NCBI RefSeq assembly: GCF_054482595.1
Contig: NZ_CM137008.1
Length of the DNA stretch: 64,000 nt
Direction: 5' to 3' (one strand)
Shown: in pieces, positions 1 through 64,000 of the stretch
How positions within the stretch are numbered: position 1 is the first letter of the stretch
How the letters are laid out: each line of letters starts with the position of its first letter
Notes under the pieces: generated by a model
The model's input: the letters and a program-made list of their open reading frames with translations, nothing else
What the model was told of the DNA's origin: nothing
The model's database searches: none
Made by a program: the position numbers and the translations under genes

Positions 1-9
1 CAGTTCTCA

Positions 10-210
10 ATGGCGAATAGAATTGGCGCAAGAAATCTTTTTATGTCCAGCTCAGAGTCTAACCCCCTTGATATGACCTATGCCGGAATCAGTAATACAA
101 GTGCTCCAGGATTTACCATTGGACAACTTAGTATTATGCCAATGTTAGGTATGACCCTTCCTGGGGAAAATGGCTGGCCATACGGCGATCAAATACTCCA
201 TAATGATTAG
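10..210 (+). CDS. Possible 3' portion of an unknown b-region CDS that may start before the window
   Basis: ORF of 66 aa beginning 9 nt from window edge; no recognisable motif. Confidence 0.2.
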   Translation: MANRIGARNLFMSSSESNPLDMTYAGISNTSAPGFTIGQLSIMPMLGMTLPGENGWPYGDQILHND

Positions 211-372
211 AAGGTTAAGTATTTTATATTGGATATATGGCTATTGTGCTGCCATGATTCTAACAAATTATGCTTAAGAGGTGGTGCAACTCCTCTCATA
301 CAAAAAATACGTAAAATCAGTAACGGCTGGAAATAATTCAATACATACACTCTCGAAAGTGCATCAGCCAAC

Positions 373-403
373 CGCAGCACGTCTTGCATACGGCGTGTCT
401 GCG
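373..403. terminator. Imperfect inverted repeat (hairpin) upstream of the 419-aa orphan gene
   Basis: ccgcagcacg ... cgtgtctgcgg read in sequence; related to the hairpin at 1957..1990. Confidence 0.4.
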
Positions 404-617
404 GCTCTACCATATCTCCTATGAGCAACGTGTTAGCAGAGCCAAGCCACAACTCTAATTTTAATACATAATGAATGATAATAATATTAAAAATTTTCTG
501 TGTAACTAATTTACTATATGGTTTCTGATAAGAATCATTGCAAAGATTAAACAACTTGTATTACATTGACAGTTAAGCAGTTAATTTTATCACCTCTAAA
601 ATATATCAGCATCTAGC

Positions 618-1877
618 ATGCAACCTATCAAAATGGAGATTTTTATGACTAAAAAACCATGGGAAAGAAGACTTAAAGATTTATCGCACTTGCTCAAATG
701 CTGCATTGATACATATTTTGACCCTGAATTATTCCGCTTGAATTTGAATCAATTCCTCCAAACTGCAAGAACAGTAACATTTATTATTCAAAAAAACAAA
801 AACCAGATTATAGGATATGACATTTGGTATAACAATAATGTTATTGAAAAATGGAAAAATGATCCATTAATGGCTTGGGCTAAAAATTCTCGCAATACGA
901 TAGAAAAACAAGGCGATTTAGAAATGTATAGCGAGGCAAAGGCTACTCTTATTTCATCTTACATTGAAGAAAATGACATTGAGTTTATTACAAATGAAAG
1001 TATGTTAAACATTGGTATAAAAAAGTTAGTCAGACTTGCACAAAAGAAATTACCTTCATATTTAACTGAATCATCTATTATTAAATCAGAAAGACGATGG
1101 GTCGCTAATACGCTAAAAGATTACGAATTATTGCATGCCTTAGCTATAATCTATGGCAGAATGTATAACTGCTGTAACTCTCTTGGCATACAAATAAACA
1201 ATCCAATGGGTGACGATGTGATTTCGCCAACATCATTCGACTCTTTATTTGATGAAGCCAGGAGAATAACTTATTTAAAATTAAAAGATTACTCCATAAG
1301 CAAATTGTCATTTAGCATGATACAATATGATAATAAAATAATTCCTGAAGATATTAAAGAGCGTCTAAAACTGGTAGATAAGCCTAAAAATATCACTTCG
1401 ACAGAAGAGTTAGTTGACTATACAGCCAAGCTTGCAGAAACGACTTTTTTAAAGGACGGTTATCACATTCAAACATTAATTTTTTATGATAAACAATTCC
1501 ATCCAATTGATTTAATCAATACAACATTTGAAGATCAAGCAGATAAATATATTTTTTGGCGTTATGCAGCTGACAGAGCCAAAATAATAAATGCCTATGG
1601 CTTCATTTGGATATCAGAGCTATGGCTCAGAAAAGCAAGCATCAACTCCAATAAACCAATACATACAATGCCAATTATAGATGAAAGACTTCAGGTAATT
1701 GGAATTGATTCAAATAATAATCAAAAATGTATTTCATGGAAAATAGTTAGAGAAAACAAAGAAAAAAAACCGACTTTAGAAATATCAACAGCAGACTCAA
1801 AACATGACGGAAAACCATATTTCATGCGTTCAGTCTTAAAAGCAATTGGCGGTGATGTAAACACTATGAACAATTGA
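618..1877 (+). CDS. Hypothetical protein, 419 aa, AT-rich b-region cargo (moron); no recognisable domain
   Basis: Long uninterrupted ORF with ATG start; markedly AT-rich codon usage unlike neighbouring tail genes; convergent with tfa. Confidence 0.7.
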   Translation: MQPIKMEIFMTKKPWERRLKDLSHLLKCCIDTYFDPELFRLNLNQFLQTARTVTFIIQKNKNQIIGYDIWYNNNVIEKWKNDPLMAWAKNSRNTIEKQGDLEMYSEAKATLISSYIEENDIEFITNESMLNIGIKKLVRLAQKKLPSYLTESSIIKSERRWVANTLKDYELLHALAIIYGRMYNCCNSLGIQINNPMGDDVISPTSFDSLFDEARRITYLKLKDYSISKLSFSMIQYDNKIIPEDIKERLKLVDKPKNITSTEELVDYTAKLAETTFLKDGYHIQTLIFYDKQFHPIDLINTTFEDQADKYIFWRYAADRAKIINAYGFIWISELWLRKASINSNKPIHTMPIIDERLQVIGIDSNNNQKCISWKIVRENKEKKPTLEISTADSKHDGKPYFMRSVLKAIGGDVNTMNN

Positions 1878-1956
1878 GTCATAGAACTTCCATTATTCTC
1901 CTGAAGATAATAATCGCCAAATAAACCAATACTCAGCTTTACAATATACTAACTAA

Positions 1957-1990
1957 CCGCAGAACGTTATTTCATACAACGTTTCTGCGG
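1957..1990. terminator. Hairpin between convergent 419-aa gene and tfa (likely bidirectional terminator)
   Basis: ccgcagaacgtt ... aacgtttctgcgg inverted repeat in the 128-bp intergenic gap. Confidence 0.5.
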
Positions 1991-2005
1991 CATATCACAA
2001 AACTA

Positions 2006-2590
2006 TTATTCCATAACAGGGATTGCAGGCCACTCAATATCAGGTGCTACTGATGTATCAACTCGGTTCAGCAATACCCGATATGTCTTCCATGCCGCCA
2101 GTAACAATATCTCCTCCTCCGTCGCAATATCCAAATCTACCGCATCCTGAAGCGGCGCAATATGCTCACTGGCTACCCGCATGAGGCTGTTTTTTGTTTC
2201 TTCCGCCTCCCGTATACGAAACTGTTTTTCTGCTTCTGCATCTTTCACCCAGGTTGTGCCGTTCCACTTCTGATATTCCCCATCCGGCGACAACCAGGTG
2301 ACATTTTCCGGTAATGAGCCGAGTTCAGAAATAAATAACGCGTCCCCTGATGCCACGTCATAAACTGTTTTACCCCGATGGTCTTCAACAAGATGCCACG
2401 ATGCCTCATCACTGTTGAAAACAGCCACGAAGCCAGCCGGAATATCTGGCGGTGCAATATCGGTACTGTTTGCTGGCAGACCTGTATGAGGCGGAATGTA
2501 TGCGTCACCTTCACCAATAAATTCATTAGTTCCGGCCAGCAGATTATAAATTGTTATGGTCCGTGGTTGTTCACTCATTCTGAATGCCAT
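2006..2590 (-). CDS. tfa: Tail fibre assembly protein Tfa (194 aa)
   Basis: 194-aa ORF directly downstream of stf with 1-nt overlap; length and sequence match remembered lambda orf-194. Confidence 0.85.
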
Positions 2591-5500
2591 TATGCAAGCC
2601 TCACAATATAGTTAAATGCGATGTTTTTGACGGTGTTTTCCGCGTTACCAGCAGCGTTAACGGTGATGGTGTGTCCGTGTGAGCCAATCGCAACGGAGTG
2701 CGTATGAGCACCAATACCGACAGTATGCGCGTGTGCACCTGCACTTGCAGCAGTACCTGACACCGGGTGGGTATGCGCTCCGGCTGACGATGTGCCAGTA
2801 CTCGAGCCTGCACGAGACGCACCTTTGAGGGCTTTATCGCCCTGCTCGGTATTGCCAGATGGGTAACAGGCAACCGTGTGTGTATGTGCCCCTGCAGAAG
2901 CAGCCGTACCACTGACACTATGGGTGTGCGCTCCGGTGTTATTCGTGGATTTAGTGCCGTAATCAAACGACGATGTGGTTTTCGTCCCCAAATCCGTACT
3001 GGATGCACTGGCACTGTGGGTATGCGATTTAATGCCGTCCTGTTCCTGAGATAATACGGCACGACCACTGGCGGGCTTGCCCTTAATCGTCCAGCCACGC
3101 ATATCAGGGATCACGCCTGACGGATAAGCGGCTGCAAGTTTCGGGTAGGCAGATTTGTCAAAAGTCTGCCCCTGCATCAGGGCATAGCCAGACGGAACGG
3201 TATCTGATGGCCACGGGATTGGTGCACCGACTGGATAAAACTCTGCAGGAGGATGAGCCGAGGTGTAAAGCTGCGCCCACGGCGACCAGTTTGCGTCGGT
3301 CGTATCCCGTCGTGAACGAATAAATGCCGGAGCATGAGCACCGCTTGTACCACCCCAGCCGATGAGTAACTCACCTTCGCCAACGGCTGTCATCCCTTTC
3401 AGGTGAATGATATTTCCATACGCTGTTGGATATCCGTTGTTATACACCTCGTATAACTCAAGACCTGTTGCCCCCTGCGTATTGTCTGTCAGCGCGGTTA
3501 CCCGACCTTTTGAAGCCAGATTAACTGATGATACTGCTGTTCCACCTGACGGTAACGCCCCGATCTCTGATGCCGTTGGCTTATTTCTGGAGTTATAGTC
3601 CCTTCGCCAGCCAGGTGAATAATATGTTCCGTGATTAATATAGGTAAACTGGGCGTTAGTTGTTCCACCACCAGTGGAGGTGGTCGGTGTGGTAATGCGG
3701 ATCGTCATCGCTGACTTTATCCCCATTACTTCAATGACAGCTCCGGCGAGATGAATATTACCGCAGTCAGTATCAGTAATGATTTTATTATTGCCATAAG
3801 ACCAGGAACCCTTGCACATCCAGTATGGATGGTTAAATGCTCCCTGAGAATCCAGCCACTCGATAAACTGTGCAGTCGTCCAGTTTCCTGTTGTTGTGCT
3901 TACTGACCCACCGAAGGCACGGCAGGCACCAATATTTTTCGTAAAGGTATCTTTGCCAGGGATATCCGCACCGTTCTGATCTTTCTGCAGACGTTTCTCA
4001 GCATTGTCATTGGCTGCTTTTACTGCCTTTGGCGTTGCCGCCAGCGTTTCAGACGTGCTGTTGGTCGCGCTGCTTAACTGGATTATCCCTTTCTGTGCTG
4101 TCGTTGCATCCTGTGCGGTGTATTTCCCGTTAGCCAGGTCATACGCGGCCTTAACGGCTTTTGGCGTTGCCGCCTGTGACTCGGAAGTGCTGTTGGTCGC
4201 ACTGCTGAGCTGTACTATCCCCTTTTTCGTCGTGCTCGCATCCTCAAGCGCCACGGCGGATGCAATATCCTCTGCACGTTTTGCCGCTGTCTCAGCGCGC
4301 GTTGCTGCAGATTCCGCCGTACTTTTGCTCTGAGCTGCTGCCGTCGCACTACCAGCTGCCTCTGTCGCCTTCGTGGATGCCGTCGTGGCGCTACCCTTCG
4401 CTGCTGACGCCTGTCTGGTCGCCTCATCTTTTGAAGCAGACGCCGATGATGCCGATGACGCTGCCGAACTGGCTGACGATGCGGCAGCCGTTTTTGAGGA
4501 TTCTGCACGGGTTTCCGACGCTTTCGCGTTCGTTTCGGATGTCTTCGCTGCGGAAGCTGACCTCGCTGCTGCGCTGGCCTGTACAGCGGCTTCGCCAGCA
4601 TTCGTTGTGGCTGTTGAAGCAGACGATGCAGCACTTTCTGCCGACTTTCCGGCAGCGGTGGCACTGGCTGAGGCCTGCCCGGCACTTGTTGACGCGGCAC
4701 TGGCAGATGATGCAGCCGCTGTTTTTGAGCCTGCCGCAGCTGAGGCACTCTGTCCCGCTGCCGTTTCAGAAGACCTGGCGTTCGTCTCGGACGTCTTTGC
4801 CGCCTTCGCGGAATTTCCTGCCGCCGTTGCCGAGGAAGCGGCACTACTGGCGCTTGATGATGCGTTCGTTTCTGATGATTTCGCTGCCTCTTTTGAGGCC
4901 GCCGCATCCCGGGCTGAGGTGGCAGCTTCTGACGCCTTTGTGGTCGCGGCGGATGCAGAAGTGGCTGCAGATTTTTGTGACGCTGCCGCATTCGTTTCTG
5001 ACGTTTTCGCCGCACCGGCACTGGTAGCTGCCGCGCTTTTTGAGGACTCTGCAGCAGCAGCACTTTTCGATGCTTCACTGGCCTTTGTTGATGCCGTTCC
5101 TGCGCTGGAAGTCGCTGACTGAGCCGACGAAGCGGCCTGTCCGGCTGACGTGCTGGCTGCACGTGCTGAATCTGCAGCATCAGTCGCATGGGTTGCCGCC
5201 TCACGGGCAGATGTGCTGGCATCACTGGCTGACTTCTTCGCGGCTGCCGTGTTCTGTGCCACCACGGACGCGTTACGCGCCACCTCTTCCACCATCAGTT
5301 CAAAACGTCGCAATGCCTCCGGACGGGCATCATCCTCCGTCATCGCACCGAGAAAATCATTCAGCGTACCGGGTTGGGAATCTTCATACACGGTGATGGT
5401 CCCGGCATGTGACGGCGGGAATCCTTCCACCAACAGAATAACGCTGTACTGACCGTACTCAACGTCCATGCTGTAACGCCCGGCTTCATCCGGATTTTCT

Positions 5501-5625
5501 GAGGCCAGCGTGTTCACCACCACCGTGGTGCTGTTACGTTTTGCTTTCAGCTGGATTGTGCAGTTCTGAACCGGTTTTCCTGTGCCGTCTTTCAGTACAC
5601 CTGAAATCTTTACTGCCATATTCAC
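2590..5625 (-). CDS. stf: Side tail fibre protein Stf (1011 aa) with long Ala/Ser/Thr-rich repeat region and C-terminal His-x-His repeats
   Basis: Position after lom; low-complexity A/S/T repeat block and repeated GAHTHxV motifs near C-terminus typical of lambda/T4 gp37-type fibres. Confidence 0.85.
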
Positions 5626-5683
5626 CCCACAAAAAAGCCCGCCTGAACCGGCGGGCTGTCATAACACTGTGTTACCTGGCTAA

Positions 5684-6283
5684 TCAGAATTTATAACCGA
5701 CACCCACGATGAAACCGTCAGTGCGCCAGTCGCCACTGCCGGAACCTTCATAAGCGACATCAATGGCCACCGATTCGGTCGGGTTAAACTGCACGCCAGC
5801 TCCCCACGCCAGAGACGTGTTGCTGTGGCGACCGTCATCACTTCCGGTCAGCACATCGTGCGTTTTCCCCTTGCTGTCGGTCACCTGCAGATAATCCCCG
5901 GAGAAGGTCGAAACACGGCTGTAAGCCACCCCCGCCATCGCATACGCGCTGAACCATTCATTCACGCGCACAGACGGCCCCGCCATCACGCTGAACCAGC
6001 GGTTACGCACGGAATCTTCATGCCAGCGGGTATCGCTGTAATGCGTTTTTTGTTCATCTTCTGCGTCGGCATAACTGAAAGACGTAATCAGCCCCAGCGT
6101 GTCCGTAAATTCATAACGGTATTTCACGTTAATCCCGTTCAGATTATCGCTGCCGGGTGCGTTCGTACGGGCATGAAGATACCCTGCGCTCAGTGTGGAC
6201 TGATGTTCAGACGCCCATGCAGGCGCACCGGATACGGCCAGACAGATGGCTGCGGAAAAAATGGCTGCACAAACTTTACGCAT
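5684..6283 (-). CDS. lom: Outer membrane protein Lom (Ail/Lom family)
   Basis: 199-aa ORF with signal peptide, beta-barrel-like sequence, position between J and stf as in lambda. Confidence 0.85.
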   Translation of the reverse strand: MRKVCAAIFSAAICLAVSGAPAWASEHQSTLSAGYLHARTNAPGSDNLNGINVKYRYEFTDTLGLITSFSYADAEDEQKTHYSDTRWHEDSVRNRWFSVMAGPSVRVNEWFSAYAMAGVAYSRVSTFSGDYLQVTDSKGKTHDVLTGSDDGRHSNTSLAWGAGVQFNPTESVAIDVAYEGSGSGDWRTDGFIVGVGYKF

Positions 6284-6352
6284 AATTACCTCTCGCTTTT
6301 CTGCAATAAAAAAGGCGCCATTTCTGGCGCCCGTATTGGGGTTATAAAAATT

Positions 6353-9300
6353 TCAACTGATACTGATACCGGATGCGGCTTTTTTCGTTACCGAGACCAT
6401 TAAATCACTGATCCATGTTCTGGGCTCTCCACTGCCGCTCGACTGAACTTCAAATGTTAATATTACATCTCCGTCCCCCACTGGCATATCAATGATATTG
6501 CTGTACACGACTGTTGTCCTTTTCGAACCACTAGTGGATTTGTCATAGATTACATTGCCATTTTTGCGCACAATTAATCTGCAGGTATCGTAGATATTAG
6601 CGCCATCATTTCTACTAAAATATGGTGGCGCACCGTACATGATTGGTTGAATTATAATCTGCCTGTCAAAGGCATGATCGTCCTTAATATGAACGGTAAG
6701 TGAACCCTGTGGGTATTCTCCGGGGTGCGGAAATCGATGCCCTGTCGTTTTTACAAAATCACCACGCACCTGGTTAGCATCAAGCATCCCCTTAATAGTA
6801 CAGCTCTCATTAATCGTGACGTTGTTGAGCGTCCCGGCGTTCGCATTCACACTGCCACTGATATCCGCATTTTTAGCAGTCAGCTTTCCGTCAGGTGTCA
6901 GGGAGAATGCCGGAGGATTGCCACCACTGGTAATCGTGGGAGCAATAAGGAACTTGATCAGCGCCTCATTAATAAACGTCTGTCCGCCCTGTGTGACCAG
7001 TGCAGGAGTGGTGTTACCATTCGCCGGGTTAATAAATGCCACCCGGTCTGCAGCCAGCAGCACCTGACTCTGCATGCCGTCGGGGGTGTTCTCAATACCG
7101 GCACCGATACCCGCAATATAAAGGCGTCCGTCCTGCATCTGCTGCAGCTTCACTGCCCACATGCTGTTCAGGTTATTATTTGTATCAACCTGAACCTTCT
7201 GTATCTGCTGGATCGCTGCACTCTGGTCTTCCAGTTTCTTATTGACGGTCTGTGTTATTTCATTGCTGACATCCGTTATGGACGTCCTGATTTCAGTCAG
7301 GTCAGGCGCAAGCTGACCGTTATCAATCTGCGTCCACAGCTCCTGAGCCAGATGGGTTTTCCCTATCTCTCCTTTGAAAAAATCCAGATAGCCGGACGCA
7401 TCATCACTCGGCTGACCAACAGCCTCCACAAATGCCGATTTGCCAACGGTGTTCACACTGCGGATATAAAAATAATAATCATGGCCCGGTTTGATATTGA
7501 TACTGGCAGCTATCCAGTACAGCGCCGTGCCAAGATAGCGGGCTGTGGTTTCAACCTGCCTGATATCCGCAATCCGCTTTTCCGAGAACCAGAATTCAAA
7601 CTGTACCGTCGGGTCATAAACGGCAAGATGCGGCGTGGCGGTTATCTGAAAATAGCCCGGCGTCAGCTCAATCCGCGACGGCGCTGCCGGTGCGGCAATC
7701 CGGAACGATACCGATGCCGGATCGCCCTGCTGCCCCCAGGCATTTGCCGCCCGGACTGTCAGCCTGTAATTTCCCAGCGCCAGTTGCCTGAAGCGGTATG
7801 TGGTTTCCGTCGTCCGGGCCGTGCTGACCAGCCGTTCACTGCCATCATCCGCAGCCACGGTCAGGCGAAGCAGGAAGTTCACGCCCTTCACCACCTTCGG
7901 CGTGTCCCAGCGCGCCAGCACCTGATATTCCCCGCTGTCTGCGGTGACTTCGGCGGTCAGGTGCTGCACCGCTGGCGGCGTGACACCATTCACCGTGCCG
8001 CTCTGGTCACCGTCAAAGTGCGCCCCGTTATCCACGATGGCCTCTTTTGCCGGTACATGCTGCACGGCGGTGATGGCATACGTGCCGTCGTCGTTCTCAC
8101 GGATACTCACACAGCGGAACAGGCGCTGGCGCAGCGTCGGCAGCTTCAGCCCCCACACGCTGTACTCGGCAACGCCGTCAGGAACCCGGCTCACTTTCAC
8201 CTTCACGCCGTCGGTGACGGACTGGACCTCCACGCTGACCGGATTCCCCTGTCCGTCAACCAGGCTTATCAGCGTGGTGCCGGAAGATGGCAGCGTGATT
8301 TCACGGTCGAGCGTCAGTGTCCGGGTCTGGCTGTTCACCGCCAGCACACGCCCGCCGATGCTGATCCCCGCATAGTCATCATCGCAGATTTCAATGACAT
8401 CGCCCGGTACATGGCGAAGCCCTTCTGCGCCCACGCTGAAATCCACGGTCTGCGTTTCCAGCAGCTCCGTTTTAATCAGCCACAGCCCGGCTCGGTGTGC
8501 CTGCCCCCGGCTGGTACAGCCAAAGGCGTCCATCTTCGTGACATTACGACCGTAACGGAGAATGGCCTGCGTATCTTCAACAAGCTCTGTCGCCGTCTCC
8601 CAGCCGTTATTCGGGTCAATCCAGTTCACCTCAACGGCATTATGGCGGTCCTTCAGGGCGCTGAAGCTGTAGCGGAACGGCGCGCCATCATCCGGCATCA
8701 CCACATTACTGCGGTTATAGGTCCACACCTTATCCGACGGTCGGTCCTGCACGAACGTCAGCGTCTGCCCGTTCCATACCGGCATACAGCGCATCGCCGA
8801 GCAGAAATCACTGAGAACATCCCACGCCTTACGCTGTGTGGTCAGGTAGGCATTACAGGTGATGCGCGGCTCCGTGCCACCAAAGCCATCCGGCACCGAC
8901 TGGTCGCAATTCTGGCCGATGACATACAGCGCCCATTTGTCCACATCCGCCGCACCGAGACGCTTCCCCATGCCGTAGCGCGGATGGGTCAGCATATCCC
9001 ACAGACACCAGGCCATGTTATTGCTGTATGCTGGCTTAAACGTTCCGTCCCAGATACCGCTGTATTGTCGCGTCTGCGGGTTATAGTTCGACGGCACCTG
9101 CAGAATGCGCCCGCGAAGATGATAATTACGACTCACCTGCTGGCTGCCGAACTGCTCCGAGTCCACCTGTACGCCAACCAGTGCCGTGTTCGGGTAGCAC
9201 TGTTTCACATCGATGATTTCGGTGTATGACGACCAGAGCGTTTTGTTCTGCAACTGGTCTGTGGTGCTGTCCGGTGTCATCCTGCGCATCCGGATATTGA

Positions 9301-9829
9301 ACGGGCGCGGCGGCAGGTTATCCACCACTACCGATGCCAGATACTGCGAGGTGGTTTTGCCCTTAATGGTGATGTCTTTTTCCGTCACCCAGCCACCGTT
9401 ACGTTGTATCTGAACCAGCAGGCGGACTTCCGATGGATTCCGGTCCCCTTTTGAGGTGGTTTCCACCAGAGCCTGCACACCGAAGGTAAAACGCAGACGG
9501 TCGATGTTTGCCGACGTGATGGTCCGGATGATCGGCGTGTCGTATTTCACTTCCGTACCCAGCACCGTCTCGGAGCCGGAGGATTCAAACCCCTCAGGCG
9601 GTGTCTGCTCCTGCTCACCTGCCCGGAACACCACCGTGACGCCGGAGATGTTGGTATTCCCCTCACTGTCCAGCACTGGCGTACTGTTCAGCAGCACGCT
9701 TTTTAATCCATCCACCGGACCTTCAATCGGCCCTTCGCTGATGGCATCGATCACACTCAGCAACTGCGTGGACTTCAGGTTGTCCTTCGCTTCGCGCGGG
9801 GTATGCCCCTTACTGCTGCCTTTACCCAT
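6353..9829 (-). CDS. J: Tail tip host-specificity protein J
   Basis: 1158-aa ORF; N-terminus [26 protein letters not shown] matches remembered lambda J. Confidence 0.95.
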
Positions 9830-9889
9830 TCGTCATGCTCCATATACGACAAAACCGCCCGCAGGCGGTTTCACATAAAACGTTTTGCA

Positions 9890-10561
9890 TCAGCGACCAA
9901 TCACCACAACCTGACCACCATCCCCTTCGTCTGCCGTGCTGATCTCCTGAGAAACCACGCGTGACCCCACGCGCATTTCACCGTACAGAACCGGCAGAAC
10001 ATTGCCCTGGGCAACCATGTTATCCAGTGAGGAGAAATAGGTGTTCTGTTTGCCGTTATCCGTTGTCTGTGTACGGGGAGTTCTGGCTTTCGGTGCCAGC
10101 ATCTGCGCCACACCACCGAGCACCATACTGGCACCGAGAGAAAACAGGATGCCGGTCATACCACCGGCCCCAATGGCTGCCCCCCATGCTGCAAGGGTGG
10201 CTCCGGCGGTAAAGAATGATCCGGCAATGGCGGCAGCCCCCAGGACAATCTGGAATACGCCACCTGACTTGGCCCCGGCGACTCTGGGAACAATATGAAT
10301 CACAGCGCCATCAGGCAGAGTCTCATGTAACTGCGCCGTTAACCCGGACGTGCTGACGTCCCGCCCGGCAATCCGTACCTGATACCAGCCGTCGCTCAGT
10401 TTCTGACGAAACACCGGGAGCTGTGTGGCCAGTGCGCGGATGGCTTCAGCCCCCGTTTTCACACGAAGGTCGATGCGGCGGCCAAATCGTTGCAAATCCC
10501 CGTAAAGGCAGATGCGCGCCATGCCCGGTGACGCCAGAGGGAGTGTGTGCGTCGCTGCCAT
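9890..10561 (-). CDS. I: Tail assembly protein I
   Basis: 223-aa ORF overlapping K by about 100 nt as in lambda. Confidence 0.9.
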   Translation of the reverse strand: MAATHTLPLASPGMARICLYGDLQRFGRRIDLRVKTGAEAIRALATQLPVFRQKLSDGWYQVRIAGRDVSTSGLTAQLHETLPDGAVIHIVPRVAGAKSGGVFQIVLGAAAIAGSFFTAGATLAAWGAAIGAGGMTGILFSLGASMVLGGVAQMLAPKARTPRTQTTDNGKQNTYFSSLDNMVAQGNVLPVLYGEMRVGSRVVSQEISTADEGDGGQVVVIGR

Positions 10562-11202
10562 TTGTCGGTATACCTCTCTCGTTTGCTCAGTTGTTCAGGA
10601 ATATGGTGCAGCAGCTCGCCATCACCACAGTAAATGGCGGCATGATTCGGCACCGATGAACCAAAACAGCACAGCAGCACATCGCCCGGTTGTGCTGATG
10701 ACAACGGCACCTGATACAGCCCTGTGGCCTCCAGATTATCCAGATAGAGATTCTGACCGTGACGCCACCAGTCATCCTCGCGATGAAAATCCGGCATCTC
10801 AATCCCCGCCAGATGATAAGCATCCCGGAACAGCGTGTAACAGTCCGTCACCCCGTGCTCAAAGCGCCGCCCGGTGAGATGCGGCACACAGCGGAACTTA
10901 TGAATCGTCCCCCGGCAGACCAGCCACCACGGCAAATCACTCTGCACCTGCAGCCGCCTGTCGGCCTCACTCAGCCAGGGCAGACCGCCGGGGTGGCTGT
11001 GGACCAGCGCCACAATCTCACCCTGCATTTCTGCCTGCAGCCAGTCTTCCGGCGACATACGGAAATACGCCTCCGGCTCACCGGAGATATTCACGCAGGG
11101 GAAATATCTCTCCCCCTCCGGCGTGCTTACCACGAAGCCGCACGACTCCGCTGGCGCACATCGCCGGGCGTGCGCCAGAATCGCTGATTCTGTCTGTGTC
11201 AT
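10459..11202 (-). CDS. K: Tail assembly protein K (JAB/MPN plus NlpC/P60-like)
   Basis: 247-aa ORF between L and I; lambda-like order. Confidence 0.85.
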   Translation of the reverse strand: MTQTESAILAHARRCAPAESCGFVVSTPEGERYFPCVNISGEPEAYFRMSPEDWLQAEMQGEIVALVHSHPGGLPWLSEADRRLQVQSDLPWWLVCRGTIHKFRCVPHLTGRRFEHGVTDCYTLFRDAYHLAGIEMPDFHREDDWWRHGQNLYLDNLEATGLYQVPLSSAQPGDVLLCCFGSSVPNHAAIYCGDGELLHHIPEQLSKRERYTDKWQRRTHSLWRHRAWRASAFTGICNDLAAASTFV

Positions 11203-11207
11203 GGTAT

Positions 11208-11906
11208 TTACTGCGAAAGTTTGTTAATGGAAAGGAAGCCGCCAAAGTTGCCGACGTTATTGCGGAACTTACAACCGCTCAGGCATTTGCTGCATTTATC
11301 CTTCGTGATATCGGACGTTGGCTGGTCATATTCATCCGCGACCGCCGGACCTTGATAACCGCACTCATCGCCGCGATAGGTCCAGGTGCAGGTGTTGGCC
11401 AGCATGATACGTCCCGGAAAAACAGCGCCGTCCGTTTCCGTCGGCGTGGACAGTACAAAAGAGGCACTCACCGCGCTCAGTTCGCTGCACTGCTCAATGC
11501 GCCAGCGGCTGATCACCTCCTGCTCCGGATCGGCGTCACTGTTTCCGTTGACGAAGTTCACCGCATCCAGAAAACGGGCGTAAACCTTACGCCGGACCAC
11601 CGTTCCGCCGACCAGACTCTGCAGATCTTCCGCCATCCCGGTGACCATACCGTACAGGTTAGAAACCGTCAGCGTGGGGCGCGTACTGGTGCCTTTGCCA
11701 TTCAGTTCAAAACCACTCCCCTGAATGGGATACGGCTGATACTGTCGCCCCTGCCAGGTGACCGGCTCACCTTTTTCGTTCTGCTCATTACAGAAAAAAT
11801 AACGTTCTCCACCGACCTCTGTCAGATCGATTTCCCAGAGCACCACGCTGGCCGACTGCTCCGCACGGGTGCATTCATTCAGTGTTTCCTGCCGGATATC
11901 CTGCAT
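11208..11906 (-). CDS. L: Minor tail protein L
   Basis: 232-aa ORF; lambda order and length. Confidence 0.9.
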   Translation of the reverse strand: MQDIRQETLNECTRAEQSASVVLWEIDLTEVGGERYFFCNEQNEKGEPVTWQGRQYQPYPIQGSGFELNGKGTSTRPTLTVSNLYGMVTGMAEDLQSLVGGTVVRRKVYARFLDAVNFVNGNSDADPEQEVISRWRIEQCSELSAVSASFVLSTPTETDGAVFPGRIMLANTCTWTYRGDECGYQGPAVADEYDQPTSDITKDKCSKCLSGCKFRNNVGNFGGFLSINKLSQ

Positions 11907-12235
11907 CAGTTCACCACCTGTTCAAACTCTGCGCTGAACTCAACACGCAACATACGGACCTGCGACGACCATTTTGCGCAGGTCACCTTTATCTGCCTGT
12001 AACCATAAGGCGGCGTCCACAGAAAGGCCTTCCAGCCCCCGTGCTCAGCCAGAAACGACTCCAGCGCCGTGGCCTCTTCACGGGAGACAGACAGCGTCAC
12101 GCTGTACGTTTTCAGGTCGGCATTCAGCCCGGCAGGCGCTCGCTGGGAATAGCCATCACCAAAGCGCACTTTCCTGACGGAAGGGGCCGAAGCCACATCC
12201 ATACCGGGTTTCACTTTCCAGCGGAAGGTCTTCAT
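11906..12235 (-). CDS. M: Minor tail protein M
   Basis: 109-aa ORF; lambda order and length. Confidence 0.9.
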   Translation of the reverse strand: MKTFRWKVKPGMDVASAPSVRKVRFGDGYSQRAPAGLNADLKTYSVTLSVSREEATALESFLAEHGGWKAFLWTPPYGYRQIKVTCAKWSSQVRMLRVEFSAEFEQVVN

Positions 12236-14793
12236 CGTCCACCTCCGGAGAACAGACCACCATCGCGCATCTGTGTCTGAATTTCATCACGGGCACCCTT
12301 GCGGGCCATGTCATACACTGCCTTCATCATCTGTGGACCTGGCAGACCATTCGTACCGTCGTTCTGAATCACCACGTGATTGTTCTGATTAAAATTAATG
12401 CCTTCAGCCCGCCGCATCTGCGCCGGACTTCCGGCACCGCCCACATAACCACCCTCCGCATAGCCCCGCATCAGGCGGTACAGGTTGCCGACACCAATCC
12501 GGCTGGTTGCCTCCTTCGTGAAGACAAACTCACCACGGTGAACAATCCCCGCTGGCTCATATTTGCCACCGGTTCCCGTAAATCCTCCGGTCGCAAAATG
12601 GAATTTCGCCGCAGCTGCCTGAATGGCTGTACCGCCTGACGCCGATGCGCCACCACCAACAGCCCCGCCAATGGCGCTGCCAATACTCCCGACAATCCCC
12701 ACCATTGCCTGCTTAAGCAGAATTTCTGTCATCATGGACAGCACGGAGCGGGTGAAGCTGCGCCAGTTCTGTTCACTGCCGGTCAGCATCGCCGCCATAT
12801 TCTGCGCAATACCATCAAAGGTCTGCGTGGCTGCACTTTTAACCTGCGACATACTGTCCGTGGCACTCTCTTTCCACTCGCTCCAGCCGGACCTGAGGCC
12901 TGCCATCCAGCTCCCGCGAAGCAGGTCTTCAGCCGCCCAGGTCTTTTTCTGCTCTGACATGACGTTATTCAGCGCCAGCGGATTATCGCCATACTGTTCC
13001 TTCAGACGCTGTTCTGTGGCTTCCCGCGCTGCCTGCCGGTCAGTCAGCCCCCGGTTTTTCGCATCAATGGCGGCCCGTTTTGCCCGTTGCTGCTGTGCGA
13101 ATTTATCCGCCTGCTGCGCCAGCGCGTTCAGGCGCTCCTGATACGTAACCTTGTCGCCAAGTGCAGCCAGCTGGCGTTTGTACTCCAGCGTCTCATCTTT
13201 ATGCGCCAGCAGGGATTTCTCCTGTGCGGACAGCTGGCGACGTTGCGCCGCCTCCTCCAGTACCGCGAACTGACTCTCCGCCTTCCACAAATCCCGGCGC
13301 TGCTGGCTGATTTTCTCATTTGCTCCGGCATGCTTCTCCAGCGTCCGGAGTTCAGCCTGAAGCGTCAGCAGGGCAGCATGAGCACTGTCTTCCTGACGAT
13401 CGCCCGCAGACACTTTCACGCCGGACTGTTTCGGCTTTTTCAGCGTCGCTTCATAATCCTTTTTCGCCGCCGCCATCAGCGTGTTGTAATCTGCCTGCAG
13501 GATTTTCCCGTCTTTCAGTGCCTTGTTCAGTTCTTCCTGACGGGCGGTATATTTCTCCAGCGGCGTCTGCAGGCGTTCGTAAGCCTTCTGCGCCTCTTCG
13601 GTATATTTCAGCCGTGACGCTTCGGTATCGCTCTGCTGCTGCGCATTTTTGTCCTGTTGAGTCTGCTGCTCAGCCTTCTTTCGGGCGGCTTCAAGCGCAA
13701 GACGGGCCTTTTCACGATCATCCCAGTAACGCGCCCGCGCTTCATCGTTAACAAAATAATCATCCTTGCGCAGATTCCAGATGTCGTCTGCTTTCTTAAA
13801 CGCAGCCTCTGCCTTAATCAGCATCTCCTGCGCGGTATCAGGACGACCAATATCCAGCACCGCATCCCACATGGATTTGAATGCCCGCGCAGTCCTGTCT
13901 GCCCAGGTCTCCAGCGTGCCCATGTTCTCTTTCAGGCGGCGGGTCTGGTCATCAAACCCTTTCGTTGCGGCCTCGTTCGCCGCCTGCAATGCCCCGGCTT
14001 CATCGCCGGAACGCTGCAACTGAGCAACATACGCAATCTGCTCCGCCGTCACGTTATGGAACTGGCGTGCCATCGCCGTCAGCCCCGACGTCGGGTCTGT
14101 GGTCAGCTTCCCGAAGGCTTCAGCGACCTTGTCCACCTCCACGCCGGATGCAGAGGAGAAACGCGCCACACTCTGGCTGATGGACGCAATCTGAGCCTCA
14201 CCGCTTACCCCCGCCTTAACCAGTGCGCTGAGTGACTCGCTGGTCTGGTTAAACGTCAGCCCTGCCGCCTGCCCGGCTCTGGACAGGACCAGCATACGAT
14301 CTGCCGTCAGTCCCGCCTGATTGCCGGAAAGGACCAGCGTTTTGTTGAAATCGGACAGGGTTGAGTTGCCCTGATACCAGGCATACGCCAGCGCACCGGT
14401 CGCCACCGCCAGCGAGGTGGCCCCCACCATCGGCAGGGTGATCGCACCGGCAAGCCCCCTGAACATGGGGATCATCCCGCCGAAGGAGTCCTTAACCTGA
14501 CCACCCTGTTGCAGCAGGATCAGCCACGGACTTTGCCCGCCTGCAAGCTGCGTGGCCACGTCGGTGAACTGTGCAGGCAGCATACGCATGGCGGCTTTAT
14601 ACTGTCCGACGGAAATCCCCGCTTTCTGTGCAGCCAGCGCCTGCCGGTTCATTGACTGTTCAACGACTGCCGCTGTTTTTTTCGCATCACTTTCCGTACC
14701 GGAAAAATGACGCCTGACTCTGGCCATCTGCTCGTCAAATCTGGCCGCATCCAGACTCAAATCAACGACCAGATCGCCTACCGGTTCAGCCAT
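12232..14793 (-). CDS. H: Tail tape measure protein H
   Basis: 853-aa ORF, same length as lambda H; coiled-coil-rich. Confidence 0.95.
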   Translation of the reverse strand: MAEPVGDLVVDLSLDAARFDEQMARVRRHFSGTESDAKKTAAVVEQSMNRQALAAQKAGISVGQYKAAMRMLPAQFTDVATQLAGGQSPWLILLQQGGQVKDSFGGMIPMFRGLAGAITLPMVGATSLAVATGALAYAWYQGNSTLSDFNKTLVLSGNQAGLTADRMLVLSRAGQAAGLTFNQTSESLSALVKAGVSGEAQIASISQSVARFSSASGVEVDKVAEAFGKLTTDPTSGLTAMARQFHNVTAEQIAYVAQLQRSGDEAGALQAANEAATKGFDDQTRRLKENMGTLETWADRTARAFKSMWDAVLDIGRPDTAQEMLIKAEAAFKKADDIWNLRKDDYFVNDEARARYWDDREKARLALEAARKKAEQQTQQDKNAQQQSDTEASRLKYTEEAQKAYERLQTPLEKYTARQEELNKALKDGKILQADYNTLMAAAKKDYEATLKKPKQSGVKVSAGDRQEDSAHAALLTLQAELRTLEKHAGANEKISQQRRDLWKAESQFAVLEEAAQRRQLSAQEKSLLAHKDETLEYKRQLAALGDKVTYQERLNALAQQADKFAQQQRAKRAAIDAKNRGLTDRQAAREATEQRLKEQYGDNPLALNNVMSEQKKTWAAEDLLRGSWMAGLRSGWSEWKESATDSMSQVKSAATQTFDGIAQNMAAMLTGSEQNWRSFTRSVLSMMTEILLKQAMVGIVGSIGSAIGGAVGGGASASGGTAIQAAAAKFHFATGGFTGTGGKYEPAGIVHRGEFVFTKEATSRIGVGNLYRLMRGYAEGGYVGGAGSPAQMRRAEGINFNQNNHVVIQNDGTNGLPGPQMMKAVYDMARKGARDEIQTQMRDGGLFSGGGR

Positions 14794-15220
14794 ACCGGAC
14801 TCCTCCTGCGATCCCTTCTGATACTGTCATCAGCATTACGTCATCCTCCGTCATGTCCGCCACATCCGGGGAAGCGGGGATAACTTCATTCCCGTCCGGG
14901 CCAAAGCGGACACCTCCGGCAAGCCCTGCCGCTTTCTGCATCAGCACATCATCTTCAGGCTCTTCGTCAGCCTCACGCCGGTTCAGCAGACTGAAATCCA
15001 GCGGATGCATATCCGGATCGCTGAAAAACAGGCTGAGCACGGTGTACGTCAGCCCGGAAAAGTGCATATCCAGCAGAACATCATGAAAATAATGGGTACT
15101 GTAAAAGCGGTGCCAGTCGGCATACTCCGTGGATGACATCCCGGCAAGCATGGCGCGCCAGTCGGGTCGCCCCATCTCGCGCGCCAGTTTCAGGGCAAAA
15201 CTCAGCTCACCGTCGAACAC
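14786..15220 (-). CDS. T: Tail assembly chaperone T segment (expressed as G-T fusion by -1 frameshift)
   Basis: ORF in -1 frame overlapping the 3' end of G; lambda G/T architecture. Confidence 0.8.
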   Translation of the reverse strand: MFDGELSFALKLAREMGRPDWRAMLAGMSSTEYADWHRFYSTHYFHDVLLDMHFSGLTYTVLSLFFSDPDMHPLDFSLLNRREADEEPEDDVLMQKAAGLAGGVRFGPDGNEVIPASPDVADMTEDDVMLMTVSEGIAGGVRYG

Positions 15221-15624
15221 TTTCCCGCAGAAACAGGCTCTGCAGGCCCGGCGTCCTCTGCCTGTTCAGGGGCATTATTCACCACAAACTCAGACATTCC
15301 GGACAGACGTAACACCACGTTTTCAGCCTGAGCAATTGCCTCCGTGGGCCAGGTGGTAAGCACTTCCTGCTCAATCTGCGTAATGGCTTCATTCATGGAC
15401 GGCAGCTTTGTCTTCTGCGGATGGTTATGCCACAGAGACATCGCCACCAGAAACGCCCCGCCTCTGATAAGATCCTCTACAGACACCTGCAGGTTGCCAC
15501 TGGATTCAGCCTTTTTTTCCTGCTCTTTCAACCAGGCAAGATGCTCAATACGCTGCAGGGCTGACAGTTCAGAAAGCGTGACGGTCACACCGTTATGTTC
15601 AAATGATTCGGTTTTCAGGAACAT
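15202..15624 (-). CDS. G: Tail assembly chaperone G
   Basis: 140-aa ORF, lambda length and position. Confidence 0.9.
   Translation of the reverse strand: MFLKTESFEHNGVTVTLSELSALQRIEHLAWLKEQEKKAESSGNLQVSVEDLIRGGAFLVAMSLWHNHPQKTKLPSMNEAITQIEQEVLTTWPTEAIAQAENVVLRLSGMSEFVVNNAPEQAEDAGPAEPVSAGKCSTVS
15219..15225 (-). other. Programmed -1 ribosomal frameshift slippery heptamer GGGAAAG (G to G-T)
   Basis: Plus-strand ctttccc read at 15219..15225, just upstream of G stop. Confidence 0.6.
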
Positions 15625-15639
15625 CGCTGACTCTCCGGA

Positions 15640-16410
15640 TTAACTGGCGGTGACGGTAATTTCTGCAACCGCAGCAAACTCACCATTACCGGATACAACC
15701 GGAATGTTGACCTTGCCTGCAGCAACGCCGTTCACGGTGATGGTCATACCACTGACCGACACGGTGGCTTTTGTTTTATCCGCAGACACCGCACGGAAGC
15801 TCTTGTCGGTTACACCTTCCGGCTGGAATGCCACGGTCAGCGTGGTGCTCTGCCCTTTCACTACGGAAGCACTGGCTGGCGTTACCGTCATGCCGGTTGC
15901 TGCCGTCACCGTACTGCGATCTTCAGCCATCGACGGGCGTCCCACATTGGTGACCTTCACCGTGCGGGTGATCACTTCCTTAGCCGTCACCGCTTTACCG
16001 ATACTGCTGACCCAGCCACGGAACACATCGACCGTGCCGTTCGGGAAGCGGATTTTATAGGCACGGGTATCACCTTCATTAAACCACGCCAGCAGCGCCT
16101 GCTGCCCCTGCTCTCCGGGCATCCACGCCAGCGTGAAGCTGGTATCTCCGGCTGATTTCTGCCCCTGCCCGGTCGCAGTCCAGTCCGCATCTTCATCATC
16201 GAGATAGCTGTCGTCATAGGACTCAGCTGTCAGTTCGCCGGGCGTCAGGTCTTTAACTTTTGCCAGACGCGACCAGTCCACGTCTGAAAGCGGGTTCGCA
16301 TAAGGGTCACCGTTCCCCTTATAAACCCACAGTGTGGTCCCGGCACCTTTCACCGGCATTGTTGGATTTGGTACAGGCATAGCGTCCTCACATTTCATAG
16401 GTAATGACAT
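15640..16410 (-). CDS. V: Major tail protein V
   Basis: 256-aa ORF between U and G; C-terminal Ig-like region. Confidence 0.9.
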
Positions 16411-16783
16411 AAGTCAGATCGGCTGAACTCCACAGGCCCGCATCATCGTCGCGTCGGTAGTCATAGCCACTGGCCACCATACTGGTGATCAACTCTGACA
16501 GTGCCGGGATATCGCTCATCACCGGATAAATCCGGGACTCCATCCACGAATCCAGCTCTGAATCCGGCACCTGAGCAGGCAGGAAAACTTCAATATGCAG
16601 CTCCGCCTGCCAGGTATCACTGTCCAGCTCTTCGCCCGTGTATTCAGCGCCGGTGAGATAAACGGCAATTGCCGGAAAATCCGCCTCATCAAAAACAGCG
16701 GGGCGACCATCAAAAAGCGTCGCCCCGGTGTCATGCTTCTCCAGTGCATCCAGTACGGCTGCACGGAGTTCAGTATGTTTCAT
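16388..16783 (-). CDS. U: Tail terminator protein U
   Basis: 131-aa ORF, lambda length/order. Confidence 0.9.
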
Positions 16784-17358
16784 CGCTTTATTACCATTCT
16801 CAGTTGATGCTGCAGCGCATAGCCCAGCTCTTTCGGAAGACGTTCACGCCGTATCCGTTCAATATTCTGTTTAAACGCCGTGGTAAGCGGCACCGCCATC
16901 GGGATTTTCACCACATCAATGGGGTAACGGTTTTTCCCGGCCACACGCTGCATGACATGCCACCGGCCATTTTTCAGTTGCTGAATAAACGCGCCGGGAA
17001 TACGACGGTTTCCCACCACAAGCACGCTGCCGCCACCTTTCAGGGATGAACGCTGCCCCTTTTTACGACGTCTGCGGCGGGACAGGACAACCCGCGCATT
17101 ACCCAGCTTGATTACGGGCAAATCCCCCCGGTTAACCCTGATTCTGGCCTGCGGATTTTTGACCGTGGCCCTTTTCAGCCTGGCCCTTTCCTTTACCAGT
17201 TTCCGGCGTACCTTTGTCTCACGGGCAACCTGTGACGCAGACTGCGATATCGCGGATGACGCAACGCGGTTAATGGCCATTGCGGCGGCACCAGGCACCG
17301 CCGTTTTGCTGATACGGCTGAGGTTTTCAACGGCCTGCTCAAGACCTTTTATGGCCAT
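16780..17358 (-). CDS. Z: Tail completion protein Z
   Basis: 192-aa ORF, lambda length/order. Confidence 0.9.
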   Translation of the reverse strand: MAIKGLEQAVENLSRISKTAVPGAAAMAINRVASSAISQSASQVARETKVRRKLVKERARLKRATVKNPQARIRVNRGDLPVIKLGNARVVLSRRRRRKKGQRSSLKGGGSVLVVGNRRIPGAFIQQLKNGRWHVMQRVAGKNRYPIDVVKIPMAVPLTTAFKQNIERIRRERLPKELGYALQHQLRMVIKR

Positions 17359-17369
17359 ACATCCCCCTT

Positions 17370-17723
17370 TCAGCGGCGACGGTTAACGGCAGGCGGCACG
17401 CCACGCCCAAGCCAGAGATGACAGCTTCCGCCATCATCCGGCGAAACCCGATCTACCCAGAAGTTTTCCTCGCCGATGGTCAGTGTGTCTCCACGCCGCA
17501 GCTGCCGCACATCATCAGTCCGGACAAACAGGGACGGGCTGGAGCCTTCAACGCGCACCCCCTGTCCGGCATAGCTGATATTTTCAGGGTCATCAAAAAC
17601 ACCACGTATCACAGCACCGGACAGCTCACCGGATGTCATGGTGGCTGACGTTCCCATGTACCCGCGTATCGTTTCATCGGCGCGGGCAATGGCAGCATCG
17701 AACAGGTTATCGGAATCAGCCAC
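17370..17723 (-). CDS. FII: Head-tail joining protein FII
   Basis: 117-aa ORF, lambda length/order. Confidence 0.9.
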   Translation of the reverse strand: MADSDNLFDAAIARADETIRGYMGTSATMTSGELSGAVIRGVFDDPENISYAGQGVRVEGSSPSLFVRTDDVRQLRRGDTLTIGEENFWVDRVSPDDGGSCHLWLGRGVPPAVNRRR

Positions 17724-17734
17724 AGCGCCTCCCG

Positions 17735-18133
17735 TTATTGCATTCTGGCCAGGCCGCGCTCTGTCATTTCGGCTGCCACACCGGCAGAGACACGGAACGC
17801 TGTTCCCGGCAGCACAAATGCCACAGGTTCATCCCGGATGGCGTGAAGTGCATCAGTATGCAGCGTCACCAGTGCCACGACCGTGACCAGTTCAGCCGCA
17901 TCCTGAATCACGGTGTCCGGCTGCGCTGATACCACCTCATTTTCATGCCCGGTCAGCGCATTTTCCGGGCTGACAGGCGTGTCCTGGCCGGAAGTGTCAT
18001 CCGAGTCATCAAGCTCCTCTTCCAGCTCTGCCACACGGAGCGCCAGTTCTTCCTTCGTCCCCGTCAGGCTGACATCACGGTTCAGTTGCTCACCCAGCAC
18101 CTGAAGACGGGCAATCAGTTCATCTTTCGTCAT
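17735..18133 (-). CDS. FI: DNA packaging protein FI
   Basis: ORF contains MTKDELIARL start motif of lambda FI; start placed at that Met (132 aa). Confidence 0.85.
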   Translation of the reverse strand: MTKDELIARLQVLGEQLNRDVSLTGTKEELALRVAELEEELDDSDDTSGQDTPVSPENALTGHENEVVSAQPDTVIQDAAELVTVVALVTLHTDALHAIRDEPVAFVLPGTAFRVSAGVAAEMTERGLARMQ

Positions 18134-18174
18134 GGACTCCTCCACAGAGAGAAAATGGCCCCGAAGGGCCATGA

Positions 18175-19200
18175 TTACGCCAGTTGTACGGACACGAACT
18201 CATCAGGATCAGCCAGCAGCATCAGCGGTGCTGACTGAATCATGGTGAACTCACGCGCCGGATCGCCGGATGTCTTCCAGTTTTTCGGATAACGGGGAGA
18301 CGCATTAATACCCTCACTCAATGCATCCGCATCCTGAATACAGCCATAGGTGCGCAGACCGCGTGCCTGAGTGTTCCCCAGCACCATCGTGTTGTCCGGC
18401 AGGAAGTTCTTTTTGACACCGTTTTCCACGTACTGTCCGGAATACACGACGATGGCCACATCGCCATACATCCCCTTATAGGACACCGCTTTACCCAGGT
18501 CTTTCACCGCTGTCTCCAGCTCGGAATGAGAGCCGCGACGGGTATCCAGCTTCTCCTTGACGGCCTTGAAGGAACGGAACAGCGCCCAGCCTTTCGGATC
18601 GAACACGATGATATTCACCACACCGCTGGCGTTCAGCGCGTAGGCTTCGATATCGTCGGTCGGGTCATACGTGGACTTGTCACGCTTGCTCCACTCCGTG
18701 CCGCCGGACTGCGTGATGTTATTCGCCGCACTGCGGCCCATATCCACCTCAACCGGATCGAAGGCTTCACCGGTCATGGTGTATTTGCCTTTAAGCACGG
18801 CAGAAACTGCCTGCATCTCTTCGACCTGGGCAATGGCCAGCTCTTCGTCACGCATGTTCTGCATGATGATGCGACGGCGACGGTAAGCCGGATCCGCCAG
18901 ATTCTGCGGATCTTCATCCGGCAGGCGACGCAGGGTCATCTGCGGATTCACTTCATGCTTCGGCTTGACATATCCCGGCGTAAATTCAGAGGTGGAGCCG
19001 CCACGGGAGCGGATAACCTCACCGGAAACAATCGGCGAAACGTACAGCGCCATGTTTACCAGTCCAGGAATTTGTGAGAGATAGACTTTCTCCGTGGTGA
19101 AGGGATAGCTCTCACGGAAAAAGAGACGCAGAAACAGCGGATCAAACTTAAATTTCTGCTCATTTGCCGCCAGCAGCTGGGCGGTTGTGTACATCGACAT
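18175..19200 (-). CDS. E: Major capsid protein E
   Basis: Sequence MSMYTTAQLLAANEQKFKFDP matches lambda gpE; start placed at this Met (341 aa). Confidence 0.95.
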   Translation of the reverse strand: MSMYTTAQLLAANEQKFKFDPLFLRLFFRESYPFTTEKVYLSQIPGLVNMALYVSPIVSGEVIRSRGGSTSEFTPGYVKPKHEVNPQMTLRRLPDEDPQNLADPAYRRRRIIMQNMRDEELAIAQVEEMQAVSAVLKGKYTMTGEAFDPVEVDMGRSAANNITQSGGTEWSKRDKSTYDPTDDIEAYALNASGVVNIIVFDPKGWALFRSFKAVKEKLDTRRGSHSELETAVKDLGKAVSYKGMYGDVAIVVYSGQYVENGVKKNFLPDNTMVLGNTQARGLRTYGCIQDADALSEGINASPRYPKNWKTSGDPAREFTMIQSAPLMLLADPDEFVSVQLA

Positions 19201-19255
19201 AAAAAAATCCCGTAAAAAAAGCCGCACAGGCGGCCTTTAGTGATGAAGGGTAAAG

Positions 19256-19594
19256 TTAAACGATGCTGATTGCCGTTCCGGCAAACGCGGTCCGTTTTTT
19301 CGTCTCGTCGCTGGCAGCCTCCGGCCAGAGCACATCCTCATAACGGAACGTGCCGGACTTGTAGAACGTCAGCGTGGTGCTGGTCTGGTCAGCAGCAACC
19401 GCAAGAATGCCAACAGCAGCACCGTCGGTGGTGCCATCCCACGCAACCAGCTTACGGGTGGAGGTGTCCAGCATTAGCGGGGTCATTGCAGGCGCTTTCG
19501 CACTCAATCCGCCGGGCGCGGTTGCGGTATGAGCCGGGTCACTGTTGCCCAGCGGCTGGTAATGGGTAAAGGTTTCTTTGCTCATCATAAACAT
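19256..19594 (-). CDS. D: Head decoration protein D (exact start Met uncertain)
   Basis: [10 protein letters not shown]...AGTAISIV matches lambda gpD. Confidence 0.9.
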
Positions 19595-19597
19595 CCC

Positions 19598-20203
19598 TTA
19601 CACTGGTGTGTTCAGCAAATCGTTAACGGCATCAGATGCCGGGTTACCTGCAGCCAGCGGTGCCGGTGCCCCCTGCATCAGACGATCCAGCGCAGTGTCA
19701 CTGCGCGCCTGTGCACTCTGTGGTGCTGCGGCCAGAATGCGGCGTGCCGTTTCCACGGTCATACCGGGGGTTTCTGCCAGCACGCGGGCCTGTTCTTCGC
19801 GTCCGTGAGCCTCCTCACAGTTGAGGATCCCCATAATGCGGCTGTTTTCTGCCGCAACCGCTGCGGTGATCTGCGCGTTCACGTCCGGCTGCACCGCGCT
19901 GGCGTTTTCGCCCTCCGTCGCTGACACCACATCAGTAACATCAGCCTGCGAAGCAGTGGCTGAAACAGTTGTTGATTGAGTCTCTTTGGTCATTCGCCCT
20001 CCTGAGAGACGGGATTTACGTGCATCCAGTGCCTCACGCATAACGGTGATCGCATCGGTGCTGTTAACAAGTTCATCAGCCAGTCCGGCATCAATGGCCT
20101 CCTGACCGCTGTACACTGCAGCCTCGGTATCCAGAACAGCCTGCACGGACAGGCCGGTATATGCCGATACCTTCTGCGCAAACATCTGGCGGGTTGCATC
20201 CAT
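19598..20203 (-). CDS. nu3: Scaffolding protein Nu3 (in-frame nested in 3' part of C; 201 aa)
   Basis: Internal Met MDATRQMFAQ exactly 201 codons before the shared stop, as in lambda. Confidence 0.75.
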   Translation of the reverse strand: MDATRQMFAQKVSAYTGLSVQAVLDTEAAVYSGQEAIDAGLADELVNSTDAITVMREALDARKSRLSGGRMTKETQSTTVSATASQADVTDVVSATEGENASAVQPDVNAQITAAVAAENSRIMGILNCEEAHGREEQARVLAETPGMTVETARRILAAAPQSAQARSDTALDRLMQGAPAPLAAGNPASDAVNDLLNTPV

Positions 20204-20897
20204 CCGGGATTGCAGTGTTTCCCGGACGTCATCCGGAAGATGGCTGTAGGGGTTGCCATCCACCTTATGGCTGCCGCTGTAAATCAGCGTGATTTCCACG
20301 CCCTGTTTCTCCAGCGCAGCACCGTAATTACTGTGAGCCATCATGACGCCGATGGAGCCTGTCCGGGCGGTCTGTGTGACCAGACGCCGGGAGGCGGCAC
20401 TGGCAAGCAGCTGACCTGCACTACAGTTCATGTCGTTGGCCAGCGCCCATACCGGTTTTATGTCACGCACACGGGCGATGATGTCAGCGCAATCAAATAC
20501 CCCCGCCACCATCCCGCCTGGCGTGTCCATATCGAGCAGAATGCCGTCCACCATCGGATCGCTGGCAGCCTGTTGCAGACGGGCGATAATGCCGTTGTAA
20601 CCGGTCATCCCCGAATACGGCTGCAGCGCCCGCGTCCGGCTGACCAGCGTGCCGGACACCGGCAGCACGGCGATGCCATTCATGACCTGATAACTGCGGG
20701 CCTGTCGTGGCCCGTCATCATCACCGGATAACGCCAGCGTCGCGGGTGACTCTCCGGCAGTCAGGCTGTCACCTGACACCGCATCCGTCAGGCGGCTTAT
20801 CCCAATCTGGCCTGCAAGCGCACAAAAGAAAACCCGCGCATAGGCGGGTTCAAGCATCAGCGGCTCATTAAAGGCCATGCTGGCAATATGCGGGAGA

Positions 20898-20917
<20 letters not shown>
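19598..20917 (-). CDS. C: Capsid assembly protease C (start inferred at GTG; 439 aa)
   Basis: VTAELRNLPHIASMAFNEP aligns with lambda gpC N-terminus; the ORF-track upstream ATG extension is probably not used. Confidence 0.8.
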
Positions 20918-24598
<3,681 letters not shown>

Positions 24599-24624
<26 letters not shown>

Positions 24625-25144
24625 TCAGCAACCCCGGTATCAGTTCATCCAGCGCGGCTGCTTTGTTCATGGCTTTGATGATATCCCGTTTCAGGAAATC
24701 AACATGTCGGTTTTCCAGTTCCGGAAAACGCCGCTGCACCGACAGGGGGATCCCGTCGAGAATACTGGCAATTTCACCTGCGATCCGCGACAGCACGAAA
24801 GTACAGAATGCGGTTTCCACCACTTCAGCGGAGTCTCTGGCATTTTTCAGCTCCTGTGCGTCGGCCTGCGCACGCGTAAGTCGATGGCGTTCGTACTCAA
24901 TAGTCCCTGGCTGGAGATCTGTCTCGCTGGCCTGCCGCAGTTCTTCAACTTCCCGGCGCAGCTTTTCGTTCTCAATTTCAGCATCCCTTTCGGCATACCA
25001 TTTTATGACGGCGGCAGAGTCATAAAGCACCTCATTACCCTTGCCACCGCCTCGCAGAACGGGCATTCCCTGTTCCTGCCAGTTCTGAATGGTACGGATA
25101 CTCGCACCGAAAATGTCAGCCAGCTGCTTTTTGTTGACTTCCAT
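24599..25144 (-). CDS. nu1: Terminase small subunit Nu1
   Basis: 181-aa ORF MEVNKKQLADIFGASIRTIQNWQEQGMP (winged HTH), lambda length. Confidence 0.95.
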
Positions 25145-25345
25145 TGTTCATTCCACGGACAAAAACAGAGAAAGGAAACGACAGAGGCCAAAAAGCTCGC
25201 TTTCAGCACCTGTCGTTTCCTTTCTTTTCAGAGGGTATTTTAAATAAAAACATTAAGTTATGACGAAGAAGAACGGAAACGCCTTAAACCGGAAAATTTT
25301 CATAAATAGCGAAAACCCGCGAGGTCGCCGCCCCGTAACCTGTCG
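25145..25345. other. cos: cos region (cosB next to Nu1, cosN, cosQ side)
   Basis: Reverse complement of remembered lambda left-end sequence read directly; 12-nt cohesive end GGGCGGCGACCT present as aggtcgccgccc at 25322..25333. Confidence 0.85.
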
Positions 25346-25532
25346 GATCGCCGGAAAGGACCCGCAAAATGATAATAATTATCATCTACATGTCACAACG
25401 TGCATCTACGCAATCAAACCACGTCAAATAATCAATTATGACGCAGATATCGTATTAATTGATCTGCATCAACTTAACGTAAAAACAACTTCAGACAATA
25501 CAAATCAGCGACACTGAATACGGGACAACCTC

Positions 25533-25766
25533 ATGTCAACGAAGAACAGAACCCGCAGAACAACAACCCGCAACATCCGCTTTCCTAACCAAATGATTGA
25601 ACAAATTAACATCGCTCTTGATCAAAAAGGGTCCGGGAATTTCTCAGCCTGGGTCATTGAAGCCTGCCGCCGGAGACTGTGCTCAGAAAAAAGAGTTTCT
25701 CCTGAAGCAAACAAAGAAAAGAGTGACATTACTGAATTGCTCAGAAAACAGATCAGACCAGATTGA
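25533..25766 (+). CDS. Small ribbon-helix-helix-like protein (possibly DUF3950-like), cos-proximal cargo
   Basis: 77-aa ORF; motif RNIRFPNQMIEQINIAL resembles RHH beta-strand/helix; opposite strand to late genes. Confidence 0.5.
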   Translation: MSTKNRTRRTTTRNIRFPNQMIEQINIALDQKGSGNFSAWVIEACRRRLCSEKRVSPEANKEKSDITELLRKQIRPD

Positions 25767-25807
25767 AGCAATTTAGATAATCGTGCAGACTACGCCCCTC
25801 ATATCAC

Positions 25808-26233
25808 ATGGAAGGTACTACAATGGCTCAGGTTGCCATTTTTAAACAAATATTCGATAAAGTGCGAAATAATTTAAACTATCACTGGTTTTATTCTGAA
25901 CTAAAACGTCACAATGTCTCACATTACATTTACTATTTAGCTACAGAGAATATTCATCTTGTTCTTGAAAACGATAATACGGTTTTAATAAAAGGACAGG
26001 GTAAGGTTGTAAATGTAAGATTTTCAAAAAATAAATGCCTTATAGAAGCCACCTTAAAAGGATTCAAATCAGGAGAGTTATCATTTTACGAATACAGGAA
26101 AAATCTTGCTACAGCAGGGGTTTTCAGATGGATTACAAATATCCACGAAAACAAAAGGTATTACTATACCTTTGATAATTCATTACTCTTTACTGAGAAC
26201 ATTCAGAACACTACACAAATATTTCCGCACTAA
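25808..26233 (+). CDS. Hypothetical protein, possibly DUF1398/YbcV-like, cos-proximal cargo
   Basis: 141-aa AT-rich ORF; family assignment from memory only, unverified. Confidence 0.5.
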
Positions 26234-35122: not shown

Positions 35123-35830
35123 ATGGTTCAGAATGAAAAAGTGCGCAAAGAATTCGCCCAGCGGCTAGCGCAAGCCTGTAAAGAAGCTGGTCTTGATGAA
35201 CATGGTAGGGGTATGGCCATAGCCCGTGCCCTTTCTCTTTCGTCCAAAGGCGTTAGCAAATGGTTTAATGCTGAGTCTTTACCGCGTCAGGAAAAAATGA
35301 ATGCGCTTGCGAAATTTCTAAACGTTGATGTTGTTTGGCTTCAGCACGGCACTTCGTTAAATGGAGCGAATGATGAAGATACTCTTTCATTTGTTGGCAA
35401 ATTAAAAAAAGGGTTAGTGCGCGTGGTTGGTGAGGCAATTCTTGGTGTTGATGGTGCCATCGAGATGACCGAAGAGCGCGATGGGTGGCTCAAGATTTAT
35501 AGTGATGATCCAGATGCCTTTGGTCTTCGTGTGAAAGGAGACAGCATGTGGCCCAGAATAAAATCAGGAGAATATGTACTCATTGAGCCTAACACCAAAG
35601 TATTCCCGGGGGATGAGGTGTTTGTCAGAACCGTTGAAGGACACAACATGATCAAGATTCTTGGCTATGACAGAGATGGAGAATACCAATTTACAAGCAT
35701 CAACCAGGACCACAGGCCAATAACGTTACCTTATCATCAAGTAGCAAAGGTGGAGTATGTGGCTGGTATTCTGAAGCAATCTCGTCATCTGGATGACATC
35801 GAGGCAAGGGAGTGGCTGAAAAGTTTGTGA
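35123..35830 (+). CDS. cI: CI-type prophage repressor (HTH plus LexA/S24 peptidase-like C-terminal domain), non-lambda immunity
   Basis: 235-aa ORF; N-terminal HTH and C-terminal LexA/S24-like autocleavage domain (GDSM motif); differs from remembered lambda cI. Confidence 0.85.
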   Translation: MVQNEKVRKEFAQRLAQACKEAGLDEHGRGMAIARALSLSSKGVSKWFNAESLPRQEKMNALAKFLNVDVVWLQHGTSLNGANDEDTLSFVGKLKKGLVRVVGEAILGVDGAIEMTEERDGWLKIYSDDPDAFGLRVKGDSMWPRIKSGEYVLIEPNTKVFPGDEVFVRTVEGHNMIKILGYDRDGEYQFTSINQDHRPITLPYHQVAKVEYVAGILKQSRHLDDIEAREWLKSL

Positions 35831-35938
35831 CTTCAAGTACGCGACAAGCCCCGTCCTTCAGGGCGTGGAGGATGTCAAAATAACTTTAAATAACACACCA
35901 CCAACATTTAACACATTGAATTAAAAAACCTACAATAT

Positions 35939-36274
35939 TTGATGAGAGGCGTTATGGAACCGGTCAAAATTAAACCATCTGTGGATTATATTGAAACCTA
36001 TGCGGACTTCGCTAGTTTTGCTCCACTACCGGGAGCGGAAAAAAATCTCATTTGTATACATTTTATCGCAAACAAGTCAATACCTGCGGTACTATCCCAA
36101 AATGATATACCAGATCAACCAGGTAGAGCGAATATGCAGATAGGCTCTGTAAATGAACTCAATCAGCAATGCACTGTGATAATGCCAATGGCACAACTAA
36201 AGGCTCTTCAGGAGAATATAGTTCTTCTTTTCGAACAATTAGAGGCACAAAACTCTAATGGAGCGAAGTCGTAA
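35939..36274 (+). CDS. Hypothetical protein A of the cI-downstream operon (likely start at MEPVKIK, 35954; about 106 aa)
   Basis: ORF preceded by gagagg SD-like sequence; stop overlaps next start (TAATG); no recognisable domain. Confidence 0.65.
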   Translation: MMRGVMEPVKIKPSVDYIETYADFASFAPLPGAEKNLICIHFIANKSIPAVLSQNDIPDQPGRANMQIGSVNELNQQCTVIMPMAQLKALQENIVLLFEQLEAQNSNGAKS

Positions 36275-36957
36275 TGCAACAACCGGAAGAAGTAGGTGAT
36301 TTAACTATTACTTACAAAACATCAAGTATTGTTAAACCACTGCAAGTTTCCCTGAATAACGTTAATACTCGCGATTTCATGATGTTCATGGAAACAGCAA
36401 AAGGTAATCTGTTTTCTACGCCTATTTCCTCTTATTCACCAAAAAACATGGTGGATGATGCGACCAATTCCCAGCTAACTGCTACAATCGTAGATAAAGG
36501 AGGGGTTGCCGATTGTAAAGGACAATCTAATGTTATCCCACCGTACGAGGAAACTCCTATACAGGGAACCGCAATGTCCGATTTGAGCAGAAACGAAATA
36601 CAGGCACTTCTGAAGGCAAATAAAGCTGAAGTGGATGCAGTGGCCTCAAAAATGCAGGCTGATATGGCCAAATGGCGTGAACTAATGGCTTCAGATATAA
36701 AGGAGATGAAGCATTTAGTTGTTACTCAGCACGAACAAATCAACAGTCGTCTGGACATACAATCGAGTAGAATTGAGAGTGCCCTTGACTCCCAATCAAA
36801 AAAGATCGATGCAGCTCTTTCTGTTCAAGAGGCAAAGTTAGAAGGTAAGCTTAGTGATGTTAAGCTTGATATAATCAAATGGGCCCTTGGCTTGCCAGCA
36901 TTAGCATTTGCTGTATATAAAATCTACGGATTGCTCTCTGGAGTCTCAACCCCCTAA
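36274..36957 (+). CDS. Hypothetical protein B of the cI-downstream operon: coiled-coil protein with C-terminal transmembrane anchor (227 aa)
   Basis: ORF translationally coupled to the upstream gene; heptad-like stretch in residues ~110-200; hydrophobic tail IIKWALGLPALAFAVYKIYGLLSGV. Confidence 0.7.
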   Translation: MQQPEEVGDLTITYKTSSIVKPLQVSLNNVNTRDFMMFMETAKGNLFSTPISSYSPKNMVDDATNSQLTATIVDKGGVADCKGQSNVIPPYEETPIQGTAMSDLSRNEIQALLKANKAEVDAVASKMQADMAKWRELMASDIKEMKHLVVTQHEQINSRLDIQSSRIESALDSQSKKIDAALSVQEAKLEGKLSDVKLDIIKWALGLPALAFAVYKIYGLLSGVSTP

Positions 36958-36963
36958 TACACA

Positions 36964-36989
36964 CCCGGCCTCAGTGCCGGGTTTTCTTT
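36964..36989 (+). terminator. Rho-independent terminator after the cI-downstream operon (tIMM-like)
   Basis: cccggc ctcagt gccggg followed by ttttcttt. Confidence 0.7.
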
Positions 36990-37198
36990 GCCCAACGTTC
37001 GCCCACCTAAAAACACATAATCGATTGTATTTATTGAAAAACTGATAGATACAACTTGCTAAACAGTGCAACCCTGATCCCTGCCCCATCACCTTCATCC
37101 TCAACATTTACAAAAATAAAATACCTTATATATCAAAACCATATCTCGAGAAAACGAATGAACAACAAAATTTCGTACTTATGGTTCTTGATTGTATC

Positions 37199-37227
37199 GA
37201 ACCAATAGTTCATTATTATCACCATCA
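37199..37227 (+). promoter_or_regulatory. Candidate pL (-35 TTGATT, 17-nt spacer, -10 CATTAT) with overlapping oL-like sites
   Basis: Read in sequence; tcgtacttatggttc motif shared with oR region. Confidence 0.4.
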
Positions 37228-37263
37228 GCAGGACGCTGGAAGCCAAACGGAACAGACTGGCAG

Positions 37264-37308
37264 GCTCTTTAAACAACGTCGAACTCTCGACTACGTGGCT
37301 GAAAAGCC
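37264..37308 (+). promoter_or_regulatory. nutL (boxA GCTCTTT ... boxB hairpin GGCUGAAAAGCC)
   Basis: gctctttaaacaacg...ctacgtggctgaaaagcc aligns with nutR candidate. Confidence 0.6.
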
Positions 37309-37407
37309 AGATCACCCAACCACATAAGCTGTGGGATGCAATGCCGAAGCAACCGTCTCAGGAGGAGCTTCGAGATTGCATCGCCAAAGTTTATTCGGGA
37401 GGAATCT

Positions 37408-37680
37408 ATGTCCAGAAAAACAAAATTTAAAGGCACCGCAGCTTCTCGCCGTAGAGCCCGTCGCGCAAATCTGCAAAGTCAGGAGGCGATCAGCTCCGAC
37501 AAGCTACACAGACCAACCCCTTCACGAGTGGTCTTGCAATGCAAGCGCAAACCAGCAATGAGAGCAGAAGTTATAACTCTGACAACGTTGACCAGAAAAT
37601 ATGAAGGTTCAACTTGTCTTCCGAACGTAGCTCTTTACGCGGCAGGCTACCGGAAATCAAAACAACTGACGGCGAGATGA
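37408..37680 (+). CDS. N: N-type transcription antiterminator with N-terminal arginine-rich motif
   Basis: Strong SD gggagg before ATG; MSRKTKFKGTAASRRRARRANLQ arginine-rich motif; position downstream of pL/nutL. Confidence 0.75.
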   Translation: MSRKTKFKGTAASRRRARRANLQSQEAISSDKLHRPTPSRVVLQCKRKPAMRAEVITLTTLTRKYEGSTCLPNVALYAAGYRKSKQLTAR

Positions 37681-37696
37681 TAAATTAATTTGCTAA

Positions 37697-38278
37697 TTAC
37701 TTGTTTTTGCCATGCTTATCCTGAGCGATAAGTTCATCCATAAGACTGTCTTTCTTCCCAGCAAACCTAATGTAGCACTCATTTCTATAGCGTTCCGGGA
37801 TAACAAAACGGTCGATTTCAGGATATCCAGTAGCAGAAGGTACCCGAATAAGAAGCCCTTTTTCGAGCAATGAGATTGCTTCAGGGCTTCCCTTTTCTGT
37901 CTTTAGCTGGTTATTAGCGGCTACAGCGAATGCCAAATACGCTCTTTCTCCAAGAGTTAACGAATCAAACAAATCTTGCACGTATTTCTCTTCTTTAGAT
38001 TTGCGCTTCTGAGCAGCGAATATCTCAATTCTTTCAGTCACAGCGTGATAAGCGGAATTAACAACGCCGTTAAGCACATAGCTAACGCAAAACAACAGGA
38101 TGTAATACATCCAGTAATGAGGAAGGATTTCTGGATTATGCAGGTTTATCCATTCTTTTACGCTTACAGGCATAACAATAATCAATATGATCAGGATGAT
38201 TAGCATATGAATCAACTGTTTAAGTGTCATTCCTTGCAGGAAAAAATGCATTAGTTCCTGCCACCATGAGTTGTTCAT
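37697..38278 (-). CDS. sieB: Superinfection exclusion protein B-like inner membrane protein
   Basis: 193-aa ORF with N-terminal hydrophobic helices, convergent with N; lambda sieB position/orientation from memory. Confidence 0.5.
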   Translation of the reverse strand: MNNSWWQELMHFFLQGMTLKQLIHMLIILIILIIVMPVSVKEWINLHNPEILPHYWMYYILLFCVSYVLNGVVNSAYHAVTERIEIFAAQKRKSKEEKYVQDLFDSLTLGERAYLAFAVAANNQLKTEKGSPEAISLLEKGLLIRVPSATGYPEIDRFVIPERYRNECYIRFAGKKDSLMDELIAQDKHGKNK

Positions 38279-38492
38279 CGGCGTTTCTCTTTTGCTCTCT
38301 GTAGGGGTGAATAGAGTTTATCCGATTTCTCGCTGTAGGGGTACACGAGAACCACCGAGCCTGATGTGGTTAAAAGACAGGCATACTAATAAACACTGCA
38401 CTGTGTATTCATTCCAACGAGTGAATACACTGAGCAATGTCGCTCGTAACTAAACAGGAGCCGACTTGTTCTGATTATTGGAAATCTTCTTT

Positions 38493-38518
38493 GCCCTCCA
38501 ATGTGAGGGCGATTTTTT
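38493..38518 (+). terminator. Rho-independent terminator in pL operon (tL1-like)
   Basis: gccctc caatgtg agggc followed by gatttttta. Confidence 0.6.
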
Positions 38519-38538
38519 ATCTGTGAGGATATGAATAG

Positions 38539-38907
38539 ATGTCAAACATCAAAAAATACATCATTGATTACGACTGGAAAGCATCAATAGAAATTGAAAT
38601 CGACCATGACGTAATGACAGAGGAAAAACTTCACCAGATTAATAATTTCTGGTCAGACTCTGAATACCGACTCAATAAACACGGCTCTGTATTAAATGCT
38701 GTATTAATCATGCTGGCGCAACATGCTCTGCTTATAGCAATTTCAAGCGACTTAAATGCATATGGTGTTGTGTGTGAGTTCGACTGGAATGATGGAAATG
38801 GTCAGGAAGGATGGCCTCCAATGGATGGTAGCGAAGGAATAAGAATTACCGATATCGATACATCAGGAATATTTGATTCAGATGATATGACTATCAAAGC
38901 CGCCTGA
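38539..38907 (+). CDS. ea10: Ea10-like protein (122 aa)
   Basis: Length identical to lambda Ea10 and position upstream of cIII. Confidence 0.65.
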   Translation: MSNIKKYIIDYDWKASIEIEIDHDVMTEEKLHQINNFWSDSEYRLNKHGSVLNAVLIMLAQHALLIAISSDLNAYGVVCEFDWNDGNGQEGWPPMDGSEGIRITDIDTSGIFDSDDMTIKAA

Positions 38908-38979
38908 GCGCGGCGTTACCGCATACCAATAACGCTTCACTCGAGGCGTTTTTCGTTATGTATAAATAAGGAGCACACC

Positions 38980-39144
38980 ATGCAATATGCCATTGCAGGG
39001 TGGCCTGTTGCTGGCTGCCCTTCCGAATCTTTACTTGAACGAATCACCCGTAAATTACGTGACGGATGGAAACGCCTTATCGACATACTTAATCAGCCAG
39101 GAGTCCCAAAAAATGGATCAAACACTTATGGCTATCCAGACTAA
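38980..39144 (+). CDS. cIII: CIII (54 aa; below ORF-track threshold)
   Basis: Manual translation [54 protein letters not shown]. Confidence 0.9.
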   Translation: MQYAIAGWPVAGCPSESLLERITRKLRDGWKRLIDILNQPGVPKNGSNTYGYPD

Positions 39145-39256
39145 ATTCACTATCGCCACTTTTATTGGCGATGAAAAGATGTTTCGTGAGGCCGTCGACG
39201 CTTATAAAAAATGGATATTAATACTGAAACTGAGATCAAGCAAAAGCATTCACTAA
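39113..39256 (+). CDS. kil: Kil (47 aa; host killing, FtsZ inhibitor)
   Basis: [47 protein letters not shown] is the 3' part of an artefactual 89-aa track ORF. Confidence 0.85.
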
Positions 39257-39627
39257 CCCCCTTTCCTGTTTTCCTAATCAGCCCGGCATTTCGCGGGCGA
39301 TATTTTCACAGCTATTTCAGGAGTTCAGCCATGAACGCTTATTACATTCAGGATCGTCTTGAGGCTCAGAGCTGGACGCGTCACTACCAGCAGATCGCCC
39401 GTGAAGAGAAAGAGGCAGAACTGGCAGACGACATGGAAAAAGGTCTGCCCCAGCACCTGTTTGAATCACTCTGCATCGATCATTTACAACGCCACGGGGC
39501 CAGCAAAAAAGCCATTACCCGTGCGTTTGATGACGATGTTGAGTTTCAGGAGCGCATGGCAGAACACATCCGGTACATGGTTGAAACCATTGCTCACCAC
39601 CAGGTTGATATTGATTCAGAGGTATAA
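39211..39627 (+). CDS. gam: Gam (RecBCD inhibitor)
   Basis: 138-aa ORF, lambda length/sequence. Confidence 0.95.
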
Positions 39628-39632
39628 AACGG

Positions 39633-40418
39633 ATGAGTACAGCACTCGCAACGCTGGCTGGGAAGCTGGCTGAACGCGTCGGCATGGATTCTGTCGACCC
39701 ACAGGAACTGATCACCACTCTTCGCCAGACGGCATTTAAAGGTGATGCCAGCGATGCGCAGTTCATCGCATTGCTGATCGTCGCCAACCAGTACGGCCTT
39801 AATCCGTGGACGAAAGAAATTTACGCCTTCCCTGACAAGCAGAACGGCATCGTTCCGGTGGTGGGCGTTGATGGCTGGTCCCGTATCATCAATGAAAACC
39901 AGCAGTTTGATGGCATGGACTTTGAGCAGGACAATGAATCCTGCACATGCCGGATTTACCGCAAGGACCGCAATCATCCGATCTGCGTTACCGAGTGGAT
40001 GGATGAATGCCGCCGCGAACCATTCAAAACCCGCGAAGGCAGAGAAATCACGGGGCCGTGGCAGTCGCATCCCAAACGGATGTTACGGCATAAAGCCATG
40101 ATTCAGTGTGCCCGTCTCGCCTTCGGATTTGCTGGTATCTATGACAAGGATGAAGCCGAGCGCATTGTCGAAAATACCGCATACACTGCAGAACGTCAGC
40201 CGGAACGCGACATCACTCCGGTTAACGATGAAACCATGCAGGAGATTAACACTCTGCTGATTGCCCTGGATAAAACATGGGATGACGACTTATTGCCGCT
40301 CTGTTCCCAGATATTTCGCCGCGACATTCGAGCATCGTCAGAACTGACACAGGCCGAAGCAGTGAAAGCTCTTGGATTCCTGAAACAGAAAGCCACTGAG
40401 CAGAAGGTGGCAGCATGA
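39633..40418 (+). CDS. bet: Bet (Red-beta single-strand annealing protein)
   Basis: 261-aa ORF, lambda length/sequence. Confidence 0.95.
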
Positions 40419-41095
40419 CACCGGACATTATCCTGCAGCGTACCGGGATCGACGTGAGAGCTGTCGAACAGGGGGATGATGCGTGGCACAAATTACGGCT
40501 CGGCGTCATCACCGCTTCAGAGGTTCACAATGTGATAGCAAAACCCCGCTCCGGAAAGAAATGGCCTGACATGAAAATGTCCTACTTCCACACCCTGCTT
40601 GCCGAGGTTTGCACCGGTGTGGCTCCGGAAGTTAACGCTAAGGCGCTGGCCTGGGGAAAACAGTACGAGAACGACGCCAGAGCCCTCTTTGAGTTCACTT
40701 CCGGCGTGAATGTTACTGAATCCCCGATCATCTATCGCGACGAAAGTATGCGCACCGCCTGCTCTCCCGATGGTTTATGCAGTGACGGCAACGGCCTTGA
40801 ACTGAAATGCCCGTTTACCTCCCGGGATTTCATGAAGTTCCGGCTCGGTGGTTTCGAGGCCATAAAGTCGGCTTACATGGCCCAGGTGCAGTACAGCATG
40901 TGGGTGACGCGAAAAGATGCCTGGTACTTTGCCAACTATGACCCGCGCATGAAGCGTGAAGGCCTGCATTATGTCGTGATTGAGCGGAATGAAAAGTACA
41001 TGGCGAGTTTTGACGAGATGGTGCCGGAGTTCATCGAAAAAATGGACGAGGCACTGGCTGAAATTGGTTTTGTATTTGGGGAGCAATGGCGATGA
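40415..41095 (+). CDS. exo: Exo (Red-alpha 5'-3' exonuclease)
   Basis: 226-aa ORF, lambda length/sequence. Confidence 0.95.
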
Positions 41096-41274
41096 CGCAT
41101 CCTCACGATAATATCCGGGTAGGCGCAATCACTTTCGTCTACTCCGTTACAAAGCGAGGCTGGGTATTTCCCGGCCTTTCTGTTATCAGAAATCCACTGA
41201 AAGCACAGCGGCTGGCTGAGGAGATAAATAATAAACGGGGAGCTGTATGCACAAAGCATCTCCCGTTGAGTTAA
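41092..41274 (+). CDS. Orf60a-like small protein
   Basis: [19 protein letters not shown]; lambda order after exo. Confidence 0.7.
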
Positions 41275-41438
41275 GAACGAGTATCGAGATGGCACATAGC
41301 CTCGCTCAAATTGGAGTCAGGTTTGTGCCAATACCAGTAGAAACAGACGAAGAATTTCATACGTTAGCCGCATCCCTTTCACAAAAGCTGGAAATGATGG
41401 TGGCGAAAGCAGAAGCAGATGAGAGAGACCAGGTATGA
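41247..41438 (+). CDS. Orf63-like small protein
   Basis: 63-aa ORF, lambda order. Confidence 0.7.
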   Translation: MHKASPVELRTSIEMAHSLAQIGVRFVPIPVETDEEFHTLAASLSQKLEMMVAKAEADERDQV

Positions 41439-41514
41439 CAACCACGGAATGCATTTTTCTGGCAGCGGGCTTCATATTCTGTGTGCTTATGCTTGCCGAC
41501 ATGGGACTTGTTCA

Positions 41515-41730
41515 ATGACACCTCAGCAGGAAAACGCCCTTCGCAGTATTGCCCGTCAGGCTAATTCTGAAATCAAAAAAGCCAGACAGCAGTTTCCGGA
41601 TAAAAACGTCGATGACATTTGCCGTAGCGTACTGAAGAAGCACCGCGAAACGGTAACGCTGATGGGATTCACACCGACTCATTTAAGCCTGGCGATCGGC
41701 ATGTTAAACGGCGTCTTTAAGGAACGGTGA
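41515..41730 (+). CDS. Orf61-like small protein (start uncertain)
   Basis: MTPQQENALRSIARQANSEIKKARQQF; within a longer track ORF. Confidence 0.6.
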   Translation: MTPQQENALRSIARQANSEIKKARQQFPDKNVDDICRSVLKKHRETVTLMGFTPTHLSLAIGMLNGVFKER

Positions 41731-41828
41731 GCATGAAAAACAAAATCATCATGGAGCTACAGGCTCCTTTTTTATTATTCGCATTCACCCTCAAGCGTAT
41801 TAACCAACAATTCAGGGATTAATGAAAG

Positions 41829-42050
41829 ATGGCAGACATCATTGATTCAGCATCAGAAATTGAAGAATTACAGCGCAATACAGCAATAAAAATGCGTCGT
41901 CTGAACTACCAGACTATATCCGCCACTCATTGTTGTGAGTGTGGCGATCCCATAGATGAACGAAGACGCCTGGTCGTTCAGGGTTGTCGGACTTGTGCAA
42001 GTTGCCAGGAGGATCTGGAGCTTATCAGTAAACAGAGAGGTTCGAAGTGA
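41829..42050 (+). CDS. TraR/DksA-family C4 zinc-finger protein (lambda Orf73-like)
   Basis: 73 aa with CxxC...CxxC motif (CCECG ... CRTCASC). Confidence 0.8.
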   Translation: MADIIDSASEIEELQRNTAIKMRRLNYQTISATHCCECGDPIDERRRLVVQGCRTCASCQEDLELISKQRGSK

Positions 42051-42454
42051 GCGAAATTAACTCTCAGGCACTGCGTGAAGCGGCAGAGAAAGCCGGTGAA
42101 GATAAGTGGCAGGCTAAAAAAATAAATGGTGATTTTTTCGTTATTCGTCACGGTAGTTATACAAGACAGCATGGCTACACATCGTATCAACCCATTGCGG
42201 AGATTGATTGTAAGCCAGTCCGGGATTTTGTTGCCAAGGCTAATCCGGCTACCGTGCTGGAATTACTGGATGAACTGGAAGCAGCAAAAAAGCGCATTGC
42301 AGAACTGGAAGCGCGGGAAATACTGCTCCCGGAACGTAGCAGCATGCTTCATCGAACAGATTTTCACGATGATTACCAAACGGTAATGGCATACAAAGTT
42401 TCTGAAGTCATCGATGCAATCCGCGCTACTGGCATTCGCATCAAAGGAGAGTGA
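42047..42454 (+). CDS. Hypothetical early-left protein (possibly Ea22-like)
   Basis: 135-aa ORF, coiled-coil segment; no firm motif. Confidence 0.5.
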   Translation: MSEINSQALREAAEKAGEDKWQAKKINGDFFVIRHGSYTRQHGYTSYQPIAEIDCKPVRDFVAKANPATVLELLDELEAAKKRIAELEAREILLPERSSMLHRTDFHDDYQTVMAYKVSEVIDAIRATGIRIKGE

Positions 42455-43211
42455 GATGATTCACTACCACGGTGGGCCTATTACTCCTGATACGTGCGCA
42501 ATGAGGGCATGGAAAGGGCGACATGCGTTTATCAGTTTTGCGCATTCAGGCCAGATCAATCTCGCGGCTGAATACTGTCAGTCGTTCGCGCTGGACAACG
42601 GTGCATTCACCGCCTGGAAAGCAGCTGGCAAAAACAAAATCGACTGGAGCGATTACTACGAGTTTGTTGCTCGCTGGAAGAATCACCCAGGATTCGATTT
42701 TGCCATTATCCCGGATATTATTGATGGCGGAGAGGAGGAAAATGATGCGCTTCTGAATGAGTGGCCTCACGGAAAACTAGCTGGCGTTCCAGTGTGGCAC
42801 ATGAATGAAAGTGACGCGCGATTTATTCATTTGTGCAATGAGTTTCCGCGAGTGGCTATCGGTAGTTGTGGCGACTATGACGTAAAGCGCCCAACTCTTG
42901 CGGTAGCCAGAATGAAAGACCTGATTCGTCACATTGTTGATGGGCATGGTCAGCCGGTTACGAAACTACATGGATTGCGCATGTTAAATCCGCTGATATT
43001 CACAAAATTACCCTTAGCCAGCGCAGATAGTACGAACGTCGCTCGAAACATCGGTATTGATAAAGCCTGGTCTAGGGCTTATGCACCTGCAAGTAAAGAG
43101 ACACGCGCAGCATTAATGGTAGAACGGATTGAGGCACACAATAGCCCTGGTTCTCTTGCGTATTGTGAACAACGCGACCGCTTTGAAATGCAATTGCAAC
43201 TAGCAGTTTAA
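42414..43211 (+). CDS. Hypothetical protein (likely start MIHYHGG at 42456; about 251 aa)
   Basis: Long ORF with typical codon usage; no motif I can assign with confidence. Confidence 0.6.
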   Translation: MQSALLAFASKESEMIHYHGGPITPDTCAMRAWKGRHAFISFAHSGQINLAAEYCQSFALDNGAFTAWKAAGKNKIDWSDYYEFVARWKNHPGFDFAIIPDIIDGGEEENDALLNEWPHGKLAGVPVWHMNESDARFIHLCNEFPRVAIGSCGDYDVKRPTLAVARMKDLIRHIVDGHGQPVTKLHGLRMLNPLIFTKLPLASADSTNVARNIGIDKAWSRAYAPASKETRAALMVERIEAHNSPGSLAYCEQRDRFEMQLQLAV

Positions 43212-43221
43212 GGACTAACAA

Positions 43222-44019
43222 ATGACCACTATTACCAAAGAACGTATTGAATTGTTCATTAAAAATCCGCTTGAAAACGGACTTACTCGTGGCGAACAAA
43301 TGGAACTGGCACGAATTGCACTGGCATCACTGGAACGCGAACTGATTCGCCACGAGCATGCCAAATGGTCTGACTCCACATTTGGCTGCGTTGGCCCCAT
43401 TGGTCCACTGAAACACCTCTCAAAAGAGGCTCTGGAAGCCGCAGCCGAACCAGACGATCTCAGCGAGTGGGCTGATATGCATTTCCTGTTGTGGGATGCA
43501 CAGCGCCGTGCTGGCATCAGCGATGCTGAAATTACCGCTGCTATGGAAGATAAATTGAAGATCAACATGGAGCGCCAGTGGCCTGAACCAATAGATGGTG
43601 AGCCTCGCTTGCACATTAAAGAACCCGGCAACTCTCCGGTAATTCCGGATGGTTTATCCACGGTATGCGCTGAGGCTTATCAGGTTGTAGGAGTTATGGC
43701 AGATGCGCTTGGTGTATTCGGTGATGCAGCAGTACAGAAAGTTCTGGATAACCTGTCACAGCAAAAACTTGTTCACAGAGATGTGCTGCCGTTCTCGCTT
43801 CCGGTGACTCCGGATGGTTGGATAAGCTGTAGTGAGCGAATGCCGAAAGAAACGGGTGACATTATTGTTGTTTCGGATGGCATTGTAATGTCCGGGATTT
43901 CTTATTCTCGTCGTGACGGGTTCTATATAGCCGCATTGGAGTACGACGACGATGAGCCAATTGGCGGTGTAACCCACTGGATGCCTCTACCAGAACCGCC
44001 TCGATTAAAGGAGCTATAA
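43222..44019 (+). CDS. Phage protein with C-terminal DUF551-like domain (N-terminal part possibly DUF550-like)
   Basis: 265-aa ORF; C-terminal W..C.ERMP ... VTHWMPLPEPP pattern typical of DUF551. Confidence 0.6.
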   Translation: MTTITKERIELFIKNPLENGLTRGEQMELARIALASLERELIRHEHAKWSDSTFGCVGPIGPLKHLSKEALEAAAEPDDLSEWADMHFLLWDAQRRAGISDAEITAAMEDKLKINMERQWPEPIDGEPRLHIKEPGNSPVIPDGLSTVCAEAYQVVGVMADALGVFGDAAVQKVLDNLSQQKLVHRDVLPFSLPVTPDGWISCSERMPKETGDIIVVSDGIVMSGISYSRRDGFYIAALEYDDDEPIGGVTHWMPLPEPPRLKEL

Positions 44020-44133
44020 TAGTGAACTATTATATCTATTTGTATTAAAAGAGTTTTTATAAAATAAATCTTCCAAAGCATGTAAAAACACTGTTAATCT
44101 TAACGTGTGTGAAACGTGAAGAGAGGTGTTGAA

Positions 44134-44415
44134 ATGAGCATTCATGATTTGTGTGAAGATCAAGAGCAATGGGCTATGCAGACCCTTATGGGATCAGGAG
44201 TTCTTGCAAGGTGCAGAATCCATAACGATGTAATTTTAGACAGCGGAAATGATGCTTCTTCTGCTTATAAATTAGGAACTTACCTATATCAAAAAGATAA
44301 TAGCTGCAACTTATTCAATACTCTTACTGAAGCCCGCGACGCAATAAAGGATGCATATGAATCGTATTGTGGGATCGATGATTGCCCACAATGCTCAAAA
44401 TACATTGACGATTAA
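44134..44415 (+). CDS. ea8.5: Ea8.5-like protein (93 aa; Cys-containing)
   Basis: Length matches lambda Ea8.5; C-terminal CPQC...IDD motif; start placed at MSIHDL. Confidence 0.6.
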   Translation: MSIHDLCEDQEQWAMQTLMGSGVLARCRIHNDVILDSGNDASSAYKLGTYLYQKDNSCNLFNTLTEARDAIKDAYESYCGIDDCPQCSKYIDD

Positions 44416-44503
44416 TAATATGAACAAGTAACTATCCTCGCACTCGCGGGGATTTCTTTTATCTGAACTCGCTACGGCGAGTTTTGTTTTATGGAGATGA
44501 TAA

Positions 44504-44671
44504 ATGCACTTCCGAGTTACAGGTGAATGGAATGGAGAACCATTCAACAGAGTTATCGAAGCCGAGAACATCAGCGACTGCTATGACCACTGGATGCTGT
44601 GGGCGCAGATAGCACATGCAGACGTAACCAATATTCGAATTGAAGAACTGAAAGAACACCAAGCCGCCTGA
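44504..44671 (+). CDS. Small ORF (55 aa) upstream of xis, followed by hairpin/T-run
   Basis: Manual translation MHFRVTGEWNGEPFNRVIEAENISDCYDHWMLWAQIAHADVTNIRIEELKEHQAA; below track threshold. Confidence 0.45.
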   Translation: MHFRVTGEWNGEPFNRVIEAENISDCYDHWMLWAQIAHADVTNIRIEELKEHQAA

Positions 44672-44710
44672 TGGCGGTTTTTTCTTGCGTGTAATTGCGG
44701 AGACTTTGCG

Positions 44711-44929
44711 ATGTACTTGACACTTCAGGAGTGGAACGCACGCCAGCGACGCCCAAGAAGCCTTGAAACAGTTCGTCGATGGGTACGCGAGTGCAGGATA
44801 TTCCCTCCTCCGGTTAAGGATGGAAGAGAGTATCTGTTCCACGAATCAGCGGTAAAGGTTGACTTAAATCGACCAGTAACAGGTAGCCTTTTGAAGAGGA
44901 TCAGAAATGGGAAGAAGGCGAAGTCATGA
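44711..44929 (+). CDS. xis: Excisionase Xis
   Basis: 72-aa ORF MYLTLQEWNARQRRPRSLETVRRWVRECRIFPPPV matches lambda Xis; 23-nt overlap with int. Confidence 0.95.
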   Translation: MYLTLQEWNARQRRPRSLETVRRWVRECRIFPPPVKDGREYLFHESAVKVDLNRPVTGSLLKRIRNGKKAKS

Positions 44930-45980
44930 GCGCCGGGATTTACCCCCTAACCTTTATATAAGAAACAATGGATATTACTGCTACAGGGACCCAAGGACGG
45001 GTAAAGAGTTTGGATTAGGCCGAGACAGGAGGATAGCAATCACTGAAGCAATACAGGCCAATATTGAGTTACTCTCAGACAGCGGACGCAAATCACTGAT
45101 AGACAGAATTAAAGGCGGTGACGCAATCACTCTTCATGTGTGGCTTGACCGATATGAAACAATCCTCACCGAAAGGGGGATCAGGCCGAAAACTCTACTC
45201 GACTACGCCAGCAAAATCAGGGCAATCCGAAGAAAATTGCCGGACAAACCGCTCACTGACATATCAACGAAAGAAGTGGCAGCAATGCTAAACACCTACG
45301 TAGCAGAAGGTAAAGCAGCTTCCGCAAAATTAATCAGGTCAACCCTTGTTGACGTTTTTCGTGAAGCAATAGCCGAGGGGCATGTGGCAACGAATCCGGT
45401 AACAGCAACCCGTACAGCAAAGTCAGAAGTAAGGCGCTCAAGGCTGACAGCTAATGAGTATGTCGAGATTTACCATGCAGCCGAACCTCTCCCTATCTGG
45501 CTAAGGCTGGCGATGGATTTGGCCGTCGTTACAGGGCAGAGAGTCGGCGATTTGTGCAGAATGAAATGGTCAGACATAAACGACAACCATCTTCACATTA
45601 AACAGAGTAAAACAGGGGCTAAACTCGCCATTCCGCTAACGCTAACGATTGACGCGCTCAATATCTCATTGGCTGATACACTACAGAAATGCAGGGAGGC
45701 CAGCAGCAGTGAAACTATAATCGCATCAAAGCATCACGATCCGCTTTCCCCGAAAACAGTATCAAAGTATTTTACAAAGGCGAGAAATGCATCTGGCCTC
45801 TCATTTGATGGAAACCCGCCAACATTCCATGAACTGCGTAGCCTGTCAGCGAGGCTATACCGGAACCAGATTGGCGATAAGTTTGCTCAACGTCTTCTCG
45901 GGCATAAATCAGATTCAATGGCGGCGCGGTATAGGGACAGCCGTGGACGGGAATGGGACAAAATTGAAATCGACAAATGA
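44907..45980 (+). CDS. int: Tyrosine integrase Int (lambda-type; N-terminal arm-binding domain lambda-identical, core-binding region divergent)
   Basis: 357-aa ORF; N-terminal ~55 aa identical to remembered lambda Int, divergence after residue ~56, conserved catalytic C-terminus (HELRSL ... LLGH ... Y). Confidence 0.95.
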   Translation: MGRRRSHERRDLPPNLYIRNNGYYCYRDPRTGKEFGLGRDRRIAITEAIQANIELLSDSGRKSLIDRIKGGDAITLHVWLDRYETILTERGIRPKTLLDYASKIRAIRRKLPDKPLTDISTKEVAAMLNTYVAEGKAASAKLIRSTLVDVFREAIAEGHVATNPVTATRTAKSEVRRSRLTANEYVEIYHAAEPLPIWLRLAMDLAVVTGQRVGDLCRMKWSDINDNHLHIKQSKTGAKLAIPLTLTIDALNISLADTLQKCREASSSETIIASKHHDPLSPKTVSKYFTKARNASGLSFDGNPPTFHELRSLSARLYRNQIGDKFAQRLLGHKSDSMAARYRDSRGREWDKIEIDK

Positions 45981-46074
45981 TTTTATTTTGACTAATAATG
46001 ACCTACTTACATTAATTTACTGATAATTAAAGAGATTTTAAATATACAACTTATTCACCTTAAGTGCACCGACC
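45981..46074. other. Int-proximal prophage/chromosome junction (attL-type site) and torS upstream region
   Basis: 94-bp AT-rich segment between int stop and torS start; core sequence cannot be defined without the other junction. Confidence 0.5.
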
Positions 46075-48819
46075 GTGAATTTAACCCTGACCCGAAGACT
46101 CTGGATGGGCTTTGCCCTGATGGCACTGTTAACCCTGACCAGTACCCTGGTGGGATGGTACAACCTGCGCTTTATCAGCCAGGTGGAAAAAGACAATACT
46201 CAGGCATTGATTCCTACCATGAATATGGCGCGCCAGTTGAGCGAAGCCAGCGCCTGGGAACTTTTCGCCGCGCAGAACCTGACCAGTGCCGATAACGAAA
46301 AGATGTGGCAGGCGCAGGGGCGAATGCTCACCGCACAAAGCCTGAAGATTAATGCGTTGCTGCAAGCGTTACGGGAACAAGGTTTTGATACCACCGCTAT
46401 TGAACAACAGGAGCAGGAGATCTCCCGTTCGTTACGTCAGCAAGGGGAACTGGTGGGGCAGCGTTTGCAACTGCGCCAGCAACAACAGCGACTCAGTCAG
46501 CAGATAGTCGCTGCCGCCGATGAGATCGCACGCCTGGCGCAAGGTCAGGCGAATAATGCGACAACTTCCGCTGGAGCGACCCAGGCCGGGATTTACGATT
46601 TGATCGAACAAGATCAGCGTCAGGCTGCTGAAAGTGCACTCGACCGGCTGATTGATATCGATCTTGAGTATGTTAACCAGATGAATGAACTGCGCCTTAG
46701 CGCCCTGCGGGTGCAGCAAATGGTGATGAATCTGGGGCTGGAACAGATCCAGAAAAATGCGCCAACGCTGGAAAGGCAGCTCAATAATGCGGTGAAAATT
46801 CTGCAACGTCGGCAAATACGCATTGAAGATCCGGGAGTTCGTGCGCAGGTCGCAACAACGTTAACTACCGTTAGCCAATATAGCGATCTGTTGGCGCTGT
46901 TCCAGCAGGACAGTGAAATCAGCAATCACCTGCAAACTCTCGCCCAAAATAATATCGCCCAGTTCGCGCAGTTTAGTAGCGAAGTCAGTCAGCTGGTCGA
47001 CACCATTGAGCTGCGCAATCAGCATGGACTGGCGCATCTGGAAAAAGCCAGTGCACGCGGGCAATACAGCCTGTTATTGCTGGGGATGGTTTCACTTTGC
47101 GCACTGATTCTGATCCTCTGGCGCGTGGTTTATCGCTCAGTCACGCGTCCACTTGCCGAACAAACGCAGGCGCTGCAACGGCTGCTGGACGGTGATATTG
47201 ACTCCCCTTTTCCGGAAACCGCTGGCGTACGGGAGCTGGATACCATCGGGCGGCTGATGGATGCGTTTCGCAGCAGTGTTCATGCACTGAATCGCCACCG
47301 CGAACAGCTGGCGGCGCAGGTCAAAGCACGTACAGCTGAATTGCAGGAACTGGTGATAGAACACCGACAGGCACGGGCGGAAGCAGAAAAAGCCAGCCAG
47401 GCAAAATCGGCGTTTCTGGCGGCGATGAGCCATGAGATCCGCACACCGCTGTACGGTATTCTCGGCACCGCACAGCTACTGGCAGATAACCCCACACTTA
47501 ACGCCCAGCGTGATGATTTGCGGGCAATTACTGACTCTGGTGAATCGTTGCTGACCATCCTCAACGATATTCTCGATTATTCGGCTATCGAAGCAGGTGG
47601 CAAGAATGTTTCGGTCAGCGATGAGCCCTTTGAACCGCGCCCGCTGCTGGAAAGTACCCTGCAATTAATGAGCGGACGGGTGAAAGGTCGCCCGATTCGC
47701 CTGGCAACGGCAATTGCCGATGATGTACCGAGCGCGTTAATGGGCGATCCGCGGCGTATTCGTCAGGTCATTACCAACCTGTTGAGCAACGCCCTGCGTT
47801 TTACTGACGAAGGGCAGATCGTTTTACGTAGCCGTACTGATGGTGAGCAATGGCTGGTCGAAGTGGAAGACAGCGGCTGCGGTATTGATCCCGCGAAACT
47901 GGCAGAAATCTTCCAGCCATTTATTCAGGTAAGTGGCAAACGCGGCGGCACCGGGCTGGGGCTGACTATCAGTAGCCGTCTGGCCCAGGCGATGGGCGGC
48001 GAACTGAGCGCCACCAGCACGCTGGAGGTTGGAAGCTGTTTTTGTTTACGCTTGCCGTTACGTGTTGCCACAGCACCCGCGCCAAAAACAGCCAATCAGG
48101 CGGTGCGTCTGGACGGTTTACGTTTGCTGTTAATTGAAGATAACCCGCTAACCCAGCGAATTACCGTTGAGATGCTGAACACCAGTGGTGCGCAGGTTGT
48201 TGCTATTGGCAATGCCGCGCAGGCTTTAGAGACACTGCAAAATAGCGAACCGTTTGCTGCCGCACTGGTGGATTTTGATCTGCCGGATATCGACGGCATT
48301 ACCCTTGCCCGGCAACTGGCACAGCAATATCCGTCGCTGGTTTTGATTGGCTTTAGCGCTCATGTCATTGACGAAACGCTGCGCCAGCGTACCAGTTCAC
48401 TATTTCGCGGGATTATCCCTAAACCGGTGCCGCGTGAAGTGCTCGGTCAGTTACTGGCGCACTATCTCCACCTGCAAGTCAATAACGATCTACCACTTGA
48501 TGTATCGCAACTCAATGAAGATGCTCAATTAATGGGGACGGAGAAGATCCACGAATGGCTGGCATTATTTAAACAACATGCCCTGCCGCTTCTCGATGAA
48601 ATCGACATTGCCCGCGCCAGCCAGGACAGCGAGAAAATAAAGCGTGCCGCGCATCAGCTAAAAAGCAGTTGCTCGAGTCTGGGAATGCGTAGCGCCAGTC
48701 AGCTATGCGCACAACTGGAGCAGCAGCCATTATCTGCCCCCCTTCCACACGAAGAAATTACACGCAGTGTTGCCGCTCTGGAAGCATGGTTGAATAAGAA
48801 AGACCTGAACGCGATTTGA
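46075..48819 (+). CDS. torS: TMAO sensor histidine kinase TorS
   Basis: 914-aa [24 protein letters not shown]; HisKA/HATPase/receiver/HPt architecture. Confidence 0.95.
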
Positions 48820-48890
48820 ATCAATATCAGCCAGTTAAGAATAACTAGAATAGTGGCATTTGGTATGCAACTTAACGGACTGGCAAAATC

Positions 48891-49964
48891 ATGGCAGAGA
48901 AAAAAAGAACCCGCTGGCAGCGGCGGCCAGGCACGACGGGCGGCAAATTACCGTGGAATGACTGGCGCAATGCCACGACCTGGCGTAAAGCGACGCAATT
49001 CTTACTATTGGCAATGAATATTTATATTGCCATCACGTTCTGGTATTGGGTGCGCTATTACGAAACGGCAGGTAGTACGACATTTCTCGCCAGACCGGGA
49101 GGTATCGAAGGCTGGCTACCGATTGCCGGTCTGATGAATCTGAAATATAGCCTTGCAACAGGTCAGTTACCGTCCGTCCACGCCGCCGCGATGCTGTTAT
49201 TGGTCGCTTTTATCGTCATCAGTCTATTACTCAAAAAGGCCTTTTGCTCATGGTTATGCCCGGTTGGTACGCTTTCTGAATTAATCGGCGATCTCGGTAA
49301 CAAACTGTTTGGTCGGCAATGTGTCCTTCCCCGCTGGCTGGATATTCCTCTGCGCGGCGTGAAGTATTTGCTGTTGAGTTTTTTTCTCTATATCGCGTTA
49401 TTGATGCCCGCTCAGGCGATTCACTATTTTATGTTGTCGCCCTACAGCGTGGTGATGGACGTAAAAATGCTCGATTTCTTTCGTCATATGGGGACCGCGA
49501 CATTAATCAGCGTGAACGTTTTGCTGATTACCAGCCTGTTTATTCGCCATGCCTGGTGTCGTTATCTTTGCCCATATGGCGCGCTGATGGGCGTGGTTTC
49601 GCTATTATCGCCGTTTAAGATTCGTCGCAATGCCGAAAGTTGTATCGATTGTGGCAAATGCGCAAAAAATTGCCCATCACGGATCCCGGTCGATAAATTA
49701 ATTCAGGTACGAACAGTGGAATGTACCGGCTGTATGACTTGCGTAGAGTCATGTCCGGTAGCCTCAACATTGACCTTTTCACTGCAAAAACCTGCGGCAA
49801 ATAAAAAAGCCTTTGCGTTGTCTGGCTGGTTAATGACGCTACTGGTTCTGGGGATTATGTTTACGGTGATTGGTTACGCAATGTATGCAGGAGTATGGCA
49901 AAGCCCGGTGCCGGAGGAATTGTACCGACGCTTAATTCCGCAAGCGCCAATGATTGGTCACTAA
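48891..49964 (+). CDS. yccM: 4Fe-4S membrane protein YccM
   Basis: 357-aa ORF with multiple Cys clusters (CxxCxxCxxxCP) and TM segments; K-12 gene order. Confidence 0.85.
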   Translation: MAEKKRTRWQRRPGTTGGKLPWNDWRNATTWRKATQFLLLAMNIYIAITFWYWVRYYETAGSTTFLARPGGIEGWLPIAGLMNLKYSLATGQLPSVHAAAMLLLVAFIVISLLLKKAFCSWLCPVGTLSELIGDLGNKLFGRQCVLPRWLDIPLRGVKYLLLSFFLYIALLMPAQAIHYFMLSPYSVVMDVKMLDFFRHMGTATLISVNVLLITSLFIRHAWCRYLCPYGALMGVVSLLSPFKIRRNAESCIDCGKCAKNCPSRIPVDKLIQVRTVECTGCMTCVESCPVASTLTFSLQKPAANKKAFALSGWLMTLLVLGIMFTVIGYAMYAGVWQSPVPEELYRRLIPQAPMIGH

Positions 49965-50013
49965 ATTAGCAACAAGCGGAACATCACCTCGCACGGGGTG
50001 ATGTTCACAAAAT

Positions 50014-50187
50014 CACATTATTTTGATTTTGACATCATAACTTTCAAGCCCGGTCATTTTTTCTCGCGCGGTGAAGCGAATTTCAGAGACTTCTTTCCCT
50101 GTATTCTTGTTCAGCTCGGCGATTTTTTGCGCGATAAAGTCGGCGATTTCCGTTTCGGCTTGTTTTTTTAACTCTTCAATATTCACT
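50014..50187 (-). CDS. gnsA: GnsA (57 aa; GTG start; ends approximate)
   Basis: Manual translation VNIEELKKQAETEIADFIAQKIAELNKNTGKEVSEIRFTAREKMTGLESYDVKIKIM. Confidence 0.75.
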
Positions 50188-50406
50188 GTTAACCTCTTCT
50201 GGTCTTAAAAGACAGCAACACGCCAGTAAGGTGTTGGTTCCCGGTACCCTGGTCAGGTAAGAAATGTTATAAGCCATCTCCCCGAAAGATTCAATAATCA
50301 ACAGGTTATCGCTTACTATACATACAGCGTTGAAGAAAAATAAGGCAGATATAAAAAAGGCTCCACGAGGGAGCCTGATATTATTTTGTGAAATCCAGCG
50401 GCGCAT
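50176..50406 (-). CDS. ymcE: YmcE (76 aa small membrane protein)
   Basis: [28 protein letters not shown] within an 87-aa track ORF; K-12 order between gnsA and cspG. Confidence 0.7.
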   Translation of the reverse strand: MRRWISQNNIRLPRGAFFISALFFFNAVCIVSDNLLIIESFGEMAYNISYLTRVPGTNTLLACCCLLRPEEVNSEY

Positions 50407-50641
50407 GGTCAGTGCGTATTTGCAGCGCGACGTTATCAAAGGTGATCATCGTCGATTTACAAAAAATACACTTAGCGCCCAAAGGGTTTCGCTCCGTCAC
50501 ATCGAATGCCGATGTGCGGTACTGTGAACCATGACAACATGGACAGCGGAAATGGAGATGTTGAGTAATAACGGCAACCTTAGAGCGTAACAACGTTCGC
50601 TGCCGCGGGGCCACGTTGCCCCTGCTCAATAGAAAATTCAA
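50381..50641 (-). CDS. Small Cys-rich ORF overlapping cspG 3' end (possibly ymcF-like; may be spurious)
   Basis: 86-aa ORF with CPCCH ... CIFC; overlaps cspG by about 60 nt in another frame. Confidence 0.25.
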
Positions 50642-50792
50642 CTTTCTGATTTTCGTTCAGCGTGCGGAATTCATTGCTCTGGATGGCGGTGAAATGGACG
50701 AAAACGTCTTTGCTGCCATCATCAGGAGTGATAAAGCCAAAACCTTTATCTGCGTTAAACCATTTTACTAAACCAGTCATTTTATTAGACAT
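50580..50792 (-). CDS. cspG: Cold shock protein CspG
   Basis: 70-aa [26 protein letters not shown]; S1-like cold shock domain. Confidence 0.95.
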
Positions 50793-51077
50793 ATTTTACT
50801 TCCTTCATTTTGGGCCTTTCGGCAAACAGGGCTTTAATACAGAAACTACTTAGTGTTCAGGAGAGAGACTCAAAAGAAGGGGATAATGCCTGATAATGAG
50901 AACTGCTTTAGTAAACTACTTTGTATGCTGTCTGTCTTTCCAACCGACGCAGCTATTAACGCATGATAATTGAGATTAAGCAAATTTTATTTTAGCCGTC
51001 CGGCGGTCTTAAATATCGCTGGCTTTATTTTATTAACCCCGTATAGTGCAGCGCAGTATTTTCAGTAAGGAATTTGT

Positions 51078-51290
51078 TTGTCCCGTAAAATGACAGGAAT
51101 TGTCAAAACCTTTGATCGCAAAAGCGGCAAAGGATTCATTATCCCCTCCGACGGTCGTAAAGAAGTTCAGGTCCATATTTCCGCATTCACTCCCCGCGAC
51201 GCAGAAGTGCTTATACCAGGATTACGCGTGGAATTTTGCCGCGTAAATGGCCTGCGAGGACCAACAGCGGCAAATGTTTATCTCTCTTAA
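51078..51290 (+). CDS. cspH: Cold shock-like protein CspH
   Basis: 70-aa [26 protein letters not shown]. Confidence 0.9.
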
Positions 51291-51731
51291 TATGACGCTG
51301 CTTGTTTAAAGCTGACTGGTTTTATTGGCATAGTTCAATAGTCAACACCATGTATTATAACACAAGTTACTTTTTCACCGGAAAACTAATCCATTTGACC
51401 GAATATCTCTACAACTAATAGTTATAAATGCCACTTAACAGCGAGTTATAGTACCACTTGAAACTATATTGCCAACAATAGTTAATAGCTTTCTTAACAA
51501 TTTTCTTATCTTTAATTTGTATTTTGCTAAGATTTATCTTATGCTCACAAGTCGTATTTCCAGAGGGGAATAGTTAACAATCTTATATTTCCCTCTGCGC
51601 GCCTTTCTCACCCGCTGTATATAGTGCAAGTGGTATGAGGAAAGGGAGATTTCACAAGGATGTTATACTCAAAGTAGACAATCCTGATCTCAAGCGTACG
51701 TATTGTCCATGCGATGAATAAAGGAAAAGTT

Positions 51732-52037
51732 ATGAAACACAAGCTTTCTGCAATCCTTATGGCCTTCATGTTGACGACGCCAGCTGCGTTTGCTGCCCCT
51801 GAAGCAGCAAACGGGACCGAGGCAACGACGGGTACTACTGGCACCACAACGACCACTACCGGTGCAACCACGACGGCTGCTACCACTGGTGGCGTGGCTG
51901 CTGGCGCTGTCGGCACGGCGACAGTTGTCGGTGTGGCAACGGCTGTTGGTGTGGCGACGTTGGCAGTAGTTGCAGCAAATGACAGTGGCGATGGCGGTTC
52001 TCATAACACCTCAACCACCACGTCCACTACGCGCTAA
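51732..52037 (+). CDS. gfcA: Thr-rich small membrane protein GfcA (YmcD)
   Basis: MKHKLSAILMAF signal/anchor then TTGTTGTTTTTTGATTTAATTGG threonine-rich tract. Confidence 0.85.
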   Translation: MKHKLSAILMAFMLTTPAAFAAPEAANGTEATTGTTGTTTTTTGATTTAATTGGVAAGAVGTATVVGVATAVGVATLAVVAANDSGDGGSHNTSTTTSTTR

Positions 52038-52143
52038 TTCTGCTTAAACGCGTCGAAATTAAAGTTAAATAATACCCGGTTGCGATATTCGTACCGGGCT
52101 TTAGAGATTTGCATTTTTTTAATTAACCTTTCAAGGATTAAAG

Positions 52144-52788
52144 GTGCGCCCTCTTATTTTATCGATTTTCGCACTATTTCTTGCGGGATGTACGCACAGC
52201 CAGCAAAGTATGGTCGATACATTTCGCGCCAGCCTTTTCGATAATCAGGATATCACCGTAGCGGATCAGCAGATCCAGGCGTTGCCTTATTCCACGATGT
52301 ATTTACGCCTTAATGAAGGGCAACGAATCTTTGTGGTACTGGGATATATAGAACAAGAACAAAGCAAATGGTTATCCCAGGATAACGCCATGCTGGTTAC
52401 CCACAATGGACGTCTTTTAAAGACCGTCAAACTTAATAATAATCTGCTGGAAGTGACAAATTCCGGGCAGGACCCTCTGCGTAACGCGCTGGCAATAAAA
52501 GACGGCAGCCGCTGGACGCGCGATATTCTCTGGAGTGAAGACAACCATTTTCGCTCTGCGACCCTGAGTTCCACTTTTTCCTTTGCTGGATTAGAGACGC
52601 TGCATATTGCGGGTCGCGATGTGCTGTGTAATGTCTGGCAGGAAGAGGTGACTTCCACGCTGCCAGAAAAACAGTGGCAAAACACATTCTGGGTCGATTC
52701 GGCTACTGGCCAGGTTCGTCAAAGTCGGCAAATGTTAGGCGCAGGGGTTATTCCCGTAGAAATGACGTTTCTTAAACCCGCACCATGA
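52144..52788 (+). CDS. gfcB: Lipoprotein GfcB (YmcC)
   Basis: 214-aa ORF with lipobox LAGC; K-12 order. Confidence 0.9.
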   Translation: MRPLILSIFALFLAGCTHSQQSMVDTFRASLFDNQDITVADQQIQALPYSTMYLRLNEGQRIFVVLGYIEQEQSKWLSQDNAMLVTHNGRLLKTVKLNNNLLEVTNSGQDPLRNALAIKDGSRWTRDILWSEDNHFRSATLSSTFSFAGLETLHIAGRDVLCNVWQEEVTSTLPEKQWQNTFWVDSATGQVRQSRQMLGAGVIPVEMTFLKPAP

Positions 52789-53531
52789 ATAAATTACAGT
52801 CGTATTTCATTGCCAGCGTACTTTACGTAATGACACCCCATGCCTTTGCGCAAGGAACGGTGACTATTTATCTGCCTGGCGAACAACAGACACTTTCCGT
52901 TGGCCCCGTGGAGAATGTTGCCCAGTTGGTGACACAACCGCAACTGCGCGATCGCCTCTGGTGGCCTGGTGCCCTGCTGACCGACTCCGCGGTGAAAGCT
53001 AAAGCGCTTAAAGACTACCAACATGTCATGGCACAGCTTGCTTCCTGGGAAGCAGAAGCTGACGACGATGTGGCGGCAACGATTAAATCCGTGCGCCAGC
53101 AGTTACTCAATCTCAATATTACTGGTCGCTTACCGGTCAAACTGGACCCTGATTTTGTACGAGTGGATGAGAACAGCAATCCCCCGCTGGTCGGGAACTA
53201 TACGCTCTATACCGTACAGCGCCCGGTGACTATTACTCTTCTGGGTGCGGTTTCTGGGGCTGGGCAATTGCCCTGGCAGGCAGGCCGTAGCGTTACCGAT
53301 TATCTGCAAGATCACCCCCGTCTTGCAGGCGCGGACAAGAATAACGTTATCGTGATTACGCCTGAGGGTGAGACTGTCGTCGCCCCTGTTGCCCTGTGGA
53401 ATAAAAGACATGTGGAACCACCGCCTGGCAGCCAGCTTTGGTTAGGCTTTTCTGCGCATGTACTGCCCGAAAAATATGCTGATTTAAATGACCAGATTGT
53501 GTCTGTTTTAACGCAACGTGTTCCTGACTGA
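52785..53531 (+). CDS. gfcC: GfcC (YmcB)
   Basis: 248-aa ORF with signal peptide; operon order. Confidence 0.9.
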
Positions 53532-55627
53532 TGAAGAAGAATTCTTATCTTTTAAGCTGCCTGGCCATTGCCGTCTCCAGTGCCTGTCATGCTGAAGTAT
53601 TAACCTACCCGGATCCGCTGGGTTCGTCGCAATCGGACTTTGGCGGCACAGGATTGTTGCAGATGCCAAATGCGCGCATCGCACCGGAAGGTGAATTCAG
53701 CGTCAACTACCGGGATAACGATCAATACCGTTTCTACTCCACCTCCGTGGCGCTGTTCCCATGGCTGGAAGGCACCATTCGTTATACGGATGTGCGCACA
53801 CGTAAATATAGCCAGTGGGAAGATTTCAGCGGCGATCAGTCATACAAAGACAAATCATTCGATTTTAAACTTCGCCTGTGGGAAGAAGGTTACTGGCTAC
53901 CGCAAGTGGCGTTTGGTAAACGTGATATTGCTGGTACGGGTCTGTTTGACGGTGAGTATCTGGTGGCCAGCAAGCAAGCGGGGCCATTTGATTTCACCCT
54001 CGGGATGGCATGGGGCTACGCCGGTAATGCAGGCAATATTACCAACCCGTTTTGCCGGGTGAGCGATAAATATTGTCATCGCGCAGAGTCTCACGATGCG
54101 GGCGATATCAGCTTTAGCGATATCTTTCGTGGCCCAGCCTCCATCTTTGGCGGCATTGAGTATCAAACGCCGTGGAATCCCCTGCGTCTGAAACTCGAAT
54201 ACGACGGCAACAATTACCAGAATGATTTCGCTGGCAAACTGCCTCAGGCAAGCCATTTCAACGTCGGTGCAGTTTATCGCGCTGCCAGCTGGGCAGACCT
54301 CAACCTGAGTTATGAACGCGGTAACACGTTGATGTTTGGTTTCACTTTACGGACCAATTTCAACGATCTGCGCCCTGCCCTGCGCGATACGCCAAAACCG
54401 GCATATCAACCTGCGCCTGAATCTGAAGGATTGCAGTACACCACGGTAGCAAACCAACTTACCGCCCTGAAGTATAACGCGGGCTTTGACGCGCCAGAAA
54501 TTCAGCTACGCGATAAGACGCTGTATATGTCTGGTCAGCAATACAAATACCGTGACTCTCGTGAAGCGGTCGATCGTGCCAACCGGATTCTGGTGAATAA
54601 CCTGCCGCAAGGCGTTGAGAAGATTAGCGTGACGCAAAAGCGCGAGCATATGGCGATGGTGACTACCGAAACCGACGTAGCCAGCCTGCGCAAACAGCTG
54701 GCAGGTACAGCGCCTGGTCAATCAGAGCCACTGCAACAACAACGTGTTGAAGCTGAAGATCTTTCTGCCTTTGGTCGGGGCTACCGTATTCGTGAAGATC
54801 GCTTTAGCTACTCTTTCAACCCAACACTTTCACAGTCGCTGGGCGGCCCGGAAGATTTCTATATGTTCCAGCTGGGGCTGATGTCCAGCGCCCGCTACTG
54901 GTTTACCGACCACCTGCTGCTTGATGGCGGTATTTTCACCAATATTTACAACAACTACGACAAGTTTAAGTCTTCACTGTTGCCCGCGGACTCTACCCTG
55001 CCCCGCGTGCGCACGCATATCCGTGATTACGTTCGCAATGACGTTTATCTCAACAACTTGCAGGCGAATTACTTTGCCGACTTAGGCAATGGTTTCTATG
55101 GCCAGGTGTATGGCGGTTATCTGGAAACGATGTACGCCGGTGTCGGTTCCGAGCTGCTTTATCGCCCGCTAGATGCCAGCTGGGCGCTGGGTGTGGACGT
55201 TAACTACGTGAAGCAGCGTGACTGGGACAACATGATGCGCTTCACCGATTATTCCACGCCAACTGGTTTCGTGACGGCTTACTGGAACCCGCCGACGCTC
55301 AATGGCGTACTGATGAAACTTAGCGTTGGGCAATATCTGGCAAAAGATAAAGGGGCAACGATCGACGTCGCCAAACGCTTTGACAGCGGCGTGGCGGTAG
55401 GGGTATGGGCGGCAATCAGTAACGTATCTAAAGATGACTACGGCGAAGGCGGCTTTAGTAAAGGTTTTTATATCTCGATTCCGTTCGACTTGATGACCAT
55501 TGGACCTAACCGCAACCGCGCGGTGGTTTCGTGGACACCATTGACGCGTGATGGTGGACAAATGCTGTCACGCAAATACCAGCTCTATCCAATGACGGCA
55601 GAGCGAGAAGTACCGGTTGGACAATAA
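53531..55627 (+). CDS. gfcD: Outer membrane lipoprotein GfcD (YmcA)
   Basis: 698-aa ORF; operon order. Confidence 0.9.
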
Positions 55628-55672
55628 CCTGACGTAATTCATAACATTACATTGACTGATAAATATAAACCA

Positions 55673-56812
55673 ATGAAAAAGAACATTTTTAAGTTTTCGG
55701 TACTGACATTGGCTGTTCTGTCTTTGACAGCATGTACCCTTGTTCCTGGTCAGAATTTATCGACCAGTAACAAGGATGTCATTGAACTACCTGACAATCA
55801 GTATGACCTGGACAAAATGGTCAATATCTATCCCGTCACGCCAGGATTGATTGATCAGTTGCGCGCCAAACCGATTATGTCGCAGGCTAACCCGGAGCTG
55901 GAGCAGCAAATCGCGAACTATGAATATCGTATCGGCATTGGTGATGTGTTGATGGTTACGGTCTGGGATCACCCGGAACTAACCACCCCCGCAGGGCAAT
56001 ACCGTAGCGCCAGTGATACCGGCAACTGGGTTAACGCCGATGGTGCGATTTTCTACCCCTATATTGGTCGCCTGAAAGTGGCCGGGAAAACACTTACCCA
56101 GGTACGCAACGAGATTACAGCGCGTCTGGATTCAGTCATTGAAAGCCCGCAGGTCGATGTCAGCGTCGCGGCGTTCCGATCGCAAAAAGCGTACGTCACC
56201 GGCGAAGTCAGCAAATCGGGTCAGCAGCCGATTACCAATATTCCTCTGACCATCATGGATGCGATTAACGCCGCAGGCGGTCTGACCGCAGATGCAGACT
56301 GGCGCAATGTGGTGCTCACCCAGAATGGCGTAAAGACCAAAGTGAACCTCTATGCGCTGATGCAGCGTGGCGACTTGCGCCAGAACAAACTGCTGCACCC
56401 GGGAGATATTTTATTTATTCCGCGCAACGATGATCTGAAAGTCTTCGTGATGGGTGAAGTGGGTAAACAGAGCACGCTGAAAATGGACCGCAGCGGTATG
56501 ACCCTGGCGGAAGCGCTGGGTAACGCTGAGGGTATGAATCAGGATGTCGCTGATGCGACGGGGATTTTTGTTATTCGTGCAACGCAAAACAAGCAGAATG
56601 GCAAAATCGCCAATATTTATCAGCTGAATGCGAAGGACGCATCGGCAATGATACTCGGAACGGAATTCCAGCTTGAACCTTACGACATTGTTTATGTCAC
56701 TACCGCGCCTCTGGCTCGTTGGAACCGTGTGATTTCTCTGCTGGTACCGACGATTTCCGGGGTGCATGACCTGACAGAGACTTCACGGTGGATTCAAACA
56801 TGGCCCAACTAA
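55673..56812 (+). CDS. gfcE: Polysaccharide export lipoprotein GfcE (Wza homologue)
   Basis: [21 protein letters not shown] lipobox; 379 aa. Confidence 0.9.
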
Positions 56813-57246
56813 AATTTAACTCAATCCTGGTGGTTTGTACCGGCAACATTTGCCGTTCGCCCATTGGCGAGCGCTTGCTGCGTAAACGTCTGCCGGGCGT
56901 AAAAGTCAAATCGGCAGGTGTTCATGGTCTGGTAAAACACCCTGCAGATGCGACAGCGGCAGATGTTGCCGCTAATCATGGCGTATCTCTTGAAGGACAT
57001 GCCGGACGTAAGCTCACTGCTGAGATGGCACGAAATTACGATCTGATTCTGGCAATGGAGTCGGAACATATTGCTCAGGTTACCGCAATCGCTCCCGAGG
57101 TCCGCGGGAAGACAATGCTGTTTGGGCAATGGCTGGAACAGAAAGAGATCCCGGATCCCTATCGTAAAAGTCAGGACGCATTTGAACATGTCTACGGTAT
57201 GTTGGAGCGCGCCAGTCAGGAATGGGCGAAGCGCCTCAGCCGGTAA
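56800..57246 (+). CDS. etp: Low-molecular-weight protein-tyrosine phosphatase Etp
   Basis: CTGNICRSP active-site P-loop motif. Confidence 0.9.
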
Positions 57247-57265
57247 TTTGAGTTTATAAAATACG

Positions 57266-59446
57266 ATGACAACTAAAAATATGAATACGCCACCAGGCAG
57301 CACTCAGGAAAATGAGATCGATCTGCTTCGTCTGGTCGGCGAGTTATGGGATCACCGTAAGTTTATTATCAGCGTGACCGCGTTATTCACGCTGATCGCT
57401 GTCGCTTACTCGCTGTTAAGCACACCAATTTATCAGGCAGATACTCTGGTCCAGGTTGAGCAAAAACAGGGCAACGCCATTCTCAGCGGCCTGAGTGATA
57501 TGATCCCTAACTCATCGCCCGAGTCTGCACCGGAGATCCAACTGCTGCAATCGCGCATGATTCTCGGTAAAACCATTGCTGAACTGAATCTGCGCGACAT
57601 GGTTGAGCAGAAGTATTTTCCGATTGTGGGTCGCGGCTGGGCGAGATTAACCAAAGAGAAACCAGGTGAGCTGGCGATCAGCTGGATGCATATTCCACAA
57701 CTGAATGGTCAGGATCAGCAACTGACACTCACGGTTGGGGAAAACGGCCACTATACGCTGGAAGGTGAAGAGTTCACCGTCAATGGTATGGTCGGCCAGC
57801 GTCTGGAAAAAGATGGCGTTGCGCTGACTATAGCGGATATTAAGGCCAAACCAGGAACACAGTTTGTCCTGAGCCAACGTACCGAACTGGAAGCGATTAA
57901 CGCGTTGCAGGAAACCTTTACCGTTAGCGAACGCAGTAAAGAAAGCGGGATGCTGGAACTTACCATGACCGGTGATGATCCCCAGTTGATTACCCGTATT
58001 CTGAACAGCATCGCTAACAACTATTTGCAACAGAATATCGCTCGCCAGGCGGCGCAGGATTCACAAAGCCTTGAATTCTTACAGCGCCAGTTGCCTGAAG
58101 TGCGCAGCGAGCTGGACCAGGCGGAAGAAAAACTCAACGTTTATCGCCAGCAGCGCGATTCGGTTGACCTTAACCTGGAAGCCAAAGCCGTTCTTGAGCA
58201 GATTGTGAACGTTGATAATCAACTCAATGAGCTGACCTTCCGCGAGGCAGAGATCTCCCAGCTGTATAAGAAAGATCACCCAACTTATCGTGCGCTGCTG
58301 GAAAAACGCCAGACGCTGGAGCAAGAACGCAAACGCCTGAATAAGCGGGTATCGGCTATGCCTTCCACCCAACAGGAAGTGTTGCGTTTAAGTCGTGACG
58401 TAGAAGCGGGCCGTGCGGTATATCTGCAATTACTTAACCGCCAGCAGGAGTTGAGTATTTCGAAATCCAGTGCCATTGGTAACGTGCGGATTATCGACCC
58501 GGCAGTCACTCAGCCGCAGCCAGTGAAACCGAAAAAAGCGTTGAACGTGGTGCTTGGTTTTATTCTTGGCCTGTTTATTTCGGTGGGTGCCGTGCTGGCG
58601 CGTGCGATGTTGCGTCGTGGTGTAGAAGCACCGGAACAACTGGAAGAGCACGGCATCAGCGTTTATGCCACTATCCCAATGTCCGAGTGGCTGGATAAAC
58701 GCACCCGTCTGCGTAAGAAAAATTTATTTTCTAATCAGCAGCGCCATCGTACTAAAAATATCCCCTTCCTGGCGGTGGATAACCCGGCGGATTCTGCTGT
58801 GGAAGCCGTACGTGCGCTACGAACCAGTCTGCATTTCGCTATGATGGAGACTGAGAATAACATTCTGATGATCACCGGTGCGACGCCAGACAGTGGTAAA
58901 ACATTTGTCAGTTCAACTCTGGCAGCGGTGATCGCCCAGTCCGATCAAAAAGTGTTATTTATTGATGCCGACTTACGCCGTGGTTATTCGCATAACCTGT
59001 TTACCGTGAGTAATGAACATGGCTTGTCGGAATATCTGGCAGGTAAAGATGAGCTCAACAAAGTGATCCAGCATTTTGGCAAAGGAGGCTTTGATGTGAT
59101 TACTCGCGGTCAGGTGCCACCTAACCCGTCTGAACTGCTGATGCGCGATCGGATGCGTCAATTACTGGAATGGGCGAACGACCATTACGATCTGGTGATT
59201 GTCGATACGCCGCCGATGCTGGCGGTGAGCGATGCTGCGGTCGTGGGGCGCTCTGTCGGCACCAGCCTGCTGGTTGCACGTTTTGGCCTGAACACCGCCA
59301 AAGAGGTGAGTTTGTCAATGCAGCGTCTGGAACAGGCAGGCGTCAATATTAAAGGCGCTATCCTCAATGGTGTGATTAAACGCGCCAGCACCGCTTACAG
59401 TTACGGCTATAACTATTACGGTTATAGTTACTCCGAGAAAGAGTAA
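57266..59446 (+). CDS. etk: Tyrosine-protein kinase Etk (Wzc family)
   Basis: 726-aa ORF; Walker A GATPDSGKT and C-terminal Tyr-rich tail YSYGYNYYGYSY. Confidence 0.95.
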   Translation: MTTKNMNTPPGSTQENEIDLLRLVGELWDHRKFIISVTALFTLIAVAYSLLSTPIYQADTLVQVEQKQGNAILSGLSDMIPNSSPESAPEIQLLQSRMILGKTIAELNLRDMVEQKYFPIVGRGWARLTKEKPGELAISWMHIPQLNGQDQQLTLTVGENGHYTLEGEEFTVNGMVGQRLEKDGVALTIADIKAKPGTQFVLSQRTELEAINALQETFTVSERSKESGMLELTMTGDDPQLITRILNSIANNYLQQNIARQAAQDSQSLEFLQRQLPEVRSELDQAEEKLNVYRQQRDSVDLNLEAKAVLEQIVNVDNQLNELTFREAEISQLYKKDHPTYRALLEKRQTLEQERKRLNKRVSAMPSTQQEVLRLSRDVEAGRAVYLQLLNRQQELSISKSSAIGNVRIIDPAVTQPQPVKPKKALNVVLGFILGLFISVGAVLARAMLRRGVEAPEQLEEHGISVYATIPMSEWLDKRTRLRKKNLFSNQQRHRTKNIPFLAVDNPADSAVEAVRALRTSLHFAMMETENNILMITGATPDSGKTFVSSTLAAVIAQSDQKVLFIDADLRRGYSHNLFTVSNEHGLSEYLAGKDELNKVIQHFGKGGFDVITRGQVPPNPSELLMRDRMRQLLEWANDHYDLVIVDTPPMLAVSDAAVVGRSVGTSLLVARFGLNTAKEVSLSMQRLEQAGVNIKGAILNGVIKRASTAYSYGYNYYGYSYSEKE

Positions 59447-59458
59447 AACTGAAGGTAA

Positions 59459-59497
59459 AGTGACCGGATGCGGCGTGAACGCCTTTTCCGGTCTACG
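59459..59497. repeat. REP (repetitive extragenic palindromic) element
   Basis: gtgaccggatgcggcgtgaacgccttttccggtctacgc matches REP consensus pattern. Confidence 0.75.
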
Positions 59498-59529
59498 CAT
59501 TAGACAGTTCTTCGTTTGTCATCAGCCTC

Positions 59530-59561
59530 AGAGCATTCAGGTAGCTGAATGCTCTTTTTTA
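59530..59561 (+). terminator. Rho-independent terminator downstream of etk
   Basis: agagcattcag gtag ctgaatgctct followed by tttttt. Confidence 0.8.
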
Positions 59562-59565
59562 TACA

Positions 59566-60867
59566 TTACAAACTGCACGCCGGTATGCGTGCTTCATTCA
59601 CGATTTGCGTAAAACCGGCCAACGAACACATGCCCTGCGCATTTCGCTCTTCACATCCTGCCAGGGTCAGTTTCACCTCTCCGGGCGGCGTATTTAATGA
59701 CAGCGGCGTTTTATCACGCATCTGCTGTAAAGTCTGGAAGACCAGCGAAACCTGAATCCACTGGCTGTTATCGCTTAGCCGACGCCAGCGTTCAAACACC
59801 AGTTCACCACCTGGCGGCGTGTTATCCGGCTGACCTGGAAGCGTCCAATTGAGCTCCAGTGCGCCGCCGAGATTTGCCAGATTAGTATCGTGTCCGGCGA
59901 TAAACAGCACTGAAGTGGGTAATGTCACACTATACGCCTGTTTTTGCGGTGGATGGGGCGTCAACGCTGTCATGATCAATTCCAACAACGGGGTGGCGCG
60001 GCTGCGGGCAACCTCTGGCGTGCGTTGTAGTAAATAAAATTGCGCGTTATGCAAACTTAGCAACGTGTTCCACTGGTGTGAATCAGTGATCCTTCCCCAC
60101 CCCGGCTCCGGCATTCCCTGTGCCTGTTGCAGGAGAAATATCTCCGTCAGCATTGATGCGAGGCTTACCGCACCGGTTAATGAGACATTGTCGGCGCTCA
60201 CCTTGAGTTCCGATGGTAATGCCTGCATTAATGAACAGCTTTCGTCCTGTTTCTCACGGTTAAGGCACAAGTTTGATTGCGGAAAATTAAGCACCCGTTC
60301 CAGTTCGCGAAACGCCGTTTGCCGATGCCCGGTAAAGTCAGCAATTGACCCTCCTGCCCTGCTGAGGATCGCGTCAGTCACGTTCGCGTTATCCAGTTGG
60401 CAAACGCCAGTTTTTAGAGGATTAAATAACGGATCGGGACTGGACGTATCTGCCTGGGTATGTACGGTTATTGCACAGTCAGGTGCCAGCCCGGCGGCGA
60501 AGGCTTCGCCTGTTTTACGGGTACGCTCGTCGACATCAGCAATAATCGCGACCTGACCAGGCTGCGGGCAGCCCTTTTTCGCCAGCAATCCGTCGGCTAC
60601 CAGACGCTGGCGTTGGTAATGTCCGAGATAGGCGATTAGCTCACCACCGCGCGGTGTCAGCCAACCTAGTTTTACCGGCCAGGTTGGCCATGCGTCTGGG
60701 GTGACATCCTGCATCAGTTGCGTGGCCTTGGTTGGGGCACGCACACCATGACGACTGACAATCACCACACTTTCCAGCTTCAGCTCCGGCTCCGGCTCAC
60801 TCTGAGCGAATGCAGATTGCGGGGTTAACGGAATCAGAAGAGATAAAAATGGGATCAAGATCGCTTT
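59566..60867 (-). CDS. appA: Periplasmic acid phosphatase/phytase AppA
   Basis: MKAILIPFLSLLIPLTPQSAFA signal peptide; RHGVRAP histidine acid phosphatase motif. Confidence 0.95.
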   Translation of the reverse strand, partial: KAILIPFLSLLIPLTPQSAFAQSEPEPELKLESVVIVSRHGVRAPTKATQLMQDVTPDAWPTWPVKLGWLTPRGGELIAYLGHYQRQRLVADGLLAKKGCPQPGQVAIIADVDERTRKTGEAFAAGLAPDCAITVHTQADTSSPDPLFNPLKTGVCQLDNANVTDAILSRAGGSIADFTGHRQTAFRELERVLNFPQSNLCLNREKQDESCSLMQALPSELKVSADNVSLTGAVSLASMLTEIFLLQQAQGMPEPGWGRITDSHQWNTLLSLHNAQFYLLQRTPEVARSRATPLLELIMTALTPHPPQKQAYSVTLPTSVLFIAGHDTNLANLGGALELNWTLPGQPDNTPPGGELVFERWRRLSDNSQWIQVSLVFQTLQQMRDKTPLSLNTPPGEVKLTLAGCEERNAQGMCSLAGFTQIVNEARIPACSL

Positions 60868-60949
60868 CATCGATATGTTTCCGCTTTTCATATCCGACAT
60901 TATTGATTGCCTGATACGACGCTAATGCGCCGCATCAGACTTACGTTCG

Positions 60950-61042
60950 TTAACTTTTCAATCGCGGGTCCAGCCATACCAACACAAGGGTGGAGAGCGA
61001 ACACATCAACAAAATGCCGACGAACCAAAGTAAATACCACAT
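60950..61042 (-). CDS. appX: AppX small membrane protein (30 aa; cytochrome bd-II accessory)
   Basis: Manual translation MWYLLWFVGILLMCSLSTLVLVWLDPRLKS between appB and appA. Confidence 0.7.
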   Translation of the reverse strand: MWYLLWFVGILLMCSLSTLVLVWLDPRLKS

Positions 61043-61054
61043 TGTTCCTGCTCC

Positions 61055-62191
61055 TTAGTACAGCTCGTTTTCGTTACGGCGGAGAGTTTCTGTCGTCATG
61101 CGTCCCCACATTTTGTAGTAGCTCCAGAGAGTGTAGAGCAACACAATGGGCAAAAATATCAGCACGATTACCAACATAATGCTCAGCGTCAGCTGACTGG
61201 AAGTGCTGTCCCACAACGTCAGGCTGGAGATTGGACTCACGCTTGACGGCATGACAAAGGGGAACAGCGTGATGCCTGCCGTGAAAATCACGCCAAATTG
61301 CATCAATGACGCCATCAAAAATCCCCAACCCGGGCGACCACGATAAATCGCCATCACCGTCAGCAATGGGCAGAAGAACCCCAGCAGCGGGAAGATCCAC
61401 AAAACGGGCGACTCGACAAAATTATTCATCCAGGCACCAGGTAGCACTGCCACCAGTTTCATTAACGGATTGGAAGGACCGTTAGCATCCTGGGCGAGCA
61501 GTACAAAGCCATCAATACCGACCCACAGCCAGTAACCCGCCAGCAAAAAGCACAGCATCACCAGTAGTGCGGCGCGTTTAGTCGCCAGCTGTGAACGCAG
61601 ATGAATCACACCAACAGTTTTCAGTTGTAACCAGACGCCACCTTGCAAAATCACCATCCCAAGGCTGAGCAATCCGCACAATAAAGGGAATGGCGTCAGC
61701 AGTTGCCAGAAGGTGCCGAGATACTCCACGCGTAATTGCGGTGTGAAGGCAAACGGCACGCCGAGCAACAAGTTGCCGAAGGCGATACCGAAGACTACCG
61801 GCGGCACCAGACTGCCGATGACCAGACCGGCATCCCACATTTTACGCCAGCGTGCATCGGCGATTTTTCCGCGATAATCAAAGGCCAGCGGGCGGAAGAA
61901 CAGTGAGCACAGCACCAGGATCATCGCCACATAAAAGCCGGAAAACGCCGCTGCATACACTCTGGGCCAGGCGGCAAATAATGCCCCACCTGCGAGGATC
62001 AACCAGACCTGATTGCCTTCCCAGTGCGCACCAACGCTATTAATCACTATCCGGCGTTCATCATCATCACGCGCCACCAGCGGCAGCAAACAGCCAATCC
62101 CCATGTCAAATCCGTCGGAGATCATAAAGACCACCAGGATCACGCCAATCAGCAGCCACCAGATGAAGCGCAATGTTTCATAATCAAACAT
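61055..62191 (-). CDS. appB: Cytochrome bd-II oxidase subunit II AppB
   Basis: 378-aa polytopic membrane ORF; operon order. Confidence 0.95.
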
Positions 62192-62202
62192 GATTTTCTC
62201 CT

Positions 62203-63747
62203 TTACCCCTGTTGCTGCGTCGGTTGTTCACTCTGCATCGCGCTCGGCCCCAGACGGGCATATTTCTGCATCAGGTAGACTTCGGCGATTAAGAACAGGG
62301 TGTAAAGCCCTACGATCATGATCAGTGAGAAAGCCAGTTGTCCTGTGGTTAAAGCGGAGTGCGCGGAGTATGTCGGTAAGATGTCCTGTATCGCCCACGG
62401 CTGACGACCAAACTCGGTCATAAACCACCCGGCTTCAATCGCAATCCACGGCAACGGCAAACTCCAGAGCGCCATTTTCAGCACCCAGCGATGCTGGTCG
62501 ATTTTGCCACGCAGCGTCTGGACAAGCGCAATCAGCATCACCAGTAGCAGCAGGGAACCACAGCCCACCATGATGCGGAAACTCCAGAATACCGGCGCAA
62601 CCTGAGGTATCGCGCCACGCATCGCCGCCTGGTACTGTGCGGCTGTGACATGATTCATATCCGGCGCATAGCGGGAGAGCAACATGCCGTAACCCAGGTC
62701 GCCTTCCAGCTCCCGGAATGCCTGCAACACATGCGGCTCACGATTGCCTTGCGATATTTCCTGCATTAACAGCCAGGCCATACGTCCGCGTTGCAAGCGT
62801 GGGTAGGTTTCAGCCATCAAATTCTTCAGACCCGGCACGGGTTTATCTAGTGAGTGAGTGGCGAGGATCCCTAACAGCGCGGGAATTTTGATGGCAAAGG
62901 CGTTACGCTCTTGATCCTGTTCCGGCCAGGCAACCACATGGAACGGTGCAGGAGCAGGTTCCGTTTGCCACTCCCCTTCCATCGCCGCCAGTTTTACCGG
63001 TTGTACTTGCGCGACTTCATACGCAGAACTGTCTCCGAGTTGCAGGGTACCGATAATCGCCAGAGTACCGAAGACGGAACCGATGGCAAACGAGCGTAAT
63101 GCGACATCGCGCTCCCGTCCGCGCAGTAAATACCAGGCGCTGATCGCCATAATAAACATGGCCCCGGTCACGTAGCCCGCCATTACGGTGTGCACAAATT
63201 TCACCTGGCTGACCGGGTTAAAGACCAGCTCGCTGAAGCTGGTCATCTCCATACGCAGGGTGTCGATATCAAAATGCGCACCGGTCGGGTATTGCATCCA
63301 ACCGTTGGCATTCAATATCCACAATGCAGAGAGATTTGAACCGAACGCCACCAGCCACGTCACCAGCAGGTGCTGGTATTTATTCAGCCGCTGCCAGCCG
63401 AAGAAGAAAAGCCCGACAAAGGTGGATTCGAGGAAGAAGGCCATTAATGCTTCCATCGCCAGCGGTGCGCCAAAAATATCGCCCACATAGTTGGAATAGA
63501 ATGACCAGTTAGTACCAAACTGAAACTCCATGGTCAGGCCGGTAGCCACGCCAAGAGCAAAGTTGATACCGAAGAGCTTACCCCAGAAGCGCGTCATATC
63601 GCGGTAGATTGTTTTGCCGGTGACCACGTAAATGGTTTCCATGATAGCCAGCAAAAAAATCAGCCCCAGGGTAAGGGGTACAAATAAAAAGTGATACAGC
63701 GCGGTCAGAGCAAACTGCCAGCGCGATAAATCAATGACATCCCACAT
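62203..63747 (-). CDS. appC: Cytochrome bd-II oxidase subunit I AppC
   Basis: [29 protein letters not shown]; 514 aa. Confidence 0.95.
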
Positions 63748-63877
63748 GCGCACTCCTGTAGGCGAAGAGAGAAAAATAACCCGATAATGGTAGATCTCCC
63801 TCTTTATCCTGAAACTCTACGACCAGAGGTATTCGCCGATTGCGATATTCATAAGCCTGAAAGCGATACTTACCGTC

Positions 63878-64000
63878 TTTTTACGTCGGTGCAGCTTCCG
63901 CCAGCCACTGACATACCTCGCTAAGCCGCTGCGCAGAGTCGACCAAATCTTCTGGCGCTGCCAGCACCACTTCCGGTATTGGGCAGATTTCATAACTTTC
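63878..64000 (-). CDS. hyaF: HyaF, 3' end only (truncated by window edge)
   Basis: Minus-strand frame reads ...APEDLVDSAQRLSEVCQWLAEAAPT then stop; upstream of app operon as in K-12. Confidence 0.6.

Follow-up and report, generated by a model that had tools for sequence, protein, structure and literature searches.

Genes and features at the left edge of the window

The window (the whole 64-kb stretch of DNA analysed here) opens within the accessory region of a lambda-like prophage. Its first 617 nt hold the 3' end of a gene that is cut by the window edge, most of a non-coding gap and a hairpin. To the right lie ea47, a second copy of the hairpin and tfa, and the other end of the prophage is marked by int, an att core and torS (Table 1).

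Table 1. Features of the prophage cargo region and of the int-proximal prophage end
Feature	Position	Strand	Description and basis
299-aa cargo gene, last 69 codons (residues 231-299) and stop	1..210	+	first 690 nt lie left of the window
AT-rich 3' flank of imported module	211..277		28% G+C; no lambda homology, the lambda match starting only at 278
conserved segment of 128 bp ending in hairpin 1	278..405	+	lambda 24289-24162, 97-98% identity
hairpin 1	372..404	+	12-bp stem with one bulge; terminator-like stem without T-run in the window
leader of the ea47 cassette	406..644	+	AT-rich, ~26% G+C; promoter-like site; GGAG ribosome-binding site
ea47 (lambda Ea47 homologue, 410 aa)	645..1877	+	PHROG 19262, E 8.6e-292, profile positions 1-410
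hairpin 2 (direct-repeat copy of hairpin 1)	1957..1990	+	between convergent ea47 and tfa
tfa (tail fibre assembly protein)	2006..2590	-	first structural gene right of the cargo region; ORF list and annotation of relatives
int (HK022-type integrase)	44907..45980	+	translated comparison and DNA match to HK022
attL core TTCACCT	46054..46060		junction of phage and torS-side chromosome; HK022 attP, window attL and relatives' attR aligned
torS	46075-48819		right of the attL core

The integrase is of the HK022 type. In a translated comparison 346 positions match HK022 Int (357 aa plus stop), and at the DNA level int and the P' arm share 96.1% identity with HK022, the similarity breaking off at the attL core. 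Both att arms and the core are also of the HK022 type. The type of integrase sets which att site must stand to the left of the window, and a preliminary description of this DNA had proposed looking there for a repeat of the core and for the torT side of the chromosome, the int-distal att site being absent from the window. The window does contain attL alone, between int and torS, and in the relatives an HK022-type attR lies beside torT as predicted, with the core TTCACCT at positions 9670-9676 of one relative (locus L001), approximately 2.33 kb to the left of window base 1.

The proposal that the prophage extends beyond the left edge is likewise borne out. Every relative that is 100% identical to window positions 1-2000 carries this ~2.33 kb of extra prophage, and the same left flank is present in four complete E. 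coli records, each 100% identical over that interval. Reading rightwards from torT in relatives identical at the edge, the order is attR, a lambda-like P arm and sib region, a 200-aa ORF, the 299-aa ORF, hairpin 1, ea47, hairpin 2 and tfa. Plasmid and chromosomal copies diverge at the attR core. The nearest genomes match the window at 99.2% and 98.3%; since the best match is only 99.2%, the left 2.33 kb and the attR side are given here as they stand in close relatives. In EC5502 exact identity to the window fails beyond position 3226, so the window comes from a different strain, and none of eight further loci is identical to it beyond base 5690. With an HK022-type Int, a core with P and P' arms, torS in the window and torT in the relatives (the attR side being theirs), sequence comparison indicates that this is a lambda-like prophage of ~48.4 kb with an HK022-type integrase, seated between torS and torT, its left part as read from relatives. 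Window positions 1-617 are, on this anatomy, the inner end of its accessory ('b') region.

ORF 10..210 had been put forward as the 3' end of another cargo gene, and this is what it appears to be. Base 1 already lies within the open frame, the ATG at position 10 encoding an internal Met. Window positions 1-210 match, at 100% identity, the 3' end of a CDS annotated in four complete E. coli records. In the relatives this CDS encodes 299 aa, and a second cargo ORF (200 aa) is found further left. A 66-codon ORF is by itself not significant, and it might have arisen by chance with the end of the prophage just left of the window, but we found no positive support for this. In all identical relatives the frame extends over a further 230 codons and attR is 2.33 kb away, and the 299-aa family is conserved across genera (43-85% identity), all of which makes a chance ORF extremely improbable. 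Instead of ending within a few hundred bp without further cargo, the prophage continues to that attR through two cargo ORFs.

The exact 299-aa protein is called on 23 contigs. Among eight listed loci, five are chromosomal and extend far enough to include the host flank, and these five all have torT on the left; Ea47 and tfa are on the right side in all but one. The module that carries the gene is rare in E. coli (6/5,426 complete genomes), and a search of 50,697 sequenced phage records gave no carriers.

Cassettes and hairpins of the cargo region

The ea47 gene is 97.9% identical to lambda ea47 at the nucleotide level, its product matches the family profile over its full length and PF26900 (Phage_lambda_Ea47) is recorded on the identical protein. 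The neighbours of ea47 in lambda are different genes, ea31 and ea59. In a map of lambda protein interactions Ea47 is listed as 'unk' (PMC3224144). The PHROG profile spans residues 10-419 of the 419-aa ORF, and GGAG stands 8 nt upstream of the ATG at 645, where RefSeq also places the start. Translation is therefore more likely to start at 645, giving 410 aa as in lambda, and with this start the non-coding gap between the 299-aa gene and ea47 is 434 bp. The G+C content of ea47 is 31% (window, 51%). A partner gene for the 419-aa protein had been envisaged to the left of the window; we found no evidence for an obligate partner, and ea47 is a separate cassette between the duplicated hairpins that is missing from otherwise identical relatives.

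The gap had been described as a very AT-rich spacer of ~400 bp and of unknown function. It is AT-rich overall, with 34.4% G+C in the stretch to position 617 (whole window, 50.9%), but its composition varies: 28% at 211-277, 46% at 278-440 and 26% at 441-617. Most of it (278-644) is ordinary lambda sequence upstream of ea47 (97-98% identity). Three parts can be told apart. The segment 211-277 accompanies the module to its left into an unrelated IntS prophage. The 128-bp segment that follows is found at 87.6% identity in Salmonella phage SPF_0923, between sitD and tfa, and in relatives that do not carry ea47 it stands directly at the 3' end of tfa or pinE. The third part, the leader of ea47, has TTGACA at 566-571 and TATCAC at 588-593, which resemble a promoter, and the depositors of HK629 annotated a promoter at the equivalent position. 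A consensus scan did not return the 566-593 site, and promoter-like sites in the region did not exceed the shuffled expectation. An Rfam scan of the spacer region gave no RNA family, two sub-threshold matches to IS009 being discarded. A minus-strand ORF at 207-554 and small plus-strand ORFs in the spacer were considered as genes and rejected, as they show no conservation or homology. In the stretch equivalent to the spacer, a 69-aa ORF is annotated by the HK629 record only.

The hairpin that had been noted within the spacer was located at 372-404. Its folding energy is -20.7 kcal/mol (z -3.1), a value equalled by 1/200 shuffles, and that of hairpin 2 is -15.5 kcal/mol (z -5.7). The sequence pattern of the hairpin (CCGCAGNACGT...CGTNTCTGCGG) occurs twice in the 64-kb window against 0.00 expected by chance, and repeat families D5 and D20 place the two copies 1585-1586 nt from each other. 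In an alignment of six copies 12 pairs are kept and compensatory changes are seen in two. A terminator scan found none, and neither copy in the window has a T-run; the single-copy hairpin in locus L031 and strain NADC1036 is followed by TTTTTCTTTTT or TTTTAT. Two known classes of element were considered for the hairpins. An integron attC site and a REP element were both rejected, as there is nothing beyond a simple stem and there are just two copies in 64 kb.

The hairpin is the exact divergence point of related elements, similarity to the window's prophage stopping at window position 404 in two loci (L031 and L034). Relatives without ea47 have one hairpin, which abuts tfa or pinE. The hairpin thus marks a cassette boundary. 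As a short and conserved repeat, it is probably a homologous-recombination joint for the swapping of cargo cassettes, and between convergent units it would probably also stop transcription or form an RNA end. Judged from its sequence, the spacer is the junction of three cargo cassettes and is marked by a hairpin.

The cassette to the left of this junction is an import. Similarity to lambda covers positions 9697-10070 of L001 and is found again from window position 278, with none between, and a 2.2-kb segment with the 200-aa and 299-aa ORFs stands where lambda has ea59 and ea31 (27328-24289). The product of the 200-aa ORF, which lies to the left of the 299-aa ORF in the relatives, has a membrane anchor and a four-helix bundle. 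Scans of Pfam, PHROGs and NCBIfam gave no usable match for it, and its sole match in PADLOC-DB v2.0 is a weak one to the membrane segment of ZorB (E 0.002).

The two ORFs might form one two-gene system, with a membrane sensor or anchor and a protease effector. All E. coli copies have the two genes on one strand in a fixed order, and the genes move jointly, as a 2.49-kb unit (L001 9915-12404) is present at 99% identity in an unrelated IntS/argW prophage of strain NADC1036. However, the genes are 481 bp apart and each is also found without the other. Serratia, Providencia, Citrobacter and Photobacterium, an ICE and metagenome contigs have homologues of the 299-aa protein but no accompanying 200-aa gene. 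Conversely, Serratia and Cronobacter have the 200-aa gene at 85-92% identity, with a different next gene each time, and E. coli TL20 has it at 97% nucleotide identity, again with a different next gene. The DNA similarity to these Serratia, Cronobacter and TL20 loci stops 3-45 bp from the 200-aa stop codon. We therefore consider a two-gene system rather unlikely.

The 299-aa protein and its possible role

Pfam, NCBIfam, PADLOC and PHROGs gave nothing usable for the 299-aa protein, and it does not match the Proteasome profile PF00227. A Pfam scan of 40 family members gave no relevant match, with one member having a marginal match to the unrelated DUF5125, and searches of PDB sequences with the single protein and with a profile gave chance matches only. 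An AF2 model (pLDDT 81, pTM 0.82) shows the alpha-beta-beta-alpha sandwich of proteasome subunits, and Foldseek with this model returned phage proteins that are proteasome/HslV-like. On the model and these matches, the 299-aa protein has a predicted proteasome-beta-like fold (Ntn-hydrolase, T1-type).

A profile search gave 805 family clusters, and the alignments begin at residue 1 in nearly all of the best 150 members. The members compared have 296-307 aa and all begin with MT. Among 40 diverse members, 39 have Thr and one has Ser at position 2, always right after Met1; D21 and K37 are invariant (40/40), and G63 and G68 of an FAG motif are near-invariant. In hhalign, D21 falls on D17, K37 on K33 and FAGG on FAGG, a register obtained without significance (1% probability, E 0.047) against four proteasome/HslV reference sequences. 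A Met that precedes Thr is removed by methionine aminopeptidase, and the mature chain is thus predicted to expose Thr or Ser as residue 1. Removal of Met1 would turn Thr2 into the N-terminal nucleophile of a catalytic triad with Asp21 and Lys37, and there would be no propeptide.

The prediction that we find most likely is that the lysogen makes the 299-aa protein as an active protease or amidase of the threonine type. It could instead lack catalytic activity and be a scaffold, or resemble connectase in being a ligase or transpeptidase. By eye, the family alignment appears to have LGD at the position of the proteasome GSG motif, which would fit such a protein. However, Thr/Ser2, Asp21 and Lys37 are kept in all 40 diverse members, and beta subunits outscore alpha subunits and outscore connectase by a wide margin. 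A dead or ligase-like protein is accordingly quite improbable.

All family members with surroundings that were checked are in a mobile or defence-type neighbourhood. There are homologues in a lambdoid immunity region, in a P2-like prophage (adjoining ogr and gpD), in an island with CbtA/CbeA, an integrase and Psu, and on an ICE beside conjugation genes, and the neighbours of homologues include genes for Mrr, HNH, SMODS and KAP NTPase proteins. The solo occurrence of the gene in prophage, satellite, ICE and defence-island sites suggests anti-phage protection. It is possible, though somewhat less likely than not, that the 299-aa protein cleaves a protein of the phage or of the host and thereby shields its host against other phages. 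More tentatively, the unannotated family of ~800 clusters (at 50% identity) may consist of propeptide-less proteasome-beta-like threonine hydrolases that act as single-gene anti-phage effectors, by abortive infection or exclusion, in such hot spots. If this is true, a proteasome-type protease would be a direct immune effector in bacteria. The models of PADLOC-DB v2.0 gave no match for the 299-aa protein or Ea47, and a literature search on phage defence gave no relevant paper on proteasome-like, HslV or threonine-protease proteins.

The protein might serve the phage and not the lysogen: as a protease for counter-defence or host takeover, it could break down immunity or regulatory proteins of the host at induction or infection. 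In a free lambda-type genome the b-region cargo is transcribed by the leftward early transcript, which would thus cover this region. The ICE homologue beside conjugation genes would also fit, Foldseek matches include proteins of virulent phages, and proteasome homologues encoded by phages, both lytic and temperate, have been described (PPH, AAH; PMC8665760). Set against this, the att split parts the cargo region from pL in the prophage, the module is in none of the sequenced phage records searched, and several homologues are in chromosomal defence-type neighbourhoods without a phage (those with Mrr, HNH, SMODS and KAP NTPase). On balance we think a role in the service of the phage unlikely, and we prefer protection of the lysogen.

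The whole account, comprising the anatomy of the cargo region and the readings of the hairpin and of the 299-aa protein, is in our judgement probably correct. For the window it means a ~48.4-kb prophage that ends by torT and carries its cargo as exchangeable cassettes strung together at a conserved hairpin, which is mostly bookkeeping. The main interest for follow-up is the gene cut by the edge, a predicted proteasome-like enzyme missed by every annotation library tried and belonging to the wider family of ~800 clusters. Should it turn out to be an immune or counter-immune protease, one of the many orphan proteasome homologues of bacteria would gain a function and, as a single gene in E. coli, it would be an easy system for testing.

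Comparison with known systems

Fuchs, Alva and Lupas (2021) defined 22 new proteasome homologues bioinformatically, including PPH, AAH, RPC, DPH and GPH, several of which may not form rings (PMC8665760). Three representatives of their subfamilies (WP_152342571.1, WP_074989469.1 and WP_140207863) are not among the accessions of 10 clusters of the 299-aa family. In its model the 299-aa protein differs from PPH and RPC, as both helices H1 and H2 appear to be present, and the presence of H2 makes these two subfamilies unlikely. No sequence profile links the family to MEROPS T1 (proteasome beta, HslV, Anbu and BPH). Its members are longer, at 270-300 aa in comparison with 140-240 aa in T1 relatives, and have two invariant Trp residues (W7 and W17) and a C-terminal extension of ~50 residues, which makes up the bulk of the portion in the window. 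In contrast with T1 systems, the gene neighbourhoods showed neither a partner unfoldase nor any other conserved neighbour.

The cargo region is alike in position and orientation to the lambda b region (tfa, ea47, ea31, ea59 and attP; lambda 22.5-27.7 kb). Within it, ea47, the 370 bp upstream and both hairpins are 97-98% identical to lambda in the window, and the att-proximal P arm with sib is 88.7% identical. Lambda ea31 (annotated as an HNH endonuclease) and ea59 (annotated as an AAA ATPase), at 24289-27328, are however replaced by the unrelated 2.2-kb segment with the 200-aa and 299-aa ORFs, and the integrase and att site differ, those of the prophage being of the HK022 type. With the HK022 module (Int, Xis and attP, with attB between torS and torT) the prophage has in common Int, the att arms, the core and the place of insertion, whereas the remainder is lambda-like (tail genes J, lom, stf and tfa; ea47).

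Morons, as named by Hendrix and colleagues, are reportedly autonomous cargo units of lambdoid phages, each bringing its own promoter and terminator. The cargo described here differs in that the boundary hairpin is duplicated around ea47 and has no classical T-run, and in that the promoters are predicted ones. Like morons, it is discrete, foreign in composition, located between conserved phage genes, bounded by stem-loops, and present or absent among otherwise identical phages, and these hairpin-bounded cassettes offer a concrete example, at the level of the sequence, of lambdoid cargo exchange.

Extent of the prophage to the left of the window

The window opens within an open reading frame, and the preliminary description suggested that ORF 10..210 could be the 3' end of another cargo gene of a prophage running past the left edge. 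Both points are borne out. Four complete E. coli records (EC5502, CREC-2, 4FM and plasmid pSM107_MCR) match window 1-2000 at 100%, and in them the same frame continues leftward as a 299-aa gene. Further out in the three chromosomes come a gap of 481 bp, an ORF of 200 aa and a stretch of about 370 bp corresponding to the att P arm and sib of lambda (88.7% identity to lambda 27708-27328), then the att core TTCACCT and torT. The repeat of the core and the torT side of the chromosome are thereby located in these relatives; the attR core, aligned with HK022 attP and the attL of the window, lies approximately 2,330 bp to the left of the window's first base. In these relatives the prophage does not end within a few hundred bp without further cargo, as the rest of the 299-aa gene and the 200-aa ORF lie there. 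The plasmid and chromosomal copies part exactly at the attR core. The preliminary description is correct here in its facts and in its interpretation.

A protein identical over all 299 aa is annotated on 23 contigs. Of eight places shown, torT is on the left in all five chromosomal ones that reach the host flank, and Ea47 and tfa are on the right of the gene in all but one. The best matches over window 2000-12000 in the genome collections searched were 99.2% and 98.3% identical, EC5502 shares 99.3% identity with window 14112-64000, and none of eight further loci compared was identical to the window past base 5690. None of these relatives is identical throughout, so we infer the left flank from very close relatives; judged by these, the prophage would span about 48.4 kb. 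Mismatches with the closest relatives are concentrated in lom and the side tail fibre gene. The latter is rich in Ala/Ser repeats and varies in length among near-identical prophages (972, 1009, 1023 and 1118 aa; 1011 aa in the window, from a GTG start).

The prophage of pSM107_MCR (NZ_CP130669.1, from ~9660-9690 on) is nearly the same, at 99.2% over window 2000-12000, and is the counterpart of window 1-46060. It sits in an mcr plasmid at a secondary site, TTATTCACATAAAG, adjoining a truncated thermonuclease gene, and its flank has type IV pilus and shufflon genes. A 48-kb phage is thus carried on a conjugative resistance plasmid.

Coordinates of features in the window and in related loci
Feature	Position	Remarks
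Open frame, tail of the 299-aa gene	1-210	TAG stop at end; ATG at 10 internal to the frame
Flank of imported module	211-277	
Conserved segment	278-405	Usually the end of the cargo region next to tfa, with a terminator-like stem-loop
Stem-loop (hairpin)	372-404	Directly repeated at 1957-1990, just past ea47
Leader of the ea47 cassette	406-644	
Large AT-rich ORF (ea47)	618/645-1877	After a non-coding stretch
Tail genes tfa, stf, lom, J	Right of ea47	Strand opposite to ea47
Side tail fibre gene	2590-5625	Minus strand
Integrase	44907-45980	346 matching positions in translated comparison with HK022 Int
attL core TTCACCT	46054-46060	After the integrase; torS next
attR core TTCACCT	L001 (left flank of a relative) 9670-9676	
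Single hairpin, relative L031	L031 11056-11100	
Single hairpin, Salmonella phage SPF_0923	L036 2590-2635	
Single hairpin, a third relative	L034 about 6310-6344	
sitBCD region of SPF_0923	L036 1-2430	
RelA/SpoT-domain gene, Serratia prophage	L008/L009 4330-5421	

ea47, the spacer and the repeated hairpin

Phage lambda 24289-22563, read in reverse, matches window 278-2000 at 97.9% identity; the match covers ea47, the sequence upstream of it and the end of the tfa gene, and this homology breaks off sharply at 277/278. The large ORF is lambda Ea47 (PHROG 19262, E 8.6e-292), which is entered as 'unk' in the lambda interaction map (PMC3224144). It had been given a start at 618 (419 aa). There is no ribosome-binding site for that ATG, whereas ATG 645 has GGAG 8 nt upstream and yields 410 aa, the same as in lambda, and both the profile and the lambda annotation start there. 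From the sequence, 645 is the more likely start.

The spacer had been described as very AT-rich with a hairpin. It is AT-rich overall (G+C of 34.4% for 211-617 against 50.9% for the whole window) and the stem-loop is present (-20.7 kcal/mol, z -3.1), but only the outer two parts of the spacer are very AT-rich (211-277, 28%; 278-440, 46%; 441-617, 26%). Six copies of the hairpin were compared (two each from the window and lambda, one each from L031 and SPF_0923); all 12 stem pairs are kept and two are changed on both sides. Three relatives have one copy and no ea47. In L031 the 299-aa gene is followed by the same spacer, the hairpin, TTTTTCTTTTT and directly the end of tfa. In SPF_0923 sitBCD lies immediately left of a 128-bp segment (equivalent to window 278-405) with the hairpin, and then tfa. 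In NADC1036 homology to the window's prophage stops exactly at base 404 and is followed by TTTTAT and pinE. Taken together, the single-copy relatives and the layout of the repeats resolve the spacer into the three pieces listed in the table. Insertion of ea47, or its loss by recombination between the repeats, would account for the doubled hairpin. The hairpin would be a site where RNA is terminated or processed; in the window it has no T-run behind it, and a terminator scan found no terminator. In the leader, at the equivalent of window 566-593, the record of phage HK629 has a promoter entered by its depositors, which promoter scans neither back nor rule out.

The hairpin is the exact point of divergence of several unrelated elements. 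Additionally, the lambdoid phage SPF_0923 carries sitBCD, a manganese/iron transporter, at the equivalent cargo position.

The 299-aa protein and its family

RefSeq gives the cut gene two lengths, 345 and 299 aa. The 26 family clusters are nearly all 296-307 aa and all begin MT(A/S)I..W, and there is a strong AAGGGGG ribosome-binding site before the ATG of the shorter form. This argues for the 299-aa start, and the window therefore holds residues 231-299. WP_104769329.1 uses this start; in WP_233337191.1 (345 aa) the annotated start appears to lie 46 codons too far upstream (L001 11173-11310).

There was no match to the protein among Pfam, PADLOC, PHROG or NCBIfam models, and no PDB sequence match. 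Comparison with proteasome beta subunits gave 19.5 (191 residues aligned), followed by Anbu (17.5), HslV (16.3), M. tuberculosis PrcB (16.1), BPH (14.4) and other Ntn hydrolases (about 11). When predicted viral structures were searched with Foldseek, HslV and proteasome-like phage proteins came up at 10-14% identity. Among 1.84 billion representatives, a profile search returned 805 clusters (104 below 1e-30), nearly all 265-300 aa and aligned from the first residue. Among 40 diverse members M1, W7, W17, D21, K37, G182, G227 and G228 are invariant, and position 2 holds Thr in 39 of them and Ser in the other. A weak profile-profile alignment (E 0.047) places Asp21/Lys37 in register with Asp17/Lys33 of the proteasome. 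We read the protein as a predicted proteasome-beta/HslV-like Ntn hydrolase lacking a propeptide. Removal of Met before Thr (Met-Thr) is established chemistry, and loss of the initiator Met alone would expose the nucleophile. A C-terminal extension of approximately 50 residues beyond the core makes up most of the window's part.

Fuchs, Alva and Lupas (2021) catalogued 22 new proteasome homologue families (PMC8665760), including the phage-associated PPH and AAH and the proteobacterial RPC and DGH (the latter apparently equal to GPH), which have extra C-terminal domains; no function is known for any of the 22. The modelled protein is unlikely to be RPC or PPH because helix H2 is present.

Genomic contexts and comparison with known systems

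The gene stands alone wherever its context was examined, always in a mobile or defence-type neighbourhood and with no conserved neighbour. One copy is in a lambdoid prophage of Serratia, with recombination genes and a gene with a RelA/SpoT domain to one side of it and a cI-like repressor to the other. A second is in a P2-like prophage of Providencia, where it lies between ogr copies and beside gpD. In Citrobacter it is on an island, after CbtA/CbeA and adjoining an integrase as well as an element encoding Psu, and on an ICE it comes after a TraC-like gene. Other copies are on a Photobacterium island (integrase, HNH gene, Mrr-type nuclease) and on metagenome contigs, where SMODS, resolvase and KAP NTPase genes lie beside it. 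The E. coli module is rare: 6 of the 5,426 complete genomes have it, and no entry among 50,697 phage records does. Such placements are typical of genes that guard a lysogen against other phages, and this is our leading, if tentative, hypothesis for the protein's role. PADLOC found no match to known defence models, and a literature search found no paper on such proteins in phage defence.

The Serratia RelA/SpoT-domain protein (363 aa) is a candidate toxic small alarmone synthetase. Its gene is one small ORF away from the proteasome-like homologue, and the two share the cargo spot of the immunity region.

The 200-aa ORF has homologues with 85-92% identity in Serratia, Cronobacter and Dickeya. 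Each precedes a different gene: a 261-aa ORF and an AAA_15/21 pair in Serratia, a DUF4238 protein next to icd in Cronobacter, an IS3 fragment and a 445-aa ORF in E. coli TL20, and elsewhere the proteasome-like gene. DNA homology to those loci stops 3-45 bp from the stop codon. This variety speaks for two adjacent cassettes. The 200-aa and 299-aa genes do occur together, at 99% identity, between intS and pinE in the very different prophage of NADC1036 (IntS at argW), which makes a two-gene system possible, but we consider it improbable beside adjacent cassettes. Across E. coli, Serratia, Cronobacter and Dickeya (L014-L018 and L033, the loci with these homologues) there is an ~800-bp cassette, 85-97% identical, for a 200-aa membrane-anchored helical-bundle protein.

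In summary, most of these results are ordinary lambdoid mosaicism, and only the ORF cut by the window edge is of wider interest. It is from a large, unannotated family, which may fall among the 22 of Fuchs and colleagues, with a proteasome-like fold and mobile-element cargo sites. The lambda b region and the window have ea47 and its upstream sequence in common, whereas window 1-277 is not lambda. HK022 shares Int and the att core with this prophage, in which the structural and cargo genes are lambda-like instead; the prophage is thus lambda-like with an HK022-type integration module. Finally, the predicted 299-aa protein is best filed with the proteasome-like Ntn hydrolases, some of which are already known from phages, and its Asp21 and Lys37 have the same 16-residue spacing as Asp17 and Lys33 of the proteasome.

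Follow-up and report, generated by a model that had tools for sequence, protein, structure and literature searches.

The 64,000-nt stretch of DNA investigated here (the window) is 100% identical to Escherichia coli EC5502 and holds a lambdoid prophage adjoining torT. A sequence-only reading had drawn attention to an AT-rich gene convergent with the tail fibre assembly gene tfa and flanked by two related hairpins, and this observation of an AT-rich, hairpin-bracketed gene is confirmed. G+C content is 0.28–0.33 over positions 451–1950, ∼30% in the gene itself, compared with 0.46–0.63 in tfa/stf at 1951–5250, with tfa located on the minus strand. Both hairpins are present, their end coordinates being slightly corrected relative to that reading, and are non-random in comparison with shuffled sequence, as the pattern that they share, CCGCAGNACG-N10-18-CGTNTCTGCGG, occurs twice in the 64-kb window and in 0 of 100 shuffles. 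The features of the locus are as follows.

1..210, plus strand: 3'-terminal part of a 345-aa cargo ORF that lies upstream (PGAP CDS, L004 5173-6210) and replaces lambda ea31/ea59
309..404, plus strand: conserved 96-nt element, ∼62 nt of conserved sequence followed by hairpin 1; att-like, at the end of the cargo-strand unit
372..404, plus strand: hairpin 1, CCGCAGCACG TCTTGCATACGG CGTGTCTGCGG, −20.6 kcal/mol, z −3.4; left cassette junction
394..2003, plus strand: ea47 exchange unit of ∼1.6 kb, from the right arm of hairpin 1 to just beyond hairpin 2
566–593, plus strand: promoter-like TTGACA-16 nt-TATCAC, ∼50 nt 5' of the start codon, read from the sequence
645..1877, plus strand: ea47 coding sequence, 410 aa, Ea47 family (PF26900 / PHROG 19262)
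1915..1990, plus strand: second, degenerate element copy with hairpin 2 at its end (1957–1990: CCGCAGAACGTT ATTTCATAC AACGTTTCTGCGG); right cassette junction
2006..2590, minus strand: tfa, tail fibre assembly, 194 aa (ORF list, PGAP and lambda annotation); a backbone gene, convergent with ea47

The gene had been described as an orphan, a designation that does not hold. ORF 618..1877 on the plus strand corresponds to ea47 of bacteriophage lambda, the two proteins being identical at 406 of 410 residues, and its product belongs to a family (PF26900, PHROG 19262) comprising 902 representative clusters from Proteobacteria and Actinobacteria. The lambda gene, located at 22686–23918, encodes a protein (UniProt EA47_LAMBD) in the same 90% cluster as the window protein, which differs from it by four changes (I315T, N334Y, K372E and G389E). 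Over the ea47 DNA region, identity to lambda 22468–24289 is 97.4%. By sequence, ea47 in the window is an already known gene, a near-identical copy of a textbook lambda gene that has been part of the lambda sequence since 1982.

While the ORF stands as originally delimited, its proposed length of 419 aa does not. The PHROG 19262 profile covers only residues 10–419 of the translation of ORF 618..1877 (E 8.6e-292, full 410-position profile), and both the PGAP annotation and the lambda record place the start at the ATG at 645. Because of this profile span and these annotated starts, ea47 is assigned to 645..1877 and encodes 410 rather than 419 aa. A GGAG, as read in the sequence, lies 6 nt 5' of ATG 645. 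The promoter-like site at 566–593 is the putative promoter of the ea47 cassette, and the homologous site carries a promoter annotation in HK629. It was missed by a strict consensus promoter scan, the match count of which equalled that of shuffles.

The window and lambda copies of ea47 share the same length, the position adjacent to tfa, the strand opposite to tfa and the flanking hairpins. They differ in their upstream neighbours, which are ea31/ea59 in lambda and two uncharacterised ORFs in the window, and in the backbone alleles of the 96-nt element and of tfa, which are not the same. The 345-aa upstream ORF has no Pfam, PHROG or PADLOC match. Homology to lambda starts only at 278 and does not extend further left, the portion to the left of the 96-nt element being more weakly similar.

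Exchange of the ea47 cassette between prophages

Comparison of this locus across prophages, a check proposed in the sequence-only reading, indicates that prophages swap the stretch bounded by the hairpins in one piece. Within the cassette, only 13 substitutions and one 3-nt indel separate the window from lambda over ∼1600 nt, an identity of 99.2%, compared with 80–84% to the left and 76–94% to the right, and identity steps exactly at the hairpins. The left switch occurs at 393/394, where the loop of hairpin 1 gives way to its right arm, and the right junction lies at the same point of hairpin 2, likewise between loop and right arm. tfa is a different allele from the cassette, because it is 76–94% identical to its lambda counterpart.

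All 120 E. coli genomes carrying ea47 have it at an identity of at least 98.9%, with at least four kinds of upstream neighbour: ea31/ea59, two uncharacterised ORFs, a dinI-like gene or a lipase gene. Empty sites retaining a single hairpin are observed in ATCC 8739, in HK97, in which the order is tfa, element, sib and att with no b-region genes, and in a further prophage, L081. In other prophages the cassette slot is occupied by a restriction-modification system, also between two hairpins, an invertase or stress genes. Thus, ea47 is shown to be a self-contained AT-rich cargo unit, situated between tfa and the remaining b region, that moves as a block between backbones.

The moron concept arose from comparison of the lambdoid phages HK97 and HK022, and ea47 resembles morons in being an extra gene of deviant composition, with a promoter-like site, inserted between backbone genes. 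The proposal that it is an independently acquired moron in the tail-fibre-distal b region is borne out by this composition and by the empty sites in relatives. The classical definition of a moron also includes its own terminator, and here ea47 departs from it, since the bracketing hairpins are without T tracts and form part of a shared att-like element. The accompanying suggestion that the hairpins represent the gene's own promoter and terminator is accordingly not upheld: neither is followed by a T tract, a terminator scan is empty and both belong to a 96-nt element that is widespread.

The 96-nt att-like element and its hairpins

The hairpins are shown to be copies of a 33-nt inverted repeat that ends the 96-nt element. 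Hairpin 2 folds at −15.5 kcal/mol (z −5.4 relative to shuffles), and the degenerate copy of the element in which it lies retains residual similarity to the left flank of the 96-nt element. The right arm of hairpin 2, together with its flank, is identical to that of the empty-site prophage L081. Hairpins 1 and 2 are 82% identical over 22 nt, and because the copies differ to this extent the pair is not a fresh duplication.

The core of the element was delimited by alignment of 61 variants. By itself, the element is present in ∼1000 genomes of E. coli and in 196 phage records. Hundreds of lambdoid phages carry it at their tail-fibre end, the hairpin lying within 100 nt of the end of tfa in 94 of 116 copies from viral contigs and other fetched loci. 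It is 86% identical to the ykgJ-ecpE spacer of K-12 (blastn E 1e-24 to 1e-46), and a feature annotated as attP in HK633, adjoining an IntS-type integrase, matches query positions 3–84 at 91.6%. Nakamura et al. 2021 (PMC8112680) describe an attB-in-PP_2 of 96 bp that originates from the ykgJ-ecpE (yagV) spacer, with flanks of 184 bp and 29 bp. Placing the 96-nt core in the same spacer leaves 182 and 34 nt, which fits these flanks, and on the grounds of length, origin and flank sizes the two are probably the same sequence. By homology and annotation, the element is att-like and would belong to the att site family of the HK633 attP and ykgJ-ecpE type.

Hairpin 1 and the 62 bases upstream of it are of the same sequence family as the HK633 attP and, probably, attB-in-PP_2 and occupy the same place, the cargo end of lambda-like prophages beside the tail fibre genes, where effector loci are exchangeable. 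The difference is that the HK633 attP sits by an integrase whereas the window element has no integrase adjacent to it and is not the att site of the window's own prophage.

Other identities considered for the element were rejected. A small RNA is not indicated, as an Rfam search of the conserved element gave no match and RNAalifold predicted the hairpin alone, with the 62 upstream bases devoid of structure. A small ORF over the element is annotated in HK629; the window has ATA in place of its ATG and other alleles contain in-frame stops. Integron attC sites, REP elements and IS200-type hairpins were ruled out by sequence and context. Integron cassettes are likewise single, promoter-poor genes bracketed by imperfect inverted repeats and arranged in arrays, but attC sites possess RYYYAAC/GTTRRRY core sites and are associated with IntI, whereas the 33-nt hairpin of the window lacks such cores and no IntI integrase is present.

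We propose that the ea47 unit was installed or exchanged by recombination inside the att-like core, since both ends of the unit fall at the same hairpin point. The most likely route would be either site-specific integration into a resident prophage, after which the rest of what had entered was lost, or crossing over between two element copies. No integrase belonging to the ea47 cassette was found. General homologous recombination in the conserved element might leave identical junctions, and a competing explanation takes the hairpins to be only the intrinsic terminators of cargo units, with the cassette shuffled by ordinary or relaxed (Red-beta or Rad52-like) recombination in the 96-nt element and nothing site-specific involved. 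Consistent with this, 51 of the 108 viral-contig copies have a T run (TTTTTCTT) behind the hairpin on the cargo strand, as textbook intrinsic terminators do, and in many phages the element forms the 3' end of a dinI-like cargo gene, lying behind its stop codon, with the hairpin there succeeded by a T run. Several alleles also preserve the stem through double changes, a pattern expected of an RNA stem, and relaxed homologous recombination is known to build lambda/prophage mosaics in the stf-tfa region (PMC3945230). In the window, however, neither hairpin is a G+C-rich stem-loop followed by a U tract, their tails being CTCTACC and CATATCA, and a scan of positions 1–2600 detected no terminator-like site. 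Terminators require neither the 7-nt loop TGCATAC, which is kept in 83 of 108 hairpin copies, nor conservation of the unstructured 62 nt upstream, and nothing in this explanation anticipates an attP annotation on the element in HK633 or the location of both junctions at one point of a 33-nt hairpin. Moreover, 9 of the 108 copies are hybrids with a mismatched stem, C:T or C:A at position 7, in keeping with recombination junctions inside the core. Termination and shuffling alone are, in our view, a rather unlikely account of the locus; the terminator and att-site readings are not mutually exclusive.

The Ea47 family and its possible function

Full-length homologues of ∼410 aa are found in hundreds of clusters, at identities down to 28%, with ∼35 invariant residues. 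The profile and structure searches advocated in the sequence-only reading yielded a family but not a functional assignment. PF26900 (Phage_lambda_Ea47) is the precomputed label on all 120 homologues listed and on genes in their loci; it was not returned by a local Pfam-A scan of Ea47, the library copy presumably predating the family. No family was matched among PADLOC 2.0 models at E up to 1, NCBIfam gave no match and the Ea47 family profile retrieved nothing at E 10 from all PDB sequences. Homology to a characterised protein, which that reading had held would count against it, was not encountered, Ea47 being a named protein without a reported function. Similarly, the searched literature yielded no function, only that ea47 is non-essential for lambda (PMC10695390), that it has served as a place for insertions and that its product gave yeast two-hybrid hits with lambda N and U (PMC3224144).

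The AlphaFold model of Ea47 has a pLDDT of 89 and a pTM of 0.87. The highly conserved N-terminal domain is predicted to be a helical bundle, weakly HEPN-like in the model, and carries the conserved motif W-x4-R-N-x-I-[E/V]-K-x-G-D. For the C-terminal alpha/beta domain, comparison of the model identified no structural neighbour. Long relatives bear SEC-C and TPR modules, which are suggestive, not diagnostic.

As solitary genes, homologues occupy a P2 moron slot, a lambdoid nin region, integrase islands and an array of Vibrio cassettes, or adjoin IS elements. The Vibrio array, which contains one homologue, is composed of DUF645-type cassettes, and among non-phage homologues one stands alone as an insertion in an Aeromonas chromosome and another lies beside an IS in Methylobacter. 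In other hosts too, the homologues are AT-rich relative to their flanks. The hairpin pair is absent at 12 of 12 loci encoding Ea47 homologues in other genera.

The neighbours of these homologues are frequently defence genes: 9 of 10 tested match defence models, figures drawn from ∼14 sampled contexts that do not constitute enrichment statistics. The models matched are Lamassu LmuA/LmuB, AbiLi/AbiLii, AbiTii, a GajB-like helicase, PDC-S15, PDC-S31 and PDC-S39. In lambda itself, Ea59 matches PtuA (5e-184) and Ea31 matches PDC-M01B (6e-113). Since the homologues travel alone as cargo and have Lamassu, AbiL, AbiTii and Septu-like genes as neighbours, our best guess is that Ea47 acts in defence as a single gene, and we put it at about an even chance that it is a stand-alone anti-phage protein acting in exclusion or abortive infection. 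In such a role, the N-terminal helical domain with its motif would be the effector and the C-terminal alpha/beta domain the sensor. Ea47 resembles proteins of the AbiD/F, AbiV and RloC types in that it is stand-alone, ∼400 aa in length, composed of a helical N-terminal domain and a second domain, and found in defence islands and prophage cargo slots; it differs in that there is no sequence-profile match to them and its HEPN motif is non-canonical. More tentatively, and with somewhat less confidence than in a defence role as such, Ea47 may found a family of single-gene defence proteins with an RN-x3-K helical effector and a new C-terminal fold, in which case the lambda b region, with Ea47 and the Septu-like Ea59/Ea31, would amount to a small island of defence genes built up by integration events at the att-like hairpin.

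The name of Ea47 reflects its synthesis as an early protein after infection, with the pL transcript as its presumed source, a property that fits a role in lytic growth as well as defence in the lysogen. Ea47 might instead serve the phage during lytic growth as an early accessory factor for host takeover or counter-defence, in the manner of Gam, Ral and Kil. In lambda, ea47 is encoded on the strand transcribed from pL, and hairpin 1, having no T tract, may permit read-through from upstream. The two-hybrid hits to N and U (PMC3224144) are also consistent with this role, as is the dispensability of ea47, which is usual for accessory genes. We consider it unlikely, however, in view of the homologues residing outside phages, in Aeromonas, Methylobacter, the Vibrio array and defence-rich integrase islands, which is typical of defence rather than counter-defence, and of the promoter-like site that the cassette itself carries.

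A more specific possibility, that Ea47 is a HEPN-type RNase toxin in which the N-terminal bundle cleaves RNA once the C-terminal domain senses infection, appears improbable. Although the bundle is weakly HEPN-like, Ea47 does not possess the canonical Rx4-6H; the corresponding motif is R83-N84-x-I-[E/V]-K88, with position 88 being K in 116 and H in 4 of 120 sequences, and a Pfam search produced no match even at E 10 apart from a chance one to vRNAP_dom. Finally, the notion that the ORF is spurious or a gene remnant in decay, for which odd base composition and nothing else speaks, is refuted by the family-wide conservation of full-length homologues and invariant residues and by the confident structure model, and carries practically no weight.

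Taken as a whole, the explanation that we consider likely is that the locus contains lambda ea47 as cargo that moves as a block and is exchanged at the att core, the defence component of this explanation remaining an evenly balanced judgement. Ea47 is among the last lambda proteins without a function, and its family, large, solitary and compositionally foreign, recurs near Lamassu, AbiL, AbiTii, Gabija-like and Septu-like genes, so that a defence role could be put to the test directly with standard phage-laboratory reagents. In addition, the location of the cassette junctions in a hairpin that doubles as an att site, that of the HK633 attP and, probably, attB-in-PP_2, suggests a route by which cargo may accumulate at the tail-fibre end of lambdoid prophages, which is also where type III effector genes gather in pathogenic E. 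coli.

The ea47 gene and its family

The AT-rich gene next to the tail-fibre genes is an already known object, ea47 of bacteriophage lambda. Features of the region are as follows (window coordinates).

1-210, plus: 3' part of an upstream cargo ORF
309-404: conserved 96-nt element, ending in hairpin 1 (372-404)
618-1877, plus: AT-rich ORF containing ea47
1915-1990: degenerate second copy of the element, ending in hairpin 2 (1957-1990)
2006-2590, minus: tfa, tail-fibre assembly, 194 aa
2590-5625, minus: side tail fibre ORF, 1011 aa from the first GTG, 972 aa in the PGAP call

The sequence-only reading described an AT-rich ORF convergent with tfa and flanked by two related hairpins, an observation which is correct except for the start codon. 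G+C content is 0.28-0.33 in the ea47 region versus 0.46-0.63 in the tail genes at right. The PHROG 19262 profile covers only residues 10-419 of the ORF (E 8.6e-292) and the annotated start, in both the lambda record and the NCBI annotation of the source genome, is the ATG at 645, with GGAG 6 nt 5' of it; Ea47 therefore comprises 410 residues. Window 278-2095 is 97.4% identical at the DNA level to lambda 22468-24289, and the protein is identical to lambda Ea47 at 406 of 410 residues, sharing a 90% cluster with UniProt EA47_LAMBD. The E. coli EC5502 chromosome is identical to the window, ea47 being located at a lambdoid prophage end adjoining torT. Homologues carry the Pfam label PF26900 (Phage_lambda_Ea47), and 'Ea47 family protein' is already used in newer NCBI annotations. 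Clustering at 90% identity yields 456 clusters for the family, and 902 representative clusters reach E <= 0.001, with homologues in Vibrio, Shewanella, Pectobacterium, Aeromonas, Methylobacter and, by fold, Actinobacteria. Thus, the gene is not the orphan it had been taken for. Within the cluster of lambda Ea47, the exact lambda sequence is also filed under Streptococcus, Enterococcus, Xanthomonas, Paenibacillus and other unrelated taxa, records which almost certainly reflect contaminating or spiked-in lambda DNA in public assemblies.

On the tail-fibre side, a match to Rfam IS009 (RF02111) at 2049-2247 on the minus strand (180.7 bits, gathering score 117, E 1.2e-44) falls wholly within the tfa coding sequence, and RF02111 probably derives from a conserved piece of tfa, not from a separate RNA gene. 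The middle part of the side tail fibre is long, repetitive and Ala/Ser-rich, and its 3' end departs sharply from lambda stf (38-60% identity at 2700-3000).

The 96-nt element and its hairpins

Hairpins 1 and 2 have arms in common and folding energies of -20.6 and -15.5 kcal/mol (z -3.4 and -5.4, respectively, versus dinucleotide shuffles), and the pattern they share has exactly two occurrences in the 64-kb window and none in 100 shuffles. Hairpin 1 forms the last third of the element, ∼62 nt of conserved sequence being followed by a 33-nt inverted repeat. The element is present alone in ∼1000 E. coli genomes and in 196 phage records. The hairpin pair was absent around Ea47 homologues at 12 loci in other genera, so the hairpins belong to the lambdoid backbone, not to the gene. 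Neither window copy has a T run and a terminator scan of 1-2600 finds none. The proposal that the hairpins are the gene's own promoter and terminator is not supported.

The element is an already annotated att site. In HK633, where it sits between an IntS-type integrase and a tail fibre gene, the annotation reads 'attP; similar to non-coding region between genes ykgJ and yagV', and the element shows 86% identity with the K-12 spacer between ykgJ and ecpE (E 1e-24 to 1e-46). Nakamura et al. 2021 (PMC8112680) reported a 96-bp att site, attB-in-PP_2, at the end of lambda-like prophages where the effector genes lie, and derived it from the ykgJ-ecpE region, with 184 and 29 bp of homologous sequence on its two sides. 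The 96-nt core leaves 182 nt on one side of the K-12 spacer and 34 nt on the other, so the element is very probably attB-in-PP_2, as judged from length, origin and flank sizes, not sequence letters. The K-12 spacer (locus L146 4184-4496; 304183-304494) contains the element and, upstream of it, sequence homologous to dinI-like prophage genes at their 3' end (...EWF...). The ykgJ-ecpE site was proposed as the source of the phage sequence (PMC8112680); the dinI-like homology suggests that the chromosomal 'attB' may instead be an old prophage-end scar.

In many phages the element follows the stop codon of a dinI-like gene, and in 51 of 108 viral-contig copies a T run lies 3' of the hairpin on the dinI-like strand, giving an intrinsic-terminator shape; the element may thus double as a terminator. 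The hairpin is the only conserved structure predicted across the element. Stem position 7 is C:G or A:T, pairing being kept by a double change, other paired stem alleles are CCGCCG/CGGCGG in HK633 and CCGCGGTAC/GTACCGCTG in K-12, and the 7-nt loop TGCATAC is kept in 83/108 copies.

Exchange and installation of the cassette

The suggestion that ea47 is an exchangeable cargo cassette is supported by comparison of the locus across prophages, in which the hairpin-bounded segment swaps as a block. In a sliding comparison with lambda, identity is 80-84% at 301-400, 99.2% from ∼394 to 2003 (13 substitutions and one 3-nt indel) and again only 76-94% inside tfa; the high-similarity block therefore starts in the hairpin 1 right arm and stops just after hairpin 2. 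ea47 is carried by 120 of 5426 complete E. coli genomes and is at least 98.9% identical in all of them, and the DNA 5' of it varies with background: ea31/ea59 in lambda, two unknown ORFs in the window, a dinI-like gene in strain GF153 and a lipase gene in SH19PTE6. Empty sites exist in ATCC 8739 and viral contig L081, where one hairpin links the left flank (window 309-371) to the tfa end (window 1991-2040), and the order in phage HK97 is tfa, element, sib, att, int, with zero b-region genes. Of 116 copies (viral contigs, the source of the 108-copy set, plus other fetched loci), 94 have the hairpin no more than 100 nt from the tfa end; in the remainder, other cargo occupies the slot.

EcoRII-like restriction enzyme, Dcm-like methyltransferase and GIY-YIG protein, bracketed by two hairpins next to tfa: L087 (IMG/VR 2731957841_000006) 2620-6853, reverse
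pin-type invertases with alternative fibre tips
ferritin-like and catalase-like genes
201-aa unknown protein

In alignments, the hairpin 2 right arm and everything rightward are identical to L081 and unlike lambda, representing resident backbone, whereas the hairpin 2 left arm and loop and the hairpin 1 right arm are identical to lambda, the cassette side. Thus, both junctions lie at the same point, between loop and right arm. In HK633 and many Stx phages, homology with the common element stops at query position 84-89, the same junction point, and in 9/108 copies the hairpin is a hybrid, mismatched at stem position 7 (C:T or C:A). Such junctions and mismatched stems are what recombination inside an att core would leave, and they make installation or swapping of the ea47 unit by recombination in the att-like hairpin likely. 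One possible route would be integration of another element into the resident prophage followed by deletion, for which 'prophage-in-prophage' cases provide precedent (PMC8112680). A serious alternative, compatible with the att route, is that homologous recombination, ordinary or relaxed, took place within the conserved element (PMC3945230).

Candidate function of Ea47 and its neighbours

The searched literature gives no function for Ea47; the gene is non-essential in a CRISPRi screen (PMC10695390) and serves as a neutral insertion site (PMC11980383), and two-hybrid hits of the protein were to N and U (PMC3224144). A confident AlphaFold model (pLDDT 89, pTM 0.87) predicts a helical bundle at residues 1-90 followed by an alpha/beta region. 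Among 120 diverse members, W78-x4-R83-N84-x-I-[E/V]-K88-x-G90-D91 is near-invariant, position 88 being His in four. This motif resembles, but is not identical to, the HEPN RNxxxH, and a Pfam search gave no HEPN profile match; a HEPN relationship is therefore a lead only.

The genomic surroundings are more informative. Ea47 homologues are solitary in every case, always AT-richer than their surroundings, and sit in well-known cargo slots.

P2-like prophage, between gpV and gpS (L138 8001-9260, opposite strand to flanking baseplate spike and tail-completion genes, 37% G+C versus 65% in flanks)
nin region of a Cronobacter lambdoid prophage
adjoining the integrase of a Vibrio parahaemolyticus prophage
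between serine integrase and tail genes
Vibrio misgurnus, L132 7001-8233, in an array of small cassettes all on one strand, DUF645 genes included, with the look of a chromosomal integron
integrase islands
beside IS elements

With ∼14 contexts sampled, nine of ten tested neighbours gave hits to models of defence proteins (Lamassu LmuA/LmuB, AbiLi/AbiLii, AbiTii, a GajB-like helicase, PDC-S15, PDC-S31 and PDC-S39, the PDC entries being candidate systems); PADLOC gave no match to Ea47 itself. The favoured role for Ea47, at about even odds, is defence or exclusion as a stand-alone protein. Its chief competitor, an accessory or counter-defence role early in the lytic cycle, is rather improbable; it fits the first description of Ea47 as an early protein and the lack of a terminator between ea47 and the upstream genes.

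The lambda neighbours ea59 and ea31 (lambda locus L001 817-3281) encode a protein matching Septu PtuA (5e-184) and PDC-M01A, and an HNH protein matching PDC-M01B (6e-113), respectively. The PtuA and PDC-M01B matches point to a predicted Septu-like pair, Ea59/Ea31, in the lambda b region; no paper in the searched literature mentions 'Septu' together with 'ea59'. In their place, at the ea47-to-torT prophage end of EC5502 (locus L004), are two ORFs.

4227-4829: 200 aa
5173-6210: 345 aa, its 3' part at window 1-210, plus

Searches of Pfam, PHROG and PADLOC gave no significant match to either, the 200-aa protein showing only a weak ZorB/MotB-like N-terminal match (E 0.002). Both are unknown cargo; the same slot elsewhere carries defence genes.

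Worth keeping from this locus are the position of both cassette junctions within an att-like hairpin, at the end of lambdoid prophages where the tail-fibre genes lie, and the hypothesis, open to testing, that a classic lambda gene of no assigned function acts in defence.

Follow-up and report, generated by a model that had tools for sequence, protein, structure and literature searches.

Introduction

The side tail fibre (Stf) of Ur-lambda is a 774-aa protein (UniProt P03764) with a partial structure (PDB 9e7m/9mgh; PMC12617516). Its N-terminal StfN collar fixes the fibre to the tail, and its proximal coiled coil comprises residues 102-393 (PMC12617516). The tip of T4 gp37 (PDB 2XGF; domains D10/D11) carries seven HxH motifs that serve as iron sites; among its residues, H929 and H931 ligate iron, and the receptor is bound by 933-949 (PMC6957217). 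Specificity is determined by T4 residues 932-965 (PMC9659904; PMC6957217). Magaziner and Salmond (2022) described a T4/lambda-based RBP family in which conserved flanks (T4 812-931 and 966-1026) enclose a variable domain, about 30-70 aa long, that sets specificity; a gp38/Tfa-like chaperone is encoded adjacently (PMC9659904). Further related structures exist for the tail fibre S/S' of phage Mu (PDB 5yvq, 8ju3). The overall architecture and the iron-binding needle with its HxH motifs are established, as are the hypervariable head that sets specificity and the exchange of modules among lambda, T4, Mu and P2 fibre genes. Here, we compared with these systems the stf gene of a lambda-like prophage in a 64,000-nt window of contig NZ_CM137008.1 (RefSeq assembly GCF_054482595.1), in which every feature given below with window coordinates lies on the minus strand.

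Results

The stf gene lies downstream of J, between lom and tfa, in the lambdoid late operon, so the canonical order J-lom-stf-tfa is common to this locus and Ur-lambda. The prophage seems complete from int to tfa. An open reading frame of 1011 aa at 2590..5625 begins with GTG, and an ATG two codons downstream (5617-5619) gives a protein of 1009 aa starting MAVKISG. We preferred the ATG as the likely start, because it agrees with lambda Stf and with the RefSeq annotation WP_175617248.1, whose start is identical; the coding sequence is therefore 2590..5619, with its stop codon at 2590-2592. It is 100% identical to NZ_CP130669.1 68814-71843. A terminator-like hairpin 3' of lom (5636..5657) ends 16 nt upstream of the stf ATG, and a GGGG Shine-Dalgarno-like run sits between the two. 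Promoter and terminator scans returned counts in line with those of shuffled sequence, and this hairpin was their sole clear feature. At the other end, the stf stop codon is overlapped by the start of tfa (2006..2590), which encodes a tail fibre assembly chaperone of 194 aa (PF02413, E = 5e-43) with 91% identity to lambda Tfa.

Pfam searches matched Stf to PF08400, PF03406, PF07484 and PF03335, and relatives of solved structure span aa 1-94 (9e7m), 492-695 (5yvq, 8ju3) and 794-1009 (2xgf). The N-terminal StfN collar domain (aa 1-94; 5338..5619) matched all 134 of 134 profile positions of PF08400 (E = 9e-72) and residues 1-94 of the "Tail fiber protein" in PDB 9e7m (E = 3.8e-52). This match and the position between lom and tfa bear out the sequence-only reading of the gene as a side tail fibre, which had also given the length of lambda Stf correctly, at about 774 aa. 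Identity to Ur-lambda Stf is 81% over aa 1-352, a region in which the collar and an Ala/Ser heptad shaft are alike.

The same reading had described some 330 residues of degenerate Ala/Ser/Thr repeats. The block is real and far from chance, and it is more ordered than that description. The predicted proximal shaft (aa 113-455; 4255..5283) is 343 aa long, exactly 49 uninterrupted heptads of the form A-x-x-S-A-x-x in a single register, and Ala opens 47 of 48 heptads. The composition of residues 121-460 is 38% Ala, 24% Ser and 12% Thr. In a Fourier analysis, Ala gave a power of 43 for period 3.5 and of 20 for period 7, whereas 2000 shuffles yielded about 9 at most. Within the block, protein self-identity was 42% when the offset was a multiple of 7 and 20% otherwise. 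A heuristic heptad counter began the block at aa 127 instead of aa 113 and returned 47 heptads; the anchor-to-anchor distance is the more reliable measure. In an AF2 single-chain model of the shaft, aa 99-320 and 337-460 were helical, the highest pLDDT was 92, and there was a low-confidence break at aa 313-343. This break may stem from the shallow alignment, as lambda-type sequences are without that stretch, or from folding as a monomer; it may also mark a true hinge of the shaft. By analogy with the Ur-lambda structure, the shaft would be trimeric. Ur-lambda has 34 heptads, so the present shaft is longer by exactly 105 aa, or 15 heptads; its estimated length is 51 nm, about 15.5 nm beyond that of lambda.

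The shaft is followed by two 44-aa Phage_fiber_2 repeats (aa 456-545; 3985..4254; PF03406, E = 5e-37), with a motif that starts KKGI(V/I) and runs on for 20 residues; Ur-lambda shares this junction but has one repeat. At the DNA level the region holds a repeat of 107 nt (D2) with 75% identity and a spacing of 132 nt. One copy is missing in four relatives, and a chromosomal paralogue in the same strain has three. The region is a junction or hinge and a recombination boundary. Beyond it lies an internal module homologous to the phage Mu tail fibre S/S' (aa 546-700; 3520..3984), which matched residues 178-334 of PDB 8ju3 (domain E = 4e-68). In the alignments, query aa 492-568 matched Mu S 99-175, and aa 539-695 matched 178-334 of the 8ju3 chimera with high identity. 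This module is larger than the part of lambda Stf that it replaces (aa 398-529). It is internal, with about 300 residues beyond it, and unlike in Mu it is accompanied by neither an invertible segment nor an invertase. The next distal fibre module (aa 701-793; 3241..3519) is without a solved relative. In the chromosomal paralogue, both aa 546-700 and aa 701-793 are replaced, so that its middle differs while its N-terminus and tip are 100% identical to those of the query.

The last 216 residues (aa 794-1009; 2593..3240) form a putative receptor-binding tip of the T4 gp37 type, with collar and needle. They aligned with residues 28-242 of the 2XGF chain (E = 6e-88) at 68.4% identity to T4 gp37, and the collar domain (PF07484, E = 7e-12) is common to both. 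Identity to the Ur-lambda tip, also of the gp37 HxH type, is 69%. The seven HxH motifs (aa 866, 898, 912, 949, 963, 972 and 981) aligned one-to-one with the seven of T4, so the suggested likeness to T4 gp37 proved to be direct homology. Of 121 sequences (the query and 120 relatives), 117 retain all seven. Ur-lambda has eight. By homology, the tip would be an iron-bound, intertwined trimer. An AF2 monomer of the tip (aa 780-1009; 25-sequence alignment) was unusable (pLDDT 49.4, pTM 0.21), and the fold was therefore assigned from the sequence match to 2XGF only. Here the tip is carried by a siphovirus side fibre and in T4 by a myovirus long fibre; in both, the chaperone gene lies directly downstream.

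Between the third and fourth HxH motifs lies a hypervariable head of 35 aa, the putative receptor-specificity segment (aa 914-948; 2776..2880). Its mean identity to relatives was 29%, compared with 95% in its flanks and 94-99% elsewhere, and at least six alleles occur. The spacing from the third to the fourth HxH is 37 aa, the same as in T4, whereas the longer head of Ur-lambda gives 48 and the common alleles 51-52. T4 H929/H931 and the segment after them aligned with query H912/H914 and the segment that follows. Of the eight T4 head residues essential for plaque formation, two or three are kept (G938 and G943, with V in place of I933), too few for a receptor to be read from the query head, and receptor specificity probably differs from the OmpC/LPS specificity of T4 gp37. 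The allele is rare: of 5426 complete E. coli genomes, 11 carry it, as does no isolated phage in the sequenced collection searched (best tip match, 87% identity). The head is the distinctive part of this stf, and its pattern is already published for the protein family; set beside that family (PMC9659904), the query follows the same pattern with nothing fundamentally different, as one more allele.

We also compared fibre length among relatives. Other E. coli prophage Stf proteins ("prophage tail fiber N-terminal domain-containing protein") are 90-94% identical over their full length and number thousands of sequences, one cluster of relatives alone having 4246 members. At least 80% of stf is carried by 636 of 5426 complete E. 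coli genomes (~12%). The view that this fibre is unusually long did not hold: among the closest 120 protein clusters most relatives are 1021-1024 aa long, and family representatives reach 1096, 1181 and 1200 aa. Its short tip head leaves the query about 14 aa below the length of typical relatives. Relatives differ from it mainly in the head allele and in occasional deletions of heptad or Phage_fiber_2 units. Within the block we found clean deletions of 7, 14, 14, 21 and 28 aa, and elsewhere a 44-aa deletion of one Phage_fiber_2 repeat. In the wider family, shaft lengths differ from that of the query by 15, 16, 29, 31 or 32 whole heptads. Measured from anchor to anchor, the query shaft spans 341 aa, those of the lambda-type classes 236 or 229 aa, and those of short forms about 117-138 aa. 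Among family representatives, the 341-aa shaft is joined to at least four different C-termini. The block is thus variable among relatives, mostly by whole heptads. In 36 of 122 sequences (the query, 120 relatives and Ur-lambda), however, the difference in shaft length is not a multiple of 7, mostly ±3 aa at an SSA run near aa 387, so the heptad register is not strictly preserved.

The overlapping open reading frames noticed on both strands of the block are present (336, 255 and 249 aa). They are accounted for by the fact that three of the five alternative frames contain only 0-2 stop codons over the 1029-nt block. None matched a Pfam family above the cut-off, and their sole match was low-complexity and sub-threshold (21.7 bits versus a cut-off of 27), so we rejected them as spurious. 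PADLOC and Pfam searches of neighbouring AT-rich open reading frames gave no meaningful match. An invertible tail-fibre segment of the Mu G, P1 C or e14 P type was likewise rejected, since the locus showed no qualifying inverted repeats and no invertase; no recombinase adjoins tfa, in contrast to the ATCC 8739 locus with pinQ.

Discussion

These results indicate that stf is very probably an intact mosaic gene for an ordinary side tail fibre of the lambda type, carried by a complete lambda-like prophage. Its product would be expressed and would be expected to trimerise. By homology to the Ur-lambda structure, the N-terminal 94 residues would make up the collar through which the fibre is attached to the tail tip, and aa 113-455 would form one long three-stranded alpha-helical coiled coil with an Ala/Ser core. 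Two Phage_fiber_2 repeats and the Mu S'-like module would come next, and then a gp37-type beta needle whose folding would be aided by the adjoining Tfa chaperone. Each HxH motif, with the three chains together, would coordinate one iron ion, and the head, at the distal end, would make contact with the host receptor and accelerate reversible adsorption. Recombination at conserved junctions would exchange whole modules of such a mosaic gene, and degenerate heptad motifs would occasionally recombine in register, shifting shaft length in heptad units.

The block might instead be an intrinsically disordered low-complexity spacer. Its extreme Ala/Ser/Thr composition, the absence of large hydrophobic core residues and the low-confidence segment of the AF2 monomer fit that idea, but a perfect single register over 343 aa does not, nor does an AF2 helix with pLDDT of about 90 over some 200 residues. 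The homologous region of Ur-lambda Stf was assigned to a rigid trimeric coiled coil by cryo-EM/ET and AF3 (PMC12617516), and family length classes are quantised in heptads; we therefore regard disorder as extremely improbable. A structured block could still act as a slippage-prone contingency locus, in which frequent length change switches host range or adsorption. Two features favour this: repeated motifs, for example AAK(S/T)SETNA, flank each deletion in relatives, and 17 relatives carry 3-aa indels at the SSA run. Against it, Tandem Repeats Finder detected no tandem array in the block, only a 13-nt match in two copies; at offsets of 21 nt the DNA is only 44% identical to itself, and exact repeats in the whole stf gene reach 15 nt at most. 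Moreover, 74 of the 122 sequences have exactly the same shaft length, and the 341-aa shaft is kept in 50%-identity clusters whose tips differ. A slippage switch is thus very unlikely, and the variation looks like occasional recombination. The earlier proposal that slipped recombination on the repeats alters fibre length survives in a weak form, as heptad-unit deletions, and fails as slippage on an array.

Many prophage stf genes are defective; that of lambda PaPa is frameshifted, and those of K-12 are truncated. The present gene could be a similar inactive relic, but its 3030-nt reading frame is intact, with a lambda-type start, a Shine-Dalgarno-like run and an intact overlapping tfa, and the prophage around it appears complete, which makes a relic highly improbable. 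Under the preferred reading of an intact mosaic fibre, a bolder combined proposal is that the length classes are adaptive, with the extra reach of about 15 nm matched to the depth of the host O-antigen or capsule or to the geometry between side-fibre and J-fibre receptors, and that OmpC is not the receptor of the rare T4-length head. We consider this combination possible but rather unlikely.

As a discovery the locus carries small weight, and its practical value is modest. The gain lies in clean module boundaries for a widespread fibre class and in recognising a "low-complexity" block as a phased 49-heptad rod whose length varies mostly in heptad quanta. The natural module junctions of stf fall at the same places as R393 and S528, the fusion points of engineered lambda STF, and the rare head allele could add to the natural cassettes that set the specificity of engineered lambda-based delivery particles.

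Identification of the stf gene

The ORF listing of the window confirmed a GTG-initiated ORF of 1011 aa on the minus strand (2590–5625), the size given by the sequence-only reading. An ATG two codons 3' of the GTG (window 5619) begins the N-terminus of lambda Stf, follows a GGGG run and is also the RefSeq start, so Stf is best taken as 1009 aa (2590–5619), the numbering used here. The stf stop is overlapped by tfa (2006–2590, minus strand), and on the other side lie a terminator-like hairpin closing lom (5636–5657), lom (5684–6283, minus strand) and J (6353–9829, minus strand). The window is 100% identical to plasmid pSM107_MCR of E. coli SM107, in which stf sits within a complete lambda-like prophage. 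The gene is intact and encodes an ordinary mosaic side tail fibre of the lambda type, from a common E. coli prophage class, with nothing new in kind.

Heptad organization of the shaft

Residues 121–460 comprise 38% Ala, 24% Ser and 12% Thr. Arranged seven residues to a row, aa 113–455 gave exactly 49 heptads (A-x-x-S-A-x-x) that keep one register throughout; across 48 heptads, position 1 was Ala in 47, position 4 Ser in 37 and position 5 Ala in 34. For Ala, Fourier power was 43 for a period of 3.5 and 20 for a period of 7, whereas 2000 shuffles gave no more than about 9, and protein self-identity within the block was 42% at multiple-of-7 offsets versus 20% at others. Self-comparison of the block revealed no dominant higher-order repeat. 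The phasing and the offset self-identity indicate that TSETNA and SASSAAS, two motifs listed earlier as degenerate repeats, represent local variation within a single long heptad repeat. The Ala/Ser/Thr repeats are therefore real, but the description as low-complexity is replaced by a single-register 49-heptad repeat, and a disordered tract is very unlikely given the continuous periodicity.

The AF2 single-chain model (36-sequence alignment) showed a helix over aa 99–320 (pLDDT about 80–92) and a second helical stretch at aa 337–460. A cryo-EM/cryo-ET study of Ur-lambda attributed the homologous region (lambda residues 102–393) to a proximal coiled coil of three chains, which a flexible linker connects to the collar domain at the N-terminus, residues 1–91 (PMC12617516). 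At about 0.148 nm per residue, we estimate a rod of ~51 nm for the 343 shaft residues.

The repeats were also said to generate spurious ORFs on both strands, and they do: ORFs of 336 aa (minus strand) and of 255 and 249 aa (plus strand) overlap stf, and three of the five alternative frames contain 0–2 stops across 1029 nt, because GCN/TCN/ACN-rich coding leaves few stops there. No Pfam family scored above its cut-off in the overlapping ORFs.

The gp37-type tip and its variable head

The last 216 residues matched 2XGF, a crystal structure of the receptor-binding tip of T4 gp37 (E 6e-88), with 68.4% identity to T4 gp37 by tblastn. Seven HxH motifs (aa 866, 898, 912, 949, 963, 972 and 981) all aligned to the seven of T4 gp37, bearing out the gp37-type assignment; lambda Stf has eight. 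H912 and H914 are the alignment counterparts of T4 H929 and H931, which are iron ligands in a needle lined by seven irons (PMC6957217). The motifs are conserved among relatives: in a set of 121 sequences (the query plus the 120 protein clusters nearest to it), 117 carried exactly seven, and each histidine column was essentially invariant. A Collar domain (PF07484, Pfam) within the tip and the adjacent Tfa chaperone, 91% identical to lambda Tfa, complete the module.

The actually distinctive part of Stf is the head, 35 residues between HxH 3 and HxH 4 (aa 914–948; window 2776–2880). It averaged 29% identity to relatives, compared to 94–99% for the rest of the protein, with at least six discrete alleles among them. 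The query allele occurred in only 11 of 5426 genomes and was absent from the isolated phages of the collection searched, where the best tip match was 87%. HxH 3 and HxH 4 are spaced 37 aa apart, as in T4, compared to 48 in lambda and 51–52 in most relatives. The head corresponds to T4 gp37 residues 932–965, the receptor-specificity domain, whose receptor-contacting residues were found by alanine scanning (PMC6957217, PMC9659904). Of eight essential T4 residues, only G938 and G943 are kept (I933 is V), so the receptor cannot be inferred from the head. A variable specificity insert with conserved flanks and an adjacent chaperone is the published arrangement of the T4/lambda RBP family (PMC9659904).

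Mosaicism and fibre length

The remaining modules matched the lambda Stf N-terminal fragment of the tail-tip structure (aa 1–94; 9e7m, E 3.8e-52), two 44-aa Phage_fiber_2 repeats (aa 464–545) and the Mu S/S' fibre (aa 539–695; 8ju3, domain E 4e-68). The SM107 chromosome carries a second Stf of 972 aa (L006, the chromosomal locus, 2373–5291; NZ_CP130667.1 2083276–2086194), belonging to a second lambdoid prophage. Both genes are 100% identical over nt 1–300 and the 3' 480 nt, with 100% identical tips; the chromosomal Stf shares the 49 heptads but has three Phage_fiber_2 repeats and an unrelated middle module, and the Lom proteins share one accession. These identical ends and the shared Lom, with a differing middle, suggest recent exchange between the co-resident prophages. 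The exchanged part is bounded by the Phage_fiber_2 region and by the point where the collar domain begins, and these limits coincide with R393 and S528, the fusion points of engineered lambda STF chimeras (PMC11338833).

The fibre had been called unusually long, which is wrong: the nearest 120 protein clusters (90–94% identical; a single one of them holding 4246 sequences) are mostly 1021–1024 aa, the query being slightly shorter because its head is short, and representatives with the Stf N-terminal domain reach 1096, 1181 and 1200 aa. At least 80% of the gene was present in 636 of 5426 complete E. coli genomes. Compared to Ur-lambda Stf (774 aa), the query has exactly 15 more heptads (anchor-to-anchor 341 versus 236 aa), one more Phage_fiber_2 repeat (+44 aa) and about 120 aa more in the middle module, with a tip 30 aa shorter.

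Slipped recombination had been proposed to alter fibre length. Among close relatives, clean block deletions of 7, 14, 14, 21 and 28 aa were each flanked in the query by a repeated motif (AAKSSETNA and AAKTSETNA for the 28-aa deletion), and a 44-aa deletion removed one Phage_fiber_2 repeat. Eleven indel types were 5 aa or longer, and five of these were multiples of seven (P = 0.013; chance rate 1/7). In the wider family (50%-identity clusters), anchor-to-anchor classes were 341, 236, 229, 138, 133, 124, 117 and 88 aa. Whole-heptad differences from the query (15, 16, 29, 31 and 32) were seen in five of the other seven classes, and the identical 341-aa shaft was paired with at least four different C-termini. 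Four results, however, speak against fast slippage: Tandem Repeats Finder detected no array in the block, heptads were 44% identical at the DNA level, exact repeats in the gene reached at most 15 nt, and 74 of 122 sequences shared the same shaft length. Another 36 differed by a non-multiple of seven, mostly ±3 aa at an SSA run near aa 387, indicating that register discontinuities are tolerated. The repeats thus appear to change fibre length only through slow, heptad-quantised recombination.

Neither an invertible segment nor an invertase was found at the stf locus. In E. coli ATCC 8739 (L002:7703–8293), the invertase pinQ comes after a 97%-identical stf-tfa pair, whereas the window has no invertase 3' of tfa; the fibre class thus occurs both next to a Pin-type recombinase and without one.

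Flanking genes and plasmid context

Just past tfa lies an AT-rich (about 30% GC) ORF of 419 aa (window 618–1877, plus strand), at the position of ea47 in lambda; lambda record KT232076 has a hypothetical ORF of equal size at the same place. It matched phrog_19262, of uncharacterised function (410/410 profile positions, E 9e-292); Pfam and PADLOC gave no match for it. Between it and the prophage end, just outside window position 1, are two hypothetical genes without Pfam matches (L001, the plasmid locus, 17416–18315 and 18797–19399; record 74223–76206); the marginal ZorB/MotB-like PADLOC match of one (E 0.002) is probably noise.

The thermonuclease gene of the plasmid is split by the complete prophage (about 48.5 kb); the two gene halves are annotated at record 27998–28225 (nuc fragment, window 46208–46435) and 76754–77056 of NZ_CP130669.1 (window x = record 74433−x). 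Other features of pSM107_MCR are a PilV shufflon, type IV pilus genes and mcr-1.1 (window 52985–54610); a lambdoid prophage that looks functional, carried by a colistin-resistance plasmid, may merit separate study.

Follow-up and report, generated by a model that had tools for sequence, protein, structure and literature searches.

The overlapping G and T reading frames of an intact lambda-like prophage, which adjoins torS in an E. coli chromosome, almost certainly constitute a lambda-type programmed −1 ribosomal frameshift, by which two tail-assembly chaperones would be made from one start codon. The window analyzed here is a stretch of 64,000 nucleotides from contig NZ_CM137008.1 (RefSeq assembly GCF_054482595.1), and the case for the frameshift is built on the anatomy of the locus, the phase of its slippery heptamer, its orthology to lambda G/T, the absence of start signals that would belong to T independently, and the conservation of a slip motif across the whole family. 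Frameshifting at lambda G/G-T was described by Levin, Hendrix and Casjens (1993) and treated again by Xu, Hendrix and Duda (2013, 2014), as cited in PMC5009743 and PMC3296357, and was generalized to long-tailed dsDNA phages by Xu, Hendrix and Duda (2004), as cited in PMC5009743, PMC3296357 and PMC10885494. A sequence-only reading had delimited the signal at 14786–15624, whose two ends are exactly the T stop (14786) and the first base of G (15624), and had called it not novel, a judgement that the lambda work of 1993 and its 2004 generalization bear out. That reading gave no strand; all features described below lie on the minus strand.

Genomic context of the G/T pair

Gene G, the zero-frame product of the locus, occupies 15624..15202 (minus strand), ends in a TGA at 15204..15202 and encodes a tail assembly chaperone, gpG, of 140 amino acids. 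It matches Pfam PF06894 (Phage_TAC_2, E = 4.7e-53) and the NCBIfam equivalog TIGR01674 (phage_lambda_G, 192 bits against a cut-off of 74), and the RefSeq annotation of strain 4FM lists a ‘gpG’ with identical coordinates. The T reading frame (14786..15220, minus strand) consists of 144 codons plus a stop at 14788..14786, and it matches Pfam PF06223 (Phage_tail_T, E = 2.1e-14) as well as the NCBIfam equivalog TIGR01715 (189 bits against a cut-off of 77), with the latter match beginning five residues past the junction. Directly upstream of G lies gene V, the major tail tube protein (15640..16380, minus strand, coordinates from the annotation; Pfam PF16461 Phage_TTP_12, 3.1e-70, plus Big_2), and T is followed by gene H, the tail tape measure protein of 853 amino acids (12232..14793, minus strand), whose first 8 nt overlap the end of T and whose Pfam matches (PF06791 TMP_2, 7.4e-70, and PF09718 Tape_meas_lam_C) agree with its annotation. 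The minus-strand order is thus V, G, T, H, with the overlapping G/T pair set between the tail-tube and tape-measure genes, and it forms part of a late gene order, Z-U-V-G-T-H-M-L-K-I-J, that is the same as in lambda and in which every gene is intact. Homologues of the G/T pair occur in 3,690 of the 5,426 complete E. coli genomes. A tRNA scan of the window found no tRNA genes, and the AT-rich cargo ORFs had no Pfam or PADLOC match.

Position, phase and background of the slip site

Both elements named in the sequence-only reading, a GGGAAAG at the 3′ end of G and a T frame open in −1, are present. The heptamer, read G_GGA_AAG (Gly-Lys), lies at 15226..15220 (minus strand); it begins on the third position of a G-frame codon, 22 nt before the G stop, and after a slip the tRNAs would re-pair on GGG_AAA. 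Relative to G, the −1 frame opens at 15265, 61 nt short of the G stop, and runs on to 14786, which takes it 139 codons past that stop. Both frames are open across 15202..15265 (minus strand), and a slip within this stretch would give a G-T fusion, predicted to comprise G residues 1–135 and 144 T-frame residues (279 amino acids). GGGAAAG is the sole X_XXY_YYZ heptamer in phase in the overlap, where a search for alternative slip sites returned no other in-phase candidate; an out-of-phase GGGCCCG that lambda and HK630 carry is absent from the window.

Statistically, two features that might be taken as evidence carry little weight. Counting both strands, the window holds six copies of GGGAAAG where shuffles give an expectation of 7.06, and in 13 of 43 gene-like ORFs a −1-frame ORF 100 or more codons long passes the gene stop, because neighboring genes often overlap. 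Since the heptamer is not over-represented and the overlap topology is common, neither is evidence alone. Phase is more informative: X_XXA_AAG is scarce in phase in the window's own genes, at 4 of 15,960 codons, which corresponds to P ~0.005 for an overlap of 20 codons, and against the same background the probability of any in-phase X_XXY_YYZ in the overlap is ~0.05. The case for the slip site is carried by its phase, its position and its conservation, and of these conservation is the decisive evidence.

Conservation in lambda and more distant relatives

The sequence-only reading had further described the site as conserved and ‘as in lambda’, and both descriptions held when relatives were compared. 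The 839 nt of the G/T region align without gaps to lambda 9711–10549 at 93.9% nucleotide identity, the G/T overlap shows zero differences, and the context of the slip site is identical from 17 nt before the heptamer through 40 nt after it. The T protein is 100% identical in amino acids to lambda T, with three nucleotide changes that all fall at third positions and are synonymous in the −1 frame, whereas the same three substitutions are non-synonymous in the other two frames. Beyond lambda, every one of the 182 related loci that could be used has a slip-prone A-rich motif in phase on the homologous Lys codon (GGGAAAG in 81, GGAAAAG in 69, CCCAAAA in 28 and AAAAAAG in 4), and it is kept while the flanking DNA diverges, including in loci whose T domains are only 32–40% identical. 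The −1-frame peptide, a Lys followed at the junction by VFDGELSFALKLAREMGRPDWRAML, is kept from the first post-slip codon among relatives with T domains down to that same identity, and in 17 diverse relatives conservation of the T-frame peptide likewise sets in with the first post-slip codon. Evolutionarily, these patterns show purifying selection in the −1 frame from the junction onward, with the T frame coding there. The records of N15, phi80 and LLS label the homologous position a −1 slippery sequence. Two related loci, L011 and L099, had odd match lengths and were considered as natural in-frame G-T fusions; we read them instead as damaged or mis-sequenced copies, because the slip site is kept in both and the indels lie elsewhere in G or T.

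Alternative explanations

The same comparisons bear on whether a frameshift is needed at all. T could be an ordinary separate gene, initiated at the GTG at 15220..15218 that begins on the last base of the heptamer and overlaps the end of G; RefSeq/PGAP and the lambda reference record both annotate a T CDS from this codon, and short overlaps between neighboring genes are common. That annotation is a convention and not evidence, and we consider an independently initiated T extremely unlikely. The 18 nt upstream of the GTG (gcctgtttctgcgggaaa) contain no Shine-Dalgarno (SD) sequence, nor does one precede any candidate start codon of the T frame, among whose relatives no start codon is conserved. 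The GTG itself is absent from PhiR12_1, VT1-Sakai, N15, mEp213, LLS and Flotzy, yet all six keep the −1-frame peptide right up to the slip site, and three of them (mEp213, LLS and Flotzy) offer no in-frame start codon until 69 nt downstream of the conserved peptide. By contrast, the slip motif is missing from none of the 182 loci, and the reported products of the lambda G/T region are gpG and gpGT (PMC3296357, PMC5009743). It is also conceivable that the site is a relic, its motif inherited from a lambda ancestor and non-functional in a prophage that is defective or whose late genes are never expressed. Many E. coli prophages are cryptic, and a few related loci (the L011 and L099 mentioned above) have indels in G or T, but here the late genes from Nu1 through the tail fibre are all full length, as are int, xis, the cI-like repressor, O, P, Q and the lysis genes. 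Phages that have been recovered as viable particles, PhiR42_1 among them, match 90% of the late region at 96% identity, the isolated phages Turner and PhiR46_1 match G/T at 98.8%, and the substitutions in T are all synonymous, so that a relic is very unlikely.

A G-T fusion might, lastly, arise during transcription, with the RNA polymerase inserting or skipping a base within the A/G run. Some relatives, the Stx and VT1-Sakai phages, do have a longer A run (AAAAAAG), but the run here is merely GGG plus AAA, and the homopolymer runs known for transcriptional slippage are much longer than this. The motif is, in addition, always in the phase required for tandem tRNA re-pairing. Slippage by the polymerase is in use in other systems (PMC5009743), but in lambda the rate of the shift responds to modification of tRNA-Lys, a translational effect (PMC3296357), and we regard transcriptional slippage at this site as vanishingly unlikely. 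A ribosomal −1 frameshift at G_GGA_AAG is the explanation that we retain.

Putative stimulators of the shift

Stimulated −1 frameshifting of the dnaX or IS-element type is defined by a stable RNA structure ~5–9 nt 3′ of the slip site and an SD-like element ~6–17 nt upstream. Upstream, the heptamer is preceded by ...GCCGGGCCTGCAGAGCCTGTTTCTGC, with no SD-like stimulator in the ~6–17 nt range; the nearest purine-rich element, AGAGGA, is 27 nt away. Downstream, a putative RNA domain spans 15142..15212 (minus strand) and consists of a closing stem with two enclosed hairpins. The 5′ arm of the stem (CGGUGAGC, 15212..15205) begins 7 nt after the heptamer, is followed directly by the G stop codon, and pairs with GCUUGCCG (15149..15142), enclosing a small hairpin at 15202..15186 and a near-invariant, GC-rich hairpin at 15185..15152. 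The GC-rich hairpin alone was rejected as a canonical stimulator, being ~33 nt from the heptamer and thus too far; it is also uninformative because it is nearly invariant, and it makes sense only as a component of the larger domain, whose closing stem begins 7 nt from the heptamer.

Structurally, the minimum free energy fold has −42.2 kcal/mol (z = −1.87), and against a synonymous-codon null z is −2.28 for the window and −1.30 for lambda, within a range of −1.3 to −3.0 against the protein-preserving null. Among 17 diverse relatives, 82% of cells are paired, compared with 24–46% in slid controls, and nine pairs change on both sides, a number matched by 1 of 500 shuffles. RNAalifold recovers the closing stem, and the lambda, N15 and phi80 lineages show a degree of covariation. 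When sequences were folded independently, the domain appeared only in the lambda, Stx, N15, phi80 and Klebsiella lineages; a 3′ structure universal to all T-domain relatives was discarded, with no common fold in the mEp460/Fels-1 clade and a different one in the Vibrio clade. On 3′ stimulators for lambda G-T, the reviews consulted are silent either way. Taken together, these data on the 3′ domain are only suggestive. We raise as a tentative and rather doubtful possibility that an RNA domain of ~70 nt (15212..15142, minus strand) pauses the ribosome on G_GGA_AAG and helps to set the G:G-T ratio, in which case the lambda-type shift would not be stimulator-free and the domain would have been kept with compensatory changes in the lambda, Stx-phage, N15, phi80 and Klebsiella lineages, with a different hairpin in the Vibrio clade.

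Predicted function and significance

Functionally, we infer the shift and its rate in this prophage by homology to lambda, where −1 frameshifting at G_GGA_AAG leaves ~96% of translation in the zero frame and the gpG:gpGT ratio is critical for tail assembly (PMC3296357, PMC5009743, PMC7618472), and where both products are needed for assembly and are absent from the mature virion (PMC5009743). The heptamer itself is highly shift-prone in E. coli (PMC5009743). If the lambda literature carries over in its shift frequency of ~4% (G:GT ~30:1), its tRNA mechanics and its assembly role, the majority of ribosomes would translate G from 15624 to its stop at 15202 and release gpG (140 amino acids), while in a few per cent of cases the Gly-tRNA on GGA and the Lys-tRNA on AAG would slip back by one base and re-pair on GGG_AAA. 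The slipped ribosomes would then bypass the G stop 22 nt downstream and read the T frame to 14786, yielding gpG-T (279 amino acids). As in lambda, the tape-measure protein H would be coated by many copies of gpG and few of gpG-T, the T domain would recruit the tube protein V, and both chaperones would depart before the tail is completed.

Biologically, nothing changes with this locus: it adds a further instance of a recoding signal that was characterized in lambda in 1993 and is conserved across long-tailed phages. Its practical value is one of annotation. Because T is entered in RefSeq and in the lambda reference as a CDS of its own that begins at an internal GTG, the 279-aa G-T product is missing from protein databases for thousands of genomes. 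In addition, tail assembly requires a fixed G:G-T ratio, one that is sensitive to how the host modifies its tRNA-Lys (PMC3296357), and therefore an intact slip site probably marks a prophage that is still able to build tails.

Comparison with known frameshift systems

The E. coli dnaX tau/gamma site (A_AAA_AAG) belongs with the present one to the bacterial class of slip sites that end in A_AAG and are decoded by tRNA-Lys (mnm5s2UUU). The dnaX shift is far more efficient than that of lambda G-T, and it depends on an upstream SD-like element and on a hairpin a few nucleotides downstream. The prophage locus differs in having no SD-like element within ~25 nt upstream and a 3′ structure that is only suggested, and its shifted product is longer rather than shorter. 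Much closer are the gp14-gp15 pairs of N15, phi80 and HK225 (G_GAA_AAG), which share homologous G and T domains, a junction on the equivalent Lys codon and a heptamer starting 22 nt ahead of the G stop, at a position that their records mark as a −1 slippery sequence. They differ in a shorter T domain, of ~110–115 residues, and in the heptamer GGAAAAG, which departs from a perfect X_XXY_YYZ in that GAA, in the P site, would re-pair on GGA.

Lambda G/G-T itself has the same genes in the same order and of the same lengths (G 140 amino acids, T frame 144 codons, fusion 279 amino acids), with the heptamer in equal phase and at an equal distance, 22 nt from its start to the G stop. The two part ways in G, where 23 of 135 residues differ, clustered at residues 31–55 and 73–122 and not near the slip site, and where nucleotide identity is 88% compared with 99.3% in T; the prophage G is a mosaic allele that it has in common with phages Turner and PhiR46_1. 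Unlike lambda, moreover, the prophage is sited beside torS. More broadly, the locus shares with the chaperones of long-tailed dsDNA phages the two overlapping ORFs between the major tail and tape-measure genes and the low-level shift, here predicted, that gives a second product with a C-terminal extension. Most members of that class have this arrangement in common but not the sequence, whereas the present locus, already known biology, is in its sequence a close orthologue of the founding example, lambda G/T.

Identity, prophage context and mosaicism of the G/T unit

[quoted passage not shown] G matched Pfam PF06894 (E=4.7e-53) and the NCBIfam equivalog TIGR01674 (192 bits, cut-off 74), and T matched PF06223 (E=2.1e-14) and the equivalog TIGR01715 (189 bits, cut-off 77), with the TIGR01715 match starting only 5 residues past the junction. 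All 839 nt aligned without gaps to phage lambda 9711-10549 at 93.9% identity, spanning lambda genes G (9711-10133) and T (10115-10549), and the adjacent genes are those of the lambda tail, ordered as in lambda (Z, U, V, G, T, H). The arrangement is thus as in lambda, as the sequence-only reading had held, and strand (minus) is the only item that its description lacked. A lambda G/T at essentially lambda coordinates is also carried by MW057783.1 (“Campylobacter phage CJLB-4”, 48,361 bp), whose identity to the window, 94.0%, equals lambda’s own; this record looks like lambda DNA labelled Campylobacter by contamination or mislabelling.

The window is E. coli chromosomal DNA, collinear with NZ_CM137007.1 of strain 4FM (constant offset), and holds a complete, lambda-like prophage whose int and xis end adjoins torS. 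Its genes run int, xis, repressor, O, P, Q, lysis genes, Nu1 and A through J, and tail-fibre genes, all full length, and its late region shares 96% identity over 90% of its length with isolated phages such as PhiR42_1. Two small early-region ORFs, 37205..37430 (+) and 43222..43341 (+), are flagged as pseudogenes in the strain 4FM annotation, one frameshifted and one truncated, and are the only visibly damaged genes of the otherwise intact prophage. Past the tail-fibre assembly gene lies an AT-rich cassette (1..1877, +; 30-33% GC versus about 50% in the prophage) comprising a 410-aa ORF (645..1877) and the end of another (1..210), both “hypothetical” in RefSeq and both without matches in Pfam and PADLOC searches; it resembles prophage cargo gained by horizontal transfer.

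Differences from lambda are unevenly distributed within the G/T unit, with 48 of the 51 in G upstream of the slip site, none in the overlap and three in T. Upstream of the slip site (15227..15624, minus strand), G shares 88% identity with lambda and has 23 changed amino acids, which cluster at residues 31-55 and 73-122; in the overlap and T, identity rises to 99.3% and the protein is unchanged. The three T substitutions are all at third positions and synonymous in the −1 frame, so the T protein is identical to lambda’s, and they are non-synonymous in the two other frames. This sharp mosaic boundary (15227..15624 versus 14786..15201, minus strand) suggests recombination within G, and the window’s G allele is common to phages Turner and PhiR46_1 (98.8%) and to an IMG/VR locus (L011, 2695420576_000005).

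The slip site and its conservation among relatives

Scripted frame arithmetic placed the slippery heptamer GGGAAAG at 15226..15220 (minus strand), with its first G as the third codon base of the upstream ORF (G_GGA_AAG, Gly-Lys) and its start 22 nt ahead of that ORF’s TGA. A −1 slip leads into a frame that stays open between 15265 and a stop at 14788..14786, and the 61 nt over which both frames are open hold no second in-phase X_XXY_YYZ heptamer. The heptamer at the 3′ end of G and the open T frame, both proposed from the sequence alone, were therefore borne out. Taken singly, neither heptamer count nor −1 overlap topology is informative: the window has 6 copies of GGGAAAG versus 7.06 expected from dinucleotide shuffles, and in 13 of 43 gene-like ORFs a −1-frame ORF of 100 codons or more extends past the gene stop, such ORFs being frequent because adjacent genes overlap by a few bases. 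In-phase X_XXA_AAG occurs at 4 of the 15,960 codon positions of the window’s own genes, giving a chance probability of about 0.005 in a 20-codon overlap (about 0.05 for any in-phase X_XXY_YYZ). The combination of features is informative, and the comparative data are decisive. In-phase A_AAA_AAG was also seen inside two unrelated ORFs, 36274..36957 (+) and 618..1877 (+), at 157 and 856 nt, respectively, before their stops; these are probably chance occurrences.

Across relatives, the invariant element is the junction Lys codon, while the motif on it is lineage-specific: G_GGA_AAG, A_AAA_AAG, G_GAA_AAG (an imperfect X_XXY_YYZ) or, in Vibrio phages, C_CCA_AAA (census loci, including the related loci L003 (N15), L006-L008 and L091-L097). 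Heptamer start and G stop are 22 or 10 nt apart. In the ten loci compared first, namely the window plus nine relatives (lambda, Turner, PhiR12_1, VT1-Sakai, N15, mEp213, LLS, Flotzy and HK630, the last equal to lambda), the motif is GGGAAAG, AAAAAAG or GGAAAAG, always at 22 nt; Klebsiella Kp4865-4, Fels-1, mEp460 and Ayreon have GGAAAAG starting 10 nt before the stop, and Vibrio HY01 has C_CCA_AAA. Three viral-contig scans and the phage records supplied a census in which all 182 usable loci had a motif on the homologous Lys codon (GGGAAAG 81, GGAAAAG 69, CCCAAAA 28, AAAAAAG 4), and in-frame fusion of G and T was seen in no locus; six loci were left out as unusable, either ending before the T motif or, in L099 (IMG/VR 2526164621_000006), having an indel inside T. 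L011 and L099 were considered as natural in-frame fusions and rejected, as both keep the slip heptamer and are put out of frame by indels elsewhere (in L011, within G ahead of the site); either the prophage copies are damaged or the sequences contain errors. In N15, HK225, mEp460 and Ayreon the annotation places a rho-independent terminator or stem-loop between the major tail gene and G, which may be an alternative way to lower chaperone and tape-measure expression relative to tube protein; the V-G gap is 15 nt in the window and lambda, with no terminator or stem-loop.

By database convention, T would instead be initiated independently at the GTG overlapping the heptamer: RefSeq/PGAP and the lambda reference annotate it as a stand-alone CDS (15220..14786, minus strand) with no joined G-T feature. 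However, when the fusion was rebuilt in the nine relatives, the −1-frame peptide was kept from the first codon past the slip (Lys followed by VFDGELSFALKLAREMGRPDWRAML versus Lys followed by ALASELKFVLNLAREFGRPDWRAML), no Shine-Dalgarno (SD) sequence was found before any candidate T start codon, and the annotated GTG was missing in six relatives, with the first in-frame start codon of mEp213, LLS and Flotzy lying 69 nt downstream of the conserved peptide. The universal slip motif of the census likewise argues against a separate T start, and in the records of N15, phi80 and LLS the homologous heptamer bears a −1 slippery sequence annotation. That the site is a decayed relic is unlikely, given an intact prophage and purely synonymous drift in T. 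Also unlikely is production of G-T by transcriptional slippage, as the run is only GGG plus AAA and the lambda shift rate responds to tRNA modification (PMC3296357), which points to translation. Translation of T by −1 frameshifting is very probable. Homologues are widespread (3,690 of 5,426 complete E. coli genomes) and only a few phage records (phi80, LLS) give the joined product, so the 279-aa G-T is absent from much of the annotation.

A possible 3′ RNA element

Folding of the 100 nt 3′ of the heptamer predicted a putative RNA domain (15142..15212, minus strand; −42.2 kcal/mol, z −1.87) whose closing stem, beginning 7 nt past the heptamer, pairs CGGUGAGC (15212..15205) with GCUUGCCG (15149..15142) and encloses a near-invariant GC-rich hairpin. 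When 17 relatives were aligned on the slip site and scored, the structure, itself derived from one of the tested sequences, had 82% of cells paired versus 24-46% with partners slid. Nine pairs changed on both sides (shuffle mean 4.0, matched in 1 of 500 shuffles) and 22 further pair types were seen (shuffle mean 17.1, matched in 2 of 500), in a sample of few independent lineages and a region under strong coding constraint. At one closing-stem pair, where the first base of a Gly/Ser/Arg codon meets a third position open to synonymous change, the lambda group has G-C, the N15/phi80 group A-U and mEp460 C-G. RNAalifold recovered the closing stem unprompted, and independent folding of 26 dereplicated sequences gave an equivalent stem in all lambda, Stx, N15, phi80 and Klebsiella representatives except two loci (L059 and L088), but not in the Vibrio clade (a different long hairpin) or the mEp460/Fels-1 clade (no common fold). 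Against a null that kept the T protein and resampled synonymous codons, native sequences were modestly more stable (z −1.3 to −3.0; window −2.28, lambda −1.30), with a weaker, inconsistent excess in the remaining clades (z −1.7 to +1.9, the codon-usage table being ill-suited to Vibrio). These predictions are no more than suggestive of a conserved 3′ RNA domain. Levin and colleagues reportedly saw, in 1993, some downstream-sequence influence and no simple required structure.

Mechanism and relation to known systems

In lambda, according to PMC3296357 (citing Levin et al. 1993), about 96% of translation keeps the zero frame and the rest slips −1 on the heptamer, bypassing the G stop to yield gpGT; citing the 2013 and 2014 papers of Xu et al., PMC5009743 describes H, the tape measure, as bound by the G parts and V, the tube protein, as bound by the T domain. 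Few heptamers shift as readily in E. coli as G_GGA_AAG (PMC5009743). The two Lys codons, AAG and AAA, are both decoded by tRNA-Lys (mnm5s2UUU); when this tRNA is hypomodified, shifting becomes more frequent and phage yield falls (PMC3296357, PMC7618472). As the window matches lambda exactly in slip site, whole overlap and T domain and has orthologues of V and H, the same −1 slip at a similar rate would be expected in this prophage.

The site does not qualify as a stimulated site of the dnaX type, because no upstream SD-like element was found near it and its 3′ structure is putative. By every feature that sequence can test, it belongs to the lambda G/G-T family; the biology of the site is already known, and the sequence-only reading accurately called it not novel and included for completeness. 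From lambda G/G-T itself, this locus differs only by its mosaic G allele.

Follow-up and report, generated by a model that had tools for sequence, protein, structure and literature searches.

In lambda, the slot 3' of the cI repressor gene holds rexA and rexB on the cI strand, before a terminator and OL/pL; RexA has 279 aa, RexB is a membrane protein with 4 TM segments, and the pair excludes T4 rII and other phages with a loss of membrane potential. Lambda rexB is also expressed alone, and surplus RexB suppresses exclusion (PMC8585504). RexAB and BstA are named as occupants of the same region, and BstA, from prophage BTP1, serves in defence and is encoded at a conserved place after the prophage repressor in many Gram-negatives (PMC8585504). 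Stk, a kinase expressed in lysogens, is reported to be transcribed together with cI and to abort infection by HK97 (PMC3564112). The same slot can also hold a gene that is not a defence gene, 434 Hex, which lowers induction (PMC3564112). Here, we compare these systems with two genes, ORF1 and ORF2, found in a 64,000-nt stretch of DNA (the window; contig NZ_CM137008.1 of RefSeq assembly GCF_054482595.1).

As the initial annotation had reported, two coupled ORFs with all of the features it described are present 3' of cI, in the position that rexAB takes in lambda. The slot is bordered on the left by a cI-type S24 repressor gene of 933W immunity (35123..35830, + strand; phrog_4 match, E 1.6e-48), and ORF1 and ORF2 sit between this gene and a tImm-like intrinsic terminator, before OL/pL and N, on the cI strand and outside the lytic operons pL and pR. 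The terminator (36963..36989, + strand), which is the right border, has its stem at 36963..36982 followed by TTTTCTTT to 36989, and folds with −13.4 kcal/mol (z −2.5). The same segment is annotated 'terminator' in 933W, is 82.5% identical to lambda and opens a backbone segment common to lambda, 933W and HK542. The hairpin and T-run that had been read as the end of the operon are thus present, but they are not operon-specific and belong to the conserved lambdoid backbone. When we compared the locus by blastn with O157:H7 TW14359 (L019) and eco-241 (L020), homology stopped at 35835 and restarted at 36963/36964, and right-flank matches in the phage collection begin at 36962–36964. These breakpoints delimit a variable cargo cassette of 1127 bp (35836..36962). 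Past the cassette, an OL-type operator copy (TTTCGTACTTATGGTTC, 37171..37187, + strand), with repeats common to OR at 35057..35074 and 35115..35129, is where the pL/N arm begins. The sieB of the window is a separate gene (37697..38278, − strand), and an Rfam scan of 34700..38400 gave no relevant match.

The best explanation of the cassette is that it is a mobile accessory 'moron' in the cI-to-terminator slot of a 933W-immunity lambdoid prophage: it is a discrete insert between conserved backbone (breakpoints 35835 and 36963) and is missing in close relatives. Of 5426 E. coli genomes, 426 have the same cro-cI (96–98% identical); 41 of these carry the cassette and 385 do not, and we found the cassette at three different integration sites. 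Beside the same cro-cI, other genomes have the O157-phage cassette with the Stk kinase, or a gene of 299 aa. The Stk cassette of 933W resembles ours as allelic cargo with the same breakpoints; however, it encodes a DUF3024 protein, a RuvC-like protein and a Ser/Thr-Tyr kinase, so that proteins and chemistry differ entirely. In O157, this cassette matches the PADLOC models mad6/PD-T4-6 (E 7e-50 to 1e-37) and the candidate PDC-S43 (E 5e-42). ORF1 and ORF2 have no kinase match in Pfam or PADLOC, whereas the allelic L019 gene does. These data support the view of the slot as a hotspot for cargo, with exclusion systems and also the non-defence 434 Hex among its other contents.

Expression from the repressor promoter is expected here as it is for rexAB. 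We found no terminator-like site between cI and ORF1 (35830 to 35954), so read-through from the repressor promoter into the cassette is expected, and the RNA of this spacer has no unusual structure (z −0.9). The cassette is presumably expressed in lysogens. A candidate internal promoter had also been noted in the gap. What we found there is a candidate promoter-like site, TTAACA-17-TACAAT (35908..35936, + strand), which has 10/12 consensus matches and lies about 10 nt from the coordinates first given. The region has no excess of such sites (4, as compared to 5.8 ± 2.4 expected from shuffles) and this one is not conserved among homologous loci, on which ground we rejected an internal promoter as a conserved feature. 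This consensus match is all that the window cassette has as a promoter of its own, and its terminator is that of the backbone.

ORF1 (35954..36274, + strand) encodes an acidic soluble protein of 106 aa with a beta-beta-beta-alpha fold (partner type I). Its ATG at 35954 is the same call as in RefSeq (WP_000433877.1) and is preceded by the Shine-Dalgarno sequence GAGAGG (35944..35949, + strand; anti-SD duplex energy −5.8 kcal/mol). In agreement with the absence of a recognisable motif noted before, ORF1 has no relatives in Pfam, PHROG, NCBIfam or PDB, its family profile has no match in PDB, and it is a structural orphan; a COMM-domain-like fold is a tentative candidate for it. The ORF1 stop and the ORF2 start overlap in TAATG (36272..36276, + strand), exactly where the initial annotation had placed this overlap, which indicates translational coupling, and tight coupling is kept in all homologous loci. 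The ORF2 N-terminus shows no homology to ORF1 by hhalign. When we modelled an ORF1-linker-ORF2 fusion in AlphaFold with a paired alignment, confidence was low (mean pLDDT 58.7) and there was no confident interface.

ORF2 (36274..36957, + strand; WP_001187007.1) encodes a predicted tail-anchored coiled-coil membrane protein of 227 aa. Its residues 1–50 (36274..36423, + strand; pN 0.30–0.46) form a semi-conserved N-terminal extension, GxhTISY..P..DFM, which we propose as the partner-docking segment. Residues 51–100 (36424..36573, + strand) are an unconstrained linker with pLDDT < 50 and pN of 0.53–0.68, near pS. Residues 101–136 (36574..36681, + strand) are an invariant helix, MSDLSRNEIQALLKANKAEVDAVASKMQADMAKWRE, with invariant alignment columns and pN of 0.06, and residues 137–199 (36682..36870, + strand) are a coiled-coil stalk by heptad scoring and by AlphaFold, in which residues 106–221 make one continuous helix. 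The C-terminal membrane anchor, DIIKWALGLPALAFAVYKIYGL, spans residues 200–221 (36871..36936, + strand) and is followed by a 6-residue tail. The coiled coil and the single C-terminal transmembrane segment that had been read from the sequence were thus both found, the latter as the one hydrophobic C-terminal segment. The top hydrophobic 19-residue windows, at residues 196–222, are borderline (Kyte-Doolittle ~1.5, that is 1.49) and the segment contains a lysine; diverged relatives have clear transmembrane segments (Kyte-Doolittle 2.0–2.7), after which come Pro/Gln-rich tails of 30–55 residues. We infer the membrane topology and the oligomeric state. Against a 65%-identical relative, pN and pS are 0.23 and 0.87 in ORF1 and 0.06 and 0.86 in ORF2 residues 101–227, and because pN is far below pS in ORF1 and in the ORF2 core, both ORFs are real genes.

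In contrast to RexB, a multi-pass, channel-like protein, ORF2 shows just one hydrophobic segment, at its C-terminus, and a long coiled coil that would lie in the cytoplasm, and ORF1 is much smaller than RexA (106 aa as compared to 279 aa). There is no sequence similarity between RexAB and our pair, although both consist of two genes with the soluble protein first and the membrane protein second. A PADLOC-DB v2 scan of ORF1 and ORF2 gave no Rex model, which agrees with the earlier statement that they are unrelated to RexA and RexB, and no known defence family match for either protein; the only match was HEC-07 (E 0.009), through the coiled coil. BstA is also different: it is one cytoplasmic protein of the KilA-N kind, comes with a DNA element, anti-BstA, has no membrane anchor and shows no similarity to our pair; ORF1 and ORF2 have no KilA-N or BstA match in Pfam or PADLOC, and ORF2 has no SieB (PF14163) match.

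The initial annotation could assign the pair to no described family. This holds for ORF1, but ORF2, with a family of 34 clusters, belongs to phrog_14825 (E 8e-129) and phrog_5820 and has a weak Pfam match to CCDC90-like/DUF1640 (PF07798; i-E 3e-6, 27.7 bits, model positions 63–167 of 175), flagged weak or faint in precomputed tables. Diverged family members have no PF07798 match, and one of them (L017) matches Baculo_PEP_C instead. ORF2 resembles CCDC90B and MCUR1 in having a coiled-coil stalk with one C-terminal transmembrane segment; however, the head domain is unrelated, with PF07798 positions 1–62 unmatched in ORF2, and the ORF2 family profile matched no PDB chain at all, including the solved CCDC90B and MCUR1 chains. 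The DUF1640 stalk is reported to start with a beta-layer of the form [aliphatic]-A-T-K-x-[DE] (PMC4786415), which the invariant L-K-A-N-K-A-E of ORF2 resembles in sequence. In the literature, we found no paper naming WP_001187007 or tying DUF1640/CCDC90 to prophage defence, and WP_001187007 is not among the DefensePredictor supplements.

Within ORF2, a Shine-Dalgarno-like AGGGAA (36563..36568) and the internal ATG of M101 (36574..36576) form a candidate second start (36563..36576, + strand) that would yield a 127-aa core product. Its Shine-Dalgarno energy, −5.1 kcal/mol, is at the level of annotated starts here and the best among 9 internal ATGs, yet it is weak, ranking only among the top 9.5% within the gene. 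In 10 of 21 loci, no Shine-Dalgarno sequence of the gene is stronger than the one at the homologous site, and an intact core-only gene, apparently without a partner (L039), begins exactly at the site matching M101. Conservation of the internal start and its Shine-Dalgarno sequence suggests that ORF2 is made in a second, core-only form from M101, which would parallel the separately expressed RexB of lambda. Dual-start phage membrane proteins are known from the lambda holin-antiholin S105/S107. As in S105/S107, two in-frame starts are apparent, the products would differ at their N-termini and the arrangement could set a threshold. In contrast, the two products are 2 residues apart in S105/S107 and 100 residues apart in ORF2, and ORF2 is C-terminally anchored and encoded in the immunity region, not in a lysis cassette.

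In Enterobacterales prophages, the pair is conserved under purifying selection; it is found across genera down to 26–30% identity and is always adjacent and coupled in homologous loci. Among the IMG/VR loci, 20 of 29 lie directly 3' of a repressor gene, and the neighbouring repressors vary in type (S24 repressors of 212–251 aa and a 138-aa HTH repressor). One diverged cassette is 98% identical in a repressor slot and in a tail-gene slot (L015 and L016); a terminator-like hairpin precedes it, its 5' sequence is likewise 98% identical and a GC hairpin with T-run follows it. The cassette also adjoins anti-repressor genes. The Klebsiella copies are frameshifted, with the ORF2 frame lost and the ORF1 frame kept, and the cassette is therefore dispensable. 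The core of ORF2 (invariant helix, coiled coil and transmembrane segment) is constant. Its small partners come from three or more unrelated families, and the N-terminal extension of the membrane protein co-varies with the partner type. Searches of GenBank phages with DNA and by tblastn, using ORF1, ORF2 and the whole cassette, gave nothing beyond a 31-bp exact match; HK542 and HK244 (a partial record) were reached only with a diverged query. In HK542, the relative lies downstream of a lambda-type cI and before a lambda-like pL, which is the rexAB slot of lambda. The HK542 pair (144 aa and 206 aa, both annotated F864_gp35; the HK542 annotation names the homologues HK24405 and HK24404) is also uncharacterised. 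Its layout is like ours: 3' of cI, a small gene comes first and overlaps the gene for the membrane protein, and the same terminator follows. The invariant helix, coiled coil and transmembrane segment recur in the 206-aa protein (core identity 30% to ORF2 and 46% to L017). However, the 144-aa partner is unrelated to ORF1 (type II, phrog_5893) and the N-terminal extension is a different one.

From its context and architecture, the cassette is most likely a lysogen-expressed, Rex-like exclusion or abortive-infection module. As a whole, a two-part Rex-type phage-exclusion cassette expressed in lysogens is our best explanation, one to which we give slightly less than an even chance. ORF2 would be held in the inner membrane by its C-terminal helix with its bulk in the cytoplasm, where the short N-terminal extension, the flexible linker and a core of invariant helix and long coiled-coil stalk would follow one another. 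ORF1, soluble and probably oligomeric, would bind ORF2 by docking on the N-terminal extension. The variable head (ORF1 and the ORF2 N-terminus) may sense a component of a superinfecting phage, and the constant membrane-anchored core would carry out exclusion, for which disturbance of the inner membrane in an abortive infection is the most likely means. The core-only M101 product may determine how many subunits bear a sensor relative to those that lack one, and thereby a firing threshold or self-immunity. Position, exact breakpoints, conservation of the pair, partner swapping and the internal start all argue for the Rex-type reading. Against it, the two proteins have no apparent homology to known defence proteins in PADLOC, and the predicted fused chain has no confident interface (pLDDT 58.7). 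The transmembrane segment of the window is only moderately hydrophobic (Kyte-Doolittle 1.49) and has a lysine, a single-pass anchor is a poor pore candidate, and the internal Shine-Dalgarno sequence is weak (−5.1 kcal/mol). The slot is also shared with the non-defence 434 Hex and the Klebsiella copies are frameshifted.

The same positional and cassette evidence, together with the membrane anchor, would fit a non-abortive superinfection exclusion modelled on P22 SieA, HK97 gp15 and lactococcal Sie2009, in which the anchored protein acts on the cytoplasmic side of the inner membrane, either to stop the genome from entering or to block an ejection protein, and the cell survives. We consider this unlikely: although the 30–55-residue Pro/Gln-rich periplasmic tails of diverged relatives could reach the entry machinery, ORF2 of the window has about 6 residues past its anchor, the conserved mass is nearly all cytoplasmic and up to a long stalk from the membrane, and a simple plug needs neither a soluble partner nor an interchangeable sensor-like head. 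It is somewhat more doubtful still that ORF2 is a lysogenic-conversion factor, a tail-anchored inner-membrane coiled-coil protein that alters envelope or stress traits and has no phage target. Morons often encode host-fitness factors, and both the tail-anchored architecture and the weak CCDC90/DUF1640-type match would fit; however, a fast-diversifying head, swappable partners and a patchy distribution are typical of conflict systems and not of housekeeping modulators, and the allelic cargo of the slot is defence-related.

A precedent in the same slot exists for a pair that modulates lysogeny or induction, since 434 Hex blocks RecA-stimulated repressor cleavage (PMC3564112). Such a pair would tune repressor stability or the lysis-lysogeny decision, maybe through a host factor that it keeps at the membrane; co-transcription with cI would apply to it and the association with repressor genes of many specificities is strict. 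We regard this as improbable, as the cassette does not depend on the kind of repressor (S24 of 212–251 aa or a 138-aa HTH protein), is absent from 385 of 426 genomes with the same cI, and also occurs in a tail-gene slot and beside anti-repressor genes, with its upstream terminator-like hairpin and conserved 5' sequence. Very improbable is an addiction pair of the toxin-antitoxin kind, in which ORF2 would be a membrane toxin neutralised by ORF1 and the prophage would thereby be stabilised. A small upstream gene is indeed coupled in translation to a membrane protein and a core-only gene exists, but that gene (L039) is intact while apparently partnerless, the frameshifted Klebsiella copies lose the ORF2 frame and not that of ORF1, and neither protein resembles known toxin-antitoxin families. 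That the ORFs arose by chance or are decaying, and do nothing, is scarcely credible: their annotation is no more than hypothetical or a weak domain name, but selection (pN/pS 0.23/0.87 in ORF1 and 0.06/0.86 in the ORF2 core) and conservation of the pair to 26–30% identity across genera contradict this.

A broader proposal, which we put forward as possible but doubtful, is that the pair belongs to an unrecognised modular superfamily. A constant tail-anchored stalk effector, made in two forms from a pair of in-frame starts, would be combined with small swappable sensors that have three or more unrelated folds, every sensor with its own N-terminal extension to dock on; the system would functionally replace RexAB, including in HK542, and the short isoform would be an antagonist that sets a threshold or self-immunity. 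If the cassette is a Rex-type exclusion system, it would add a new protein family to the few lysogen-expressed defences of the classic lambdoid immunity region. It would also be one member of a natural allelic series beside the same cI (this cassette, the Stk cassette and the 299-aa gene), and a clean isogenic comparison is therefore possible. The swappable-partner sensor-effector design could then show how specificity is exchanged, and the dual-start arrangement may explain how a prophage membrane effector is silenced, which for RexAB has, to our knowledge, been an open question for decades. If the cassette is not a defence system, it is still widespread, strongly conserved lysogen cargo. HK542, with its relative in the rexAB position, is available for genetics, and the partial record of HK244 likewise matches the cassette family.

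The two ORFs that the initial annotation had placed in the rexAB slot, coupled by a TAATG overlap, are arranged as it described. The lambda-like prophage of the window adjoins torS (integrase 44907..45980, torS 46075..48819), and the leftward direction of lambda corresponds to the plus strand of the window. The gene for a cI-type S24 repressor (35123..35830, plus strand) faces a cro-like gene on the minus strand (34816..35043) and is followed on its own strand by ORF1, of 106 aa (ATG at 35954, end at 36274; Shine-Dalgarno GAGAGG), and ORF2, of 227 aa (36274..36957), with the overlap at 36272..36276. We found no terminator between cI and ORF1, and the operon ends, as had been claimed, in a hairpin and T-run at 36963..36989 (–13.4 kcal/mol, z –2.5). 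Beyond it lie operator-type repeats common to OR (37171..37187) and the gene for an N-like antiterminator (37408..37680, phrog_271). The order of cI, terminator, OL-type repeats and N thus places the pair between cI and OL/pL, outside both lytic operons. The proposed internal promoter held up less well: the region's best match, TTAACA-17-TACAAT, is present at 35908..35936, but promoter-like matches are not enriched in the region (4 found vs 5.8 expected) and the site is not kept in relatives. Upstream of the N start, at 37335..37382, is an inverted repeat of 16 nt (16-nt loop, 88% complementary), where a nutL/boxB-type element would be expected. Adjoining N is an intact sieB (superinfection exclusion B; 37697..38278, minus strand), a second exclusion gene in the immunity region; its copy in the argU prophage (L009) is broken by an IS3-family element.

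Pairwise blastn set the left breakpoint of the cassette at 35835, five bases past the cI stop, and the right breakpoint at 36963/36964, where the terminator stem begins. Among 5426 complete E. coli genomes, 41 carry the cassette (at least 99% identity) and 426 carry the neighbouring cro-cI segment (96–98% identity), O157:H7 strains among the latter. In O157:H7 TW14359, the genes behind the same cI encode a DUF3024 protein (match to PADLOC PDC-S43, E 5e-42), a RuvC-like protein, and a Ser/Thr kinase that matches mad6/PD-T4-6 (E 7e-50 to 1e-37). The kinase of 933W is reported to be transcribed together with cI and to abort infection by HK97 (PMC3564112). In E. coli strain eco-241 (L020), the same cI is followed by one 299-aa gene (4644..5543; phrog_4506, unknown function) whose protein has no PADLOC match; it is a third allelic cargo beside this cI and a further candidate for the slot. 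The terminator and the 120–240 bp beyond it are backbone; this stretch matches 235 phage records from query position 8–10 on, for example lambda (82.5%), 933W and HK542, and carries a 'terminator' annotation in 933W. The same immunity region with the cassette is found in prophages at torS (window), near sbcB (L001) and at argU (L009), and the cI-N region is a hotspot of mosaic diversity where rexAB and bstA have been named (PMC8585504).

Several small elements lie at the left border. A degenerate operator half-site, ACTTCAAGTACGC (vs ACTTTTAGTACGC in OR), is located at 35830..35842, exactly at the cI stop and the left junction. Just past the stops of three different repressor genes (L007 ~1346–1368, L013 ~4675–4697 and the Serratia locus L012 ~4336–4358) there is a motif, (G)TGGCCTGACGA(G/C)AC, which may serve this border as a conserved junction or as a processing element. 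In the 5' untranslated region of the cassette, 31 bp (35849..35879) recur with 100% identity in 44 Stx-phage records, within a hypothetical gene (L0135 in 933W) close to their far end; the window copy overlaps a small hairpin (CGTCC-ttca-GGGCG), and the stretch may be a recombination scar.

We found 34 relatives of ORF2 (90% cluster level), in Escherichia, Klebsiella, Yersinia, Serratia and Providencia, and 16 of ORF1; for the latter, a profile search run exhaustively over 1.84 billion representative proteins yielded only 21. In nearly all loci read, tight coupling links the small gene and the membrane gene (TAATG/TGATG overlap or a 2–18 nt gap), and the pair lies directly 3' of a same-strand repressor gene with an intrinsic terminator at its end; the exceptions are L015 in position and L039, which is without a partner gene. 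The upstream repressors differ in specificity (S24 types of 212–251 aa and one 138-aa HTH type). In IMG/VR, a repressor is upstream in 20 of 29 loci; others follow anti-repressor genes. The L015 cassette lies between tail genes and is 98% identical to the cassette beside the L016 repressor (both 3862..5182); this diverged cassette begins with a terminator-like hairpin on its upstream side, its 5' sequence is 98% identical, and a GC hairpin plus T-run lies downstream. The cassette also contains a perfect palindrome, TTACTGATCAAAAAATCAGTAA, operator-like in look. Compared with a 65%-identical relative, pN/pS was 0.23/0.87 for ORF1 and 0.06/0.86 for ORF2 residues 101–227, and ORF2 residues 51–100 were without constraint; these values indicate purifying selection on the pair. 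Two Klebsiella copies (L010 4476..5492 and L011 902..1912) have frameshifts in ORF1 and/or ORF2, which is recent pseudogenisation.

In the alignment of ORF2 relatives (A2), a semi-conserved N-terminal segment (residues ~8–45, GxhTISY..P..DFM) is followed by a variable, disordered linker to ~residue 100, an invariant helix (MSDLSRNEIQALLKANKAEVDAVASKMQADMAKWRE), and a C-terminal part with a coiled coil, a hydrophobic anchor and a 6-residue tail; AlphaFold models residues 106–221 as one helix. In diverged relatives the TM segment is clear and the tail is Pro/Gln-rich and 30–55 residues long, which fits a predicted topology of N-terminus inside, C-terminus outside. Against Pfam, ORF2 has only a partial CCDC90-like/DUF1640 match (E 3e-6, model positions 63–167 of 175), which accounts for the label 'CCDC90 family protein' that RefSeq gives it in some genomes. 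A diverged relative matches another coiled-coil family instead, and the ORF2-family profile matches include no solved chain of CCDC90B or MCUR1, so ORF2 is at most a putative member of CCDC90/DUF1640. The invariant A-N-K-A-E of ORF2 resembles the beta-layer motif of DUF1640 stalks (PMC4786415).

The constant core (helix, coiled coil, TM) is paired with at least three unrelated upstream partners, and one gene, L039, is core-only. Type I partners are ORF1-like (87–106 aa); type II partners (142–165 aa; Serratia L012, IMG/VR L032 and phage HK542) are beta-rich and belong to phrog_5893; type III partners (118–131 aa; L035 2990..3346; L040, L041 3026..3421) have four cysteines in two CxxC-like pairs, which suggests a zinc ribbon. 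Because the N-terminal extension of the membrane protein varies with partner type, we infer that the partner docks on this extension. Modelling of the complex, suggested in the initial annotation, was run in AlphaFold as a fused ORF1-ORF2 chain with a paired alignment and gave no confident interface. In HK542, the type II pair immediately follows a cI with an annotated similarity to the lambda repressor and precedes the same terminator and then a promoter annotated as similar to lambda pL, the same position as lambda rexAB. The partial record HK244 also matches, inside a feature annotated 'immunity region'.

Across the family, a Met (GTG codon in L012 and HK542) stands right before the invariant helix, with a Shine-Dalgarno such as AGGAGG at about –12 to –7, although the local peptide is unalignable between subfamilies. 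When all codon positions of a gene are ranked by strength of anti-SD pairing, this site comes first in 10/21 loci and falls in the top 5% in 12/21 (combined p ~3e-15, loci not fully independent). SD-preceded starts occur at the homologous position in three more diverged loci and weakly in a fourth, and in L039 this Met is itself the start of the gene, with AGGAGGAG upstream. The internal ATG of the window (36574..36576, M101) is preceded by AGGGAA at 36563..36568; its energy of –5.1 kcal/mol is on a par with those of the annotated starts (ORF1 –5.8, ORF2 –5.6, cro –5.1), the other eight internal ATGs of ORF2 are far behind at –2.5 or weaker, and GG at –10 and –9 is kept in five close relatives. 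Two predicted products, full-length and core, are thus well supported for the family gene, and a 227-aa protein with a putative 127-aa core is moderately supported in the window.

The selection data exclude that the ORFs are without function. No known defence model in PADLOC-DB (dated 2023), the search that had been proposed, matches the pair, so its function can only be inferred, and we rate an anti-phage role as close to an even call, leaning slightly to the doubtful side. The best-supported reading is an exclusion module expressed in the lysogen with Rex-like logic. The variable cytoplasmic head (partner and N-terminal extension) would recognise a component of the superinfecting phage and the constant membrane-anchored stalk would then carry out exclusion. 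The ratio of long to short isoforms might tune the threshold or give self-immunity, in parallel to lambda Rex, where excess RexB suppresses Rex (PMC8585504). If the pair is anti-phage, we favour membrane perturbation with an abortive outcome over a block of phage entry because the conserved mass is almost all cytoplasmic and the window ORF2 has virtually no periplasmic part. Rival readings would make the pair a Hex-like modulator of induction, a host-physiology factor or an addiction pair. Accessory exclusion cargo beside a repressor is already known as a kind; the literature searched contains no description of these proteins, of their modular exchange of partners or of the dual-start arrangement.

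Elsewhere in the window, two 265-aa genes (42414..43211 and 43222..44019) lie between the recombination genes and the integrase, neither with a PADLOC match. The first matches the queuine tRNA-ribosyltransferase-like phrog_887 (E 8e-102) and may therefore take part in 7-deazaguanine modification of DNA; in the second, unknown PHROGs form a mosaic. Another typical cargo position, at the prophage end past the gene for tail-fibre assembly, has a 419-aa ORF (618..1877; phrog_19262, unknown function).

Follow-up and report, generated by a model that had tools for sequence, protein, structure and literature searches.

What is the function of a 10-nt sequence, CTGTAGGGGT, that stands twice in front of a small gene beside N in a lambdoid prophage? 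The prophage lies in a stretch of 64,000 nucleotides (NCBI RefSeq assembly GCF_054482595.1, contig NZ_CM137008.1; hereafter, the window), in which a first-pass annotation, made from the sequence alone, had placed a SieB-like membrane protein gene with the repeat in its upstream region and had suggested that the repeat marks a binding site or promoter element. The gene itself is readily assigned.

37697..38278, minus strand: sieB, encoding P22-type superinfection exclusion protein B, 193 aa, ATG start (assigned by Pfam, PHROG and identity to P22)

Several lines of evidence support this assignment. The 193-aa minus-strand ORF that had been proposed is present with an ATG start, and the family similarity on which the proposal depended is clear: its product matches the Pfam SieB profile PF14163 with 90.4 bits (cut-off, 26; E = 1.1e-25) over profile positions 2 to 144 of 147, and PHROG 1301 over its full length (E = 6.4e-124). 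In alignments with the two proteins that had been named for comparison, it is 84% identical to SieB of P22 and 27% identical to SieB of lambda. The proposed hydrophobic N-terminus is also borne out, with a strongly hydrophobic segment at residues 22-40 (mean Kyte-Doolittle hydropathy, 3.03) and a weaker one at residues ~56-74, which falls below the cut-off of 1.6 (about 1.5 by hand calculation). According to the literature, SieB shuts down macromolecular synthesis mid-cycle and thereby aborts lytic growth of the superinfecting phage (PMC10461980, PMC7380047). Thus, the ORF is SieB, an exclusion protein of the abortive-infection type with a hydrophobic N-terminus, for which the exclusion function is predicted from P22 and lambda. 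No defence-system model in PADLOC fits SieB or the alternative cargo proteins described below.

This copy of sieB is already known. A 1261-bp region containing it is 99-100% identical to VT1-Sakai (Sp15, AP000400), in which sieB is annotated, and several E. coli chromosomes, in which PGAP names the product super-infection exclusion protein B, are equally close. These prophages carry the same allele, likewise lack ral, and show essentially no difference from the window. Partial matches to the sieB region were found in 2305 of 5426 complete E. coli genomes, with 233 covering at least 80% of the query. The gene is, therefore, an ordinary, annotated allele and in itself nothing new.

The neighbourhood of sieB is that of a lambdoid early left region.

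37408..37680, plus strand: N antiterminator, 90 aa, convergent with sieB (PF25694 N_peptide, E = 7.9e-32; N in VT1-Sakai and ev207)
38384..38387, no strand: junction lacking ral and orf28 (from alignment to ev207 and lambda)
38539..38907, plus strand: ea10 (DUF2528), the next gene of the pL operon (PF10800, E = 1.8e-47; annotated Ea10/ssb)

sieB lies between N and ea10 and is oriented against pL, as had been noted for lambda sieB. The stop codon of N ends at 37680 and that of sieB starts at 37697, which leaves 16 nt between them and agrees with the reported distance of 17 nt as a difference of coordinates. A generic terminator scan called no terminator between N and sieB. The absence of ral was also correctly seen: a 336-bp segment of ev207 and lambda has no counterpart between sieB and ea10, and orf28 is gone together with ral. 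The junction is common to VT1-Sakai, HK446, and HK620.

Other elements in this part of the window are listed here for orientation. Upstream of ea10, a long imperfect inverted repeat with 22-nt arms that are 82% complementary (38393-38440, plus strand) and a GC-rich hairpin followed by a T run (38491-38520, plus strand), which is annotated in HK620 as terminator tL2A, are both conserved in lambda, ev207, VT1-Sakai, and HK620. The start of cIII (38967-39025, plus strand) matches the lambda cIII thermoregulator, Rfam RF01804, with 88.5 bits (E = 1e-21). Between a cI-like repressor with Peptidase_S24 and HTH domains (35123-35830) and N, two ORFs occupy the slot of lambda rexA/rexB (35939-36957, plus strand). 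The 111-aa ORF has no family match; the 227-aa ORF belongs to PHROG 14825, which has no assigned function, and has a hydrophobic C-terminus and a weak, sub-threshold match to a CCDC90-like coiled coil (28.1 bits; cut-off, 33.5). The two ORFs may be a candidate prophage-expressed exclusion module. Further away, at 33924-34000 (plus strand), short direct and inverted repeats are clustered, including three copies of TTTGAGGGAT and two of TCCCTCGTTT; they resemble the iterons of a lambda-type replication origin, and their place fits an O-like gene.

We next consider the repeat.

38299..38308, plus strand: gene-proximal copy of CTGTAGGGGT; its complement, ACCCCTACAG, forms +1..+10 of the predicted sieB mRNA (from sequence and P22 alignment)
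38333..38342, plus strand: gene-distal copy of CTGTAGGGGT; overlaps the -35 region of the promoter PsieB and, on the pL-sense RNA, makes up the apex of hairpin H2

As had been claimed, the sequence is found exactly twice upstream of sieB. The spacing of 15 bp given for the copies does not hold: they are 34 bp apart from start to start with a gap of 24 nt, and they are interspersed direct repeats rather than tandem ones. The similarity runs on to a 17-mer with 15 of 17 matches. Exact 10-mer direct-repeat pairs within 60 bp are frequent in the window as a whole, with 20 pairs compared to 4.1 ± 2.5 in shuffled sequences, and occur at about a dozen sites. We, therefore, judged the repeat by its conservation and not by its occurrence. 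P22, lambda, HK620, and dozens of further contigs have kept both decamers as well as the distance between them. A third exact copy of the decamer, at 20244-20253 (plus strand), lies in the loop of a hairpin with a 6-bp stem (GATGGC...GCCATC), antisense to a 484-aa ORF (19598-21052, minus strand); because its fold is not above shuffles (z = -0.75), we treat it as probably a chance occurrence.

Both copies fall in a region that has been characterised in P22 and whose chief known features, esc and sas, the first-pass annotation had left out; the P22 features were transferred to the window by alignment of P22, lambda, ev207, and the window.

38315..38345, minus strand: PsieB promoter region (P22 annotation by homology)
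38315..38320, minus strand: PsieB -10 hexamer TAAACT (3' end of the P22 promoter feature 29690..29720)
38279..38308, minus strand: predicted sieB 5' UTR, 30 nt, with the putative transcription start at 38308 (P22 start site mapped by alignment)
37697..38206, minus strand: esc, predicted nested in-frame ORF starting at SieB Met25 (P22 esc CDS 29830..30336 starts at codon 25)
38274..38383, plus strand: region of a sas-like antisense RNA (homologous to nt 1-111 of a P22 RNA of 127 nt)

In NC_002371, the P22 sieB promoter is annotated at 29690-29720, the sieB RNA start site at 29727, the sieB CDS from 29758, and the nested esc CDS at 29830..30336. The four aligned sequences are near-identical from the conserved core H3, described below, through both decamers, and the window equals P22 from the distal through the proximal decamer, including the -10 hexamer. 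P22 position 29727 corresponds to A 38308, with which ACCCCTACAG begins. The hexamer TAAACT (38320-38315) lies between the decamers, and the distal copy covers about -34 to -25. By homology to P22, from which promoter and start are carried over, sieB would be transcribed from PsieB with a start at A 38308, and with this start the predicted sieB mRNA begins with ACCCCUACAG, the complement of the proximal copy. A generic sigma-70 scan of 37000-39000 did not call PsieB, which we attribute to its poor -35; the -35 of the P22 promoter is equally poor. Ranade and Poteete, in 1993, are said to have mapped the P22 sieB start by RNase protection, to have inactivated the promoter by a double substitution in the -10, and to have identified the lambda sieB promoter by homology. 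Thus, the promoter part of the original suggestion stands, as the copies bracket the homologue of the P22 PsieB and start site; evidence for a protein-binding site was not found, and the data favour an RNA structure formed by the other strand, in the sas antisense RNA.

On the coding side, the esc ATG is at 38206-38204, and Met25 and its nucleotide context are conserved with P22. On the opposite strand, window positions 38274-38383 are identical to P22 sas (P22A-sas, PMC13397905, Table 2) at 107 of 110 positions over nt 1-111, with a 1-nt deletion and three substitutions in the region of the 5' UTR. The sas-like segment covers the sieB AUG (38278-38276), the SD, and the 5' UTR, while the esc AUG lies outside. 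Both decamers are within this segment on the opposite (pL) strand and are, thus, in a region known to act on both strands. P22 sas is described as a cis-acting RNA of 105 nt that switches translation of the sieB mRNA from SieB to Esc (PMC12197685, PMC7067206), and by this switch the phage escapes its own exclusion. A 2026 small-RNA study equated with sas a P22 RNA of 127 nt, which contains both CUGUAGGGGU copies and was seen in infected cells only (PMC13397905). Because of the ral-less junction, the last ~16 nt of the 127-nt species are replaced in the window.

Public records name the SieB protein and leave esc, PsieB, and the sas region without annotation; for this reason, the decamer looks unexplained even though the regulatory region around it has been characterised. 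sas has no Rfam family, and a search of 36500-39500 at E ≤ 1 returned nothing but the cIII thermoregulator and one spurious snoRNA hit, with no match in the repeat region. In full-text literature, the decamer and the H3 core were found in the P22 small-RNA study alone (PMC13397905). A sas promoter inside sieB was considered and dropped by eye, convincing hexamers not being found. Between the SieB and Esc starts, inside sieB codons 6-14, lies a palindrome with a 7-bp stem (GCAGGAA...TTCCTGC, 38236-38261) that could fold in either transcript; at a comparable position, HK620 annotates tL1 inside hkaP.

The pL-sense strand of the region carries two further elements.

38327..38351, plus strand: hairpin H2, UUCUCG-C-UGUA-GGGG-UACA-CGAGAA (predicted fold, compensatory pairs)
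38352..38383, plus strand: conserved core H3, CCACCGAGCCTGATGTGGTTAAAAGACAGGCA (GCCUG/CAGGC pairing in the consensus fold)

On the pL-sense RNA, the distal decamer folds into the upper stem and GGGG loop of H2. In the predicted hairpin, 6 of the 10 decamer bases are paired or bulged and GGGG alone is exposed. In an alignment of 15 sequences, 97.5% of the H2 cells are paired and compensatory double changes are found at four pairs; covariation scores 0.185 compared to 0.098 in shuffles (reached in 0 of 500), in a structure that was derived from the same sequences and with covariation that comes mostly from a few deep splits between types. All slid controls collapse. The H3 core has a single match in the window, where 0.02 are expected, and is present in at least 120 viral contigs. 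Scanning viral contigs for this core gave a wider sample of at least 120 loci with 95 distinct H2 variants. Among the matches listed, 89 of the 95 variants fold at -5 kcal/mol or better, the pL-sense strand is the more stable one in 79 of the 95, and the mean minimum free energy is -8.67 for the pL-sense strand, -6.74 for the opposite strand, and -4.17 for shuffled sequences. Their stems are diverse (GCUGG/CCAGC, CUUGG/CCAAG, ACUGG/CCAGU, GCUAG/CUAGC, CCUUUUA/UAAAAGG, and others). Altogether, these data show H2 to be a hairpin that is conserved in the pL-sense RNA. The whole-region fold of the sas-like RNA has no extra stability over shuffles (z = -0.69 for the window and -1.79 for P22); it is covariation and not energy that supports the structure. 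Inspection by eye also led us to drop four other readings of the region. TGCTCTCTG might be seen as a boxA/nut-like site, but lambda and HK620 do not conserve it; a CsrA motif with GGA in the loop is lacking in the sequence type to which the window belongs (type 1, below); a G-quadruplex would have only two G runs at its disposal; and a CRP-like half-site was likewise discarded.

How far does this arrangement extend beyond sieB? A block of ~85 bp, from the proximal decamer to H3, precedes at least four families of cargo proteins in the same slot: SieB of the P22 type and of the lambda type; PHROG 1244 proteins in HK620 (hkaP), HK446, 689R2, PhiR29_1, and Kp4884-1; a PHROG 5286 protein in 689R6; and a BssS-family protein in F1055. 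The proximal decamer is the exact boundary of homology between loci, including between the lambda-type and the P22-type locus.

The architecture of the block was compared in 114 distinct contexts drawn from the at least 120 loci with the H3 core. Among the matches listed, 50 of the 114 contexts are two-copy elements, with identical 8-14-mers spaced by 32-35 nt. In every one of the 50, a -10-like hexamer (TAAACT, TATAAT, TAAAAT, TAATAT, TGTATAAT, GATAAT, GTTAAT, or TGATACTAT), in several cases with an extended TG, lies 6-7 nt before the complement of the proximal copy; in none of them does ATA stand directly 5' of CCACC, and the alternative TATnCT next to H3 is missing. A further 53 of the 114 contexts listed are single-hairpin elements without the repeat. 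All of these have ATA directly 5' of CCACC, and their cargo strand reads TGG-TATnCT, a predicted extended -10 abutting H3. The remaining 11 of the 114 listed are neither. We read the two-copy form as derived, with the promoter having come 34 bp closer to the cargo and a second copy of the H2 apex being kept at the transcription start. In the single-hairpin loci (L089 from SfV, L098, L104, and ~50 others among those listed), the start codon of the cargo is ~10-35 nt from H2. In five loci (L159, L160, L162, L163, and L184), a variant of the H3 core, CCACCGCGCC...GGCCAAAG, follows a GC-rich …CCCCGCCCGAAGATACCTACCACC, and an H2-like hairpin is lacking.

Two-copy elements fall into three types, namely CTGTAGGGGT twice (type 1), TTGTTGGGGA twice (type 2), and TTGACTGTGGAA twice (type 3). 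Across these types, the two decamers change together, while the spacer diverges; in ev207, Kp4884, and L156, the copies differ at the first position. Repeats of 10 nt are below the minimal length of homology for RecA and, hence, for recombinational homogenisation. Because the copies are identical in each element, the spacer has diverged, and 10 nt are too short to be homogenised, the pattern suggests that the identity of the two copies is under selection. A hairpin around the proximal copy (H1) was rejected as a general feature: the mean number of enclosing pairs is 3.64 compared to 2.47 ± 0.33 in a flank-swap control, with at least three pairs in 17 of 36 contexts, and the support comes from type 1 only and not from types 2 and 3. 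In three IMG/VR loci with P22-type sieB (L037, L046, and L078), the block is broken in or just after a decamer and continues into unrelated sequence, suggesting insertions or rearrangements at this point.

Based on these findings, we consider it probable that the locus is a P22-type sieB/esc/sas module of a lambdoid prophage. In this model, a single mRNA from PsieB would, by homology, give rise to both SieB and Esc. N-antiterminated transcription from pL of the other strand would generate the sas-like antisense RNA, comprising about 38274-38383, and this RNA, lying over the SieB start, would switch translation from SieB to Esc, as in P22. We suggest that the H2 loop, whose sequence can pair with the sense mRNA at its 5' end, may provide a second, structured antisense contact site, and that selection may have kept the decamers identical because this loop has to fit that end. 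Other cargoes may be controlled by the same logic. More tentatively, and at low confidence, the ~85-bp block could act as a portable control cassette, using both strands, for the prophage-expressed gene slot beside N. One strand would then carry a promoter that gives every cargo mRNA the same first 10 nt, and the other would encode a structured pL-derived antisense RNA in which a hairpin loop repeats the complement of the mRNA 5' end.

Other explanations of the repeat have to be weighed against this model. That exact 10-mer repeats occur at about a dozen sites in the window, where ~4 pairs are expected, and that a third copy of the decamer exists at 20244 might point to coincidence; however, the retention of both copies at their distance in P22, lambda, HK620, and dozens of contigs, together with their covariation, refutes chance and leaves it next to no probability. 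It is also conceivable that the decamers are operator-like sites, at approximately -30 and +1..+10, at which a DNA-binding regulator of the host or the phage controls sieB transcription. Identical direct copies with a fixed spacing of 32-35 bp that covary in three types would suit such sites, and PsieB, having no recognisable -35, might use an activator at the distal one. However, the carriers have no protein in common, as lambda, P22, HK620-like, SfV-like, and Klebsiella phages differ in their immunity and early genes, and the spacing of 34 bp, or ~3.2 helical turns, would place the sites on different faces of the helix. Moreover, where the distal copy or its surroundings change, the partner strand of the hairpin changes to compensate, and G:U pairs favour one RNA strand, neither of which is expected of a site in duplex DNA. 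We consider regulation through such operators very unlikely.

Two explanations concern the history of the block and the fate of its RNA. In the former, the repeat is the relic of an old tandem duplication of a ~34-bp leader unit (the +1 decamer and an SD-like tract), after which the promoter moved and the identity of the copies has no function. The extension of the repeat to 15 of 17 positions, the ~60% similarity of the two 34-nt units in the P22-type locus by manual comparison, and the single-hairpin elements, which look like the unduplicated ancestor with its promoter beside H3, all fit such a history. What it leaves unaccounted for is that the spacer has strongly diverged between the three types while the copies are still identical in each element; as repeats of 10 nt are too short to be homogenised by recombination, selection accounts for this more simply, and we regard a functionless relic as quite unlikely. 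Alternatively, H2 and H3 might be no more than a 3' scaffold for the stability or processing of the pL-derived antisense RNA, e.g., as sites for RNase III or RNase E, with the sequence of the decamer being irrelevant to target recognition. Consistent with this, the two elements lie in the 3' part of the sequenced P22 species, the hairpins are conserved beside many cargoes, and no terminator-like U tract follows them. But a scaffold explains neither why a second copy of the H2 apex stands at the mRNA start in 50 of the 50 two-copy elements listed nor why the proximal copy changes in step with H2, and we view both the scaffold and the irrelevance of the decamer as unlikely.

Compared to known systems, the window is closest to P22 sieB/esc/sas (Ranade and Poteete 1993; NC_002371), with which it shares 84% protein identity, the convergent arrangement with the N analogue, a near-identical promoter, RNA start context and esc start context, and the sas region with its 107 of 110 identities. 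It differs from P22 in having an E. coli host and an N of the phage-21 type and in lacking ral and orf28. Lambda sieB (NP_597779) has the same PF14163 family, slot, and orientation and is conserved from the proximal decamer through H3; by contrast, its protein is only 27% identical, beyond the decamer, its 5' UTR and coding sequence show no relationship to those of the window, and orf28 and ral are present. HK620 has the upstream block with both decamers and the ral-less junction; its cargo, HkaP, is unrelated to SieB, has no PF14163 match, and belongs to PHROG 1244, which is without an assigned function. Short structured antisense RNAs that lie over the 5' end or RBS of their target are also known from P22 sar/ant, with sar annotated in NC_002371, and from lambda OOP/cII, and sas resembles them in this respect. 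Unlike these two, sas reportedly does more than repress its target, switching translation from one start codon to another on a single mRNA, and the antisense segment in the window contains two copies of a sequence complementary to the mRNA 5' end.

For sieB itself, the value of these findings lies in the annotation of esc, PsieB, and the sas region. The new element, a modest one, is the repeat region as a conserved, covarying cassette common to several cargo genes, and it may prove the more important part. The block offers a sequence signature for finding unassigned prophage-expressed cargo genes in lambdoid prophages, and its presence, with covariation, before different cargoes gives a testable hypothesis for how temperate phages avoid their own exclusion genes. 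If the hypothesis of a portable cassette is true, self-immunity of the sas type, in which a prophage's own exclusion or toxic gene is silenced once pL fires, would be general to the slot and not a peculiarity of P22, and a match in decamer type could decide which superinfecting phages escape which prophages.
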